DNA from: the human T2T-CHM13v2.0 reference genome, Homo sapiens
DNA: 64,000 bases
Assembly: GCF_009914755.1 (NCBI RefSeq)
Contig: NC_060944.1
Reading direction: 5' to 3' (one strand)
The translations under genes were made by a program, and so were the position numbers. The notes under the pieces are model-generated. The model was given only the letters and a program-made list of their open reading frames with translations. It was not told where the DNA came from and did not search any database. Shown here in pieces: positions 1 to 64,000 of this stretch. Numbering within the stretch: position 1 is the first letter of the stretch; every line of letters starts with the position of its first letter.

Positions 1-39
1 ACGGCACGGACCACCACGGAGCATGTGCGTCTCAGCCAC

Positions 40-230
40 GTCAGAGTGGTTCAGAGTGCTTGGCCTCACGCAGACCTGGCTATGAATCTCAGGTAGGATT
101 GTTGCTTACCTGAAGCCACATCTTCAAAGCCTCAGTTTTGTAATCTGCAAAATGGGTATAATAATACCGTTATATATCTTAATCCTATTTCCAAGATACA
201 GGCAAGCTAACAGGTTCAAATGAGAAAATG
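40..230 (+). mobile_element. MIR SINE fragment
   Basis: MIR core-like 'gcctcagttttgtaatctgcaaaatgggtataataatacc'. Confidence 0.7.
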
Positions 231-2456
231 CTTCTGGGGCAAAGCCTGAAGTGGCAGCATTTCTTCCTCTTCTACCTTCCAAGTAGGTCCTTTGCTTACT
301 GGGTAAAGGGAAGATCGCCGGAGCCCTGAGAGTCTATGTGGACATACCTAGGAGAGCTGGGGTCGCCAAGGAAAACTGTAGAAGGTGGGAGGGAGGAGGG
401 CACTAAAGAGAGGAGAGGGGAAGGAGGAGGAGGGGGTAGGAGGCTGGGAGGAAGGCCTCCAGGGTGGACTCTGGACAGGGCAGGAGGGCTCCCTGACCGT
501 GGTGTGCCAGGGATCCCAGCATACAAGCTTCCATTTGTCTCCAAAAGCCTGATCTGCACAACATAAATGAGGAGGGATGTAGAGACTTCCCAGCTCTTCT
601 CATGCCTAGGCACTTAGATGATTTAGGGAGAAACCACTGGAAAATTAATTATCCAGATAATTGCCTAACACTTAACTTCACTTTATAAAATGGAAACTTG
701 ATTGTGAGTCTTGACATCCACCCCTTCAGTGTCCTTCAGAAAACAGCTGTGGCCCCTTCCTGAGAACCTGGAGCATTCGCGCTTTTCCTTTCATTTGTGG
801 ATTGTGACGCTGGCTCAGCCTGTGCTTGGGCTCCACTGCAGAGTTGCGCGGCTGGTGGAGGCTTGTGCTCAGGTTGTAATAAAGCAATAGCCTTTCACCT
901 TCCCAGGCCGGGCCCACAAACAGGCAGGTGGCAGACTTACATGTTGAGTTCCAGGTGTCTTTGGAATTAATCTCGTGTCAGAAAATTATATGAGATGATG
1001 CCTGATGCCTCTTGTCCATAATAGATCTTAGTCCCTCATTTAAGGATTTCCTTACACTGCTTGATAGAGAAGAAAAGCCAGCCTTAAGTAGCTTTATGTA
1101 GGGAGCTTGATTTCTGAAAAGATTGCTAATCCTAGTGGGAATTTATATAAAAGCGTTCAGACTCTGCAGAACAGCCACGTTTTCGATATTTATCAAATGC
1201 AGCTCTTCTTGTGTGAATAATGCATTCTGGGGCAGGCTTGGTAAATTGCTTTAGTTAATGAATTTCAAAGGTAGAGATGGTTGTTGAAGCATCTCATCTG
1301 GTGAGCTTGCTGTTTGAGTTTTGCTATTTATTCAGTTTTTAAATTTTTCCAATTGTTGAAGAGTTTTCCCACACCGTACAGAAGTAAGGCAGGGAAAGCA
1401 AGAGGTGTGTGATTTGGTTGATTCTTCACACTTCATCTTTGTGATGCATTTTTTTTTATGTGTAAAGGCCTTGCAGGCCTTGTGATTCAGACAGTAAAAC
1501 CTTGAGAAAGTGGCCCCTGGCAGGTGGAGAAGATATGAAATAGGGGAGTGAGACAAAAACAGAAAACTGAGTGACACTTATTATGTTTCTCAGCTTTTCC
1601 ACCATCCATTTACACCACAGCCCTGGGTTCTAACCAGTCTGCCTTCTTATAATAACACACTTAATAAAAAGCATAGCTGGTATTTAATCTTGTAACTTCT
1701 TAGAAGTTAAACTAGTGATGTGTCTTCTCCTAAGTTAGCAGTATAGAAAAAGCTTCTATTAAGAAGCAAATAAAGAAATGAAAATCAAACTTCCTGGGAA
1801 GTAATTATATGAGTTTATAATAAGCCATAAGACATTTGAAAGGAAGGGGAAAAAAGCCAATGAAAGAGTGTATTGAGGATATTAAGTAATTTTAATGTCA
1901 CCATTTGATATCCAGGAATTTGAACAATTTATAGTTCTTGAAATTGTCAAATTGAAGCATTCATTTTTCTGTCATGGGAGCAGTGGCAGTGATGGGGGAT
2001 TATATATCTCAGCATATAAGAAGAAGGAACTCGCATTGCACTTTGAAGATGCAAGTTCCTGTGGGGCGGCCCAGCAGAGACGTCAGGGCTGAGCTTGCTG
2101 GGTTCGCATGTGTGGAATCCCAGCCGGCTGTGAGGTCCTCCAGGAAGTGACGGGACCCCCCTGAGCTTCTTCCAGTGTCCTGTCTCTCATGGGAGGAGGA
2201 TGCTATTACCACCCACTTCTTAGGTCCTCAGGAGTAAAGGATTCAGTGTGTGGAAAAGGCTCTGTGTGGAGCTGGGTCCAGGGTGCGCTCAACCCATAAC
2301 AACCAGAGCCACAGAGAAAGATGGTGCCTTCTGGGCAGCTCACCTGCAGACAATCTGCAGGCTGTAGATTTGATTCTATGTATTTAAAAACCAAATACTT
2401 GGCCTATCTTTCTTTGCGGAATTATAAGATATAATCTGAAAGACCAAAAAGTGACC

Positions 2457-2827
2457 TGATATGGTTTGGCTGTGTTCCCACCCAAATCTCATCTTGAATT
2501 GTAGTTCCCATAATCCCCACATGTTGTGGGAGGGACCCAGTGGGAGGTAATTGAATCATGGGGGCAGTGACCCTCATGCTGTTCTCCTGATAGTGAGCGA
2601 GTTCTCACAAGATCTGAGGGTTTTATAAGGGGCTTTTCCCTCTTTTGCTCTGCACTTCTTCCTGCCGCCTTGTGAAGAAGGATAGGTTTGCTTCCCCTTC
2701 TGCCATGGTTGTAAGTTTCCTGAGGCCTCCCCAGCCCTGTGGAACTGTGAGTCAATTAAACCTCTTTCTTTTATAAATTACCCAGTTTCGGTAGTTCTTC
2801 ATAGCAGTGTGAGAACAGACTAACACA
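2457..2827 (+). mobile_element. THE1/MST-type MaLR solo LTR (THE1D-like)
   Basis: Starts TGATATGGTTTGGCTGTG, ends GACTAACACA; contains ATTAAA polyA signal; 5-bp TSD tgacc/tggcc (1 mismatch). Confidence 0.92.
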
Positions 2828-2884
2828 TGGCCATCCTGGTGACCTGTGTGCACTCTGATGAAATTCCGCAGCATGAGTCTGCCT

Positions 2885-3660
<776 letters not shown>

Positions 3661-3669
3661 GTGTTTTAT

Positions 3670-3910
3670 TTTCTTTAACAGCTTTATTGAGATATAATTC
3701 ACATACCATAAAATTCACCTTTTTAATATAATTCAGTGGTTTCTAGTTTATTCAGTTATGCAGCCATCACCACCAATTCAAGCACATTTTCATCACCCCA
3801 AAAAGTTCTATGTAATTTTTCATCTCACGTGTAGATTTGTGTAACCACCACAACCAACATCCCAGAGTGTTACATCTCCACAAGCATATACTTTGTAAAG
3901 ACATCAATAT
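3670..3910 (-). mobile_element. Old L1M (L1MB-like) 3' end
   Basis: 'aacagctttattgagatataattcacataccataaaattcacc' is the typical antisense L1M 3' terminus. Confidence 0.75.
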
Positions 3911-4589
3911 CAAGTCCAACTTTGAGATACAGGAAGATGAGATGGAAAGCATATACACTGCTTGGTGATGTTCAATATGTAAGCACTCCAGAAGAAAGCA
4001 CAGCCACAAGGTCTATGGCTTGTCCATGAAACCTCTGTGAGGGTGACAACTGCAAACACCCACAGCCCAGGGTGGGCTGGCAGTGCGAGTGCCTCAAATC
4101 AGTGTGCCTGTGGGTTGTGTGATTCTCTGAATTGGTGAAGAGCTCTAGGAAATTTCTGAGCTGCACAAAGGACAGCTTCCCTTCTGTGCATATGGCAATC
4201 GCACTCCTGAAAAATTCAGTGAAGGATTTTAATAAATCCCGCAAAAACCAGGTGATGTTTATATGTAAAACAAAATGAAGATCTGGACTCGGGTAATCAT
4301 AAACTTCTAGGACTAGCCAGCGACTAGCCAGCCACATGTGGAGCTTCCCATGTGCCATGCAGGGTGCATTCACTGCCCCGGCCTGTGCCCATAAGAAGCT
4401 AATGGCATCCCTAGACATTGGAAAAACCCAAATGTACCTCTCACATTTCCAAACTGCCCCATGGGGTGGTGCCACCCCCATGAGAGCCACTGTGCTTGAC
4501 TCTGAGATCCTCGAGGACGCTGTGTATGGTCCTTACATGTCATCTGCAGCATGGGACCAAGCAAGCATGAAGGAGCCAAACATGCATGC

Positions 4590-4872
4590 AGGTGTGGATA
4601 GATGGATATATGGGTGGATGGAGAATAGGATGGAGAGAATGAAGGATGGGTGGATGGATGGATAGATCTATGGATAGATGGAGAGAAGGAAGGATAGAAG
4701 GATGGATGGATGGATGGATAGATATATGGAGGGAGGGAGAGAAGGAAGGATAGAAGGGAAGAAAGGAAGGAAGGAAAGAGAGAGGGATGGAGAGAAGGAA
4801 GGAGGAATGGCTGGATGGTTGGATGGATAGATGGATGGAGAGTGGATGGATAGATAGGTAGGTGGGTGGACA
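4590..4872. repeat. (GGAT)n/(GGAA)n purine-rich simple repeat
   Basis: Visible ggat/agat/ggaa tetranucleotide runs. Confidence 0.9.
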
Positions 4873-5083
4873 GGAGGACTGATGGCTCTTAAATAACCTC
4901 TGTCTGCAAAACCCTCAGGAACCTGCTGCCCAGCATTTGTACTGAGTTCACCATCTCTACCCTTCAGGCACAATGGGCCTCTCCACTGCTAAATAGAATG
5001 TGTTGGCAACATGGCGGGTGAAATCTTAGGTTGGCTTTTGGAAGAACATTAAGTTGTTTAAGAATCTGAGGTTTTATTGTAGG

Positions 5084-5315
5084 CCAGTGGTTCTCTGCTA
5101 CGGCTGATTTTGACCCCCCAGTGGGCATTTATAAATCCCTAGGGATATTTTTAGTTTTCACAAAGCAGGGGAGTGTGAACTGGCATCTAGTTGGTAGAGT
5201 CCACCCTGGGGATAAGCAGGGGTGCTGCTATACATCTCTCAATGCCAGGGCAGCTCCCACATCAATAAATAATTCACCCACGTGGTTGAAAGTGCTGGGG
5301 TCGGGAAACTCTGCT
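5084..5315 (+). mobile_element. MER20 (hAT-Charlie non-autonomous DNA transposon)
   Basis: cagtggttctc ... actggcatctagttggtagag ... gggaaactctg termini and internal motifs. Confidence 0.75.
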
Positions 5316-6149
5316 GAAGGTGAGGAGCTATATTATTTCTTAAAAGCCATTATAATGTGCATAACTGATCTTTGGAACACTGAGGACTGTAGAAAGATCT
5401 TGTGCACCTTCAGAAGACAACAGACACGGGAGAGGCAGCTCCAGAGAGGAGCTCCGTGAGGAAGCTTCCTGAGGTGTCTTTAGAGCAGAAAGTGTGTTCC
5501 GTATGTTGGATGTGTCATTAGTATGATTATATGTGCTTATGTGAAGACACAGCTGTTCTATAAATGCAGCAAAGCTTCTGAGAATAATAGGAGAACTTCT
5601 CCTGGGGGTGAGTAAGTTAACATGCTGGGAATGAGAAGCTTGGATTCACAATGGGGTAATAAATGGAAACTCGCTGCACAAAGAAGAATTGGTGTTTTAA
5701 TTTGTCAGAAAATTACTGAGTGGCAAAAGGGGCTTTGTGCCAGACTTCTCCTTTCAGAGCGTGAATTTTCCTTAAAAGAGAGCAAACCTGTGTTTACAGC
5801 ATCCACCTGAAACAGAGAAAATGATAAGGACAAAGGACCTCCGTGAGGTTCACAGACAAGCCACAGTGTTGCTATCACCACGGGGGCCCTTTTGGAGACA
5901 AGGAGCGGACAAGGTCATGGTGGTGGCTGCAGTCCTGCTCTTCCACTTACCTGGGATGTTACCAACATCCCCAGTCACTTTCTCTGCCCACCTCTACTGT
6001 CTCTGTCACTCTCTACCGTCTGTGGAGCAAAAGGGTGGCTTGTTGGATCCTCCTTCAGATAACTCTGTTAAAAAAGACACTAGGATAGAGAGAGCCAGAG
6101 ATGTGAACAGGATATAGAGCCACCCTGAGAAATTCAACTCCCAAAGCAG

Positions 6150-7525
6150 GTGAAATTTGGTGGTGACTGTGATGTGAGTGACAGTGGCAGGGATGATGAC
6201 AATGGTGGTGATAGTGATGGGGGACAGGTGACAGTGATTGGTGGTGGTGGCAAAGATGGTGATAGTAGTGATGATGGTGATGCTGATGGTCACCATGGTG
6301 ATGGTATGATGGTCATGATCATGATGGTGCTGACAGTGCTGGCACTGGTGGTGGTGATGGTAAGATGGTCATGGTCATGATGATGACAGTGCTGACACTG
6401 GTGGTGGTGTTGGGATGGTGATGGTTATGATGGTGATGGCAGTGCTGACACTGGTGGTGGCGGTGGTGGTGGTAGTCTTATCATGGTGATGGCCATGATG
6501 TTGATGACAGTGCTGATGCTGGTGGTGGCGGTGATGGTTATGGTCATGATGGTGACAACAGTGTTGACACTGGTGGTGGTGGTGATGGTGATGGTATGAC
6601 TGACACTAGTGGTGGTGATGGTCATGGTCATGACGGTGATGGCAGTGCTGACACTGTGGTGGTAATAGTGGTGATGGTATAGTCATGGTCATGATGATGA
6701 CAGTGCTGACACTGGTGGTGGTGTTGGGATGGTGATGGTTATGATGTTGATGGCAGTGCTGACACTGGTGGTGGCAGCGGTGGTGGTGGTGGTGGTAGTC
6801 ATATCATGGTGATGGTCATGATGTTGATGACAGTGCTGATGGTGGTGGTGGTGGTGATGGTTATGGTCATGATGTTGATGACAGTGCTGATGCTGGTGGT
6901 GGCGGTGATGGTTATGGTCATGATGTTGATGACAGTGCTGATGGTGGTGGCAGTGATGGTTATGGTCATGATGTTGATGACAGTGCTGATGCTGGTGGTG
7001 GTGGTGATGGTGATGGTATGACTGACACTAGTGGTGGTGATGGTCATGGTCATGAGGGTGAGGGCAGTGCTGACGCTGTGGTGGTCATGGTGGTGATGGT
7101 ATGGTGATGGTCATGATGGTGATGACAGTGCTGACACTGGTGGTCATGGTGGTGATGGTCATGGTTGTGATGGTGATGGCAGTGCTGACACTGGTAGTGG
7201 TGGTGGTGCTGATGGTATGGTGATGGTCACGATGGTGATGACAGTGCTGACACTGGTGGTGGTGATGATAATGGAGGTGATGATAGTGATGATGGTGATA
7301 ATGATTTGGATAGTCATAATGGTAATGGTAATGACTGGTGACAGTAGTGGTATTGGTGGTGGTGATGATGGTGATAATGGTAATGATAGTGATGGTGATA
7401 GTCATGATGGTGATGGGTGTAGTGGGGGTGATGAAGACGGTGATGTGGTAGCAGTGGTGACAATGGTGACAGTGGTGGTAGTGATGATGATGGTGGCAGT
7501 GATGGGACAGTAGTGGTGGTGGCAA
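6150..7525. repeat. (GGT/GAT)n low-complexity array with higher-order VNTR units
   Basis: Recurrent unit 'gatgacagtgctgacactggtggtggtg...' and larger duplicated blocks. Confidence 0.92.
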
Positions 7526-7529
7526 TGAG

Positions 7530-8000
7530 TGAAGCCCTGGCAGAGTCAGTGGAACGATCCCTCAGTCCTGCTCTACCTTTCAGTGAATTCACGCTCTGCC
7601 CCACACACCTCATGGCTCTCAGCTCCTCCTGCTTCTCTTGTTCTTCCTACATCTGAGCTTCTGCTATCCCCACTTTTTTTTTTTTTTTCCCTTCTGGAGC
7701 CTGGCAACCTTGGTCCAGCCTCTGAGCCCTGGCATTGTCTATTCTGTCTGGAGGCTTCTCATCCACACCTCCCCCTGGCTGTCTCCTTTTTTAGTCAGTT
7801 TGCAGCTCACACTGTGCCCTGGAGAGGCCCCAGTGGCCCCAGCATGGTCTCTGCCTTCATGGGCTGGTGTTGCCTGGTGGCTGCTTTAGCTTCTTTAGGG
7901 CTTGTGTGGCCATCCCCTTCTCCAGAAGGTTGGTCCTGTGGGAGTATCGCTTTATCCCAGTTTTTGGTCCATGCTGGTCAAACACAAAGTTGCCAGTGAG
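7530..8000 (+). mobile_element. Degraded L2 fragment
   Basis: Pyrimidine-rich L2-like 3' region ('gcctctgagccctggcattgtctattctgtctggaggcttctc'). Confidence 0.4.
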
Positions 8001-11000
8001 AACCCTGACTCAGAGCTTTGTGTTCACTTGTGGGGTTGGGTCAGTGTTTGGGTGGCTGTTGGATCCCAGCCAGGAATGGGCATGATGGAGCAATGGTGAG
8101 AGGACCCCAACCCCGGGGTTCCCACCTGATCACACTGCAGTTCTTCACTGGTCACGTATTGGTATTGTGTAGGGAGCCAGGGGTGCCTGCGCCCCCCAGG
8201 ACTCCAGTGTTGGCCATTCACCAAGCTCTCGGAGGATTCCCACAGCAGCTGAGGCCAGGAACCAGTGCCTAGGATGGGGGACGCTCACAACCAGTGCAAG
8301 AGAAGTGGCCCAGGGAGGGATGGAGAGCGGGAGGGACATGGTGAGGACACCATAGATGCGGGCTGACAAGGCTGACCTGTGGTCCAGGGACCCTGTCTTC
8401 ACCCTGTGAAGAACAACACAGTGATTTATGTTTTCATGTCTCTTCCTGTGGTTGTCCTTAAAGTACCAGGAGTTAGGCCGGGATCTGGGAGGCAGAAATG
8501 ATTCCCCCAGGCTCACATGAGCGCTTCGCAGCCCGAGTTAAGGACTTCTCAGAAGGCAGCTCCTTGAACCCACACACCACCCCAGGGCAGGAAAAGGGAG
8601 ACAGAGCCTGTGATCCACAGAAGGTCACACCACAGTACCTGATAAAGCTCCGCAAGCTGACCCCAGGGCCGCAGGTACCCCCACACCTGGGACCTCACAC
8701 TCCAGGAACCAATGGCAGAGTGATGGGTTGCTGGGTGTCTCGAGGCCCAAGCAGAGGCTGACAGTGGGGCCTGGGACCATGCATTGTCAATCAGTGGATA
8801 TTATCCCTTAGTAGAAATTCAATAAATATTTGTTAAATGAATGTGCAAGGTGTAAAACTCAAGGAGAAAGGCTGTTAACAGGGAGCGCTTTGCCCTCGGC
8901 TAGCACATAATAAACACTGAATAGCCAGGTGCCCACTGTCGGACTTTTCATTGGTGCCTCTGCTCCCTTCCTAAGGAAGGGAAACCTGCAATCAATATGA
9001 GCAGCTCATCCTGACAGCAGAATTTTGTAGCAGAAAAAGGGTGCTCTGTCTCTTTAAGGAATGCAGGTATGCCCAGGTGATCTGAGGGTGAGACCAGCTT
9101 CTCTCAGCTGGGCCCCAGAAACCTTGATGCCTGGCCTCATTGGAGAAACTGGGGAGGTTTGGATCCCAGTTTTGCCCAACCAAAGGTGGGCAGTAGGGGG
9201 CCCCAGAGCCCCCGGCCTCACCTGCCGCTGGAAGCAGCCTCATTTTACAAGGGTCCATGTTTGGGGATAAGGGCCTTGGGCCAGGAGGTGGTCTGCTGAG
9301 GCTGCAAAGGCCAGGCCGCCCTGTCCAGGTATGCACGGAGGCGTCCCTAAGTGGTGAGGTGGCACCCATAGGAGGAAACATGTTGAGTGGGTGTCCTAGG
9401 AACCCTTGAGGGGCTGCAGACCTGGCTGGCTGTTCTGCAGAGAAGGGGCTCATGGTGGGAAAGGGAGCCGTGTGTGTTGAACTTGGCTTCAGGGTGGCAG
9501 CAGGCCTCTCGAGAGCTGGGGGCTTGAGAAGGTCATCCATGGGTGTATCTGGCTCGATGCATGGCCCCAGCTGTTCTGTGATTGTTGCTGTGAATGATAT
9601 TACTGTTATTCCCTGGTGGCTCTCTTGCCAGCACGGGCTCTCTGCTTTGGCTCCATCAGCCCCTGTTAGGGCAGACCCCTCTCCCTGGGCTGCCCTGTCG
9701 ACAGTATCCTGCTCCCATCTAAGCCGCCTGTTTCCAGGGCCATTACCAGGGAGAATTTGCTGAAGACCAGGTTCCTAATACAGGACTTGGTTGCATTTGT
9801 AGAAACACTGATCTAAATTTGAACCTCTAAAATGAATGTTGGAACCTCCCCTTCCCCCAATTTTACACAAATTATTTTAAAGAGAATATTGATAATCTAG
9901 GAAGCCATTTTTTTTAAAAAAAAATGCAAAATCCCTAAGTCTGGAATTTCAGGTGCATCAGCAAGAAAGACAGCAAGGAAGACAGCCTTATGCGTTCCCT
10001 GCAATTAAAAAGGGTATTAAGAAAATCAAAGCTTCGCAGACACTGTCTCTTAATTGTCAGTTGTGCAGGGTTAATGAACTGCATTAGTTCACTGAAAAAT
10101 AACATATTGACTGTCAGAACCTGCCACAGCAGCAGTGAGGAGCCTCTGTAGAATACCTTTGTAGGAAATTAAAAGTGACTCGGCTTCCGCTGGAAGGAAG
10201 AGACTGAGGGGGCCTGCTCAGAGGGTTCTTTCTGAATGAGTGGGTTCAAGCAAGGGTGATGTGACTTACTCCTGAGTCCAGGCACGGATGCCTGGGAAAT
10301 GCAACGGGACCCACGTGGGAGTGGGAGGGGAGGTGGCCCGCAACGGGGGAGTGAGGGGCGATTACATTTTTCCTGAACTGTTACTCTCTGGAATTTGTGC
10401 CTGTCCTCCTGTGTTATTTCCACATTTGTGAGGTTGTTCACTTAACCTGTGCGCTGACCTGGAATTGTCCCCAACGGAGACGCATGATGTTTGCAGGGGA
10501 ATCTCACTGAACAAGCACCGTGTCTCTTTACACTTGACTAGCAAGTGATGAGAGAGAGACATTATTCAGTGCTTTGCTGCCCAAAGCTCTGGAGTGCCGT
10601 GTGCATTCCCAGGGCCACATGAAGCCCAGTGGCAAAGTCCATGAAACATGAAGATGCCCATTAAAGATGGAGTTGACAAAAGGAGTCCCACTTTTAGTCC
10701 TCCCAGATCAGGTTCCAGCACAGCACTCGCGTGCACTTAAAATTACTACACGGCAGTAAGGCTTCTTGACAAGAAAGTTGTCAAGGGTGGATGGTAGCTG
10801 GATTAATGAATAAATCCAAAATTAACCCAGGACTGGAAGCACTGTGGCTTTGCAAACCTGGCAGATGGAATGCATGGTAAGAAGGGTATTTGAACCGCCA
10901 TCTCCCAGCCTTGCCAAAATCTTGTTACAGGTTTGAATTTTCTGCGGAAGTTCTGCCTTTATTTCATTGGAGTTCTCTTGAAGATGAAGGATATCTTAAG

Positions 11001-11638
11001 ATTTCAGTGGTACAAACCCAATGGGACTGGCCCTTCCCTATCTGGGGTGACCTGGTGCATTGCATCCTCCATGGGGAAGAATTAGTCAAAGTAGTTGTGG
11101 ATCTTCAGAGGTGTGGAGGAGATTTGTTTATATGCAAACGATTTTTAATATGATTACAATTTATTCTCACCTGGTAAATCAAGGGGGTGTAGTAATCCTG
11201 AGGATTCCTGCATCATCTTCTGCCTGTACCAAAAATAACAAAATATCTTAAAAACTAAGTCATCCCATAGGCTTCCCACCACTCACTCAGCTTGTGCATT
11301 GCTCCTGAGCCTCCCTCAGCCCCCTTTGTGCTCCCAGCTGCTCCTCCCTCTCTGCCATGCCTGGGAGGACACTCAGCTCATTGGGGCTCCCCCCTCTCCC
11401 TCCTTCCCTAGGTTTCATCCTCCATCCTTGTCATTGGCCTGACTTTTTCACAATCCCAGGTCTGAATAGATCTCGTCTTTGCTGGAAATATTTTTGTTGC
11501 TCTGAGGAAGATTTACATCATCCTCAGTAAAATCCTGCCAGAAAGGAGGGAGGTGGACAGTCAGCAGCATGGGGTGGGCACCTCACCCGTCAGTCTTCAA
11601 AGGGGATGAAGCAGGAGGGTAAGGATCAGAGCAGGTGG

Positions 11639-11997
11639 TGAAATGGTTTGACTGTGTCCTCATCTAAATCTCACCTTGAATTGTAATAATTCCCCATGTG
11701 TCAAGGACAGAACCAGGTGGAAATAATTGAATAATGGGGGTGGTTTCCACCATACTGTTCTCATGGCAGTGAATAAGTCTCATGAGGTCTGACGGTTTTT
11801 TAAATGGGAGTTTCCCTGCACAAACTCTCTCTTGCCTGCTGCCATGTAAGATGTGCCTTTGCTCTTTCTTCGTCTTCCTCCGTGATTGTGAGGCCTCCCC
11901 AGTCACGTGGAACTGTGAGTCCATTAAACCTCTTCCCTTTATAAATTGCCCAGTTTCTGGTATGTCTTTATTAGCAGCATTAGAACAGAATAATACA
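11639..11997 (+). mobile_element. THE1C-like MaLR solo LTR
   Basis: TG...TAATACA termini, THE1 internal motifs, perfect 5-bp TSD ggtgg (11634-11638 / 11998-12002). Confidence 0.93.
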
Positions 11998-12396
11998 GGT
12001 GGGCACCGGGGCAGGAGTAGGCAGGCAAAGCCCCAAAGTAACAGCAACAAAGGAAGAAAATCCAGGCAGATCTCTACAGAGGAAGAGTGCTCTCAACATC
12101 AAAAGACCAAAGTTCAACCAAGTGAGGTGAGGCCCCATGTACAAAACTGATGAGACTTTTCACACAAAGATGCCTAGGACTCTAACCCAGCCTCAGGAGT
12201 GGACTCAGAATCCTGGGAATCAGGATCTGTCCACACCATGCATGCTTCCACTGCACCATTGTGCAGGGCACTGTGGTTCCCCACCCAATCAGTCAGGAGT
12301 GAAGACAATGGCTTCAAATGTGCATAGGTGGGTCCTGGAGGAGAGGGCGGAGGGTCTCATGTTGAATCCCATCCTATGTAAGCCACAGCACCAGAG

Positions 12397-12600
12397 CTGT
12401 AAAAGAAAAACTGCACCAGGGCAGTCAAATGGTCCGGAAAGACTTTATTCAAGACTCTTGCAACAGGGGAGAGAGACTGAACTCAACTCCACTGAAACAA
12501 AAGGCGGGAGGGATATTCAGCACTGGGTGAGCTGGCAGAAAGGACAGGAGGATGCTAAGGAAGGTGGTTTGTGATTAGGCCATCAGGGGATCAGGGAGGT
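12397..12600 (-). mobile_element. ERV1-class LTR fragment (MER31-like)
   Basis: 'aaagactttattcaagactcttgcaacaggggagagagactgaactcaactcc' resembles the antisense LTR 3' part with an AATAAA signal. Confidence 0.5.
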
Positions 12601-15280
12601 CAGGGGCAATGGTCAGGAAGAAACCTATCAAGTGTAGTCACACTGAGCAGAACATTGAGGCTGTCTTGGCCCCAGGGAAATGACAAAGGAAGGGTTTGAA
12701 CTTATACCTCTCTTACAGTAGCTCCTGGCTAATGACCCTCTCCTCAGCAGTTCAGGTGCATAATAATGCAGTCACTGCCCATAAGCTTATGGTTCAGGTA
12801 GAATTAGTGGAGTTAGGGTTTTTCTTCTGTTAAACTTGTTGGTTTGCAATGTATCACTTTCTAGGAAACTTGGCACGTTGGGGCTCTGGCTGGTGTTGAG
12901 AAGAAGGTGCTGGGGGCTGGGCAAACCCTGCTGCTACAGATGCAGAGAGGGATACAAAAGGAAGGCCACAGTATTACCTTTAAAAGAAAAATCCCAATAA
13001 GTTTATTTCCAGGTACAGTTATTATGGATGTAATCCTATTAACCTGCATTTTGAATCCAGATTGAACATAAAGAGTGAGTGTTTGGAGTCTGTTCTAGGC
13101 TATGACTGGGTGGTAGGAGACAAGAAGTTAACGCTGCTACTACAATTCAGTTGAGAAATGACAGTCCAATGCCCGGCTATAGACCAGAATAGCTTCGTTT
13201 ATCATTACCTCTGAGGGCCCTGCCTGCTGATGGGATGAGACATCATCTTGCTTTTGCACGCAGCACTTGGTCCCTGAGTAGTGACTAATACTAGAGAAGG
13301 TTAATTGATTTGGGCAATTTTGGACACAGATGTTCTCCCTGGATCCTTTGAGTTGAGGCTAGAGCAGCCAGTTGGACTGTGAGGTCTCTGGGATCCGGTC
13401 CTATTAACAGCCTGGTAACTAACATAGGTGTCTCTGCTGTTCTAGGACTGAGACACACTAGCAGAGCCCAGGTCCCCTCCTGAGCAAGAGTGGGCGCTCC
13501 TGCCAGCATCCACTGGGGGGTGGAGGGACAGGGCTCGCCATCCACTGTGGACTTGGAGCTGTTACCAAACTAATTTTCACTGAGAACAAAGAAGCCGGCT
13601 TCAAAACTGAGAGCCCAGTGAGAAGAATGGCTCTTTTTATCCAGGTCATGCATTTTACATTTTCCCTGTTTAATAAGCTAAAAGTCTGAAAATGCCAAAT
13701 TTGGATCTTTTATTAAGTAGGCCCTAAAAGTGCACACAGGTCTACAAAAGTGTGTGCAGGTCTTATATGCCTTCACATTTAAAAGATGTGTTTGAACATC
13801 CCAGGTGACCGTCCACAGGGACTTTGATCTGGCATACAGAATGCTGGAAGGGCAAGGTATTGTGTATCTTTCTGTCCCTCTGGGAACAAGGAAGGGATCT
13901 GCCAGAGAACTTGCTGGAGAGATGGCATTTTGATTATATGAGAATAGCTAACCTGCTGCTTTCCAGTTTTTAGCATAGCATCCAGGAAGAATGGGATTTT
14001 TGTTGGAATTATGCATTTTAAAAAAAAGCTTTCCAGGGAGGTATGATAATGGGGGAGGAAGGAGTGGATATTGAACCTGGGATTTTTTTTTTTTAACTTC
14101 TCCAATTCTCCTCTCTTTTCACACACGTGAAATGTTTTCTAGCAAGTTTCTAGCATATGTATTTACCCGTGATAGTCAAGTTGTACTTTTATTATCTTAA
14201 AAAGATTGTTCTTGGTGTGGTGAGGCTCTGCAGGAGGGACAGTGCCTAGCACCTCTCTGTAAGTTGTATGGATGTATTGATTTTATGTAGAGACGGCCAA
14301 ATGCATCCGAAGGGAATTGCATCTTGGTGGACATATGTTTGAACTGTTGTCAGTAATGAAGGTAAATGGCTATATTTTAATTTTGAATCTTTATCTCCTG
14401 GTTTTTGTTGTTGTCAATCCTTGCCAATAATTTTGAACTTGATCTTCATTTGTGGGCAAGTTTCATGCTTGCAAAGGTTGCTTTCAATTTTGACCCTATG
14501 GAATTGTTAGAAATCATAAACCAGAAGAATCGATTCCTGAATCTTTTGTATTATTTTATAGGGTGTAAATAGGACTTTTTTTTCTTTTTTTTTTTTTGCA
14601 GGGTGGCAGGAGGATACAGTTTTACTTTCTAATGTTCTCTATAGGCCAGTTTCCAAATTACTCTGCCTGCCACGGGTTCACAAATCAAGAAACCATCTTG
14701 TTTAGAATGGCCAGGCAATGAGATTAAATTTCCTCTTGGACATTCTTTAATTTTGAGAATGCATCAACATTTAGCTCACCACGTGGATTGCATAGAATGT
14801 GTTCCTGTGCACCCAAGGAGATGTGGATTTCCATTTATTTCTCACTGTGGCTGCCCTTGTACCACAACAGCCAGCTGAAAATGGAAAGGTTTAGTCAGGA
14901 ATTTACAAAGAACCAAGCAGAGTCTCTTTTTAGATATGCCCAAGCATCAGACTGTTTGATTCAAATGTTTTTTAAGCTTCTCTCCAGATGTTTGACAATA
15001 TGTGAGCACAGCTGGTTTGTCTTCACCAAGATAGGCGGCTTTGCTGCAGTCCTGTTAGAGAATGTTTTCTCTTAACATGCTAAGAAGGAAAAAGGGCTGG
15101 ACCCCCATTGTAATAAGATCGTGCATAGCAGGTCCATCATATGACTAAAAGAAGAAATACATAACACGTGACTCAGTACAATCCCAGAATTACCATCTGG
15201 GACTGACAAACTTGTTTCTCATGTAAGAGGTTGCAGCACCCTCATTTTGGTTCTGGTGCATTAAGAATTCATTCTTTCCT

Positions 15281-15590
15281 GGCTGGGCACGGTGGTTCAT
15301 GCCTATAATCTTAGCACTTTGGAAGGCCATGGTGGGTGAATCACTTGAGGCCGGGAGTTCAAGATCAGCCTGGGCAACATGGCAAAACTCTGCCCCTACC
15401 TATACAAAAGTATTAAAAAAATAGCTGGGCATGGTGGCATGCATCTGTAGTTCCAGCTAATCAGGACGCTGAGGCGGGAGGATCACTTGAACCTGGGAGG
15501 CAGAGGTTGCATTGAGCCAAGAACGCACCACTGCACTCCAGCCTGGGTGACAAAGTGAGACGCTGCCTCAAATAAATAAATAACAAATAA
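15281..15590 (+). mobile_element. AluJ
   Basis: Full diverged dimer, J-type 'ggaggatcacttga', (AAAT)n tail. Confidence 0.9.
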
Positions 15591-15759
15591 TCAGTCCTCT
15601 CCTTGCAAGTAAGACTGAGGGCGGGGGTGGGGGCAACCAAACTGTAATTCTTAATAGTTGCTAAAAGCATTGGTTCATCTAAAATTACTATCTTGGCCTC
15701 TTTCTGACCCACCAAAGCAGTGGTGTTCTCACTGGTTTTAATATTTGCCATTTTATGTG

Positions 15760-15955
15760 TGTTCACTGTGAGCCAGGATTTTTAATAAACCATTGCAAAC
15801 ATTATTTCAGTTAGTTCCTGTAAACTACTGATGAGGAAGTTTGAAATCATCTCTATTTCACAGATGAAGAAGCTGGCTTCAGAGTGGGAGTTTCCTCACA
15901 TACAGTCACAGACCTCATTAGTACAGATTCTCAAAGCCATCACCTGCTTCCTTAA
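15760..15955 (-). mobile_element. MIR fragment
   Basis: 'ctctatttcacagatgaagaagctggcttcagag'. Confidence 0.6.
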
Positions 15956-16197
15956 ATCAAGCCTACATCAAATAAGTAAATAGCAATGAAGAAAGTCTTC
16001 CACATTTCAATTCACCACAATGACATTTGTTAATCACTTACTACATATCAGCGTTCCATTTGGGTTGGTTCTTTTTGAAATGTTCTGTAGAAGCATCTGA
16101 TTCTCAGCACTCTGAATTATTTTGGGTACTCTGTGGTCGTTTCTCTGAAACATGTGTCTTGAGTATGATAAGTAATAGAATATTTTGGCAGTACAAT

Positions 16198-16280
16198 AGG
16201 CATGGTGGCTTACACCTGTAATCCCAGCACTTTGGGAGGCCAAGGCCGAAGGATCTCCTTGAGGCCAGGGGTTTGAGAAA
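16198..16280 (+). mobile_element. Alu left-arm/FLAM fragment
   Basis: ggcatggtggcttacacctgtaatcccagcactttgggaggcc, truncated after about 80 bp. Confidence 0.85.
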
Positions 16281-16454
16281 TAATATGTCCCCTTCCATCC
16301 CTGCCTCCACTATTTATGCTACCATTAACAAATTCTACATAACATAATTACACATGCTGCTGCCCACAAAGAGCAGGAGACCTTCTTATTCATGAAGACT
16401 CTGTGGTTCTTAATCAGTGATGCTTTTTCCATATCCATCATCTTTATGGTTTAT

Positions 16455-17086
16455 GTGGAGGTGGACAACTACAAAGTTAGAGGGGACATTCTTGAAGACC
16501 ACCCTCACTGCTGACACCAATTTCAAGTTCACAGATTCCCCAAACCACCCTTGGATTCGATAATTCTCTAGGAGGACTCACAGAGCTCACTGAAAGCTGT
16601 TATACTCATGGTTACCATTTATTACAGGGAAAGGACCCCAGTTAGAATCCGCCGAGGGAAGAAGTGGCACAGGGTGGTGTCAGAAGGGCACCAAACATGG
16701 AGTTTCTGTTGTCTTCTCCCCATGGAATCAAGAAAGTGTTATTCTCCCAGCACAGGGTGTGGCAGTGTATGTGGAATGTTGCCAGTGAAGGAGGCTCACT
16801 AGAGCCTCCATGTCCAGAGTCTTTATTTGGGACTCCATCACCTAGGGGTGATTGATTGCCCATGTGGCTGACCCAAGTCTCAAATCTCCAGCCCTTCTGG
16901 GAGCCAACTGATTCTGTATGACCCAAACCTCCACCCCATATCACATTGTTACTATCCAGCTGGCCCAAGGTGCCCAGGGAAAGAAATACACTGCCATCAG
17001 GAATGACATTCCAAGGACTTAGAAATGGCCTCTCCCAGGGCCAAAGGCAAGAGCCAGACCTCTCTTTGGGTAAGGTTAAATTCTCT
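16455..17086 (+). mobile_element. MER21-type LTR (MER21C-like)
   Basis: 'ggactcacagagctcactgaaagctgttatactcatggtta' and 'ccagacctctctttgggtaaggttaaattc' are characteristic; orientation not certain. Confidence 0.75.
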
Positions 17087-20000
17087 CTTTCTCTTTCTTT
17101 CTTTGGCTTTTTAACATTTTTTTATTTTTTATTTTTCTGGATACATAGAAGGTATATATATTTTTGGGATACATGAGATATTTTGATTTAGATATGCAGT
17201 GTGTAATAGTCACAGGTAAATAAGGTATCCATCACCTCAAGCATTTATCTTTTGTATTCCAAACAATCCAGTTACATTCTTTTAGTTATTTTAAAATACA
17301 CAATTAAATTATTGTTGACTACAGTCACCCTGCTGTGCTATGAAATAGTAGGTCTTACTCATTCTAACTACTTTTTTGTACCCATTAACCATCCCCACTC
17401 CCCCCTGCCAGCCTGTACTGCCCTTCTCATCCATCCTTCTACTAGTAACCATTCTTCTACTCTCTATCTCCATGAGTTGAATTGTTTGAATGTTTAACTC
17501 CCAGAAATAAGTGAGAACATGCAATATTTATCTCTCTGTGCCTGGTTTATTTCACTTAACATAATGATCTCCAGTTCTATCCATCTTATTTCAGATGACA
17601 GGATCTCATTCTTTTTTATGGCTGAATAATACTCCATCGTGTATAGGTACCACATTTTCTTTGTCCACTCATCTGTTGATGGACATTTAGGTTGCTTCCA
17701 AATTTTGACTGTTGGGAATAGTGCTACAAGAAACATGGTAGCAAAGATGTCTCTTTGATTTCCTTTCTTTTGGGTATATACCTAGCAGTGGGATTGCTGC
17801 ATCATGTGGTAGCCCTATTTTTAGTTTTTTTGAGGAACCCCCAAGCAGTTCTCCATAGTGGGTGTACTAATTTACATTCCCACCCACAGTGTATGAGGGT
17901 TCCCTTTCTCCACATCCTCACCAGCATTTGTTATTGCCTGTCTTTTGGACTTTTGGATAAAATCCATTTTAACTGGGATGAAATGATATCTCATTGTAGT
18001 TTAGATTTGCATTTCTGTGATGAGCAGTGATACTGAGCACATTTCCATATATCTGTTTGCCATTTGTACATCATCTTTTGAGAAATGTCTATTCAGACCT
18101 TTGCCCATTTAAAAAACCAGATTATTAGATTCTTTCCTATAGAGTTGTTTGAGCCCTTTATATATTCTGGTTACTAATCCCTTGTCAGGTGAGTAGTTTG
18201 CACATATTTTCTCCCATTCTGTGGGTTGTCTGTTCACTTTGTTGATTGTTTCCTTTGCTGTGTGGAAGCTTTTTAACTTGATGTAATCTTATTTGTCCAT
18301 TTTTGCTTTAGTTGCCTGTGCTTGTGGGTGTTATTCAAGAAATCTTTGCCCAGTCCAGTGTCTTGGAAAGTTTCCCCAATGTTTTCTTTTAATAATTTCA
18401 TGGTTTGAGGTCTTAGATTTAAGTCTTTAATCTATTTTGATTTGATTTCTGTATATGGCAAGAGATAGGGATCTGGTTCTATTCTTCTGCATATGGATAT
18501 CCAGTTTTCCCAGCACCATTTATTGAAGAGACAGTCTTTTCCCCAGTTTACGTTCTTGGTGCCTTTGTCGAAAATGTGTTCACTGAAGGTATGTGGATTT
18601 GTTTCTGGGTTATCTCTTCTGTTCCATTGGCTTATGTGTCTGTTTTTATGCCAGTACCATGCTAATTTGGTTACTATAGCTTTGTAGTATGATTTGAAGT
18701 CAAGCAATGTAATTCTTCCAGTTTTGTTCTTTTTGCTCAGGAGAGCTTTGGCTATTCTGGGTCTTTTGTGGTTCTATATACATTTTAGGATTATTTTTTC
18801 TGTTTCTGTGAAGAATGTCATTGGTATTTTCATAGGGGTTGCATTGAATCCATAGATTGCTTTGGAAAGTATGGACACTTTAATGTATTTATTCTTCTAA
18901 TCCAGAGACATGGAACATCTTTTCTTTTTTGTGGCCTCTTTTTTCATCAATGGCTTATAGTTGTTATTATAGATCTTTTACTTCTTTGGTGTTAATTCTT
19001 AGGTGTTTTATAACTATTGTAAATGGAATTACTTTCTAGATTTCTATTTCAGATTGTTCACTGTTGACATATAGAAATGCTACTAATTTTTGCATGTTGA
19101 TTTTGTATCCTGCAACTTCACTGAATTTATTTATCTGTTGTAATCATTTTTTGTTGGAATCTTTAGGTTTTTCCAAGTATAAGATCATATCATCTGCAAA
19201 CAAGTATAATTCAACTTCTTCCTTTTCAATTTGGTTGCTCTTTCTTTCTCTTGTCTAATTGCTGTAGCTAAGACTTCTAGTACTCTGTTGAATAAGAGTA
19301 GTGACAGTGGGATTCCTCATCATGTTCCAGATCTTGGAGGAAAGGCTTTCAGTTTTTTTTCTCATTCAGTATGACACTGGCAGTGAGTCTGTCATATATG
19401 GCTTTTACTATATTGAGGTATGTTTCTTATATACCAAGTGTTTATGAGCATTTTTCTTAATCATGAAGGGATGTTGGTTTTTATCAATTGCTTTTTCAGC
19501 ATCAACTGAAATGATCATATGGTTTTTGTCCTTCATTCTGTTGATATATCAGATTGATTGATTCATGTATGTTGAACCATCTTCGCATCCCTGGGATAAA
19601 TACCACTTGATCATGATGAATTATCTTTTTAATGTGCTGTTGAAATTGGTTTGCTAGTATTTTGTTGAGGATTTTTGCATTAATATTCATCAGGGATATT
19701 GGTTTGTAGGCTTTCTTTTTTTGATGTATCTTTGTCTGGGTGTGGTATTAGGGTAATACTGGCCTCACATAATGAGTTTGGAAGTATCCCCTCCTCCTCT
19801 ATTTTTCAGAATCTTTTAAGTAGGATTGATATTAGTTCTTTAAATATTTGGTAAAATTCAGCAGTGAAGCCAGTGGGTCCTGGGCTTTTCTTTGCTGGCT
19901 TTTTAGTATGGCTTTGATCTTATTACTCATTATTGGTCTGTTAAGATTTTCTTCATGATTAAATATTGGTAGGTTGCATATGTCTAGGAATTTATACCTT

Positions 20001-21360
20001 TCCTCTATATTTTCCAACTTATTGTCATACAGTTGCTCATAGTAGCCACTAATGATCCTTTGCGTTTCTGTGTTATCAGTTGCAATGTCTCTTTTTTCAT
20101 CTCTGATTGTATTTATTTGGGTCTTCTCTCTTTTTTTTCTCAATCTAGCTAAAGGTTTGTCAATTGTGTTTATCTTTTTTAAAACCCAGCTTTCATTTCA
20201 TTGATTTTTTTTGTATTTTTTTTCAATTTTATTTATTTTTGTTCTGATTTTTATTATTTCTTCTACTAATTTTTGGTTTGGTTTGTTCTTGCTTTTCTAG
20301 CTCTTTAAGATGCATTGTTAGGTTGTTTAAAGTTTTTCTACTTTGTTGATATAGGTGCTTATAGCTATAAACTTCCCTCTTAGTACTACTTTTGCTGTGT
20401 TCCGTAGGTTTTGCCATGTTTTGTTTCCATTATAATGTTTCAAGAAATTTTTCAATTTCCTTCTTAATTTCTTCATTGCCCACTGGAGCATTATTCAGGA
20501 GCCTAGTGTTTAATTTCCATGTGTTTGTATAGTTTCCAAAATTCCTCTTTTATTGATTTCTAGTTTTCCATTGTGGTCAGATACTTGATATTATTTAAAT
20601 TTTTTAAATGTTTTAAGATTTGTTTTTGTGACCTTGTTTTATCATCTGTCCTTGAGGATGATTTATGTTATGAAGAGAAGAATGTGTATTCTGCAGCCAT
20701 TGGATGATACGTTCTGTAAATATCGATTAGGTCCATTTTGTCTGTACTGCAGATTAACTCTGACATTTCTGTGTTTACTTTCTGTCTGGAAGATCCATCC
20801 AATGCTGAAAGTGGGCTGTTGAAGTCTTCAGCTATTATTGTATTGAGGTCTCTCTCTCTCTTTACCTCTGATAATATTTGCTTTAGATATCTGGGTGATC
20901 CCTTGTTGGGCGCATATGTATTTATAATTGTTACAGCTGCTTGCTGAATTGACCGCTTTATCACCATGCAATGACCTCCTTTGTCTCTTCTTATACTTTT
21001 TGTCTTGAAATCTATTTTGTCTGATATAAGTGTAGCTACTCTTGCTCTTTTGGTTTCCATTGACATGGAATATCTTTTTCCATTCTGAATTATTGACAAG
21101 TAAAGACTTACTCCTGCCATTTTATTATGTGCTTTATGGTTGTTTTGTGGTCTCTTCTTTTCCTTCTTTAGTTGCTTTCTGTCTTCATTTTGGTGAAGGT
21201 GATTTCCTCTGATGATATGTTTCAATTTCTTGCTTTTCATTTTTTTTGTTCATCCATTGTATGTTTTTTGATTTGAGGCTACCATGAGGTTTTCAAATAA
21301 TACCTTATAACCCACTATTTTAAACTGATGACAACTTAACACTGATTGTACAAACAAATT
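17087..21360 (-). mobile_element. 5'-truncated L1MA (L1MA2/3-like), 3'UTR plus disrupted ORF2
   Basis: Minus-strand ORF remnants match ORF2p: EN (ISDKIDFK..IRRDK.GH, 20668-21240), RT region ([23 protein letters not shown]), [12 protein letters not shown], and C-term ([26 protein letters not shown]); many frameshifts. Confidence 0.95.
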
Positions 21361-21709
21361 GTCTACCTCACAGCTTGACTGTCAGAATGAAGTTTGAATA
21401 ACTGCATAGTTTTGATTTTTGCCACTTCTTGGGAGACATCATTATTAATTTAGTTTTTTGTGAGTTGTTCTGCTAACTACAACATTTGATTATTACTTTT
21501 TTCAGCAAATAATACTGCTGAATGTATGTAGAATTTTACACAGGCCTGCTTTTTAGTCAAATATGAATCATCTATTCTCATTTTGCTAAAAAAGAGGCTT
21601 AACCAACCCTCCACAAAATTAGATTATATGGTAAAACTTGTTTTTACCTAATGCTCTTTCAATTAAAAACTGTTATATGAAGTTGGTGGACTATACCCAA
21701 CCGGGTGTG

Positions 21710-22115
21710 GGTAGGCTGTACTCTGGTGGGGCAGGGGAGGGGAGGGGATTGAGCCCTGATTCCTAGTCTTTGCCAATTGCCATGGTGTAATTTTGTGATC
21801 TATTTCAAGCTACCAACATTACATCATCGAATGTGGAGTTTGGGAAGAGATGAAAATAGCACATTGTAATATTTCTATCTCTCAGATATAATAGGTCAAA
21901 ATAACCTCTTTAGCATAGATAAGAATAAGGTGGTAAAATAATTCTGAAGTGAGAAATTATGAGTATTCCTCACTTTTATCTTAATATGATGTATTAATTA
22001 CAGTTTTCTACAGGTTAGTTTTTCTCTGTGGCTATGTTTAACAACAAGCAGGCAAATTTCTGGATCCTTAACAGCAGGCTCTGGTGAGTCTGCAGGAGCC
22101 TGCTGCAGCTCAGTT
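21710..22115 (-). mobile_element. MER63-like hAT DNA transposon
   Basis: 'gccaattgccatggtgtaa', 'tggagtttgggaagagatg', 'ggctatgtttaacaacaagcaggcaaatttctg'. Confidence 0.65.
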
Positions 22116-22444
22116 GGCTGTACCCCACCTAAGAAGCTGTGGCTAGAGAGCTTACGAGCCCCTCCAATGGAGAGCTGCATATCATCCTGTTTTATCTCAG
22201 CCAGCACATTGTTTTCTCCAATGCTGGGTCTTCCTTTCCAAAACAGCCTATTTAAGGAGCTCACATTTTAACCAATAGAACCATAATTTAACTCGTAAGC
22301 AGAAGGTTGAATTTCATTTAGGAGTTTGCTTATAGTTCTGGGTTCTGTGATCTTGTAATAAAATATGCTATGGAGAATAAAGTCCACCATGTCTGTATGA
22401 TTTTGTTAAAGTGACTTTAATAAGTTGATGAGTGCGGAATGGCA

Positions 22445-22568
22445 TGCACACATACACACACACAGACACGCAGACACACAGACACACAAAGACACACACA
22501 CACTCAGACACTCACAGACGCACACAGACACTCAGACAGACACACAGAGACACTCAGACACTCACATA
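22445..22568. repeat. Imperfect (CA)n/(CACAGA)n microsatellite
   Basis: Directly visible. Confidence 0.9.
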
Positions 22569-22778
22569 CCCCTCCTCTTTTTACAGCCATGTCAAGATAG
22601 AAGGGTGATTTTGGTGATCAGCTGTGGATGAATAGCCAGGTATAAATCTTGTTTCCTTCCCTGTTTCACTGTATACTAATTAATATATGGTGCTTCTTAC
22701 TTGATTCTACTGTAAGGAAAACACCGTGGGATTGTAGATGACTCTGGCTTACTGTAAAGATCCAGGCTGTTCTGCTGA

Positions 22779-23232
<454 letters not shown>

Positions 23233-24164
23233 TAGTACCTTCGGGGTAGTAAATATCATTGATTCATGTGGGCTTGAAGAGATGCTGTAATATTTTTTAG
23301 ATTATTAAGAAGGCTCTACTTAAACAGGTGATTTTTTATAATCATTGTGCCATGGGTGACTTGAGTTAAGCAACCAGACCCTTTCTTTAAAATGTAATTA
23401 CAATTGCTTTCAACATTCTTTTTTTTAAAAAAAAAATTCTTTTTTCTCCTTTTTCCATTTTTGATACTTCCAAGGGCATTTTTATATGTTCTATTAAGGA
23501 AATCCCTGCTGTGGCAGATGCTAGCAGCAAATACTCTAGAGCTGTCTGTTGTTTCTGCCTTGGATGAGATTTTATAGCATTATTGAGCATTTCAGAACAT
23601 TATATCAGAAGTGCACGCTGCAGAGTTTGGTTGTAAACTTAAGGTTTCCATTGCCATTTTAGAAACCTGCTTCCTAACATAATTTACTTTCAGTATCTGA
23701 AAATATTAAAAGACCCAAAGCAAATAAAACAAGAGCAGTATCTATTCAGTTTTGATTTGTGATGCCTTTTGATTATGGCGATCCCACATAATTAATAATG
23801 TGCTTTATTTGAGAATCCTGCATTATATAAGCTAGCTATGAAAGTCACTGTACAAAAGGGGGCATGTGTTACACTTTTTTCCCCATAATTACTCTGAGCA
23901 CTGTACCAAAAAGCACTAATAGAAATGTGGCGTCTGTTGACTTCATATCTGGAGAATAAAATCAGCCAAACCACAGGGGTGGAATTAAGAAGTGACCCCT
24001 TCTACCAACCCCAGCCCCCTCCAACTTAGTTTCCTTCAAATGCCCAGACATGAAATTCTGATCCAGCAAAAATGACAATGTCTAGAAATCTGACTGTTCT
24101 GAACTAGAATCCTCAGCGACCCTGCCTCCAGCCTCCTCCACCACTTTCTCCCCCATGGAATTTA

Positions 24165-24755
24165 CCTCCCCCCCTCTCTCTCCCTCCTCTCCCTCCCCCT
24201 CTCTACCTCCCCTCCCTCCTCTCCCTCCCCCCTCTCTCCATCTCTGCCTTCCCCCCTCCCTCCCCACCCTCCACCTCTCTCTCTCTTTCCATCCCTGCCC
24301 TCCCTCTCTCCCTCCCTGTCCCTCCCTCCCTCCCTCTCTCTCCCTCTCTCGCCCTCTCTCGCCCTCTCTCGCCCTCTCTCGCCCTCTCTCGCCCTCTCTC
24401 GCCCTCTCTCGCCCTCTCTCGCCCTCTCTCTCCCTCCCCCTTCCTTCTCTCTCTCTGTCCCTTCCGTCCCTCTCTCTCCCTGCCCCTCCCTCCCTCTCTC
24501 TCCCTGCCCTTCCCTCCCTCTCTCCCTGCCCCTCCCTCCCTCTCTGTCTCCCTGTCCTTCCCTCCCTCTCTCTCTCTCCCCCTGCCCGCCCCTCCCTCTC
24601 TCCCTGCCCCCCCTCCCTCTCTCTCTCTCTCCCCCTGCCCGCCCCTCCCTCTCTCCCTGCTCCTCCCTCCCTCTCTGTCTCTCTCCTTGCCCCTCCTCAC
24701 TCACCCGCCTCCCCTCTCTCTCTTCCTCTCTCTCTCCACCTCTCTTCTCCCTACC
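24165..24755. repeat. C/T-rich polypyrimidine tract incl. (GCCCTCTCTC)8 at 24351-24430
   Basis: About 590 bp almost entirely C/T on +; eight perfect decamers. Confidence 0.95.
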
Positions 24756-25524
24756 CCACAACTGTGGACTCTGAGACATAGGATCTGAGCTTCATGGCTT
24801 AAGGTAAACCTTATTCCTGTCTTCATGGCAATCTAAAAATATTCATGTAATTGCTGGTTGATCACGAACTACAAATGAACACCACTTGTGAGATAAATTC
24901 AGTGTGTTTTTATACTAATTCTGAAAGAAAGCTTTCTTGCACAGTATGGTTTTGCATCTGCCCATGAGTGTTGCAGCCAAAGGCAGAATTCCAGCTAATG
25001 CCGGAATTAGCTTCAGGAATGTCACAAGTTCTAGGCCAGAGTGAGTCTCTAGAACACCAGAAGAGATCTGCACGTGGTCACCACTAGACCAGTCCTATTG
25101 GACGCACAGGAATAACAGTAGTGGTGACATAAGCCACGAGCTTAATGCAGGTTAATGAGGACACGCGGTGGTTCTCCTGTTGGAATACTAATCAGATTGA
25201 AAATCAACCACATCATTTTCACACTGATTCAAGTTTTAATTTTATTGGAGTTTCCTTGAGTTCTTACCCCACAAATATTTTGGTAATTTCAGTCCTGCGT
25301 TAAGCTCTGAACTAAGCCCCTGGAAAGTGAGGAGGCATGCGCCCTGGTTCCTGTCCTCGGTAGACGGAAGTCAAAGCCAACGTTTGCAGGACATTTCCTG
25401 CCTGCCAGACTCATCTAGAAGTGTGTGTGCCCGTGTGTGTGCACGTGTGTGTGTTCTGAACATGTGTGGTCTGAACATATGTATTTTTTCTAAACGTAGA
25501 CACAACACATAACACACATTTATA

Positions 25525-25720
25525 TCCATATGTATCAGTTTAATCCTCACAACAGTGCTATGGGGTAGGTTGTACCTCCACATTACAGCCCTGGAACCTG
25601 GGGCTGGAGAGTTGAAGGAAGGCCCCCGGTGAGACACAGGTGGAGAGTGGGAGCATCAGCCGCCACACCTGGCTTCAGAGCTGCTCGCCCCACCTTCAGT
25701 CCTTCTGTGTAGCTGAAGAG
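25525..25720 (-). mobile_element. MIR fragment
   Basis: 'tttaatcctcacaacagtgctatggggtaggt...cattacagccctggaacctggggctggagag'. Confidence 0.65.
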
Positions 25721-26790
25721 CTCTGCAATTAAGTGTTAGGCTGGGCGAGACCAGCCAGTGATTTTCACACTATTACCTTTATCGCTGTAAACTTTTCTCA
25801 AGCAAAACAGTGTTCCTGAATATGGTTGAAAGGACATGGCTGGGGACAGGATGTCTGTGCATGGATCCCAGGAATACTGACACAGGCTGCTCCATGGTCT
25901 GTCTGGGCCACTGAGGTGGGATGTGTCCAAGTCCAGTCAGGTGGACAGGATCACACCTGGTACTGTTATAGAAGAGTTGAGTGCAGGAATCTGGGTTTAG
26001 GTGTTAGAAGACCACAGAAGCCCCGGGAGAGACAGAGAGGCCAGCCAGAGGTGACAAAGGCAGACAGGGGCTTCTGTCAGCTCAAGGGAAAGAGCCAGGG
26101 GCCGGGGCTGCCTGCAGGGGCCAGGGAGGACGTGTGGACACTGCAGGGGATGCAGCCTGAGGCCAAGAGATGGGGAGAGATGCCTGGTCCCTGCCTCCCC
26201 ACGCCTCTGCCTGCCAGCGGAATCCTGTGGGCAGGGAAGCCACGCAGTGTGCGTGGAGGGCCAGCTCCTTGCACCATGGTCCGGGGCAGGAGGGGTCCTA
26301 TGGCCAATGGGCAAATGCAGTGCAAGGGGGCAGCAAGAAGCTCCAGCCAGATTTCATTACGATGGTGGAGACATGGTCCGGGCCCCATGGGGTTAGGCGT
26401 GGAAACGAGTGAGGAATTACGATGATGGTCAGGAACATAGCTGGGCCAAAGGCAGGTATTGTCAAGATGGCAGACCTGTGCCCGTGTACAGGGAGCAGAG
26501 GAACCAGCAGAAACGAAGTCTCATGATGGGTAGCTGCAGGGATGCATGCCAATCCAGGCCAGGACTGGAAGACAGAAGAGATGAGGGCTGTGCTTTCTGC
26601 GGAGCGTGGAAGAAGGTCCACATAGGTCCACATCCCGCCTTCCTTGAGCTCAGTCTGCTCCCAGCTGGCGCCTCTGCATCCTGCGGTTGACACACAGTGA
26701 ACCTGCTTATCAAAGCCGTGGTCCTCCCACAGGAGCCCATTCCTGGGGCAGCTTTCTCTCCTTCCAGCCCATTGCTCATAAAAGAGATGG

Positions 26791-26881
26791 TGTGTCTTTT
26801 CCCTGAGGGAGAATGACCTCCTCTTGGAACAGCTCATGTGTCTTTCCCCGAGGGAGAATGACCTCCTCTTGGAACAGCTCA
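26791..26881. repeat. Two-copy tandem duplication (46/45 bp)
   Basis: tgtgtctttt-ccctgagggagaatgacctcctcttggaacagctca repeated near-identically. Confidence 0.95.
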
Positions 26882-27799
26882 TGATCCCATTGCTGGGTGA
26901 ATGCTTTAAAAGGTAGTGTTCTCAAGCAGAACCTTCTCATTCTGTAGAAGGTTTCATGAGCTGAGAAATCATCCCTCTCTCTCTCCGTCTTACACACAGA
27001 CATAGAGCTTTTGTTGTGGAAAGTAAGACACCAACATAGTTTATGAGATGTAAATATAACTTCGGTAAGATGGGAGTCTGAAGCTGTCTAATCGCGTGAG
27101 GACTGACATTCCCTTCAGTCTACTGGCAGGGATCGGAGCTGCTCAGAGTCCAAAAATATGCCTCTAAATTGGGAACTGTGAAAACGCCACCCCACACAAC
27201 AAAGACAGGACTCCCCTAAAGGGTTCCAGATGCCACCTGCCCTGCTGGCCCGTGAGCGTGGAGTGTGCAGCAGAGCGAGAAGGCAGGAAGAGGAGGTGCT
27301 AGGAGCTGTCATCTCTGCCAGAACGGACATGATCAGGAGTCCTGGGCAGCACCAGGAGGCCCGTCTCTAGCAGCAATGGGTGTGTATCCTCATAACTGGC
27401 TCCGAAGTAGCACCTGGCTAGGGGACAGTGGTTTACTTGTGGAGCAATGAGGTTTCTGCTGAGCGTGACGTAAGTTTGGACATAAAATAGATCTAGTTCA
27501 GATGTTTGACCAGTCAGGGCCAACTCTGCTTGTCTTCCAACAGAGAACACATGTGTGTCCAGTGTAGCACATCTGTGCATGTTACTATTGTCCACCATGG
27601 TGTGAACGTGCCCTCCATGTGTAGATTAACCTCTAGGGCATTTATGAGTGCCTGATGTGTGTTGGGCATCATGTCTTGATCTGGGGGAATATGTGTTGTG
27701 GTTCTACAGGTCTACCAAGGAGTCGAAGCCCGGCGTGTAGCAGACATAACAGCAAGAGATCACGGTGACGTGAAAAATGCAGAAGACCTAGAAACTATG

Positions 27800-29250
27800 T
27801 TTCATTCACCATTTTCTAGAGATGAAAGTTGAAAATCACCCTTTTGTAGTTAGCGTTTCTGGTGCTGGCCATTCGTTCGTGTGGGCACCTGCTTCTGTCT
27901 GGCTGTATCACCCTCTGCCTGGGGGCATCTTAAACATCCTGGCCATGCAGGTTTGCCTGCGAGCGATTCTAACAGCTTTTCTATGTCAGAGAAACTTTCT
28001 TTTGCCATTTTTGAAATTTTTTTTTTTTTTGGCTGGATCTTGAATTTTAGGCTGAAGGGGTGTGTGTTTGTATGTTTTCTTTCAGTGCTTTAAAAATATG
28101 GCCACGTGGTCTTCTGGCTTGCATCATTTCTGAGAGGAAATCTGTTGTGGCTCTTATCTTTGTTCCTCCGTATGCAATGTGTGTTCTCTCCTGGCTGCGT
28201 TTAAGATTTTCTCTTGATCACTGGTTTTTTGTTTTTTGTTTTTTTGTTTTATGCAAGGGTGTTTTTTTTTAAATACTTTAAGTTCTAGGGTACATGTGCA
28301 CAACATGCAGGTTTGTTACATATGTATACATGTGCCATGTTGGTGTGCTGCACCCATTAACTCGTCACTTAACATTAGGTATATCTCCTAATGCTATCCC
28401 TCCCCCCTTCCCCCACCCCACAACAGGCCCCGGTGTGTGATATTCCCCTTCCTGTGTCCATGTGTTCTCATTGTTCAATTCCCACCTATGAGTGAGAACA
28501 TGCGGTGTTTGGTTTTTTGTCCTTGCGATAGTTTGCTGCTATAAAGACACATGCACACGTATGTTTATTGTGGCACTATTCACAATAGCAAAGACTTGGA
28601 ACCAACCCAAATGTCCAACAATGATAGACTGGATTAAGAAAATGTGGCACATATATACCATGGAATACTATGCAGCCATAAAAAAGCTGATCACTGGTTT
28701 TAAGCAACTTGATTCTAAGTGGGCTTGGTCTAGTTTTCTTCATGTTTTATTTGGTTCTTTGGGGTTTGCTGAGCTTCTTGGATCTTTGGATCTGTAGTTC
28801 TCATGAGACTGGGAAAATCGTGGTCATGATTCCATGGCTTTTGTCACTCTGCCCCCACCTCCTTTGGGAACCCTAATGACTGTGTAACAGGCTACTCAGG
28901 GTCGCCCCATAGCTCGCTGATTCTGGCCATTTCTGTTTTTGATAATTATGTTTTCTCCGGCTGTTTCATTTTAGATACTTTATCTTCAAGTTCATTTTCT
29001 TTTTCTTCTGCAGTGTCCCATCTGCTATGAATCACATTCTGTGTATTTTTCATTTCAGACCTTATAGTTTTCATCTATAGAAGTCTGATTCGGGACATCT
29101 TTTGTGTCTTGATCTGTCGATGTTTTCTTCTGCATTCTTCAACAAATACGGGATATAGGAATGGTAACTTTTTAATGTTCTTGGCTAATTCTGTCATCCT
29201 GATATATTTTATTGATTGCTTTTTATTCTCATGGGCCCTATTTTTTCCCC
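27800..29250 (-). mobile_element. Old L1M (ORF1-region) fragment interrupted by a younger L1PA
   Basis: 'cttctggcttgcatcatttctgagaggaaatctgttgt' and 'gctgagcttcttggatctttgga' are typical antisense L1M sequence. Confidence 0.65.
28229..28687 (-). mobile_element. L1PA (about PA3-5) 3' end with 5' inversion (twin priming)
   Basis: Antisense 3'UTR 28261-28538, then sense ORF2 C-term piece 28534-28686; TSD tgatcactggtttt at 28215-28228 and 28688-28701. Confidence 0.93.
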
Positions 29251-29347
29251 AACAGACTCCCAATCCATCTCTTCCACCCCAGGAGGACCCCAGGCTCCCC
29301 CTCTCGTGGTAGCCTGGAAACTCCCCAAGCGGAAGCCGGGGCAGCTG

Positions 29348-29366
29348 TGGCGCCCCCTGGCTGTGT
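29348..29366 (-). promoter_or_regulatory. Candidate CTCF binding site
   Basis: Reverse complement reads ACACAGCCAGGGGGCGCCA, close to the CTCF core consensus CCASYAGRKGGCRS. Confidence 0.5.
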
Positions 29367-30196
29367 CCTCTGCTTGGGCCACTGCCCTGTGCCACTGCCT
29401 CAGCACCATTGTCTGTCTATTTTGTTTGGGTTTCCCGTTGTTCCAAGGTGGGTGGTGGATACACAGTCCCTGCCACGCCATCTCTGGGAAGCCTCCTTTC
29501 CCTCTTCGTCCAGGTTTTATCAAAGTGCCCGATGAGACATGTTCCCTGAGGAACCCAGGCAGAACTGGACCCTGCAGGAGCCAGGCCCCTCCCTTCCCAG
29601 TGGCAGCGAATCCCCGTCCTGACCGGGGCCTGGTGGCTGGCTGCCTGCTAGGCTGACACAGGGGAAGGAGGTGTGGAGGTGTGGGGAGGGCGGGGCTGAG
29701 CCAGGGCAGGTGAGCATCTCCCCAAGAGCACTGTGTGGGCATCCGGGTTGTGCCCTGGTAAGGCGTTGGAACGGCTGAGGCCTGTGGCCTGATGTTGCAT
29801 TATCATTCCACCAAAAGAGGTCACGAGACTAGAATTGTGATCCAGTTTCCACACCTGCTGGTTGTTTGAAGTTAAGAAGTTCATGCCCCATCTTTGAACT
29901 GCAGTTTGTTGGCTGTGCATTAGGTCTGCTCCTACATGCATTGCCCTCACATGGATTTGTGCGACCAAGATTATACAACTCGGATGCTACTGTTTATAAA
30001 GTGTGTCCACGTTGATGATTCTGCTTGGTAGTCAGATGACATCCATGAGAGGCGTTCTCAGTCAGCTTCATTTCTGTTCTATGGACTGAAGTGTACCCGG
30101 TTAAGAACTTTGCCAAAGCTGTCACTCTAGGCAGTGACCATCCTTGGTCTAGAACTCAAGTCTCCCAGTGACAAATCCTCTTTCCTTTTCTCTACA

Positions 30197-30420
30197 CATC
30201 TTGTTCTCAACTGCAGTTTCACCCCCCAGGGAACACGTGGTAGGGTCTGGAGCCATATTATTGCCACAGCTGGGGCGTGGGGGAGGGAGATGCTTTTGGA
30301 ATTGAGGGACGGAGGCCAGGGACGCTGGTGAATGTCCTGCAACACCCAGGACAACCCCCCAACAACACAATTTCCTGGTCCCACACATTGGGGAACAGAG
30401 TTGCAGCTGGGAACCCCTGG
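30197..30420 (+). mobile_element. MER20
   Basis: ttctcaact...ccccccagggaacacgtggtagggtctggag...gaggccagggacgctggtgaatgtcctgcaa...gaacccctg. Confidence 0.75.
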
Positions 30421-30960
30421 TCTGCACTTGTCTGAGAAAATACTTGGAAGGCCATGAAGGGCCATTGCAAATAAAATCTCAGCGTAGGGCATGATTGTGC
30501 CTTGCTGTTACAGCCCAGGCTTTATTTCTGTTGTCAAGTCTAAAGGGGAATGCATCTCTAAATCCCTTATGTCATCTGTGCAACCATATAGTTGAATTTA
30601 CCATCATGTTCTTTCAGCCATTTCTTCCAGATACATACAGTAAACATTTCTTTAGAGGGTGTGCAAGCTTTGAGGAAGCAAAAAATGATATTTCACAGAG
30701 TGCAGGCTCCTTGCTAGAGCACAAGTTTGAGCTAAAAAATGCTGGCTGCAAGCACACACGGTATGGATACAAATGGGGGTTAAAAATGCAATAACAATTC
30801 AAAAGAATCGTAGTTTGTCTCTCATTCTGTTTGTGCCGTTATGTATATAAGAGAACATCTTTCCAGGAACCAAACTGCCTCAGCAAATGGTTTTCAAATA
30901 CAGTAAAATGCTCATAAATTTTTACTTATAAAATATTCCCCCATAGCATATGTTTTTCAG

Positions 30961-31002
30961 TTCCATACATATCGATGACTTTTCCATACATATCGATGAC
31001 TT
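30961..31002. repeat. Perfect 21-bp tandem duplication
   Basis: ttccatacatatcgatgactt x2. Confidence 0.95.
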
Positions 31003-31859
31003 TGTATGTCTCATCCATGGTGATTTTGTTTCTCTGTCCCTCCCACTCTCAAGGTTCAGCTAGCTGATCCCGTGCAAAAGGTCTGCAGCTTCATTTTTCA
31101 GCAAAATGGGCCCTGTTGCTATTGAGAACTGAGACCTTAGAATCCCGCTTTGCTCTGGGCCCATTGCTCTCACGTATTATTCAAGTTGCTGAAATTCTCT
31201 GCTTGCCACATTTTCTGCAAAGTGCAGATTAATGGAGGCACGGTTCTGTAGGGCCCGGAAGAAGCCAGAAGTTATCAGAGCTCTGGCCACGGAGGGATCC
31301 TGGCATGAATTCCTGCAAACATTGCTCAAGATGTTTGTACGTGTCTGCCCAGACTGCATTTCTTTTATTCATAAGGTAATTCTTATGAAAATAATTGGTC
31401 CATTTTAACCACACAGATCTTTCTGGCACACACTGCCAGCAATCAGAGTGGCTTCATTTAGTACATTCAGGTGCCAGGAAGGGTGAGGTCGCTGTTTTCT
31501 CTCTTGTGGCCCCACCCAAGTCCTGTTAAACTTGAGCGGAGGCCTGGACGCGCCTGTGCAGCAGGTTGGCCCTCTTTTACTGTGGGTGGAGCCTGAGACC
31601 TAGTTCTGTTCATGGTAGGTTTCCTGGCTGGGACTGGTTTTTTGCCCTTCCTCTCCTACCCCTGTTCTGCTGCACCGCTTCTGCTGACAGGGCTGGGTTT
31701 TACTCAGCTGACTCGCCCCATGTGGTTGGATGCTCCTGGAACAGTCATGTGACCAGAACCAGCCAATCACTGTGCTTCATCCACCTGGCCTAGCTGTCTG
31801 TAGAGATGGGCAATGAGCCGAGTTGTTGATGGAATGACACTAAGCAACAGCAGCCGCCG

Positions 31860-32090
31860 ATGGAGCACCTGCCACATGCCAGGCCTGGTCCTCCACTGTA
31901 TTCAGGTTAACTGAGTGAATCCGCACGTCCGCCCTGTGTGGTACCTCATGCCATCAGCATCCCCATTTTACAGATCAAGAAGCCGAGGCACAGGACTTAG
32001 CCAGGTTTGTGCAGCTGGAAGATGGTAGAGCCAGGATTTGATACCAATGGGTCAGCCCCCAGATCTGCTGCTCTTAACTACCAGGCTGTG
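31860..32090 (-). mobile_element. MIR
   Basis: 'ccccattttacagatcaagaagccgaggcacag...ggtagagccaggatttga'. Confidence 0.8.
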
Positions 32091-32099
32091 CTAAGTCAG

Positions 32100-32945
32100 G
32101 ATGGTCCGAAACCTTCAGCTCTGCTGCTGTGAAAACTTTTCAGAGGGAAGCTTTCTTCCCCCTGGAGCTGCTGAGCCCAGAGCTGTGGGAGTCCAGGTAG
32201 ATAGGAACACTAGTGGTAGTGAAGTAAGACAAGATGAGTGATGAAAAGAGAGAGTGCTTGAGCTACCCTTGAGAGGAGAGAGAGTGGTTTAGCACCTGGA
32301 TCCAGCTGGACCTGAAAGAGGAGAATCCCAGACATAACTCTCCCCCTTCAACGTTCAGCTGGGCCCAGTTTGATCTGTGTTTGTGGCTTTTCTACCAAAC
32401 TTTCCTGTTCTAATAACCCAAGCTCAAAACCATGGGAGTCATCAGTGTCTCCCTTGAGTTCAGTCCTCATGTCGATTGCTTGAAGAGACGGTTATGGTTA
32501 CAAGAATTCATCCCATGTCTGTGCACGCCCATTGAGCATGAAATTGACTCCTCCTCTTCTCAGGGATGGGCTTGGCCATGGACTTTCTTTGGCTGACGAG
32601 ATGTTAGCAAACATACTGTGAGCTGAGGCCTGGATGCGCCCTTGCTTCGGGGTGGCCCTCTTTCACTGTGGTTGGAGCCTGAGACTGGGATGAGAAGGAA
32701 CCTGGTGGAGAGGAGCACCAGCACCCGCCCCCCCCGCCCCGCCCCCGCTGCCCCCAACACACACACAAATAGCCTAAGACCTAGTGGATGCATGCCCTGG
32801 AGAAACCATGTGACTGACACCTTCCCAGGTGACCCCAGGCAAGACTTGCAGAAGAACCATGCAGCTGAGCTCCGTGGAAATTGCTGACCCACAGATTTAT
32901 GAATTTTGGAGGGGGGTGGTTATGCAGCCAAAGCTAATGAAAAGC
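32100..32945 (+). mobile_element. Degraded MLT1-type MaLR LTR fragments
   Basis: 'acctggatccagctggacctgaa', 'cagaagaaccatgcagctgagctcc', 'gtggttatgcagccaaagctaa'. Confidence 0.5.
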
Positions 32946-33689
32946 TTGTAGTGTAGTTTTATCTTACCACGTTTTCTTTCCCTTTTGCTCCTGTCCCATC
33001 TTTCTGATATACTCATCACCTCATGGCTGGCCACTTGCAGATGTGTCTCTCCTTTGGCCTTGTGCTCACTCCAGATGCTGCTCTTGGTATTTTCTCTTTG
33101 CTCTCCGCTGGGGACGCATCTTCCTAAAGCATAGCCTTCGTCAAGTCCTACTTAGTTGGCCAGGCTTCAGCAGACCCTACTCACCCCTGGGAAGCAGCAT
33201 CACCTGCCTAGACCATACCTGAGGTCCCAACACCCACACTTACCACATAATATTTTCCCACCAGCACCTCCCCTCAGAACAAAAACTTGCCACCATGCCA
33301 TGTACATTCCCACGTTTTATTCTTTTGCGCTTTCATCTCCTTCCTGAAATGCAAATATGCACTCTTGTCTTTTCTGAACTTCTGCCCACCGCAACCCCCA
33401 CTTTCTCCCTAAAGCCTCTGCAGACAACTTTATTGGGCATTTTTACTCCTCCAGACTCTCATATCTGCAGTGCCCTCACTGGGCACGAGCTGCATCGCTG
33501 TTTCTCCAGCCTGCCCCACTCTTCATCAGGCCCGTTTATCTTCTGCTAATTTGCCACCTTGGATGCTGAGCAACCTTACTTGGCTTTGGTTTCCTTTATC
33601 ACCACAACCACGTGAAGAGCAGCCCTGGAGCCAGTGCCAGCTTCACGCAGTCAGTCAGGAAGAACGTGGACCACGTTTGGGTGGCTCGC

Positions 33690-33895
33690 ATTTGCTGGGC
33701 GTGCAAGGCCTCGTGGGCACCCTGGGGAGAAGGTACCTGTGTGCTCATCGGATCCCTAAGACCAGCCAGTGGGGAAAGAGCTATCATGACCCTTCACACC
33801 TGAACACAGAGGGGGCTCAGGGGGTGCGCCCAGCAGCCCAGCCAGGATTTGAACCCGCATCATCACAGTGTTGAGCCACCTTATCCAGGACCCCA
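33690..33895 (-). mobile_element. MIR-like fragment
   Basis: 'gccaggatttgaacccgcat' and flanking similarity. Confidence 0.45.
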
Positions 33896-35662
33896 CAGCC
33901 CTCCTCAGGCTTAGCTACAATGACAGGGGCCAAACCCTGTTTCCATCTCATCTGTTTGCAAAGCAGATTCAATATGTTCAGAGGATAAAGGTGCCAGTGT
34001 TTTCTCCTGGGGCTAGGAAGAAAAGACTATTGGGATGTACCTGTGAATTTCATATGCAAGCATTAATATGGTCACCGGCTGCCTGGTAAGAAATAAGAAT
34101 TTCATCCCTTTCCAACGGCAGCTTCATTTCGTGAAATGAATTGGCATGCTGTGCTTCATTTTGATGATTTTGGCAAAGGACTTGGGTTCTTCAAAATTGA
34201 AGTCAGCACCCCTGTTCCATTGCGAGATGTGTTTGGCAGCCGTGAGCTTCTAAAGATCTCCCCAATAGAGAATTGTATTCCATTAACTTTCTAATATAAT
34301 TATAGGGTGACAGGGAGACCTGCCCAACTTTTTGTTATTCCACCCTCCAACGCTTGGCTGGATTTGGGGTGGCTATTGTGGATCACAGCACCACACTCTC
34401 TCCAAGAACATTCCCTATTGTGAAAGCATCCCTGCGGAGGAGGCTGCAGTTAGCACACCAGGGCCCTCCTTCCTCTGTGGATCCAAGCATGCACAGAGCC
34501 CATTCACTCTGCCAGGGTGGTGTTGGGTCCCGGAGATGCACAGCTGAAGAAGATCCAGCCCAGGCTCCTAAGGGCAACCCCAGCCAAGGAGAGAGCTCCA
34601 CGGTGCTCTGCCAGACGAGGCCCAGGTGTGGGCCCAAGGATTGCAGGGTACTGGTGGGGAGGGTGGCTCATTGACCTCTTCTGCAGCCTCAGTGAAGCTG
34701 GTTCTCCATGGCGATGATGGAGGATTCTCCTGACTTGTGCAGAACAGGACCACTGCAGGGTGAATCAGCCCTGGCCAGGTACCACTGCCCATCTGGTGGG
34801 CCAGACAGCTGTCTGTGCTGCAGTGCCCAGGCACGGGCCCTGTTTCTCTCAGCACTTGCCCCATACGGGTTTCTGTCGACATCCAGCTCCTTGGAGCAGC
34901 ACTGAATTGCTTCATTCACACGTCTACACTCCACGTTCCTCTGATCCTCCCTTGGTTGGAGAGACTCCCAACACACGCACCCACTAATTACACCACCCCC
35001 TTGAGTCGAGACCAACAATCTGATGAGTGCATCAGCTCCAAATTATTTTACTGGATTGGGGTGCCAGAATGCCAGGCTATGCCATCTAACGTGAGAGAAA
35101 TGGGGAGCATTGGCCCGCATAGGTGAGCCATGCTTTCTTTAGACTTCCAGGATATCACGAGCCCAAAAAATTCATAAAACACACAAAAGAAACTCAGCTA
35201 AAGGCAAAATGTCCAATGCTGCTGCATTCCTTGTTTCATCCTTCCACACCGCCATGCTGTAAGCAAAATACAGCCCAGAAACCTGCACAGTTCTACAAAC
35301 AGATCTGTGTGCACAGCAGCCCTGAAGCTCAGCATCAGGCTTAGGAGCTGGAGAGTGATGGGCCAGTGCCCAGCCTGTGGGTGGGGGCTGTGCATGACTG
35401 GTAGCATTCACACATGGACATCACAGTCCCAGGACAGGTCCTGTGTCCCCGTGGGGCCCTACCCTGTTCCTCTCGCAGTCCGGGAAGCATTGTCAGATCC
35501 AGGCTGCAGGAGGACAAGACTGGCTGTAGCTCTGAACGCTCATGGCTCAGCAAAGCCAGTGTCCGGCATGTGCTGGCCTTAGGATTTTAACCATCGTTGG
35601 AAATAAAACACTTGTGTGGTGCCACCTCAGTTAATAATCTGCTTTCTAAGATACAAATTTTA

Positions 35663-35964
35663 GGCCAGGTACGATGGCTCATGCCTGTAATCCCAGAGTT
35701 TTGGAAGCTGAGGTGGGAGGTTCGCTTGAGTCTAGGGGTTCGAGACTAGCCTGAACAACATAAGGAGACCTCACCTCTTAAAAAAAAAATTAAGTAGCCA
35801 GTTATGGTAGTATGTGCCTGTAGTCCTAGCCACTTAGGAGGCTGAAGCAGGAGTATCACTTGGGCCCAGGAGTTCAAGGTTCCAATGAACTATGATTGCA
35901 TCACTGTACTCCATCCTGGGTGACAGAAAGAGCCTCTGTCTCTAAAAAATAATAAAATAATAAT
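35663..35964 (+). mobile_element. AluJ (Jo/Jr)
   Basis: Diverged dimer with J diagnostics 'gggcccaggagttcaagg...tatgattgcatcactg'. Confidence 0.9.
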
Positions 35965-36074
35965 GAGATAAAAGTTCCAGTTCCCTGGATATGGTAGATG
36001 CTTGAAGGGAGGTACTGTTTTATTCTCGTGTGTACCCAGTGGTGCCTGGCAGAGGAAGGGCCCTGGAGTCACAG

Positions 36075-36325
36075 TCAAGGTCAGCTAGATTTTCTCCTAT
36101 GTTATCTTCCAGGAGTTTTATAGGTTTGCATTTTACATTTAGGTCTGTGATCCATTGTGAGATAATTTTTGGGAAGGGTGTAAGGTCTAGGTCCAGTTTT
36201 ATTTCTGTGTATGTGAATGTCCAGTTGTTTCAGCACCATTTGTGAAAAAGATAATGCTTTCTCCATTGAATTGCCTTTGTCTTTTGCCAAAGATCAGTTG
36301 ACCGTAGTTATGTGAGTCTGTTCTG
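36075..36325 (-). mobile_element. L1M ORF2 fragment
   Basis: 'gttttataggtttgcattttacatttaggtctgtgatccatt...gttgtttcagcaccatttg'. Confidence 0.8.
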
Positions 36326-38372
36326 CGGGGGAAGGGGGCTTCGTGGGCTGGAAGAAGTGGGAGGCCTGAGAGTGAAGGATTCCTAAGGAAGTGAGGGGTG
36401 AGGAATGAAATTTGGGTCAGGATTATTGGCCTCGGCTCACCATGTGATTGTTAATGAATCATTCTCAGCACAACTTTTAATTTATTTATTGGTTCTCATA
36501 ATGGAGCCTCCATTCATTCTAATAAGTACCATGAGCTTCAGCCTCTGAATACATGAGAGGAGAATTTTAGGGAAATGGCCACAGGGAGTTTGTGTCTCAA
36601 CTTGCCCTTTAAACAACTGGAGTTGCAGTGATTTTCTGATTCTCTGCTATTTCCCCATTCCTCCCTGAACAAGCATCAGAAGGAAACTAAATGCAATCTG
36701 ACAAGACAACCCTTCAGCAGGTTAATTTGTACTAGACCCTCAATTTTCCAGCTAGAAATCTAGCTTGAAACACTACTACTCAAACAACATCTATCAAAGC
36801 CCAACATCTGGGTCTCCCAGCTGCCAAGTTCACCCCGTGAGGACTTGTCAACACGCCAGTCTGCTTCGTAATTGAAGTACTATTCAAAGTGTCAAAGTCT
36901 TGTCCGTGGAAACAGTCTGCATATGCAGTTACAACTAAGTATGGGTTGGAAAAAATACAAACTGAGGTCAGCTCTTCCTAATAGGAGCATCTAAGCAATG
37001 TCTTAAGTCTTCAAGCCACGGTTGTCATGATATCTGTTTGTCACCCCCAGAGGCAAATGGAGGCAGTTCAATCGATGATTCTGTGGGAGGAGAAGGGCAG
37101 AATAACTTAGGCAAAGACAATCACTCAGTGCCATTTATTTGTCTTGTATGACGCCAATGATCATGGCCAGTCTTGACCTAGTGTTAGCAGCAGTGATCTA
37201 ACATCGCCGAGGAAGGAATCTACTATTGCTGCATTTCCCACAGCTATTATTCTGCCCTCCAAAAGGCAAAGCACAGAGTAGGTATTGTTCTGACCTCCAA
37301 AGAGCAAAGCACAGGGCAGGGTGAGGTGACTGTGACCAGCGGCCACAACAGAGCTTCCTGCCTTTTTAACGGAACAGAACCGTTTTTAATTTTTTTAAAA
37401 GATCATTCCACAATAATTCATTTGTTCAGCGCCTCTGTAAACAAATGCTTGGAGTTCACACGGGTCCCCTGTGGAATGATCCTTCTAAGTAGCTTTGGCT
37501 CAAAGGCATCCCACGGTGGTGATTGCTTTAGGATTGTTTCCACTGGAGTGAATTATACTTGAGGTAGAATTTGTACTGGGCTGATTTGTCTTAAATTGCA
37601 GGATAAGTTCTAAAGTACAAGAAGTATGTACTCTATAAAAAATGTCGTGGGGCCTGACTGGTATCAAGAGGACTGAACATGGAGAGACAAAAGAGAGAGA
37701 GAGAAAAAAAATGGGGCTCTGCAGCTGCCAATATTTGATGCCCTTGTTATCAAGCCATAAGGCTGAAAATGCTTTTGATAATGTTTTTAGAACTAAGCAT
37801 GCTCCTGTCGGCTGTTCTCTGTGTTCCTTGAGTAGTCTCTAAAAGATTGGAAGAATTTGTGGGTGCACCTAAAACAGTCACCATGGACCTTGCCATTCAC
37901 AGTATGTCCTCAGATCAGCCCCATCAGTGTGGCCTGGAAGCTTTTTATTATGTTTAAAGATGCAAAGTCAGGAAGTCAGTATGTCTAGCCATCTTAAATC
38001 ACTTTTTTTTTAAATTCATCCATCAGTTTGGAAAAATAATATATTCCATTACTTTACACTTCAATGCGTTACTGTGCAATGCACTCATTGATGACTCTGA
38101 AACACAAACAGGACTTCCCAGACCTCTGCTTGGAAGCTCCTGGGTATTAAGTCTGGGCAACCCCATCTCCTCCCAGCCTCACTAACACGAGTCGCCTCTT
38201 CTCAGGAGAACTGAGAAGAGAGCTTTGCATGTGACAGCTCCACCCTTTCCAAGGGGGTCTTCAATTGCTTGACAGCCATTATTCTGTTAAGCTCCTGTGC
38301 CTCTCCTGTTTGAGCAGATAGAACCAGGTTCAGACCCAGGCACAGCCCAGTGACTATTATTGAACAAATGTA

Positions 38373-38557
38373 TTGGGTTGGTGCAAAAGTAATTGTGGTT
38401 TTTGCCATTACTTGGGTCAGCATTGTCAAATCTACACCTACTCTATGGCCCAGTAGTTTCTTTCCTGGATTTTATCCAAAAGAAATTAAAGAGATGCAAG
38501 AGAATGTTCAAACCTGCTTTTAATGGCCAAACCAAAATGACTTTTGCACCCACCTAA
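38373..38557. mobile_element. MADE1 (Hsmar1 mariner MITE) split by an internal insert
   Basis: Left TIR ttgggttggtgcaaaagtaattgtggtttttgccattactt; right TIR ttaatggccaaaccaaaatgacttttgcacccacctaa; TA flanks at 38371-38372 and 38558-38559. Confidence 0.9.
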
Positions 38558-38689
38558 TAGTCGTGATAAAGTGGCATTAAACTGGAAATCTAACTTGACT
38601 TGTCACTCCTCCTTCCCCAGGGGGCTGAGCCCCGATGCTAATGACCACAGTCGAGGATGAGTTGAACCCTCAGCCAGGGTTGATTCAGC

Positions 38690-38895
38690 CGATTGGCCAG
38701 TCCTGACGTTAATAACTTGCACAGACGCTTTGCACGCATTAAGCAATTTCATCTTCTCAGCAGTCCTAGGAAGATGTTGCTGCCACGATCCTCAATTCAT
38801 AGGTTAAGATACTGATGCACAGCCATTAACTGACTTGCTTTTTGAACTCAGTTTGAGAGCCTCAGAGTCCACATCCTAAACCACTGTGCTGGCCT
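38690..38895 (-). mobile_element. MIR fragment
   Basis: 'tttcatcttctcagcagtcctaggaag...tgacttgc...cctaaaccactgtgct'. Confidence 0.55.
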
Positions 38896-38899
38896 ACCA

Positions 38900-39080
38900 G
38901 GGGCCTCCAAAAGTACTTCTACATCAGCATTATTTGGGGATGCTTCTGAAACATACAGCTCCTGGGCCCCTCTAAGGGAGAGTCTAAGTCAGCAGGTCAT
39001 GGGCCCAAGGAGTTGTATTTTTTTTTAAATTTTTCAGATCATTGTGATGATGGGCCAAGTTTGGGGACTGCTGTTTTAGC
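38900..39080. mobile_element. MER5A-like DNA transposon
   Basis: 'catcagcattatttggggatgctt...cctgggcccc...aagtttggggactgctgttttag'. Confidence 0.6.
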
Positions 39081-39139
39081 TCACAAATTCCTGGTTGATG
39101 ACCATCACATTGGTTCTTGGTTTTTGTTTCAAAAAAGAA

Positions 39140-39470
39140 AATCAAATGGACATCTAATCTGTGGCCCAACAATTTTTTTCCTATATTTTATCCAAAAGAA
39201 ATGAAAGACATTCAAGAGAATGGTCAAAGCAGCTTTATTCACAATAGGTCAAAAACTGGAAACAGCCCAGGTGACCCACAACATACTGGGGTTCATCCAT
39301 GTGGTGGAATTCTACCCACTGATGAGAAGGAGCAGCCTGCTAGGGTGTGCAGCCACATGGCTGAGCCTTGAAAACACACGAAGCGGAAGGGGCCTGGCTC
39401 AGCAGTGCAAGTCCACTTATAGGCACCTCTGGAAGAAGCCAAACTAATTGGTGGTTTAAAAATTGTCATG
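39140..39470 (+). mobile_element. Old L1ME-like 3' fragment
   Basis: 'gcagctttattcacaataggtcaaaaactggaaacagcccag'. Confidence 0.7.
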
Positions 39471-39472
39471 GT

Positions 39473-39853
<381 letters not shown>

Positions 39854-40719
39854 CTAATTGTCATGTGATGAATCCAACTGCAAGGCTCTTAAAATACCTC
39901 CCAAATCCTTAAAGAAACGTAAAGTTACATTCAGGATAATCAAAGTGCTGATAAGGATGGTTGAGTGTACTTTAGTCATCTGATACAATTTGTGTAAGAT
40001 TTATGTGGTCACACTCAGGGTGTGCTTGACTGATTGGAATTTCTCGCCCACACTGGATACCAAATGTAGGCTGCCTGAAATCCTTGGGAACAAAGTGCCT
40101 TATTCAAGAATAACAGAATTTTATCATTGACTCCATTGCAATACAACATTTGGCATATGGTATAGCCAACACCATGTTATATTATAGCAGGGTTTTGTTT
40201 TCTTTCTTATGTTGGGTTTTCTAATTAGAAGTGTGCGCATAGTGTGGATAAGCCCAAAGATAGCACACTGGTTTTCAGGAGAGTTTTCTCTGTGTTAAGT
40301 TGGGCCAAGGCAGCTTAGATTCAACATGCCCAGTTCCACACAGGTTACTTGGTTGGGCTGTAATCTTGGTTCTTAAGTTCATCACCTCCAGCCAAGGTGG
40401 ACAGTACAGAGCTCTAGCCCCGAGCATTTGCAGGACAGGTGTTCTGAGCAGGCTGTGTATGACTCGTGATGCTGGTAACTTCACAACTAAGGGCTAGTGA
40501 AAAGGAAAAGATGGAACAAAGGAAGACAGCACAAAAGGGTGCCTACAACTGTGCACCATGGAGAGTTTACATAATGGAAAGAATATTAAAGATACAAACT
40601 GTGATTTAAAGATACGCAAAAATTGTGATGCAGTCTTGAAGAAAGTGAAATTTTAAGACAAGTCTGCCATTGTCTCTCTGTTGTTTTGGCCCCATGTACA
40701 TATATTTCCTCTGTTTTCG

Positions 40720-41620
40720 TTGGTGGTATTGATGCTAGTTGTGTTGATGTTGATGCTGGTGGTATTGATGTTCTTGCTGCTGATGTCAGTAGTGTTGATG
40801 TTGCTGATGTTGGTGCCATTGCTCTTGATGTTGATGCTGATGTAATGGTGTTGATGTTGGTGGTGCCATTGTTGGTGGCGGTGGTGCTGATGCTGGTAGT
40901 GTTGATGTTGGTGGTATTGATGTTGATGGTATTGATGTTGGTGTTGTCAATATTATTGATGCTGGTGGTACTGATGTTGCTGATACTGTTAGTGGTGCTG
41001 ATGTTGGTGGTGCTGATGTAAGTGGTGTCAGTATTGTTGATGTTGGTGGTGTTGATGTTGGTGGTGTCAATATTGTCGATGGTGGTGTTGATGTTGGTGG
41101 TATTGATGTTGCTGATGGTGGTGTCAATATTGTTGATGGTGTTGATGGTGGTGGTGTTGATGTTGGTGGTGTCGATATTGTTAATGTTGGTGGTGTCGAT
41201 ATTGCTGATGTTGTTGGTGTCGATATTGTTGATATTGGTGGTGTTGATATTGTTGATATTGGTGGTGTTGATATTGTTGATATTGGTGGTGTTGATGTTG
41301 CTGATGCTGATGGTGGTGTCAGTATTGTTGATGTTGGTGGTGTTGATGTTGGTGTTGATGTAGGTGGTGTTGATATTGTTGATGTTTGTGATGTTGATGT
41401 TGATGGTGGTGGTGTTGATGTAAGTGGTGTCAATATTGTTGATGTTAGTGGTGTTGATGGTGGTGGTATTGATGTTGCTGATGCTGATGTTGGTGGTGTC
41501 AATATTGTTGATGTTGGTGATGTTGATGTTCTTGATGCTGATGTTGGTGGTGTCATTGTTGATGTTGATGGCGGTACTGATGTTCCTGATGCTGATGATA
41601 GTGATGTTGGTGTTGGCTGG
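40720..41620. repeat. (GAT/GTT/GGT)n low-complexity array with 21-bp subunit (gatattgttgatattggtggtgtt-like)
   Basis: Directly visible; strongly G/T-biased on +. Confidence 0.92.
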
Positions 41621-41669
41621 CCTCTCTGCAAGTTTGTTTTCCTGATGAAGACTCAGATAGATGGTGGCA

Positions 41670-41990
41670 TGCTTTGTGTCAGGCGTGATTTGGACTGGCA
41701 ATGCCGTGGTGAAAATATCAGATGAGATGTCTGCTTTCATGGAGCTCACAGTCTGGGGTGGGGGCCAGGCATATAATGAACAAGTCCATGTACAATGACA
41801 ATATCAGGAAGCAAGAAGTGCCATGTACAGAATCAAAATATTAAATATTGAAAGATAGTATAGAACATTTGGGGAAGGGCTACTTTAAATAGTATTGTCA
41901 GAGAAGACCACTTTGGGGAGTCCACAGTTAAGCCAAAACCTGGATGGCAAGTTGAAGCAGCCATGAAAGATGAGGGATGAGCCAAGTTGG
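41670..41990 (-). mobile_element. L2 fragment
   Basis: 'gtctgctttcatggagctcacagtctgggg', 'gtcagagaagaccactttgggg'. Confidence 0.65.
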
Positions 41991-42300
41991 CAGTGGAGGT
42001 GGATGGAGAATCATTTTCAGCTTTGAGCTGTCGTGCCTGTCAGCCTGGGATGGTCAACCAGGGCTTGGGATTTGCCCATGGTAGAGAAGTAGGTGGAGCC
42101 CAGTAGGTTTGAATGAAGTACGTAAATTAGACTCTAATAAAGTCACTCAAACCCATTTAATTTTAGCTCAGGAATTTTCCTGGAAATTGACCAAAGTGGA
42201 CTTTTCTATCTCTTGACTGTTTTCCAGGAGACGCAGAATACAGGCCTGTGTCAGTGCTGTAGCCCACACTCGCTGTGGGCCTTTCCGGAGTTCCATTGTC

Positions 42301-42390
42301 TGTGAAGTATGCTATGCCCTGCTTAGCCTAGAGATTTGTTTCCATCATATGTGAAGCGTGCTATGCCCTGCTTGGCCTAGAGATCTGTTT
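42301..42390. repeat. Diverged tandem duplication, period 49 bp
   Basis: tgtgaagtatgctatgccctgcttagcctagagatttgttt vs tgtgaagcgtgctatgccctgcttggcctagagatctgttt. Confidence 0.9.
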
Positions 42391-43999
42391 GGCTTCTCCT
42401 GGACAATGCCCACAAGTAACCTTTTAGTTCTCTGAGTTTTTTGCTTCTTACAGAGCAGTCTTCCCCTCTGCAGGTCATCACCTCTGTTGCCCCATAAAAA
42501 TAAGTTGTTAGGAAACAAGCTGGAAAGTGGGTGCTGATGCGCTGCCTTAGGCAATGCCTCTACGGCTACAACCCGTGTGCCATTCCGGCTCTTCTCCTTC
42601 ACAATGGCTGGTGGCTGCCAGTGAGATAAAATGGCAGCCTGTCGCTTTGTGCCTCCCTGCAGGAGACAGGTTCCCAGGGGGATATCCGCTGCACACAGGG
42701 TAGATTCCCACTCCATCTTGGGGCTAGTGGTCTTGTCTGGTTTAGTCTTCCTTCCTCTCCCCTCCTCTCATGCCTCCCTAGCCAGTCTTCTTGGATGGTA
42801 ATGCAGGTCAGAGTCATGATAAACTTTCACTCCCAACCCTCTAGGGTGACCCCCTCCAGAAAGAGAGCAGACCCAGTGTGGATTCCGCTACAGGTGGCCC
42901 CCACCCCAGTCCTGGGAGAACAGTGGCCCGTACAAATTGCCATGGAGGCAGGTGGATGCCCCTCAGAGCCTGGCCCATGGTCCTCAGTGTCCCCCACAAA
43001 CCTCCCCCTGAAGCAAGACCTGAACACTCTGGAGCGGACTCTCCAGGTCTGTGTTGTTGTGACAGCTCAGCAGCCACACTGCCAGACAAAGAGCAGGCTG
43101 GGGAGAAAATGGCCGTCTGACTGCTGCTCATCACACACAACTCCAGGAGCAGGTGGAGACAGGAGCGCTCAGTGGGGCCGAGCCGGGCTGGGTGTGAGCC
43201 CCTGCAAGTTCTGGAGGCTGGGTCCCAGGTTCTGACTTAAAATCACGGCTGCTGTTCATCCTCAAACTCGAGAGAAGTTTGGTGTCAAATGTTGCCTTCA
43301 TCCTCCTTTCTCTAAACTCAATAAGGAGACCCCCACCTCTGCTCGTGCATACTGTGCAAATCGCTGAAATCTATCAACTTGAATAGACTTAGAAAATCAT
43401 ATGCTGCTATGAAAGAAACCCATAAATGAATCTTTATATTTGAAGTTTTTTCATTTAACAAATGCATTGTTATCCATTATCCTTTCAGTACTTAACAAAC
43501 AACTCATAATGAAATACAGAAGGGCTCAATTGGAAGGCTTTTCTTTTTCTCTCCAAAATAGCTATTTCCTTGCAGGTAGTAATTTTGTTTCAAGAAGAGC
43601 GATGTTTAGCACCAGGCTTTTTAATAAAATATGTGTGAGAGAATAATTCTTCTAAAACATTCTGTATCTACAAAAATCTATATGTGAGAGAACTTGAATT
43701 ATTCTCTAATAGATTTTATTACATAGCAGTTAAGAATTTCTCTAAGAGACATCTAGTCAAAGGCATCAATTTTGGATAACAAAGCATTGGAGAGAAAGGG
43801 ACTTATTGAAAACTGGCGTTATTTGCTATTTTGTGAATTCTTTATCTGTTTCTCTAGCTATCATTTTCTCCTGGAAGGTGGAGCATCTGAGGCTGTGATT
43901 GAGTGTGGTAGCGCCTCGTGCATGCCTATTGTGATCAGCTGCAAATGACTGAGCTGACATTCATTCGCCCAACCTGCACTCTTTGGCGTGGGCCCTCCG

Positions 44000-44110
44000 C
44001 CAGATGCCATGCCCTGCACTGGGGAAACTGAGGCTGGAAGAGGACTATCCACAGGGAGCCACCTTGCATGGTGGGAGTAACAGGGGCTGAGTTCAAGGTT
44101 CAGGGGCCCA
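44000..44110 (-). mobile_element. MIR fragment
   Basis: 'actggggaaactgaggctggaagagg'. Confidence 0.55.
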
Positions 44111-44603
44111 TGGCAGGGGCAGGAGAACAAGGGCAGGGCCCCCAAACAGCTGTTTTAATAAATTAACATGATCCTGTAGGAGCCGATGCTATTTGTTGAG
44201 GTATGAGGACCAGAAGGCGGCGGTGGCCTCGTCCGTTTCATTCAGGACTTAATGTTGAGTCTGTGATGTGTCAGGCATGGTTCTGGACCTAGACCTTCAA
44301 CCAGGAGAAACATGTCCCAGGCCCTGGAGCTCAGGCACCTGAGGGGGAGCCGAACACGACGTTCCCCTCGTTAACTACAGCACAGCCTACGAACCCCCAG
44401 GAGGAGCTGTGGGAGGGAGTCCAGCCACATGGAGCCTGGAACCCCTCCCCCCGCCGCCAGCCCCCCGCTTATCCTGAGAGGTCGCCCAAGGCTTCCTTGG
44501 TGGTAGCAGCTGTGCTGCAGGGCAGCCCGGGACTGCCCAGCAGGGGAGGAGGCAGGAAACAGATGAGGCTCTGAGGTGGGAATGGCCACTTAAGAAACTG
44601 AGA

Positions 44604-44657
44604 CTGCAGCCTGGGCGACAGAGCAAGACCTTGTCTCAGAAAAAGAAAGAAAGAAGG
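44604..44657 (+). mobile_element. Alu 3'-end fragment with (GAAA) tail
   Basis: cagcctgggcgacagagcaagaccttgtctc plus tail. Confidence 0.85.
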
Positions 44658-44674
44658 TAAGAGAGTCCTGGGCA

Positions 44675-44977
44675 GGCCGGGCACTGTGGCTCATGCCTAT
44701 AATCCCAGCACTTTGGGAGGCTGAGGCAGGTGGATCCCCTAAGGTCAGGAGTTCAAGACCACCCTGGCCAACATGGTGAAACCCCATCTCTACTAAAAAT
44801 ATAAAAATTAGCTGGGCATGGTTGCAAGCACTTGTAATCCCAGCTACTCGGGAGGCTGAGACAGGAGAATCATTTGAACTCAGGTGGTGGAGGTTGTGGT
44901 GAGCTGAGATAGTGCCACTGCACTCCAGCCTGGGCAACAGAGTGAGACTCCATCTCAAAAAAAAAAAAAAAAAAAAA
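44675..44977 (+). mobile_element. AluSx-like
   Basis: Full dimer with tail of about 21 A; approximate TSD agagtc. Confidence 0.93.
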
Positions 44978-45171
44978 GAGTCTAGTGCAGCAAGCCAGGG
45001 ACACACAGCAGGAGAGAGGAAGGGAAGGTCCAGGTGCCGTGCCATGCAAGGGAAAGCTCCTCGAACATTTTTTTCTCTAGGTATTTCATTATGAAAATTT
45101 TCATACTTACAGAAAATCTGAGGGAATTGAACAACGGACATCTATATACCCACTGTCTAGATTTTATAATT

Positions 45172-45469
45172 GGCCAGCCACAGTGGCTCACTCTTGTAAT
45201 CCCAGCACTTTGGGAGGCTGAGGCAGAAGGATCACTTAAGGCCAGGAGTTTGAGACCAGTCTGGGCAACACAGTGAGACCCTGTCTGTACAAAAAAAAAT
45301 TAAAAATTAGCTGGGCATGGTGGTGTGTGCCTGTATTCCCAGGTATTCAGGATGCTGAGGCAGGAGGATCACTTGAACCAGGAGGAAGTTGAGGCTGCAG
45401 TGAGCCGATCACGCCACTGCACTCCAGCCTGGGCAACAGAGCAATACCCTGTCTCAAAAAAAAAAAAAA
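45172..45469 (+). mobile_element. AluJ
   Basis: Full dimer, J diagnostics 'aggatcactt', 'gaggctgcagtgagc'. Confidence 0.9.
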
Positions 45470-45479
45470 TCTAAAATTC

Positions 45480-46490
45480 ACATGTTCCTGTGTTTCCTTC
45501 ATCCCATATCTATCCTCTGCCCATCCCTGTATCCATTTTACTTTTCAATGCGTTTCAAGATAAAAGTGCAGACGTCAGTATACTTCACACCTAAACACTT
45601 CTGTGTGTATCTCAGTAGTGTTCAATATTCATTTACATTAATGAAGCAACATTTCCTAGAGAAAAAGCCATCCATTTTAGGCACGCATTCCCTCAGCTTT
45701 GACAAATGCTTACATTTGGGTGACCAAGACTCCAATCAAGATGCAGAACATCATTCTAGAAAGTTCTCATATCCTTGTTCAGTCAGCCCCTCCTCTGGCC
45801 CTAGAGCAGCCACTGCTGTGATTTCTTCACTATGGTTTTGCCTGTGCTGTGTTCTTTGGATGTGCTGTAGGCTTGGTTTGATGTTGGCTCTGCTTCTTCC
45901 AATGAAAATACTGCATGCAGCTTGGGCTATGATGGGTGAAGCTGCTGAGAACATTCTTGTGCAAATCTTGTTGTGGGCAGGTGTTTTTTTTTGTTTGTTT
46001 TGGGGATTGATTTTTTTTTTTTTTTTTTGCTTTTTGTTTTTTCCTGGTGAAACATCTTGCCTTAAGTCTCTCTTATCCAATGTTAATATCAGCCGTGAAT
46101 AAGCCTCTTACGTTCACCATTGGCATGGTATTTTTCATATTTTGACTCTCCACCTGTCTGTGTACTCACAGTGTGTGTCTTGTGAACAGCATGTCTTTGA
46201 ACCTTGATTTTTTTCCCCATCCTTTCTGACAACCCTTGCCTTGTAACAGGATTCCTGATACTTTCTGGTATGTTACTGGTGGGGGTGGAGTCGGGTCTAA
46301 CACTTGTATTTGTGTTTTTGTTTGCTCTGCTCTGTTTGTGATGTCTCTTTTCCTGCTTCTCTCCTTTCTTGTGTTAATTAATTTGTTTTAGAATTCTATG
46401 TTAATTTAGCTATAGGATTTTTAGCTCTACCTCTCTGCACTATGTTTCAGGGGTTGCTCTAGGGATTACAATATACATCACAGGCTACTG
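45480..46490 (-). mobile_element. Degraded old L1M fragments
   Basis: 'gctgctgagaacattcttgtgcaaatcttg' and 'gggttgctctagggattacaatatacatc'. Confidence 0.6.
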
Positions 46491-46534
46491 AAAGATTTGG
46501 GGTTTTTTGTTGTTGTTAAAAAAAGAAAAACGAA

Positions 46535-47273
46535 AAAATGCAAATCAAAACCACAATGAGATACCATCTCACACCAGTTAGAATGGCGATCATTAAAAAG
46601 TCAGGAAACAGCAGGTGCTGGAGAGGATGTGGAGAAATAGGAACACTTTTACACTGTTGGTGGGACTGTAAACTAGTTCAACCATTGTGGAAGACAGTGT
46701 GGCGATTCCTCAAGGATCTAGAACTAGAAATACCATTTGACCCAGCCATCCTATTACTGGGTATATACCCAAAGGACTGTAAATCATGCTGCTATAAAGA
46801 CACATGCACACGTAGGTTTATTGCAGCACTATTCACAATAGCAAGGACTTGGAACCATCCCAAATGTCCATCAGTGATAGACTGGACTAAGAAAATATGG
46901 CACATATATACCATGGAATACTATTCAGCCATAAAAAAGGATGCGTTCATGTCCTTTGTAGGGACATGGATGAAGCTGGAAACCATCATTCTCAGCAAAC
47001 TATTGCAAGGACAAAAAACCAAACACCGCATGTTCTCACTCATAGGTGGGAATTAAACAATGAGAACACATGGACACAGGAAGGGGAACATCACACACAG
47101 GGGCCTGTCATGGGGTGGGGGGAGGGGGGAGGGATAGCATTAGGAGATATACCTAATGTAAATGACGAGTTAATGGGTGCAGCACACCAACATGGCACAT
47201 GTATACATATGTAACTAACCTGCACGTTGTGCTCATGTACCCTAGAACTTAAAGTATAATAATAAAAAAAAAA
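46535..47273 (+). mobile_element. 5'-truncated L1PA (about PA5) 3' end
   Basis: Open 172-aa ORF2p C-terminus ([57 protein letters not shown]), G-rich 3'UTR, A tail. Confidence 0.96.
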
Positions 47274-47713
47274 GGCCACAGCTTGTGAAGACCAGATCGG
47301 ATGGGCAAATAAACACACAAGACCAGTGAGGTGTTCCCACCGGTTGGCCGGTTGATTTTCCAGTTAATTGAAAAAGGAGTTTCAGAATGTTCTAGCTCAG
47401 ATGACCACAGTGTACACTGAAACTCTTCCTGCCATGGAACTGTATTGATAGTGTAATCGATAATGCTATACACACTCAGATCAGAGACAAACAGCTCCGA
47501 CTTCCGGTGACACCTTTGAGAATTGTCTACTCACTGCTGAATTTTTAAAAATCCACTCTTAATATAAAAATAACATGGAATTTGAAGAGGAACCTCCAGG
47601 ATCACATAGTGACCCTCCTTTCCTGTTACAATCTGCAGGTGAACCTCACAGGGCCACAGGAGGACCTCCCAAAAAACACACGTAGTTTAACCAGGATCTC
47701 CAGAATCTCTGTC

Positions 47714-47897
47714 CAGGGTGGTCTAATCTTTTGTCTTCCCTGGGCCACATTGGAAGAGGAATTGTCTTGGGTCACACATAAAATACACTAAAGATAGCTG
47801 ATAAGCTAAAAGAAAATCGCAAAAAAAAATCTCATAACGTTTTAAGAAAGGTTACAAATTTGTGTTGGGTCACATTCGAAGCCGTCCTGGGCCGCAA
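47714..47897 (+). mobile_element. MER30 (hAT-Charlie), 3'-truncated
   Basis: 'tctaatcttttgtcttccctgggccacattggaagaggaattgtcttgggtcacacataaaatacactaa'. Confidence 0.85.
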
Positions 47898-48339
47898 GTG
47901 CTCTGAGGACCTCAGGTGGGATGAGTTTGCCCTAGCCCTTTACTCCAGCTGTCTTCTGTAAAGGACGAGGGAACCTAGCATTCAGCCCCAGCTTCTCTCC
48001 TCGGAATGAGTCTCCTTCCAGTAGAGGATAGAACCCCACGTGTCCTGAGCCTTGAGTAGGAGATGGGGGCGTATTGTGACTTGCCGGGAGCATGGCCTCC
48101 AGGCTGCATGGCGGGGGCAGGTTTCCATGCTTACGGTGGTCCTCACTGCTCATGGAAAGGAGCTTCGGACACCCAGGTCCCTCCTGAGCCTCCCTGCACT
48201 GTGGCTGTGGAGGTCAGGCTGCCTGTGGTTGTGTTTTCGTAGCTCCTGGAGCCCTGGTTGCGGAAGCCAGTAGGCACCTTTGCCCACTCATCCTCAGCGT
48301 CAGGCAGTCAGGAGCATCTGGGTTGGGGGCACAGCCCCG

Positions 48340-48500
48340 GACCTTCATGCTGCTCACTCTGGCCAGGTACTTTCATCCCCTATGCCTCAGTTTCGCCACC
48401 TAGAAGGATAGCAGTGCCTCTTGCTCTGCCCTGTTAAAGGTTATGCGGGACTGGGGTGCAGGTGTGCCTGGTTCAGAACAAGGATTCGATGAACGGCAGC
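48340..48500 (+). mobile_element. MIR fragment
   Basis: 'cccctatgcctcagtttcgccacctag'. Confidence 0.55.
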
Positions 48501-50841
48501 TGTGACTTCATTCTCAGCGCCTCCTTTCTACCCTGCTTTAAAGAAGGCAAGTGTGAGTGTGCTAGGGGGGCTTAGGGTTGTTTGTGGGCCACTTCTTTAT
48601 CTAACTGGGCCCTGATGCTTCAGACAGTGTCCCTGAGGTCACACAGGGAGGAGGGCTCCAAGCCAGAATTTAGACCTCAGCCTGCAGACACAGGACAGAT
48701 CCCAGCCCACAAACGCAGGCCAGTGCCACCTGCCATCCCATGAGGGCAGGAACACGGGGGTGTCAACCTTGAGCTCCTCACCTCTGTGCTGAGCAGACAC
48801 CAGGAACAGGGCTTATGAGCAAGGCTTTGGGGACGATGAGGAGACCCTGAATTCATCTGCACCTTGAGCCGGATACCTCTGAGTGCTCCTGCACTCCCCC
48901 AGCCTGTACCATGGAACCTTGTTTTCTCCCCTCCAGATGTGGGCATCGATTCTGTCTGTGGCAGGGGTGGTTGGAAGGGTCAGTGGCACCATTATGCAAA
49001 GCACCCAGGAGGCACGGGCGCAGCTTACATGTCCCTGAGTCATGCGCTAGGCCATGAGAACTATTATTATTAGTTTTATGACTCTTGTTGCTATGACAAC
49101 AGCGCTGGGTGTGAGGGCTGTCACTTCCCTGTCGGAATCACTGTGGCATCCTCAGCCAGGAGGAGGAGGCCCAGCCGAATGGAGCAGGGCGTCCCCTGGC
49201 CTCGGGATGGTCCCGTGTGTCAGTAACATGTTCATACTACTGTTGTGTTTGTCAAATAATGGAAGTATCATCATAAGCTGCACTGGGAAATGGAAATTAA
49301 ATTTTTCAGAGGATGCACGGTGCTGATAAAGGATGGGCACCAAGGCAGCCACGTGCACAATGATCACCAATTATAAAGCCATTGCTCACTCGCGTTCGGA
49401 ATTGCAGCGTGAATTAAGATGCTTGTTTGGGAACAGAGTCCCCAGTAGTTGCTCATTACAATTCCACATCACGGGCGTGGAGAGGGAGAGAAACAAAATG
49501 CAGTGTCTTTCCACCTGGGTGGCTGCCTGTGCCGACTCTGGGTCCTGTCTCAGGCCCTGCAGCTCACTGCAAAGAGACTTGAGTAACCAGGTATATTTGT
49601 TGTGCTGGGAAAACACAGAAGGAAGGGAATGTCTGCATTCTGCAATGTGTGCTCTTTCCTCTCAAGACACAGAGAGGAAAAGACCTCTGAGAGGCACAGA
49701 CACCTGCGTATCATAAGAAGGTAGGGCTGTGTGACTGATGGGAAGAGGAACTGTCTCTGCAGCATTAGGCAGAGGCATTTTCTGTGCATGTTAATATTTA
49801 GTCTTTATAAATCCTGTTTCCTTCATATCGTTGGCGTGTCAAGTACTTGACGTATAGCCTCACAGCCCATCCAGAATGAGCCTTGAGGTTGAACTGGCAC
49901 TGGGACATCCAGCCCCCAGTGCAGGCATGCCCTCAGGCCCACGCAGCCGCTCTTGATGTGGAGGCAGGAAATGGAAACTCTTCAAATTCCTGAGCACTCA
50001 GCTCTCTTTGCAGCATTGTGCTAAGCATATCTCTCCTTGACATCGTGTCATTCCTGTGTCCACAGCAGGCAGGCCCTTGGGAATGGCTCTGGTGAAATGG
50101 GGAGGAGAGAACTTTCTTCTCCGACAGACGGTTCATGATTTCCAAGGTCTTCTCTGGTTAAGACCAGAAACATGTTTCTGTAGAGCCCAAAACAGGCCAC
50201 ATCCGCTCCTGCTCTGAGCTACAATAGACTCAGGCTGGGGGAGGTGGCGCTGCCATCCGCCATCTCCAGTCTCCTTATCTGATGTTTAGAGCTTCATAGT
50301 TTAAATGGCAATCATTCCTTGAAGCCTGCAGCCTGCGATAATACAGCTAATACATTATTGCCTCTGGCTTCCGTGCAGAACAGCGGTTAGAGACGGGTGG
50401 AAAGAGAGAGCATTGGGGTGACTGAGACAAATGGAGTGTGGCCTGCTTGGGAAATGCTGAAAAGTGTTGGTGTTTACCTGGCTACGTACTTGGCCACGGA
50501 GAGTCCAGGTGGGAAGAATTTATTAGGTGAGCGATGTAGCTGGAACGAGGCCTGGCTGAGATTCAGGAGACGGCTGCTGCCGTCTCTGCCCCCTCATCCT
50601 TGCTGAATCTCAGAACCTTTGGGCCTGCATCTCTGCGGCCCGGAGACGCTGACTCCAGTTGCCTAACAGAGCTGTGGTGAGACTCAAAGGCCACACAGAA
50701 GCAGCGTGTTCCGGAAAGCATGCCGTGCCCTGTGAACTAGAAGAGGGTACTGGAATACTAGCTATCTTCACAAGCACCACCCCGCCACTGCCTCCACCAT
50801 TCGTTAGGGAGCCACTCATTATGGGACGGACCACCAGACGC

Positions 50842-50881
50842 GACTAATGAAACTTTTCTGTTCTCTCCTTTCTAGGTAAGT
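50842..50881 (+). other. Candidate recursive splice site (branch point, polypyrimidine tract, AG|GTAAGT)
   Basis: gactaatgaaacttttctgttctctcctttctag|gtaagt; branch A at 50847 (-29), no intervening AG. Confidence 0.7.
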
Positions 50882-50999
50882 GATTCCGGTGCTAACGCTG
50901 GACACGTGTGTCCTTGTATATACCTGTTGCGCCTGCGAGAACATGTTCTCCACTCCCCCAGCTCCTCTGAGGAATGCCTGAGTGAGGACCCCGTGTAAA
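50876..50999 (+). other. Candidate 124-nt cryptic/RS poison exon
   Basis: Bounded by the strong acceptor at 50875 and donor AAA|GTAAGA at 51000; stop codons in all 3 frames. Confidence 0.55.
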
Positions 51000-53900
51000 G
51001 TAAGATGAACCGAGTGGGCACGTTAGCCCAGGCCGTTACCCTTTAGTGGGCGCGTGAGGGCTGTGGGTCACAGTTTCCAAGACTGATGGCATTGCATGAT
51101 CTTTCCTGGTCAAACTTGTGCAAATGAAGAAGTGGAGTGGGGGACGGGGGTGGGATGAGATAGCTAAGCAGTGAGCCAGAAAAAAAGCAGTTGACGTGGA
51201 CGATCTAACCTGAGAAACCATCATAGGAAATGATGACTCTCTGCTCCAATGCAGCATCTACAAGGCCCAAATGAGATAGAACACAGAGTTTCAATGTGAA
51301 CTTCAAAACCTGCTCCTGCTGTAAGGTGCTTTTCCCATCTTAGCAGCCTGGTGGTCTACTTTGTCGTTTTTCCTGAGTGTAGCTTGGAAGCTTCCATCTC
51401 TAAATCTTTAACATTTTCTGGGAATTTGCTTTCTGTTTCCCAGGGTTGTCCTGGGACTGGCCTCTGATGAGGCAAAGGTTGTTCTCTTGGTGTAGCCACT
51501 GGTTCAAGAAGTGTTTTGGGTTAAAATGTTAAAAATACATAGCTAGAGATTATTTTTCCAGCTCATTGAAAGAGGAGTTACAGATGCAACATTGTCTGTG
51601 GTTGTGTGGTTAAGAAGTGTTCCCTTTGCTCCTGAGTCATATGTGGAAAATCTTCCCTCTAACCCTGATACTGCACAATTTGTCAGTGTTGGTGAGACTC
51701 ATATTTAGCTGTGAGCTTCCTGGCGTCCAAAGGATAGAGGAAAATAAGAGCACTCAAAACAGTCGCCAACATCACGAAGGAGAAACTGCCGTTATTTTCT
51801 TTTTTGTTACTGGCAGAAATTACTCTTACCAGAACTAGCTTATTGCATAAGAATTACTCTGTACTGGGGCTCCTGAATTGGAGACATCAAATAATGTATT
51901 AAACCACATTCTTAACATTTCTGGAGAAGACACAGTGGAGGGTTCCTTGTGGTTGTTGGGGCAATTTATTTACTAAAACAGTGGGATCACACTGAAGTGT
52001 CGCTCACCGTGAGCATTTCTGCACGCCAAAGATGATTATGCCTAAATGAATATTCTTTTATTGGCTTGATGGAATCCCAGGGAGAACCTAGAATACCTAA
52101 AAAAAATAGACGCGTTGTAAATACTGTGCTGGGTACTCCTCCCAGCAAGACCTTGATGAGGACTGGGCAGGAGGCCCCTTGCCTGGGGTTGGGCTGCAAA
52201 TGTCCTGGGGTGTTTGTGGATGGAACAACTGGCTCTAAGAAACGGGATATACGTGATCAGGGCGAGGTCTTTGGGGAGAGAAGAAGCTCAACGTGGGCCC
52301 ACAGGAAATGTGTCCGTTCATAGTTGCAGGTGGAGCAACAGGTGAGTCAGGCAAGCATCCATTAGATCTTCAATCAGCTGCTCCACATTGCAAATATGAA
52401 GGATATGCTTTCAAAAAAGGACAAGGGAAAATAGGAAAAGGGGTCGTAAAAGTAAAGATAATCAGCCAGCATTACTGAAAGTGAAGAGAAAATTTCTTTT
52501 GAAAAAGCAACCCAGATGTTTGTCCGGCATGAGTGTGGTATTTGGGATCATGAATGCTGAAGAGTAAGTGTGTCCTGGATGTTGGCGTCGGGTCATCACT
52601 GACCCTAAATCTCCTCAAGTCTCACAGAAGGATGTAGGTCATATGTTAGAGGTAATATGTCATAAGGACATAGGTCATACTTTAACCTTGAATTCAGGGA
52701 ATAACATTTGGCTTTAGGGTAATTGACTCCAACATAGAATGAGCCACATTCTCTATGCATTGGGATAATTCTTATTTATCATTAACTAAATTATTAATAA
52801 CTAATGATATAAATTACATAATTACTGTTTATTAAACAATTTGTATTGAATGTTATTAACATGTCAAGCCTGTGGGTACAGTGGACACAATTTTCTTGTG
52901 AATTTCATCTGAGGATTGGCATCTGTTCCCACAGCGTGAAGGTGTTTTTGCTGTCTGAACTCTGCGTCTTTGGCTCACCCAAACAGGGAGAAGAACATGA
53001 GCCAGGTCGGCCAAGGAGGCCTTTGCTTATGGTCTGGTTTTCTATAGGGGCCAGAGATACGCCCCCATCCCACTCGCCATCCCTAGACCACAGCAGCCTT
53101 CCCCATGTCCTGTTGTTGGACCGAGGCACGCCTGTCTTGGGAACAAGGACCTCACTATTTGCAACTTTCTTGGAGGGCCTTCAGGATCTCAGAGCTCTGT
53201 GCCTCAGATCCCGCAGGTAGTACTGAAGACTGGAGCCTGTTCCAACGGGGCTGGCTCCGTGGCCGGCCACACACTGGGGCGCGAGCCTCTGCTGCCCTCT
53301 GTGTTGCCCATGTCTTCCTATGGCTGAGGCTGGCTTAGCCTGAAATTCAGGAGGTTCCTCTCTCAAGGAAGCCTATTAGATACTCAGATGTTCGGATTGT
53401 GGTTTTTTTCTCACTGTCTCCAGAGACACATCTACAGCTAAAATGATGCTTGGGATGGCTCCTTAAACATGACCTTAGATAGAGGTGGGGTGTTTGTGGT
53501 GACATCCTGGGCCTTCTCTTCCTTTAACTCAGGGGATCTCAACGGGGGGCAGGGGGTGGCTTTTGAAGCCCATAGAGGTTGTGACTGCCCAAGATCCCAC
53601 CGTAGGCAATGGATCCGTTTCATCCTGACCGCATTCCTCCAGGCGCAGACACGTGTGGTGGCTGCTTTTCAGCAGAGCGGAGGATCCAGGCCCCAGCCCC
53701 TCGTTAAACATCCAGCCCCACCTGCATGTCAGGCACAATCTGGACGTTGCAGTGACAGCGTCTTTGCCACATGCAAATCTGACTAATGGCCTAAATTGGT
53801 ACCAGAAGAACAATTACATGGACTCTTTCCTGATGGCTGTGCGTGGTGGCACTACCCTTGATCTCGGCACAGAGTTGGTCAGAAAGCACACGCTCCGCTT

Positions 53901-56639
53901 CCATACCCGTACACGCGTCCTCATCACCTTCACCGTTTCCTCTCCAAGGGCTTGATTTAGAAGAAGTGTCTGGTTTAATGGGGAAAATAAAAGATGAAAC
54001 AGCAAAGTCAGGCCACTCAAAGCGCTGCAAATGTTGGGGAGGGGGCTTCTCTTTCGTTACACAGCTCAGTGTTCATTGTTTGCTCTTTAACATTTTGCTT
54101 AAGATGTAGGGCTGGAGGCTGTTTTCCTGGTGGAGATTATTTTAAAATCCGCATCTGCTTTCACTCATGTCTGGGAAGGGAGGTGGGTGACGCAAGCGAG
54201 GCTCATTGGGTGGATTTGGTTCATTGTGGGGTGTTTCACCGTTTACAGCAAAGTGATGGCTAAAAAGAGTTAAATGAAGACGAGAGCAGGAGAGAGCAGC
54301 ACTGTCATCAGCCTGGCATTCTGCTACCAGCCTGTCTAGAGGGTGGAAAGGAACCCTGAACCCTCTGAATGCAGATTCAGTATGCTTCAGAGCGTTTCTA
54401 GGAGTTAGGCGTAGCTTCAGGACGGCCCACTTTGGAATCCAATCAATGGGAGCATAGTGTTAAGTTCAGGAATGAAAGGTTCTGAGGGCGACTCTCTTTT
54501 GTCTTTGCAGCCTGTGATCTTAAGGAGACAAATTAGCACTGCAGATGGAGGAGGCGGCACTGGGCTTTGGGACTATGCAGGGGGCCCCAGTGTCAGTGTG
54601 GACCAGGGAAAAAGTACCCTTCCTAACGCTGGTGCCCCACTCAGCACTTGCTTAGGAAGGTCTGTGCCAGGGCCAAGGGACATGGTCATGGCCGTTTTTA
54701 TTCTTTCCTGTAGAATCCATGATTGACCCTGTGCTTGGCATCCTGCCTGGCAAGCCACAGTCGCTCACTGCAAGTTGGCGGGAAAAAAGAATTGGCACAT
54801 GAGAGTCTTCACTCCCAGGACGCTAATGTTCTCGTGTGTTTTTAGGGAAATTCAGTCCTCACGCTGCTTATGTTAAGATGAATGGGTTTATTGGTTGCCC
54901 CACAGTATATGAAGGTCCACGCAGTGTTTCCATTCTTCCCAATTAATAAAAGTGGAAAATCTCTATTGATGTGTTGAGAAAGGAACTCAGACATGCAGGA
55001 ATCTGCCAGGTCCATTCGAAGTCTGGTGATGGTACGAAAACATGGTGGCTGAATTAGACAAATGCAGTTCACACTGGATGGGATTTGAGAGTCATTTGCT
55101 CCCCATAAGAATTCTGAATGTGGAGAACAAAACCAAAGTGACTTTATTATTTGCGTTAAATATTTACATAGAGGGGAGTAAACAGTGTGTGAGACACACT
55201 ATGACAGAAATGAATCTTTCTCAAAATGACAAGTTAGGAAACGTATGCATTCGGTGGAGAGTAAAGACGCTCATGCATCTTCTTTGCATATGCGGTGCAT
55301 GCAAAAAACAAAACTCTAGACAATTCTCTGTCCTCATTAAAATCCAGTTACAGTAATAGCTCAGCCTTAAACTCGAAACATTACGAATGCAATATAAATG
55401 TTTAAACAGTTTGGTTGCATAATTCTTCAGTTCACATTTCCTACCATTGGTGACCTGGTTCTCAATTGTAGCTGGCTTTCTGGGATCTATTTGGTAAAAG
55501 AAATTTGAAGAATACGCTACTGAATACATTACATCGTATCCACATTATTATTATTTTCTTTCTCCCTTAAGGATTAAGCTTCCATTTTGGCAGCTTTGCC
55601 TGTTGGGCAGAATTGTATCAGAGAATTAATTGTATCAAAGAATTAATTCAGTGGATATTTACATGGTACCTACTAGGTGCAGATCATGTTGCTGTATTTA
55701 CTTATAGAGATGAGTCGGCCTGCAGGAGCTGGGGGAGGAAAAGGCTGAGCCAACTCTAGCGTAGGGTCGACCTGCACGTTATGAGAGCAACTCAAGAGAG
55801 GCTTTTTGGGGGTCTCGAGGGACCTGCTCTGTCTAACTCGCTCTGGATGGGAACTGCTGGGAGAAAGGAGAGGCTGCAGGGTGGTGCTGGGTAGGGTTTA
55901 AACATTTGCGAAAGGAACCATGGACACTGTGGGTCGGGAGATTTTTGGAATACTCAGATTTGAGCAAGGAAACAGCAAGGTCCACCTATTCAGACATGAG
56001 GCTGTGGATGCCCCAGGCTGCTGGAAGAATTAAAATTACTCGAATCAGTGGCTCGTAACCATGGTGGCTTTCCAACAGTGCAGCTTCAGTGAAATATGCC
56101 CCGTTTTGAGACTTTTGAGTGTTTTGTTTTCCTAAATGAGTTTGCAACATGTGTGAGATTGTTTAGCAGAATGTAGTTTCTTGAGTCAGATGCAACAACT
56201 AAAAATAAATACAAATACACATATACACAACAGACATCTATAAATATATACATCTTCCCCAAAGGTAGTTTTTCTAAAAGCTAGAATAGCTTTTGGTACC
56301 ACATCTAATTAGGAGATGGTAGAACAAGGCGCAGCCATCTTGATTATAATAACCGTCTTCAGATAACGTGGTGTTAAATTAGCTCACTCAACAGCTACTT
56401 TGTAAGTAGATTTGATTTATTTTTAGCTCTTATTGGAAGCCAGGAATCCAAATGGAGATGGAGGGTTTTCCGGGAGCACGGGAGATCGCTGGCCAGCAGC
56501 ACGTGACCGGGCTGCTCTTCTGAGAAGTTTGCTGTACTTTGCAGGAGGAAATTTTAAGTAAAACCCACAGTACAGGTGGGGTTCACTGTGTCTCAGGCAC
56601 CAGGTTTCACTTTAAGAAAAACAGACGATTTTTCTAGGA

Positions 56640-56985
56640 AAAAAAAGGGTACCTCCTACAAAATACCTGACCCGTACTCCTCAAACCATCAAGGTCACCA
56701 AAAATGAGGAAAATCTGAGCAACCGTCACAGCCAAGAGGTGTTTAAGGACACATGATGACTCCATGTCATGTGGGATCCTGGGACGGGAAAGAGGCATTG
56801 GGGAAAAACTGAGGCCATCTGAATGAACTCTGGACTTCATTAATAACAACATATTGGCACTTATTCTAACAAGTGTTCCATACAAAGGTAAGATGTAAAC
56901 AGCAGAGGAAACAGGGCAGGATCGCTCTGTGTTATCTTTGCAACTTTTCTGTAAATCTAAAACTATTCTAAAATAAAAGGCTCGC
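56640..56985 (+). mobile_element. L1MC-like 3' end
   Basis: 'tactcctcaaaccatcaaggtcacc...atctttgcaactttttctgtaaatctaaaactattctaaaataaaag'. Confidence 0.8.
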
Positions 56986-59784
56986 TTTAAAATGTATAAA
57001 CAAGATAATTTAAAACGCCCATGACCCCACCGCCGGGAAGACGTCGCTGTCAGGATGGGGTTGTATCCTGCTGTCTCTGTGCGCACTGTCGTGCAGAGTG
57101 AGACCATGCTGGGCATTCAAGTTTGCTGCGTGCATTTTCCCTTCATGTTGTACAAACATAAGCATGCTTCCCGTGTCCCTAAAAATGTGTTTGGTCAATC
57201 AGTCAGTGTGTAAATAAATGCCACTTCAGAGACATTGCCGCCTCCTAAGAGTGGAAGTAAATATGCAAATGATTCTATGTAGCAAAACACAGAAGGTCCC
57301 AGGCAGTATGTGTGCCCCCCACTGAGTTGGGTCTTAATGCTCACAGTGGGGGACAGGAGCCTGGAGAGGTCCCCACCGGGTGAGAAGCCAGTCCTCAGTG
57401 ACCGGGGCCACTTCTCGTGTCTGTGCACACTTTCAGCCACACGGGTGCCCCCAGCCCCAACCCATTGGCTGGCTGAAGACTGTTGCGGTCGGCCCTGAGC
57501 TCACTAATGAGAAGCTGGTGACTGTGGCTGGGTCACTTGGGTTGGGAAGGCCCCCTCCTGAGCAGAGCAGGTGGACAGTGGCGGAGCCCACTGTGATGGG
57601 TGACAGACCAGGCTGTGGCAGGGTTTGTAATAGAGAACCAAGACAGGGGCATGTGTTCAGGAGGACCTGGTGGCAGGAGGGGGCATCCAAGTGGCTTCTA
57701 AGCAGCAGTGCTGAAGGCAGGGCTGGCCTCAGGACAGGCAGTGAAGCCCAGGCGCTGCCCCACCTGGAATGCCTGGCTCAGCCTGGGTGGCCACCGGGAT
57801 TTGAGCAGTTTCTTCAGCTGCTCTTGAGCAGCACAGAAAGCTCTACTGGCAGATAGGGCTGGACAAAAATGATGCTAACTTCCCGCTTGGAGCCCAGAGG
57901 GCAAGGAGGGCTTGGGCTGGGTTGGCAAGTGGCTTAGGAATCAGGAAGCTGGGTTCCACCCCCTCCCCACTCTGCCTCCACAGCACCAGCTGCTGTGTTA
58001 ACATCCTCAGGGCAGGAGCAGCTTCTCTCCCAGGCCTCGCCCAGTGGTACATGCTCGCAGCATGGACCTGGACCTGCCTGGGTTCTAAGCCGGTCTTTGG
58101 AGGAGGTGTGGGGTTCACTGTGCCTGGTTGGAGCAGCAAACCCTACACCCCTGCAGATGGTAGGGTGGACCCAGGCACAAAGGCCGTGGCATCCTGCAGC
58201 AGGAGAGCCAGCTGCCTGTCTGTGGTGGGTCCTCTGAGACGGCAGAGGACTTGGGGCATGAATGAAATCACCTTGTCAGGGTCTAAGCAGAATCCCCAGC
58301 TCTCAGAGCCCCACCGTCAGCCAGCGCCTAAACTATGCCTCCTGCCCTCAGAGGGACCCGCCCACGGAGGGACTCATCCTGCCCCAGGGAATATTAACAC
58401 GGGAGAAGTGAGATCTGGACAAGGGCAACCATGATTTGGTGACTCCAGGAGGTGGGTGACTGTGAGCTGTGAGACAGGCATCAGTGCCACTTGCTTTGTC
58501 GAGGGTATCAAGCCAGGCTTCCTGGAGGAGGAGGAGGAGGCATTCGAGATGGGCCCTAAGGGAAGCCGAGCATGTGAATGTTGAGCGGGAGGAGGGTTCT
58601 TCCCAGCCACCTAGCAGCATGGCAAGAGGAGGGTACCAGGGTGGGGGACAGGACCGTCATGCCAAGGCCAGAGGTGCATGCACAGCCGGCCCACACTCCA
58701 GGGCTGAAGGCTAAGCCAGGCAGGCGGGAGAAGTCAGGGACAGGAGTGGCAGAGTCCACGGAAGGGGAACAACAGGCTGAATTTGCAAGATTTGGCTGAG
58801 GCTGCACCAGTCAGCAGACAGGGTCTGGGTGTCCAATATGACAGTCCAGAGGTCACTTGCCCCACCGAAGTCTCAGGAAAACAGTGGATTTCCACTGGCA
58901 GATGCTGGTGGCTGCAAGCTCTCTATGCAGCTGGCATCTCAGGATGTAATGGAGCAGAGCCTCATATTTTAGGGGTAAAAAAGGGAAAGAGAGAAAAGGG
59001 GTGGGGGGATTTTTCCATATGGCGAAGGTTCTCATTAAAATCAATTGTAAAGTTAGCTAATGGCTGGTTCATGTCATTTGGAGATGGCTGTAAATATCAG
59101 CTGCATCTATATTCAGCATTTGAAATGTTCTATTGAAAGTCTATGTAACTCTGTGAGTGTTTTCCAGTGGAGTGTTATTCATTTAAAGTTGTTTGAAAAT
59201 CTGATCAGAAAGAGCTTCAACCCGGAAATTTAGTGATTTGCAATATGCCAGCATCTATGCGCTCAGCACTCCCGCTCGTGGAGCTCAGGAAAGGACACCC
59301 ATGAGAATGTTACTTGGTGTGTGCTTTGTGTTTTGGGGGGGCCAGGAACGTGCATTCAGGGGAGTTTCTATTTGCCCAGGAGGATTGTGATGTAAGGCAC
59401 AAGGCCCGACTCTGGAGATGTCTGGTGCATGGGAGTTTGTGTGGAAGCTGGAGTTGGCCAGCCCCTGCCTTAGCCTCTGTCAAAGAGCTGGAAGGATACG
59501 TTTACTATCGGAATGCCCGCATGCCTGCTGGGCTGATGGCATCCCATAAAGAAGAGAGATTCGTTCCACATAAAATGCAACCACTGTCTACTGCCCCAGG
59601 AATGGCCCACGGGTGTCGGGGGTGATGACCGACCTCAGGACTAGGTAGCTCCCATTACTGCTTGGTGGCTGACAACCCATAGTGGGATTACTTGGGGGAT
59701 TGCGTTGCTGGGGAATTACTTGCTTGGGGGATTATGAGGCGGGAAGGTGTGCCCTCCATTATATAGAGGAGGCAGGTTGAAAAT

Positions 59785-60206
59785 TGTATTAGGCTGTTCT
59801 TGCATTGCTATAAAGAAATACCTGAGACTGGGTAATTTATAAAAGAAAGAGGTTTAATTGGCTCAAGGTTCTGCAGACTTTGCAGGATGCCTGGTGCCAG
59901 CATCTGCTTAGCTTCTAGGGTGGCCTCAGGAAGCTGACAATGGTGGGGGAAGGTGAGGGGGTGGGGACAGACATGTCACAAAATGAAAGCAGGAGTGAGA
60001 GAGAGAGAGAAAGTTGGGGGCGGCTGTCTCACACTTTTTAATAACCAGATTCCCTGTGAACTCAGAGCAAGAGCCTAATCATCACCAAGGGGGATGGCCC
60101 ATGCCATTCATGACAGATCCAGACACCTCCCCACAGGCCCCACCTCCAACACTGGGGATTCCATTTAACATGAGATTTGCTGGGGGCAAATATCCAAACT
60201 ACATCA
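59785..60206 (-). mobile_element. MSTA/MSTB MaLR solo LTR
   Basis: tgtattaggctgttcttgcattgctataaagaaatacctgagactggg ... ccaaactacatca. Confidence 0.9.
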
Positions 60207-62918
60207 TGAGTGAATGAGGTAGAATATACCAGCAGGGCGGGACCGTGTTATCCATGGAGTAGCAGGCCTTGCCTTTTGGAATGTGTGCGCGTTAGAATCA
60301 CCTGGGGAGTGTCAGTCCCACTTCACACCACCAGAAATCCACATTTAGGGGCCAGTGGCCTGGAAGTCGTCTTACGTTTTCTGCATCCCCTCCTGCCCCT
60401 CTAACTCCACGGCTTGTGCCAGGAAGACCCTGCTCTGCACCCACTGCCACACAAACTCTTGTGTGTTTCACCATAATGCAGAATTCATTTTAAAAAAGTC
60501 CTTCCCCTAAAGCAAACTGCTGAGGCTAAACAGTAGACTCAGAGATGCCCTCTCTGCAGCTACTAAGAAAAAGATCCTCAAAGAAGCTTCTCTCTGCTTT
60601 GACCAGCAGCGGGTACTTCCCAACACTCACTTAAGTCTACTTATAGCATTTTACAAATATGCTCGTGAATCATAAAATATGTGTATGCATTAAGCGACTT
60701 TGTGGCCGTTTTCTAGATGGAGAAAGAAAGACGAGAGAGAAGATGTTCATGTTTGGCGAGTGTCTGGCAGAGGTTCAAGAGAGCTTGGAGCCTCTTAATC
60801 AGAAACAGAGCTAATCACTTTGCCTAAGATTAAGTCGTCCTGGGTGCCTTCCCATATCTTGGTCCTCAGCATTGATTTCCTGCTCTGAGGGCACTGATAC
60901 ACTAAATTGTGAAACTCATTTTTTTCCATGGGTATACTGTAGAATAAATATCTGGAAAATTCTTACATTCCTGATAAGATCCCTATAGAGAAAGAATCCC
61001 CTCTATCTGCCCCTGAGAACTGTGAAGCTCGCCTGCTGGGATCCTGAGATTTCACAGTAGGCCGAGAACACCCTCCATCTGCATTGATTTATTCTTGTTT
61101 CCTCGCCTGCAAGGACTGTAATCAAGCCCGTGTGTTTACTGGGATGTGGTTGAGCTTGCTGGCTCTTAAGGATGCTGAGTAGTAAACTGGGGCGAGGCTC
61201 CTGTCCTGCAGCTGGGTTCCTGGGCTGCCCGGTGGTTTGGTCCATGGATCCTGAACGCTCTCTAATCAAGGCTGTGTGGGCAGTCGCCTCACCAGGTCAT
61301 CATCTCTCAAGGGTTAACCACGGCAGTGATTGGAGTGTGTATGTGAGTGTGGCCCTCAAAGAAAAGACCTCGAGAGTTCTTATAGCCAGGCCCGGGAAGG
61401 GGATTGTCCCGCATGGAAAACAGTGAGACCCGATCATTTCAATCGACCATACCTCTTCCAGGTCGCCCATTTCCACTTCATAATAAGCTTCATCTGGTCC
61501 AAGGCCTAGAAGAAAGGGAGGTTAAATGGCTGAGTCTATTAAAACATCTGTCGCCAAAGCCCCACTCACATCATGACCTAGTTCTACAAGTGCCAGCTTA
61601 TAAAAGACCAAAAGTAGGTCATGGGAGGGAGATGAATGGGGCGAGGGGAAACATCATTTCATAAGTAGTCACTTAGAAATGTTCCAACACCGGCACCCAA
61701 AGAGTCACTGACATGCCAGGGCGGCGTTTCCAGGACTCACCGTCTCATTTCTCAGTGGTGCCTGGGGACCTACAGCAGGTGGCCCTTGGGGGCCGCCGCT
61801 GATGACAAGCACGCACATCCCAGGAGCACGTCCATTCCTGACTCTTCGAGGAAGCTCATGGCTGTGAGCACAGGAAGTGAAAATTCCTGAAAGAGGACCG
61901 ACCTCTCAGTCTTCACAGGGACATGGATGGATTTGTGATTGAGCTTGTTCAGTTTGTGTGTTTGTTTGTTTTTTGGGCCAATTACAAATTCAGTCCATGA
62001 AAATCTGATTGTTAACAGTAGGATCAGAGCCCCCGTAGAGTTTTGTTTTTTTCCATTTTCAAAGCACATGTGCCCTCTAACTGCAAAGTGTATGAAGGAG
62101 GCCGTGCTGTCAATGAGCAGTGCCTCCCTGGAAACCTTGTGGGATTTTGTCCTACAGGTAGGCCGTCCATTCCTCCCTTTCCAGGCACACACAGCCAGCT
62201 GCTGCCATTGGCCCCTTCCATCTGGCCTGGAGCCCTGTCCTCCTGCAGGAGGTCCCAGGGTCTGGCCCTTCCTGCCCCAGGGACTTCCTGTTGCTATTGC
62301 TCAGGCCCACGGGCTGTGATGCCACAAGGCTGCTGGGCGCAGGGTGGAAAGGGAACATCCATGGTCTCTGCAAGCTGGCCAGCACGACTGCGGGGGCTAA
62401 CTTCCTTCTGGAACGGACCCTCTGTTGACTTTACACAATGTTAACAAAGGGCCTGGGGCATCTGAGAACTTCTGTGCTCATCTCATGCCAACCTCACAGC
62501 AACCCCACAGGCCACATCCTTGCCATCCTCTCCAGGCTGCAGATGGAAACCAAGGCACAGAAGGCACCAGGCCGCCATGGCGCACGGCTGTGAAGGAGGA
62601 AGCCGGGCCCAGAATTCCGTGCTCCCTGGTGTTCTAGCAACAACATTGCTCTCTGGGGCTTTAACCCATGCCACCTTCCCTCTAAGCAGTCTCACCTCTG
62701 AAAATTGACCAGTTTTCTTTTCTCTGAAACACAATTTTAAAAAGCATCTGACAACCACAACCTGTGTCCCAAGGAAGCTGTAACCAGCTGCAGGTGAGAA
62801 GCGACCACCCCTTCCCTAGAGTGGAGGCCCCTCTGGCCACCCACTCACTGGACACCTGTCCCAGGCACCACGGGCCTGGCATCTGAGCCCCACAGCATCT
62901 TCCCTTGCTCCCTGTCAC

Positions 62919-63697
62919 TGTTACTGAACCCATCTGGGGTCCACTTGCCCAGCACAATAGAGCCAAGCGTCCACACCAAAGTTTCACAGCGGGAGAAAGG
63001 AGGGCATTTATTTGCAGGGCGCCAAGCAGAGAGAATGGGCAACGCCCACTGGAGACCTGACCTCCTGGCTGGCTTACAAGCAAGAGTTTTTAAAGGCAGG
63101 GGCACGTCTCAGGAAGGCAGAAGCTACAGGCAAAATCATAAATCAATATGTGGCTTAAAAAGGACATCTTGAAGTGAGGGCTGACAGGTCATAGGTGGAT
63201 CCAGCGATTCTCTGATTTGCAGTTGGTTAAGGATTTGTCTAAAAGCTTGAGGTCATCAGAAAGGAATGCTAAGGTCTGGCTGCTGGGTATGACTTTCTTC
63301 AGACCCCTCAGGAAGAATTTTGGAACAAAAAATGGGGGTCAGGGTTCAGGCCTCAGTCCGCCCCCCCCACCCCCCCCCACCCCCACCCCCGATGTCTATG
63401 TGACAGTGGTTGGCATTTTCTGTCTGGTGGGGGTCCAGGTTTCTGAAAAACAGTTCAGGGATGTAGATCAAGATGTTATCTTGGGTTTCCATAGGGAACG
63501 AACATCTTGTTGTTCTAACTTCCTTGGGGGGCTCTTGTTTTAGGCTACTGTTCCCTTCTCGCTTTTATCATGTTACTCATTTACTTCTCAGGGCTCGCTG
63601 GGTGCCTGGAATTTCCCTTGAAGGCACTAAGGATTTTCCTTTATTTCCATGTTGCGGGGCCTAGCAGGCCCCTAAAAGGGGTCCCTGCCCTGTCTCA
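62919..63697 (-). mobile_element. ERV1 (MER4-group) solo LTR, about 780 bp
   Basis: TG...CA termini, 4-bp TSD tcac (62915-62918 / 63698-63701), antisense AATAAA (tttatt at about 63008); subfamily not determined. Confidence 0.75.
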
Positions 63698-64000
63698 TCA
63701 CTGGCTTGTCAAAGGGCCATAGGCAAATACGCACTGGGGCTGAGGTTTGCTGGTAATAAGTACATGGACATGACCCTTGGCAATGCAGCTGAATTGAGAC
63801 CAATAGATTTATTGTGCCTCTCAAAACACAGATTGAATGTGGGCCTCGATATTCATTGTCTCAAGAACAGCTCTGGAATTGTGGGCAGGAGGATTTAGAA
63901 GGTCATCACTGTAATGTTTTCTACAAAAGGCACCTGGGCGGCAGCCATGGGGTGGGAGGAAGGGCCCAGGACCTCCCTGGAGGCCCAGGGCACACCTGCC

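What the first reader, a model, noticed from the sequence alone, without database searches (positions are those of the whole stretch)
50842..51005. Consensus recursive splice site with an all-frame poison RS-exon in the middle of an apparent giant intron
Seen: in unique, non-repeat sequence there is a consensus branch point (GACTAAT, A at 50847), an AG-free pyrimidine tract (cttttctgttctctcctttc) and TAG immediately followed by a perfect donor GTAAGT (50876-50881). A second donor, AAA|GTAAGA, lies 124 nt later at 51000. The segment between has stops in every frame (TAA 50877-50879, TGA 50881-50883, TAA 50996-50998). Established: vertebrate recursive splicing in very long neuronal introns (e.g. 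CADM1/2, ROBO2, HS6ST3, PDE4D, NCAM1) uses this architecture. An RS-exon is defined, then skipped via the regenerated 5' splice site, and its inclusion triggers NMD. Inference: the window lies in a long + strand intron removed in two steps here. I cannot tell whether the site is already catalogued.
Basis: partly seen in the sequence, partly recalled or inferred. Interest (0 to 1): 0.85.

Follow-up and report, generated by a model that had tools for sequence, protein, structure and literature searches.

The report
Known recursive splice site in CDH4
This is a real-looking two-step ("recursive") splice site at the midpoint of the 492-kb second intron of the cadherin-4 gene, but a 2018 study of human neurons had already listed it with supporting RNA reads, so it is a correct rediscovery and not a new find.

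Summary
The octamer AGGTAAGT alone is at chance level: 2 found, 1.89 expected. The composite motif (pyrimidine tract, AG-free branch point, AG|GTRAG) is rare: 1 in the window against 0.01 in shuffles. It is met by 1 of 1,226 sense-strand AGGT sites in the 292 kb of the intron I scanned.

The site is hg19 chr20:60076877 in the supplementary tables of Zhang et al. 2018 (PMC6110456). There it has 3' splice strength 13.26, PhastCons 1, 6 unique exon-2-to-site junction reads and a program-detected saw-tooth, all in forebrain neurons. The coordinate mapping is exact.

New here: the site lies at 50.9% of a 492,446-nt intron. Both exon 2 and an internal alternative first exon end in AAG in phase 1. 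Step one therefore rebuilds a perfect AAG|GTAAGT, and inclusion reads Gly-Lys-stop.

The 124-nt RS-exon is inferred only, and "stops in all frames" is uninformative. An alternative promoter 2.3 kb upstream could mimic the saw-tooth. Verdict: interpretation supported; already known.

The parts
50842..50848 (+). Branch-point consensus GACTAAT (yTnAy, branch A at 50847, 28 nt upstream of the 3' splice-site G)
   Evidence: Read directly. It is the only yTnAy found 18-40 nt upstream with an AG-free run to the AG.
50853..50873 (+). Polypyrimidine tract (cttttctgttctctcctttct, one G), AG-free
   Evidence: 94% pyrimidine over the 18 nt scored. Zhang 2018 S1 Table gives a MaxEntScan 3' splice-site strength of 13.26, the highest of the 9 putative sites listed for this intron.
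50874..50881 (+). Recursive splice site AG|GTAAGT: 3' splice site ends at 50875, regenerated 5' splice site starts at 50876
   Evidence: It equals hg19 chr20:60076877 by exact spacing: 2,329 nt from the alternative exon's end, and neighbouring listed sites at -7,300 and +5,389 nt also fall on AG|GT. Zhang 2018 reports 6 total and 6 unique exon-2 junction reads in FB neurons at 120 min 4sU.
50881..50883 (+). TGA that is in frame after either upstream exon (both phase 1): ...G|GT AAG TGA
   Evidence: In-silico joins translated (alternative first exon; exons 1+2): both read ...GK*.
50876..50999 (+). Putative 124-nt RS-exon (inferred; its 3' end is not established)
   Evidence: 124 nt, not a multiple of 3. 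No read evidence was accessible. Alternative ends would give 106, 178, 295 or 445 nt.
51000..51005 (+). Candidate RS-exon 5' splice site AAA|GTAAGA, weak relative to the regenerated site
   Evidence: 7 of 9 in-register consensus matches. U1 duplex -4.5 kcal/mol against -11.4 for the regenerated AAG|GTAAGT. One of 5 GTRAG in 50877-51376, where 1.03 are expected; 11 of 635 tiles reach 5.
48475..48552 (+). Alternative CDH4 first exon (48475-48546; ATG at 48489; ends AAG in phase 1) with a GC donor GCAAGT (48547-48552), 2,329 nt upstream of the recursive site
   Evidence: Hub annotation for the exon. Sequence read. ORF and phase. Listed as an intron start (hg19 60074548) in Zhang 2018 S1 Table.

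Best explanation
Window 50875/50876 is a genuine recursive splice site that halves CDH4 intron 2.

Step 1. The exon-2 donor (AAG|GTAAGG, at window -199,886) is spliced to the strong acceptor ending at 50875, using the branch point at 50847. This removes 250,761 nt.

Step 2. The join creates AAG|GTAAGT, a perfect U1 site. It is spliced to exon 3 (window 292,561) and removes the remaining 241,685 nt, so nothing of the site stays in the mRNA.

Role of the downstream donors. By analogy with the published vertebrate model, recognition of the acceptor is probably helped by exon definition against weak downstream donors (51000 and four others). If one of those donors is used instead of the regenerated site, a short exon is included. 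It reads Gly-Lys-TGA and would make the mRNA an NMD target.

What is shown and what is inferred. The sequence shows the motifs, the intron geometry, the regenerated site and the in-frame stop. Published tables show that the acceptor is used with exon 2 in nascent neuronal RNA, and that AGGT is conserved. Inferred: that the second step starts at 50876, that an RS-exon is defined, and that inclusion leads to NMD.
For: Sequence anatomy. Composite motif 1 observed against 0.01 in shuffles. It is the only one of 1,226 sense AGGT sites in the 292 kb of the intron I scanned.

Exact identity with hg19 chr20:60076877.

Zhang 2018 tables, read as supplement text:
- S1: 3' splice-site strength 13.26 and PhastCons 1.
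- S2, sheet FB: 6 total and 6 unique exon-2-to-site junction reads at 120 min 4sU.
- S3, sheet FB: read-density ratio 0.406, p = 3e-4, in the direction expected for a + strand gene.

Gene structure measured here:
- Exon 2 ends CAAG|GTAAGG in phase 1.
- Exon 3 acceptor found; the site lies at 50.9% of 492,446 nt.
- U1 duplex energies: regenerated site -11.4, native exon-2 donor -10.0, the 51000 donor -4.5 kcal/mol. This fits the published competition model, in which the regenerated site wins (main text passages).
- Five GTRAG donors in the following 500 nt against 1.03 expected, as that paper reports for RS sites in general.
- CpG observed/expected of 0.72 around the site, rank 7 of 637 tiles, window median 0.24. 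This is compatible with constraint.
Against: - Support is thin: 6 reads, one time point, one of three cell types. There were 0 reads at 10-60 min and 0 in steady-state RNA, and no steady-state saw-tooth (NA).
- S3 is the program-detected list. The 16 manually confirmed sites are marked only by colour, which the text copy does not keep, so I cannot say CDH4 is among them.
- An alternative CDH4 promoter and first exon lie 2.3 kb upstream. With 1-kb bins over +/-10 kb, that promoter could by itself produce the density step.
- No CDH4 row occurs in the paper's lariat table or other tables, in the supplements of the lariat-based catalogue PMC10156609, or in those of PMC6224609.
- Exon-2-to-site junction reads would also arise from plain inclusion of a cassette exon.
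- PhastCons 1 could reflect the RefSeq enhancer feature 49830-51029 (hub annotation) rather than the splice motif.
Confidence: 0.78

Rival explanations
1. It is an ordinary, rarely used poison or cassette exon of CDH4, not a recursive site. Exon 2 is spliced to 50876 and the exon is kept, using a downstream donor. The GTAAGT at its first base is coincidental and unused, and the product is degraded by NMD.
For: Junction reads from exon 2 to the site do not distinguish inclusion from recursion. Five candidate donors follow. An in-frame TGA would hide the product from steady-state RNA, which fits 0 steady-state reads. In mouse cortex, 46 of 84 AGGT candidates with junction reads turned out to be unannotated exons (PMC8797253, main text passage).
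Against: The regenerated AAG|GTAAGT is a 9 of 9 consensus match with U1 duplex -11.4 kcal/mol, against -4.5 for the 51000 donor, so it should outcompete the downstream donors. GTAAGT directly after a strong acceptor is expected about 0.035 times among the 9 comparable sites (arithmetic). A density step in the saw-tooth direction is reported. The placement at the midpoint of the intron also argues against coincidence.
Confidence: 0.1
2. It is a chance splice-like motif inside a conserved regulatory DNA element (enhancer or promoter-proximal region of the internal CDH4 promoter). The few junction reads would be splicing noise, the saw-tooth would come from transcription starting at 48475, and conservation would reflect DNA function.
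For: The RefSeq enhancer feature 49830-51029 covers the site (hub annotation). An alternative first exon lies 2,329 nt upstream. CpG observed/expected of 0.72 is compatible with a hypomethylated regulatory element. The octamer alone is at chance level. Only 6 reads support use.
Against: Six reads with six distinct offsets passed a filter of at least 3 unique reads. The full composite motif is the only one among 2,447 AGGT sites on both strands of the 292 kb scanned. The regenerated site is perfect for both upstream exons. No junction-read row exists for the alternative exon's intron in S2, since CDH4 occurs there once. That gives no sign the internal promoter was active in those cells, though it is also what one would see if its transcripts skip the site.
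Confidence: 0.08
3. It is the acceptor of an exon belonging to an unannotated transcript (an lncRNA or enhancer RNA, or a short CDH4 isoform starting at 48475) that ends nearby. It would have no role in removing intron 2.
For: The alternative TSS is 2.4 kb upstream, and that exon's GC donor could pair with this acceptor. The RefSeq enhancer overlaps the site (hub annotation).
Against: The junction reads listed are for the intron that starts at exon 2, not at the alternative exon. No such exon is in the hub's RefSeq table. Rfam finds nothing in the window: 0 matches.
Confidence: 0.04

Closest known systems
The same site as catalogued: CDH4 RS site hg19 chr20:60076877 in Zhang, Fu, Mou, Xue & Weng 2018, PLoS Genet (PMC6110456), S1-S3 Tables
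   Same: Identical position. It is 2,329 nt from the alternative exon's donor in both coordinate systems, and two neighbouring listed AG|GT sites coincide at a constant offset.
   Different: The paper never names CDH4 in its main text (search did not return it). It lists no RS-exon, lariat or RT-PCR for CDH4. The geometry, regenerated donor, reading phase, in-frame stop and alternative-promoter caveat are worked out here.
Vertebrate recursive splicing with RS-exons (Sibley et al. 2015, Nature; e.g. CADM1/2, ROBO2, HS6ST3, PDE4D, NCAM1, ANK3). I could not read this paper: it is not held. It is known here through passages in PMC6110456 and from recall.
   Same: Deep-intronic YAG|GTAAGT in the longest intron, near the start of a long neuronal cell-adhesion gene. 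Strong acceptor and conserved AGGT. The regenerated donor is stronger than the downstream donors. A premature stop results if the RS-exon is kept.
   Different: Whether it is among that paper's roughly 435 putative sites could not be checked. Read support is far lower than for ANK3, which has 91 reads.
Drosophila ratchet points (Ubx, kuz and others; Duff et al. 2015; Joseph et al. 2018, 2022)
   Same: Juxtaposed acceptor and donor that regenerate a 5' splice site for stepwise removal of a long intron, with short cryptic exons aiding recognition (abstract listing).
   Different: Fly introns often carry several ratchet points with hundreds of sites per genome. Here there is a single supported site at the midpoint of the intron. 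No homology is implied.

Membership tests
Vertebrate recursive splice site (RS site with RS-exon) | [quoted passage not shown] | tested here: met
   TAG|GTAAGT at 50873-50881. The intron is 492,446 nt, and the site is 250,761 nt from exon 2 and 241,685 nt from exon 3. It is 2,329 nt from the nearest annotated splice site.
Vertebrate recursive splice site (RS site with RS-exon) | Strong acceptor: branch point, pyrimidine tract, AG-exclusion zone | tested here: met
   Published MaxEntScan score 13.26; I did not recompute it.
Vertebrate recursive splice site (RS site with RS-exon) | The first step regenerates a strong 5' splice site from the upstream exon's last bases plus the site | tested here: met
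   Exon 2 and the alternative first exon both end in AAG, giving AAG|GTAAGT. This is 9 of 9 consensus matches with U1 duplex -11.4 kcal/mol.
Vertebrate recursive splice site (RS site with RS-exon) | Junction reads joining the upstream exon to the site (the splicing intermediate) | not testable with these tools
   Published: 6 total and 6 unique reads, FB neurons, 120 min 4sU; none at other time points or in steady-state RNA; no CDH4 rows in the PA1 or H9 sheets.
Vertebrate recursive splice site (RS site with RS-exon) | Saw-tooth step of nascent RNA density at the site | not testable with these tools
   Published, program-detected: ratio 0.406, p = 3e-4 at 120 min; NA in steady state. Manual confirmation is unknown because the colour coding is lost. 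The step is confounded by the alternative TSS 2.4 kb upstream.
Vertebrate recursive splice site (RS site with RS-exon) | Conservation of the AG|GT motif across vertebrates | not testable with these tools
   Published PhastCons (100-way) of 1 over AGGT. No vertebrate genomes are on hand. CpG retention, rank 7 of 637 tiles, is only an indirect hint.
Vertebrate recursive splice site (RS site with RS-exon) | RS-exon defined by a downstream 5' splice site, normally skipped, with a premature stop if included | tested here: inconclusive
   Sequence potential is met: 5 GTRAG donors within 500 nt against 1.03 expected, and an in-frame TGA two codons in. Use was not shown: no RS-exon junctions for CDH4 were accessible.
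Vertebrate recursive splice site (RS site with RS-exon) | Lariats of the two half-introns (5' end at the exon-2 donor with branch near 50847; 5' end at 50876 with branch before exon 3) | not testable with these tools
   No CDH4 row in Zhang 2018 S4 Table or in the supplements of the lariat catalogue PMC10156609. Absence is weak evidence, because lariat reads are rare.

The most novel reading that the evidence does not exclude
The site is a shared hub for two CDH4 promoters. The internal alternative first exon (48475-48546) carries a weak GC donor (AAG|GCAAGT) and faces a 244-kb intron. By first splicing to the acceptor 2,329 nt downstream, it would swap that donor for a perfect AAG|GTAAGT before the long second step.

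Exon 2 and the alternative exon end in the same three bases and the same phase. Both would therefore regenerate the same donor and be policed by the same in-frame TGA if the RS-exon is kept. On this reading the site is a donor-upgrade and quality-control device for promoter choice, not only an intron-halving device.
Probability: 0.15. Interest if true: 0.45.

Novelty: already known. Interest (0 to 1): 0.2.

Why it matters
CDH4 (R-cadherin) is a long neuronal and retinal adhesion gene whose 492-kb intron 2 must be removed accurately. A midpoint recursive site with an immediate in-frame stop in its RS-exon would be both a processing aid and a fail-safe.

Deep-intronic variants at 50842-50881 or at the downstream donors could therefore lower CDH4 output, and ordinary exon-centred annotation would not flag them.

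For the scan, the case shows that a reader working from sequence alone can recover a bona fide catalogued recursive site. It adds little new biology beyond the geometry and phase details and the caveat about the published saw-tooth.

Tried and rejected
- Octamer test: AGGTAAGT alone is not enriched, so I rejected it as evidence.
- 'All-frame poison' argument: rejected, since 55% of 124-nt segments have stops in all frames.
- Unconstrained U1 duplex folding of downstream GT sites gave out-of-register artefacts, for example 51150 at -8.5. I used in-register consensus counts instead.
- Sibley et al. 2015 could not be opened by PMC id or DOI. Its id was later confirmed from a reference list, but the paper is not held.
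- Earlier findings of this scan were not open to the session.
Whether mouse Cdh4 has the site is therefore unknown. Its main text does not name Cdh4, as search did not return it.
- The 2026 catalogue PMC13622621 does not name CDH4 in its main text. I did not request its overlap table (Table S3).
- Other literature searches found no main-text discussion of the site: CDH4 + 'recursive splicing' gave 1 irrelevant paper, CDH4 + 'recursive' gave 20 papers of which the 15 listed are irrelevant, and CDH4 + 'cryptic exon' gave 2 irrelevant papers.
- Rfam scan of the whole window: 0 matches.
- The fourth listed neighbour, hg19 60039981, did not map at the constant offset. This is presumably an indel between assemblies, since the upstream half is 3,877 nt longer in T2T than in hg19.
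Full report
**Observation**

The sequence at 50842-51005 is as described.
- GACTAAT is at 50842-50848. Its branch A at 50847 lies 28 nt before the acceptor G.
- An AG-free pyrimidine tract spans 50853-50873, with one G.
- TAG is directly followed by GTAAGT at 50876-50881.
- AAA|GTAAGA starts at 51000, 124 nt later.
- Stops occur in all three frames of 50876-50999.
- A 281-nt stretch around the site matches only itself in the T2T assembly, and the place is not in the hub's repeat list.

**Is it more than chance?**

The octamer AGGTAAGT is not: 2 in the window against 1.89 expected.

I defined a composite of AGGT, at least 80% pyrimidine over 18 nt, a yTnAy 18-40 nt upstream with no AG after it, and GTRAG. 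It occurs once in the window on both strands, against a mean of 0.01 in 200 dinucleotide shuffles; 2 of 200 shuffles had one or more.

Shuffles destroy natural pyrimidine tracts, so I also used real DNA. I scanned 292,446 of the 492,446 nt of the host intron. Of 1,226 sense AGGT sites, 21 pass the tract filter, 5 of those also have a branch point, and 1 also has GTRAG, which is this site. Of 1,221 antisense AGGT sites the counts are 17, 4 and 0.

Given those 9 strong acceptor-like sites, roughly 0.28 would carry GTRAG and 0.035 GTAAGT by chance (my arithmetic, assuming equal base use). Sequence alone is therefore suggestive, not conclusive.

The 'all-frame poison' point carries no weight: 945 of 1,727 (55%) 124-nt segments of this window have stops in all frames.

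**Already catalogued**

A supplement search of Zhang et al. 2018, PLoS Genet (PMC6110456) found CDH4 in three tables.
- S1 Table lists hg19 chr20:60076877 in intron 59829993-60318618 with 3' splice strength 13.26 and PhastCons 1.
- S1 also lists the same site in the alternative intron that starts at 60074548, at a distance of 2,329 nt.

In the window, the alternative exon ends at 48546, and 50875 - 48546 = 2,329. Two further listed sites, 7,300 nt upstream and 5,389 nt downstream, fall exactly on AG|GT at window 43575 and 56264. A fourth, 36.9 kb upstream, does not map at that offset. This is as expected if the assemblies differ by indels there. The identity is secure.

**What the paper shows for the site**
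- Method (main-text passages). Putative sites are AGGT in introns of at least 5 kb, more than 2 kb from annotated splice sites, with MaxEnt at least 5 and PhastCons at least 0.5. Candidates need at least 3 unique junction reads from the upstream exon. Saw-tooth sites need a two-fold or greater density step over +/-10 kb with permutation p < 0.01, followed by manual inspection.
- S2 Table, sheet FB (H9-derived forebrain neurons). CDH4 has 6 total and 6 unique junction reads at 120 min 4sU. It has 0 reads at 10, 15, 30 and 60 min and 0 in steady-state RNA.
- S3 Table, sheet FB. The density ratio is 0.406 with p = 3e-4 at 120 min, and NA in steady state. The direction matches other + strand sites such as CADM2 (0.37-0.40).

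**Limits of that evidence**
- S3 is the program-detected list. The 16 manually confirmed sites are marked only by colour, which the text copy loses.
- CDH4 appears in no other table of that paper, including the lariat table.
- It does not appear in the supplements of PMC10156609 or PMC6224609.
- No paper in the library discusses it in main text.
- Sibley 2015 is not held.

**Gene geometry, worked out here**

I fetched the CDH4 5' end and the region around the predicted intron end from the assembly.
- Exon 1 carries the ATG and ends CGG|GTAAGT.
- Exon 2 ends ...CAAG|GTAAGG in phase 1, at window -199,886.
- Exon 3 begins after ...ctcttgcag| at window 292,561.
- Intron 2 is 492,446 nt. The site splits it into 250,761 and 241,685 nt, so it lies at 50.9% of the length.

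**Mechanism**

After step one, the last three bases of exon 2 (AAG) meet GTAAGT. This gives AAG|GTAAGT, a 9 of 9 match to MAG|GTRAGT.

U1 duplex energies:

| Donor | kcal/mol |
|---|---|
| Regenerated AAG\|GTAAGT | -11.4 |
| Native exon-2 donor | -10.0 |
| Alternative exon's GC donor | -7.8 |
| AAA\|GTAAGA at 51000 | -4.5 |

Under the published competition model (passages), the regenerated donor should win and the downstream segment should be skipped.

If the segment is kept, the frame reads ...LLQ-G-K-stop, using TGA at 50881-50883. This holds whichever downstream donor is used.

The donor at 51000 is one of five GTRAG in the next 500 nt. They would give exons of 106, 124, 178, 295 or 445 nt. 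The expected count is 1.03, and 11 of 635 tiles reach 5. The 124-nt RS-exon is therefore plausible but not established. NMD is inferred from the standard 50-nt rule.

**Timing (inference)**

The site is 253,437 nt from the annotated gene start, and exon 3 is about 495 kb from it. Junction reads appearing at 120 min but not at 60 min fit an elongation rate of roughly 2-4 kb/min. They suggest the acceptor is used before exon 3 is transcribed. Incomplete run-off during DRB treatment is a caveat.

**The main caveat**

The alternative first exon 48475-48546 has its ATG at 48489, ends AAG in phase 1 and uses the GC donor GCAAGT. It lies 2.3 kb upstream, inside the +/-10-kb window used for the saw-tooth test.

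Initiation at that exon would raise downstream density without any recursion. The RefSeq enhancer feature 49830-51029 (hub annotation) also covers the site, so PhastCons 1 might reflect DNA function.

CpG observed/expected around the site is 0.72 (rank 7 of 637 tiles, window median 0.24). This fits either constraint or hypomethylation.

S2 has no junction-read row for the alternative exon's intron. Either that promoter was silent in those cells, which would clear the saw-tooth, or its transcripts do not use the site.

**Verdict**

I put about 0.78 on a real recursive site. The rest goes to a plain poison exon, a chance motif in a regulatory element, or an exon of an unannotated transcript.

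The site is already in a public catalogue, so novelty is low. The additions here are:
- the exact midpoint geometry;
- the perfect regenerated donor shared by two upstream exons;
- the in-frame TGA;
- the multiplicity of candidate RS-exon donors;
- the alternative-promoter confound.

The boldest reading not excluded is that the site also upgrades the GC donor of the internal promoter's first exon.

Noticed in passing
window 48475-48552: The alternative CDH4 first exon uses a GC donor (AAG|GCAAGT). It encodes MNGSCDFILSASFLPCFKE in phase 1, matching the phase of exon 2. It sits in a 55-60% GC stretch (48000-49250) without a CpG island (CpG observed/expected 0.1-0.5).
   Followed up: partly
window 18188 (AG ends here), + strand: A second RS-like motif, gttactaatcccttgtcag|GTGAGT, with a near-perfect TACTAAT branch point but a short tract (67% pyrimidine). 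It lies inside a stretch the hub lists as masked repeat (18131-18359) and is not in Zhang 2018 S1 Table.
   Followed up: no
window 43575 and 56264, + strand: Two further AG|GT sites listed only as 'putative' in Zhang 2018 S1 Table (3' splice strength 6.19 and 7.46; PhastCons 1 and 0.92). Both are followed by GTAGT, a poor donor, and neither has a junction-read row.
   Followed up: partly
window 50800-51100: Unusual CpG retention for intronic DNA: 15 CpG, observed/expected 0.72, rank 7 of 637 tiles against a window median of 0.24. It coincides with the 3' part of the RefSeq enhancer feature 49830-51029.
   Followed up: partly
window 24101-24500 and 41001-41400: The highest CpG observed/expected tiles of the window (0.9-1.06). 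The first overlaps stretches the hub lists as masked repeats (24167-24353, 24420-24691). The second is not in that list and was not examined.
   Followed up: no
L002 (chr20:63037438-63047437), positions 1-2000: The CDH4 promoter and exon 1 lie in a dense CpG island (70-82% GC). Exon 1's donor is CGG|GTAAGT, and intron 1 is only about 2.25 kb, in contrast to the 492-kb intron 2.
   Followed up: partly
hg19 versus T2T, CDH4 intron 2: The upstream half of the intron is 3,877 nt longer in T2T (250,761 against 246,884 nt), and the downstream half is 56 nt shorter (241,685 against 241,741 nt). The difference lies upstream of window 43575, since the offset is constant from there to 56264.
   Followed up: no
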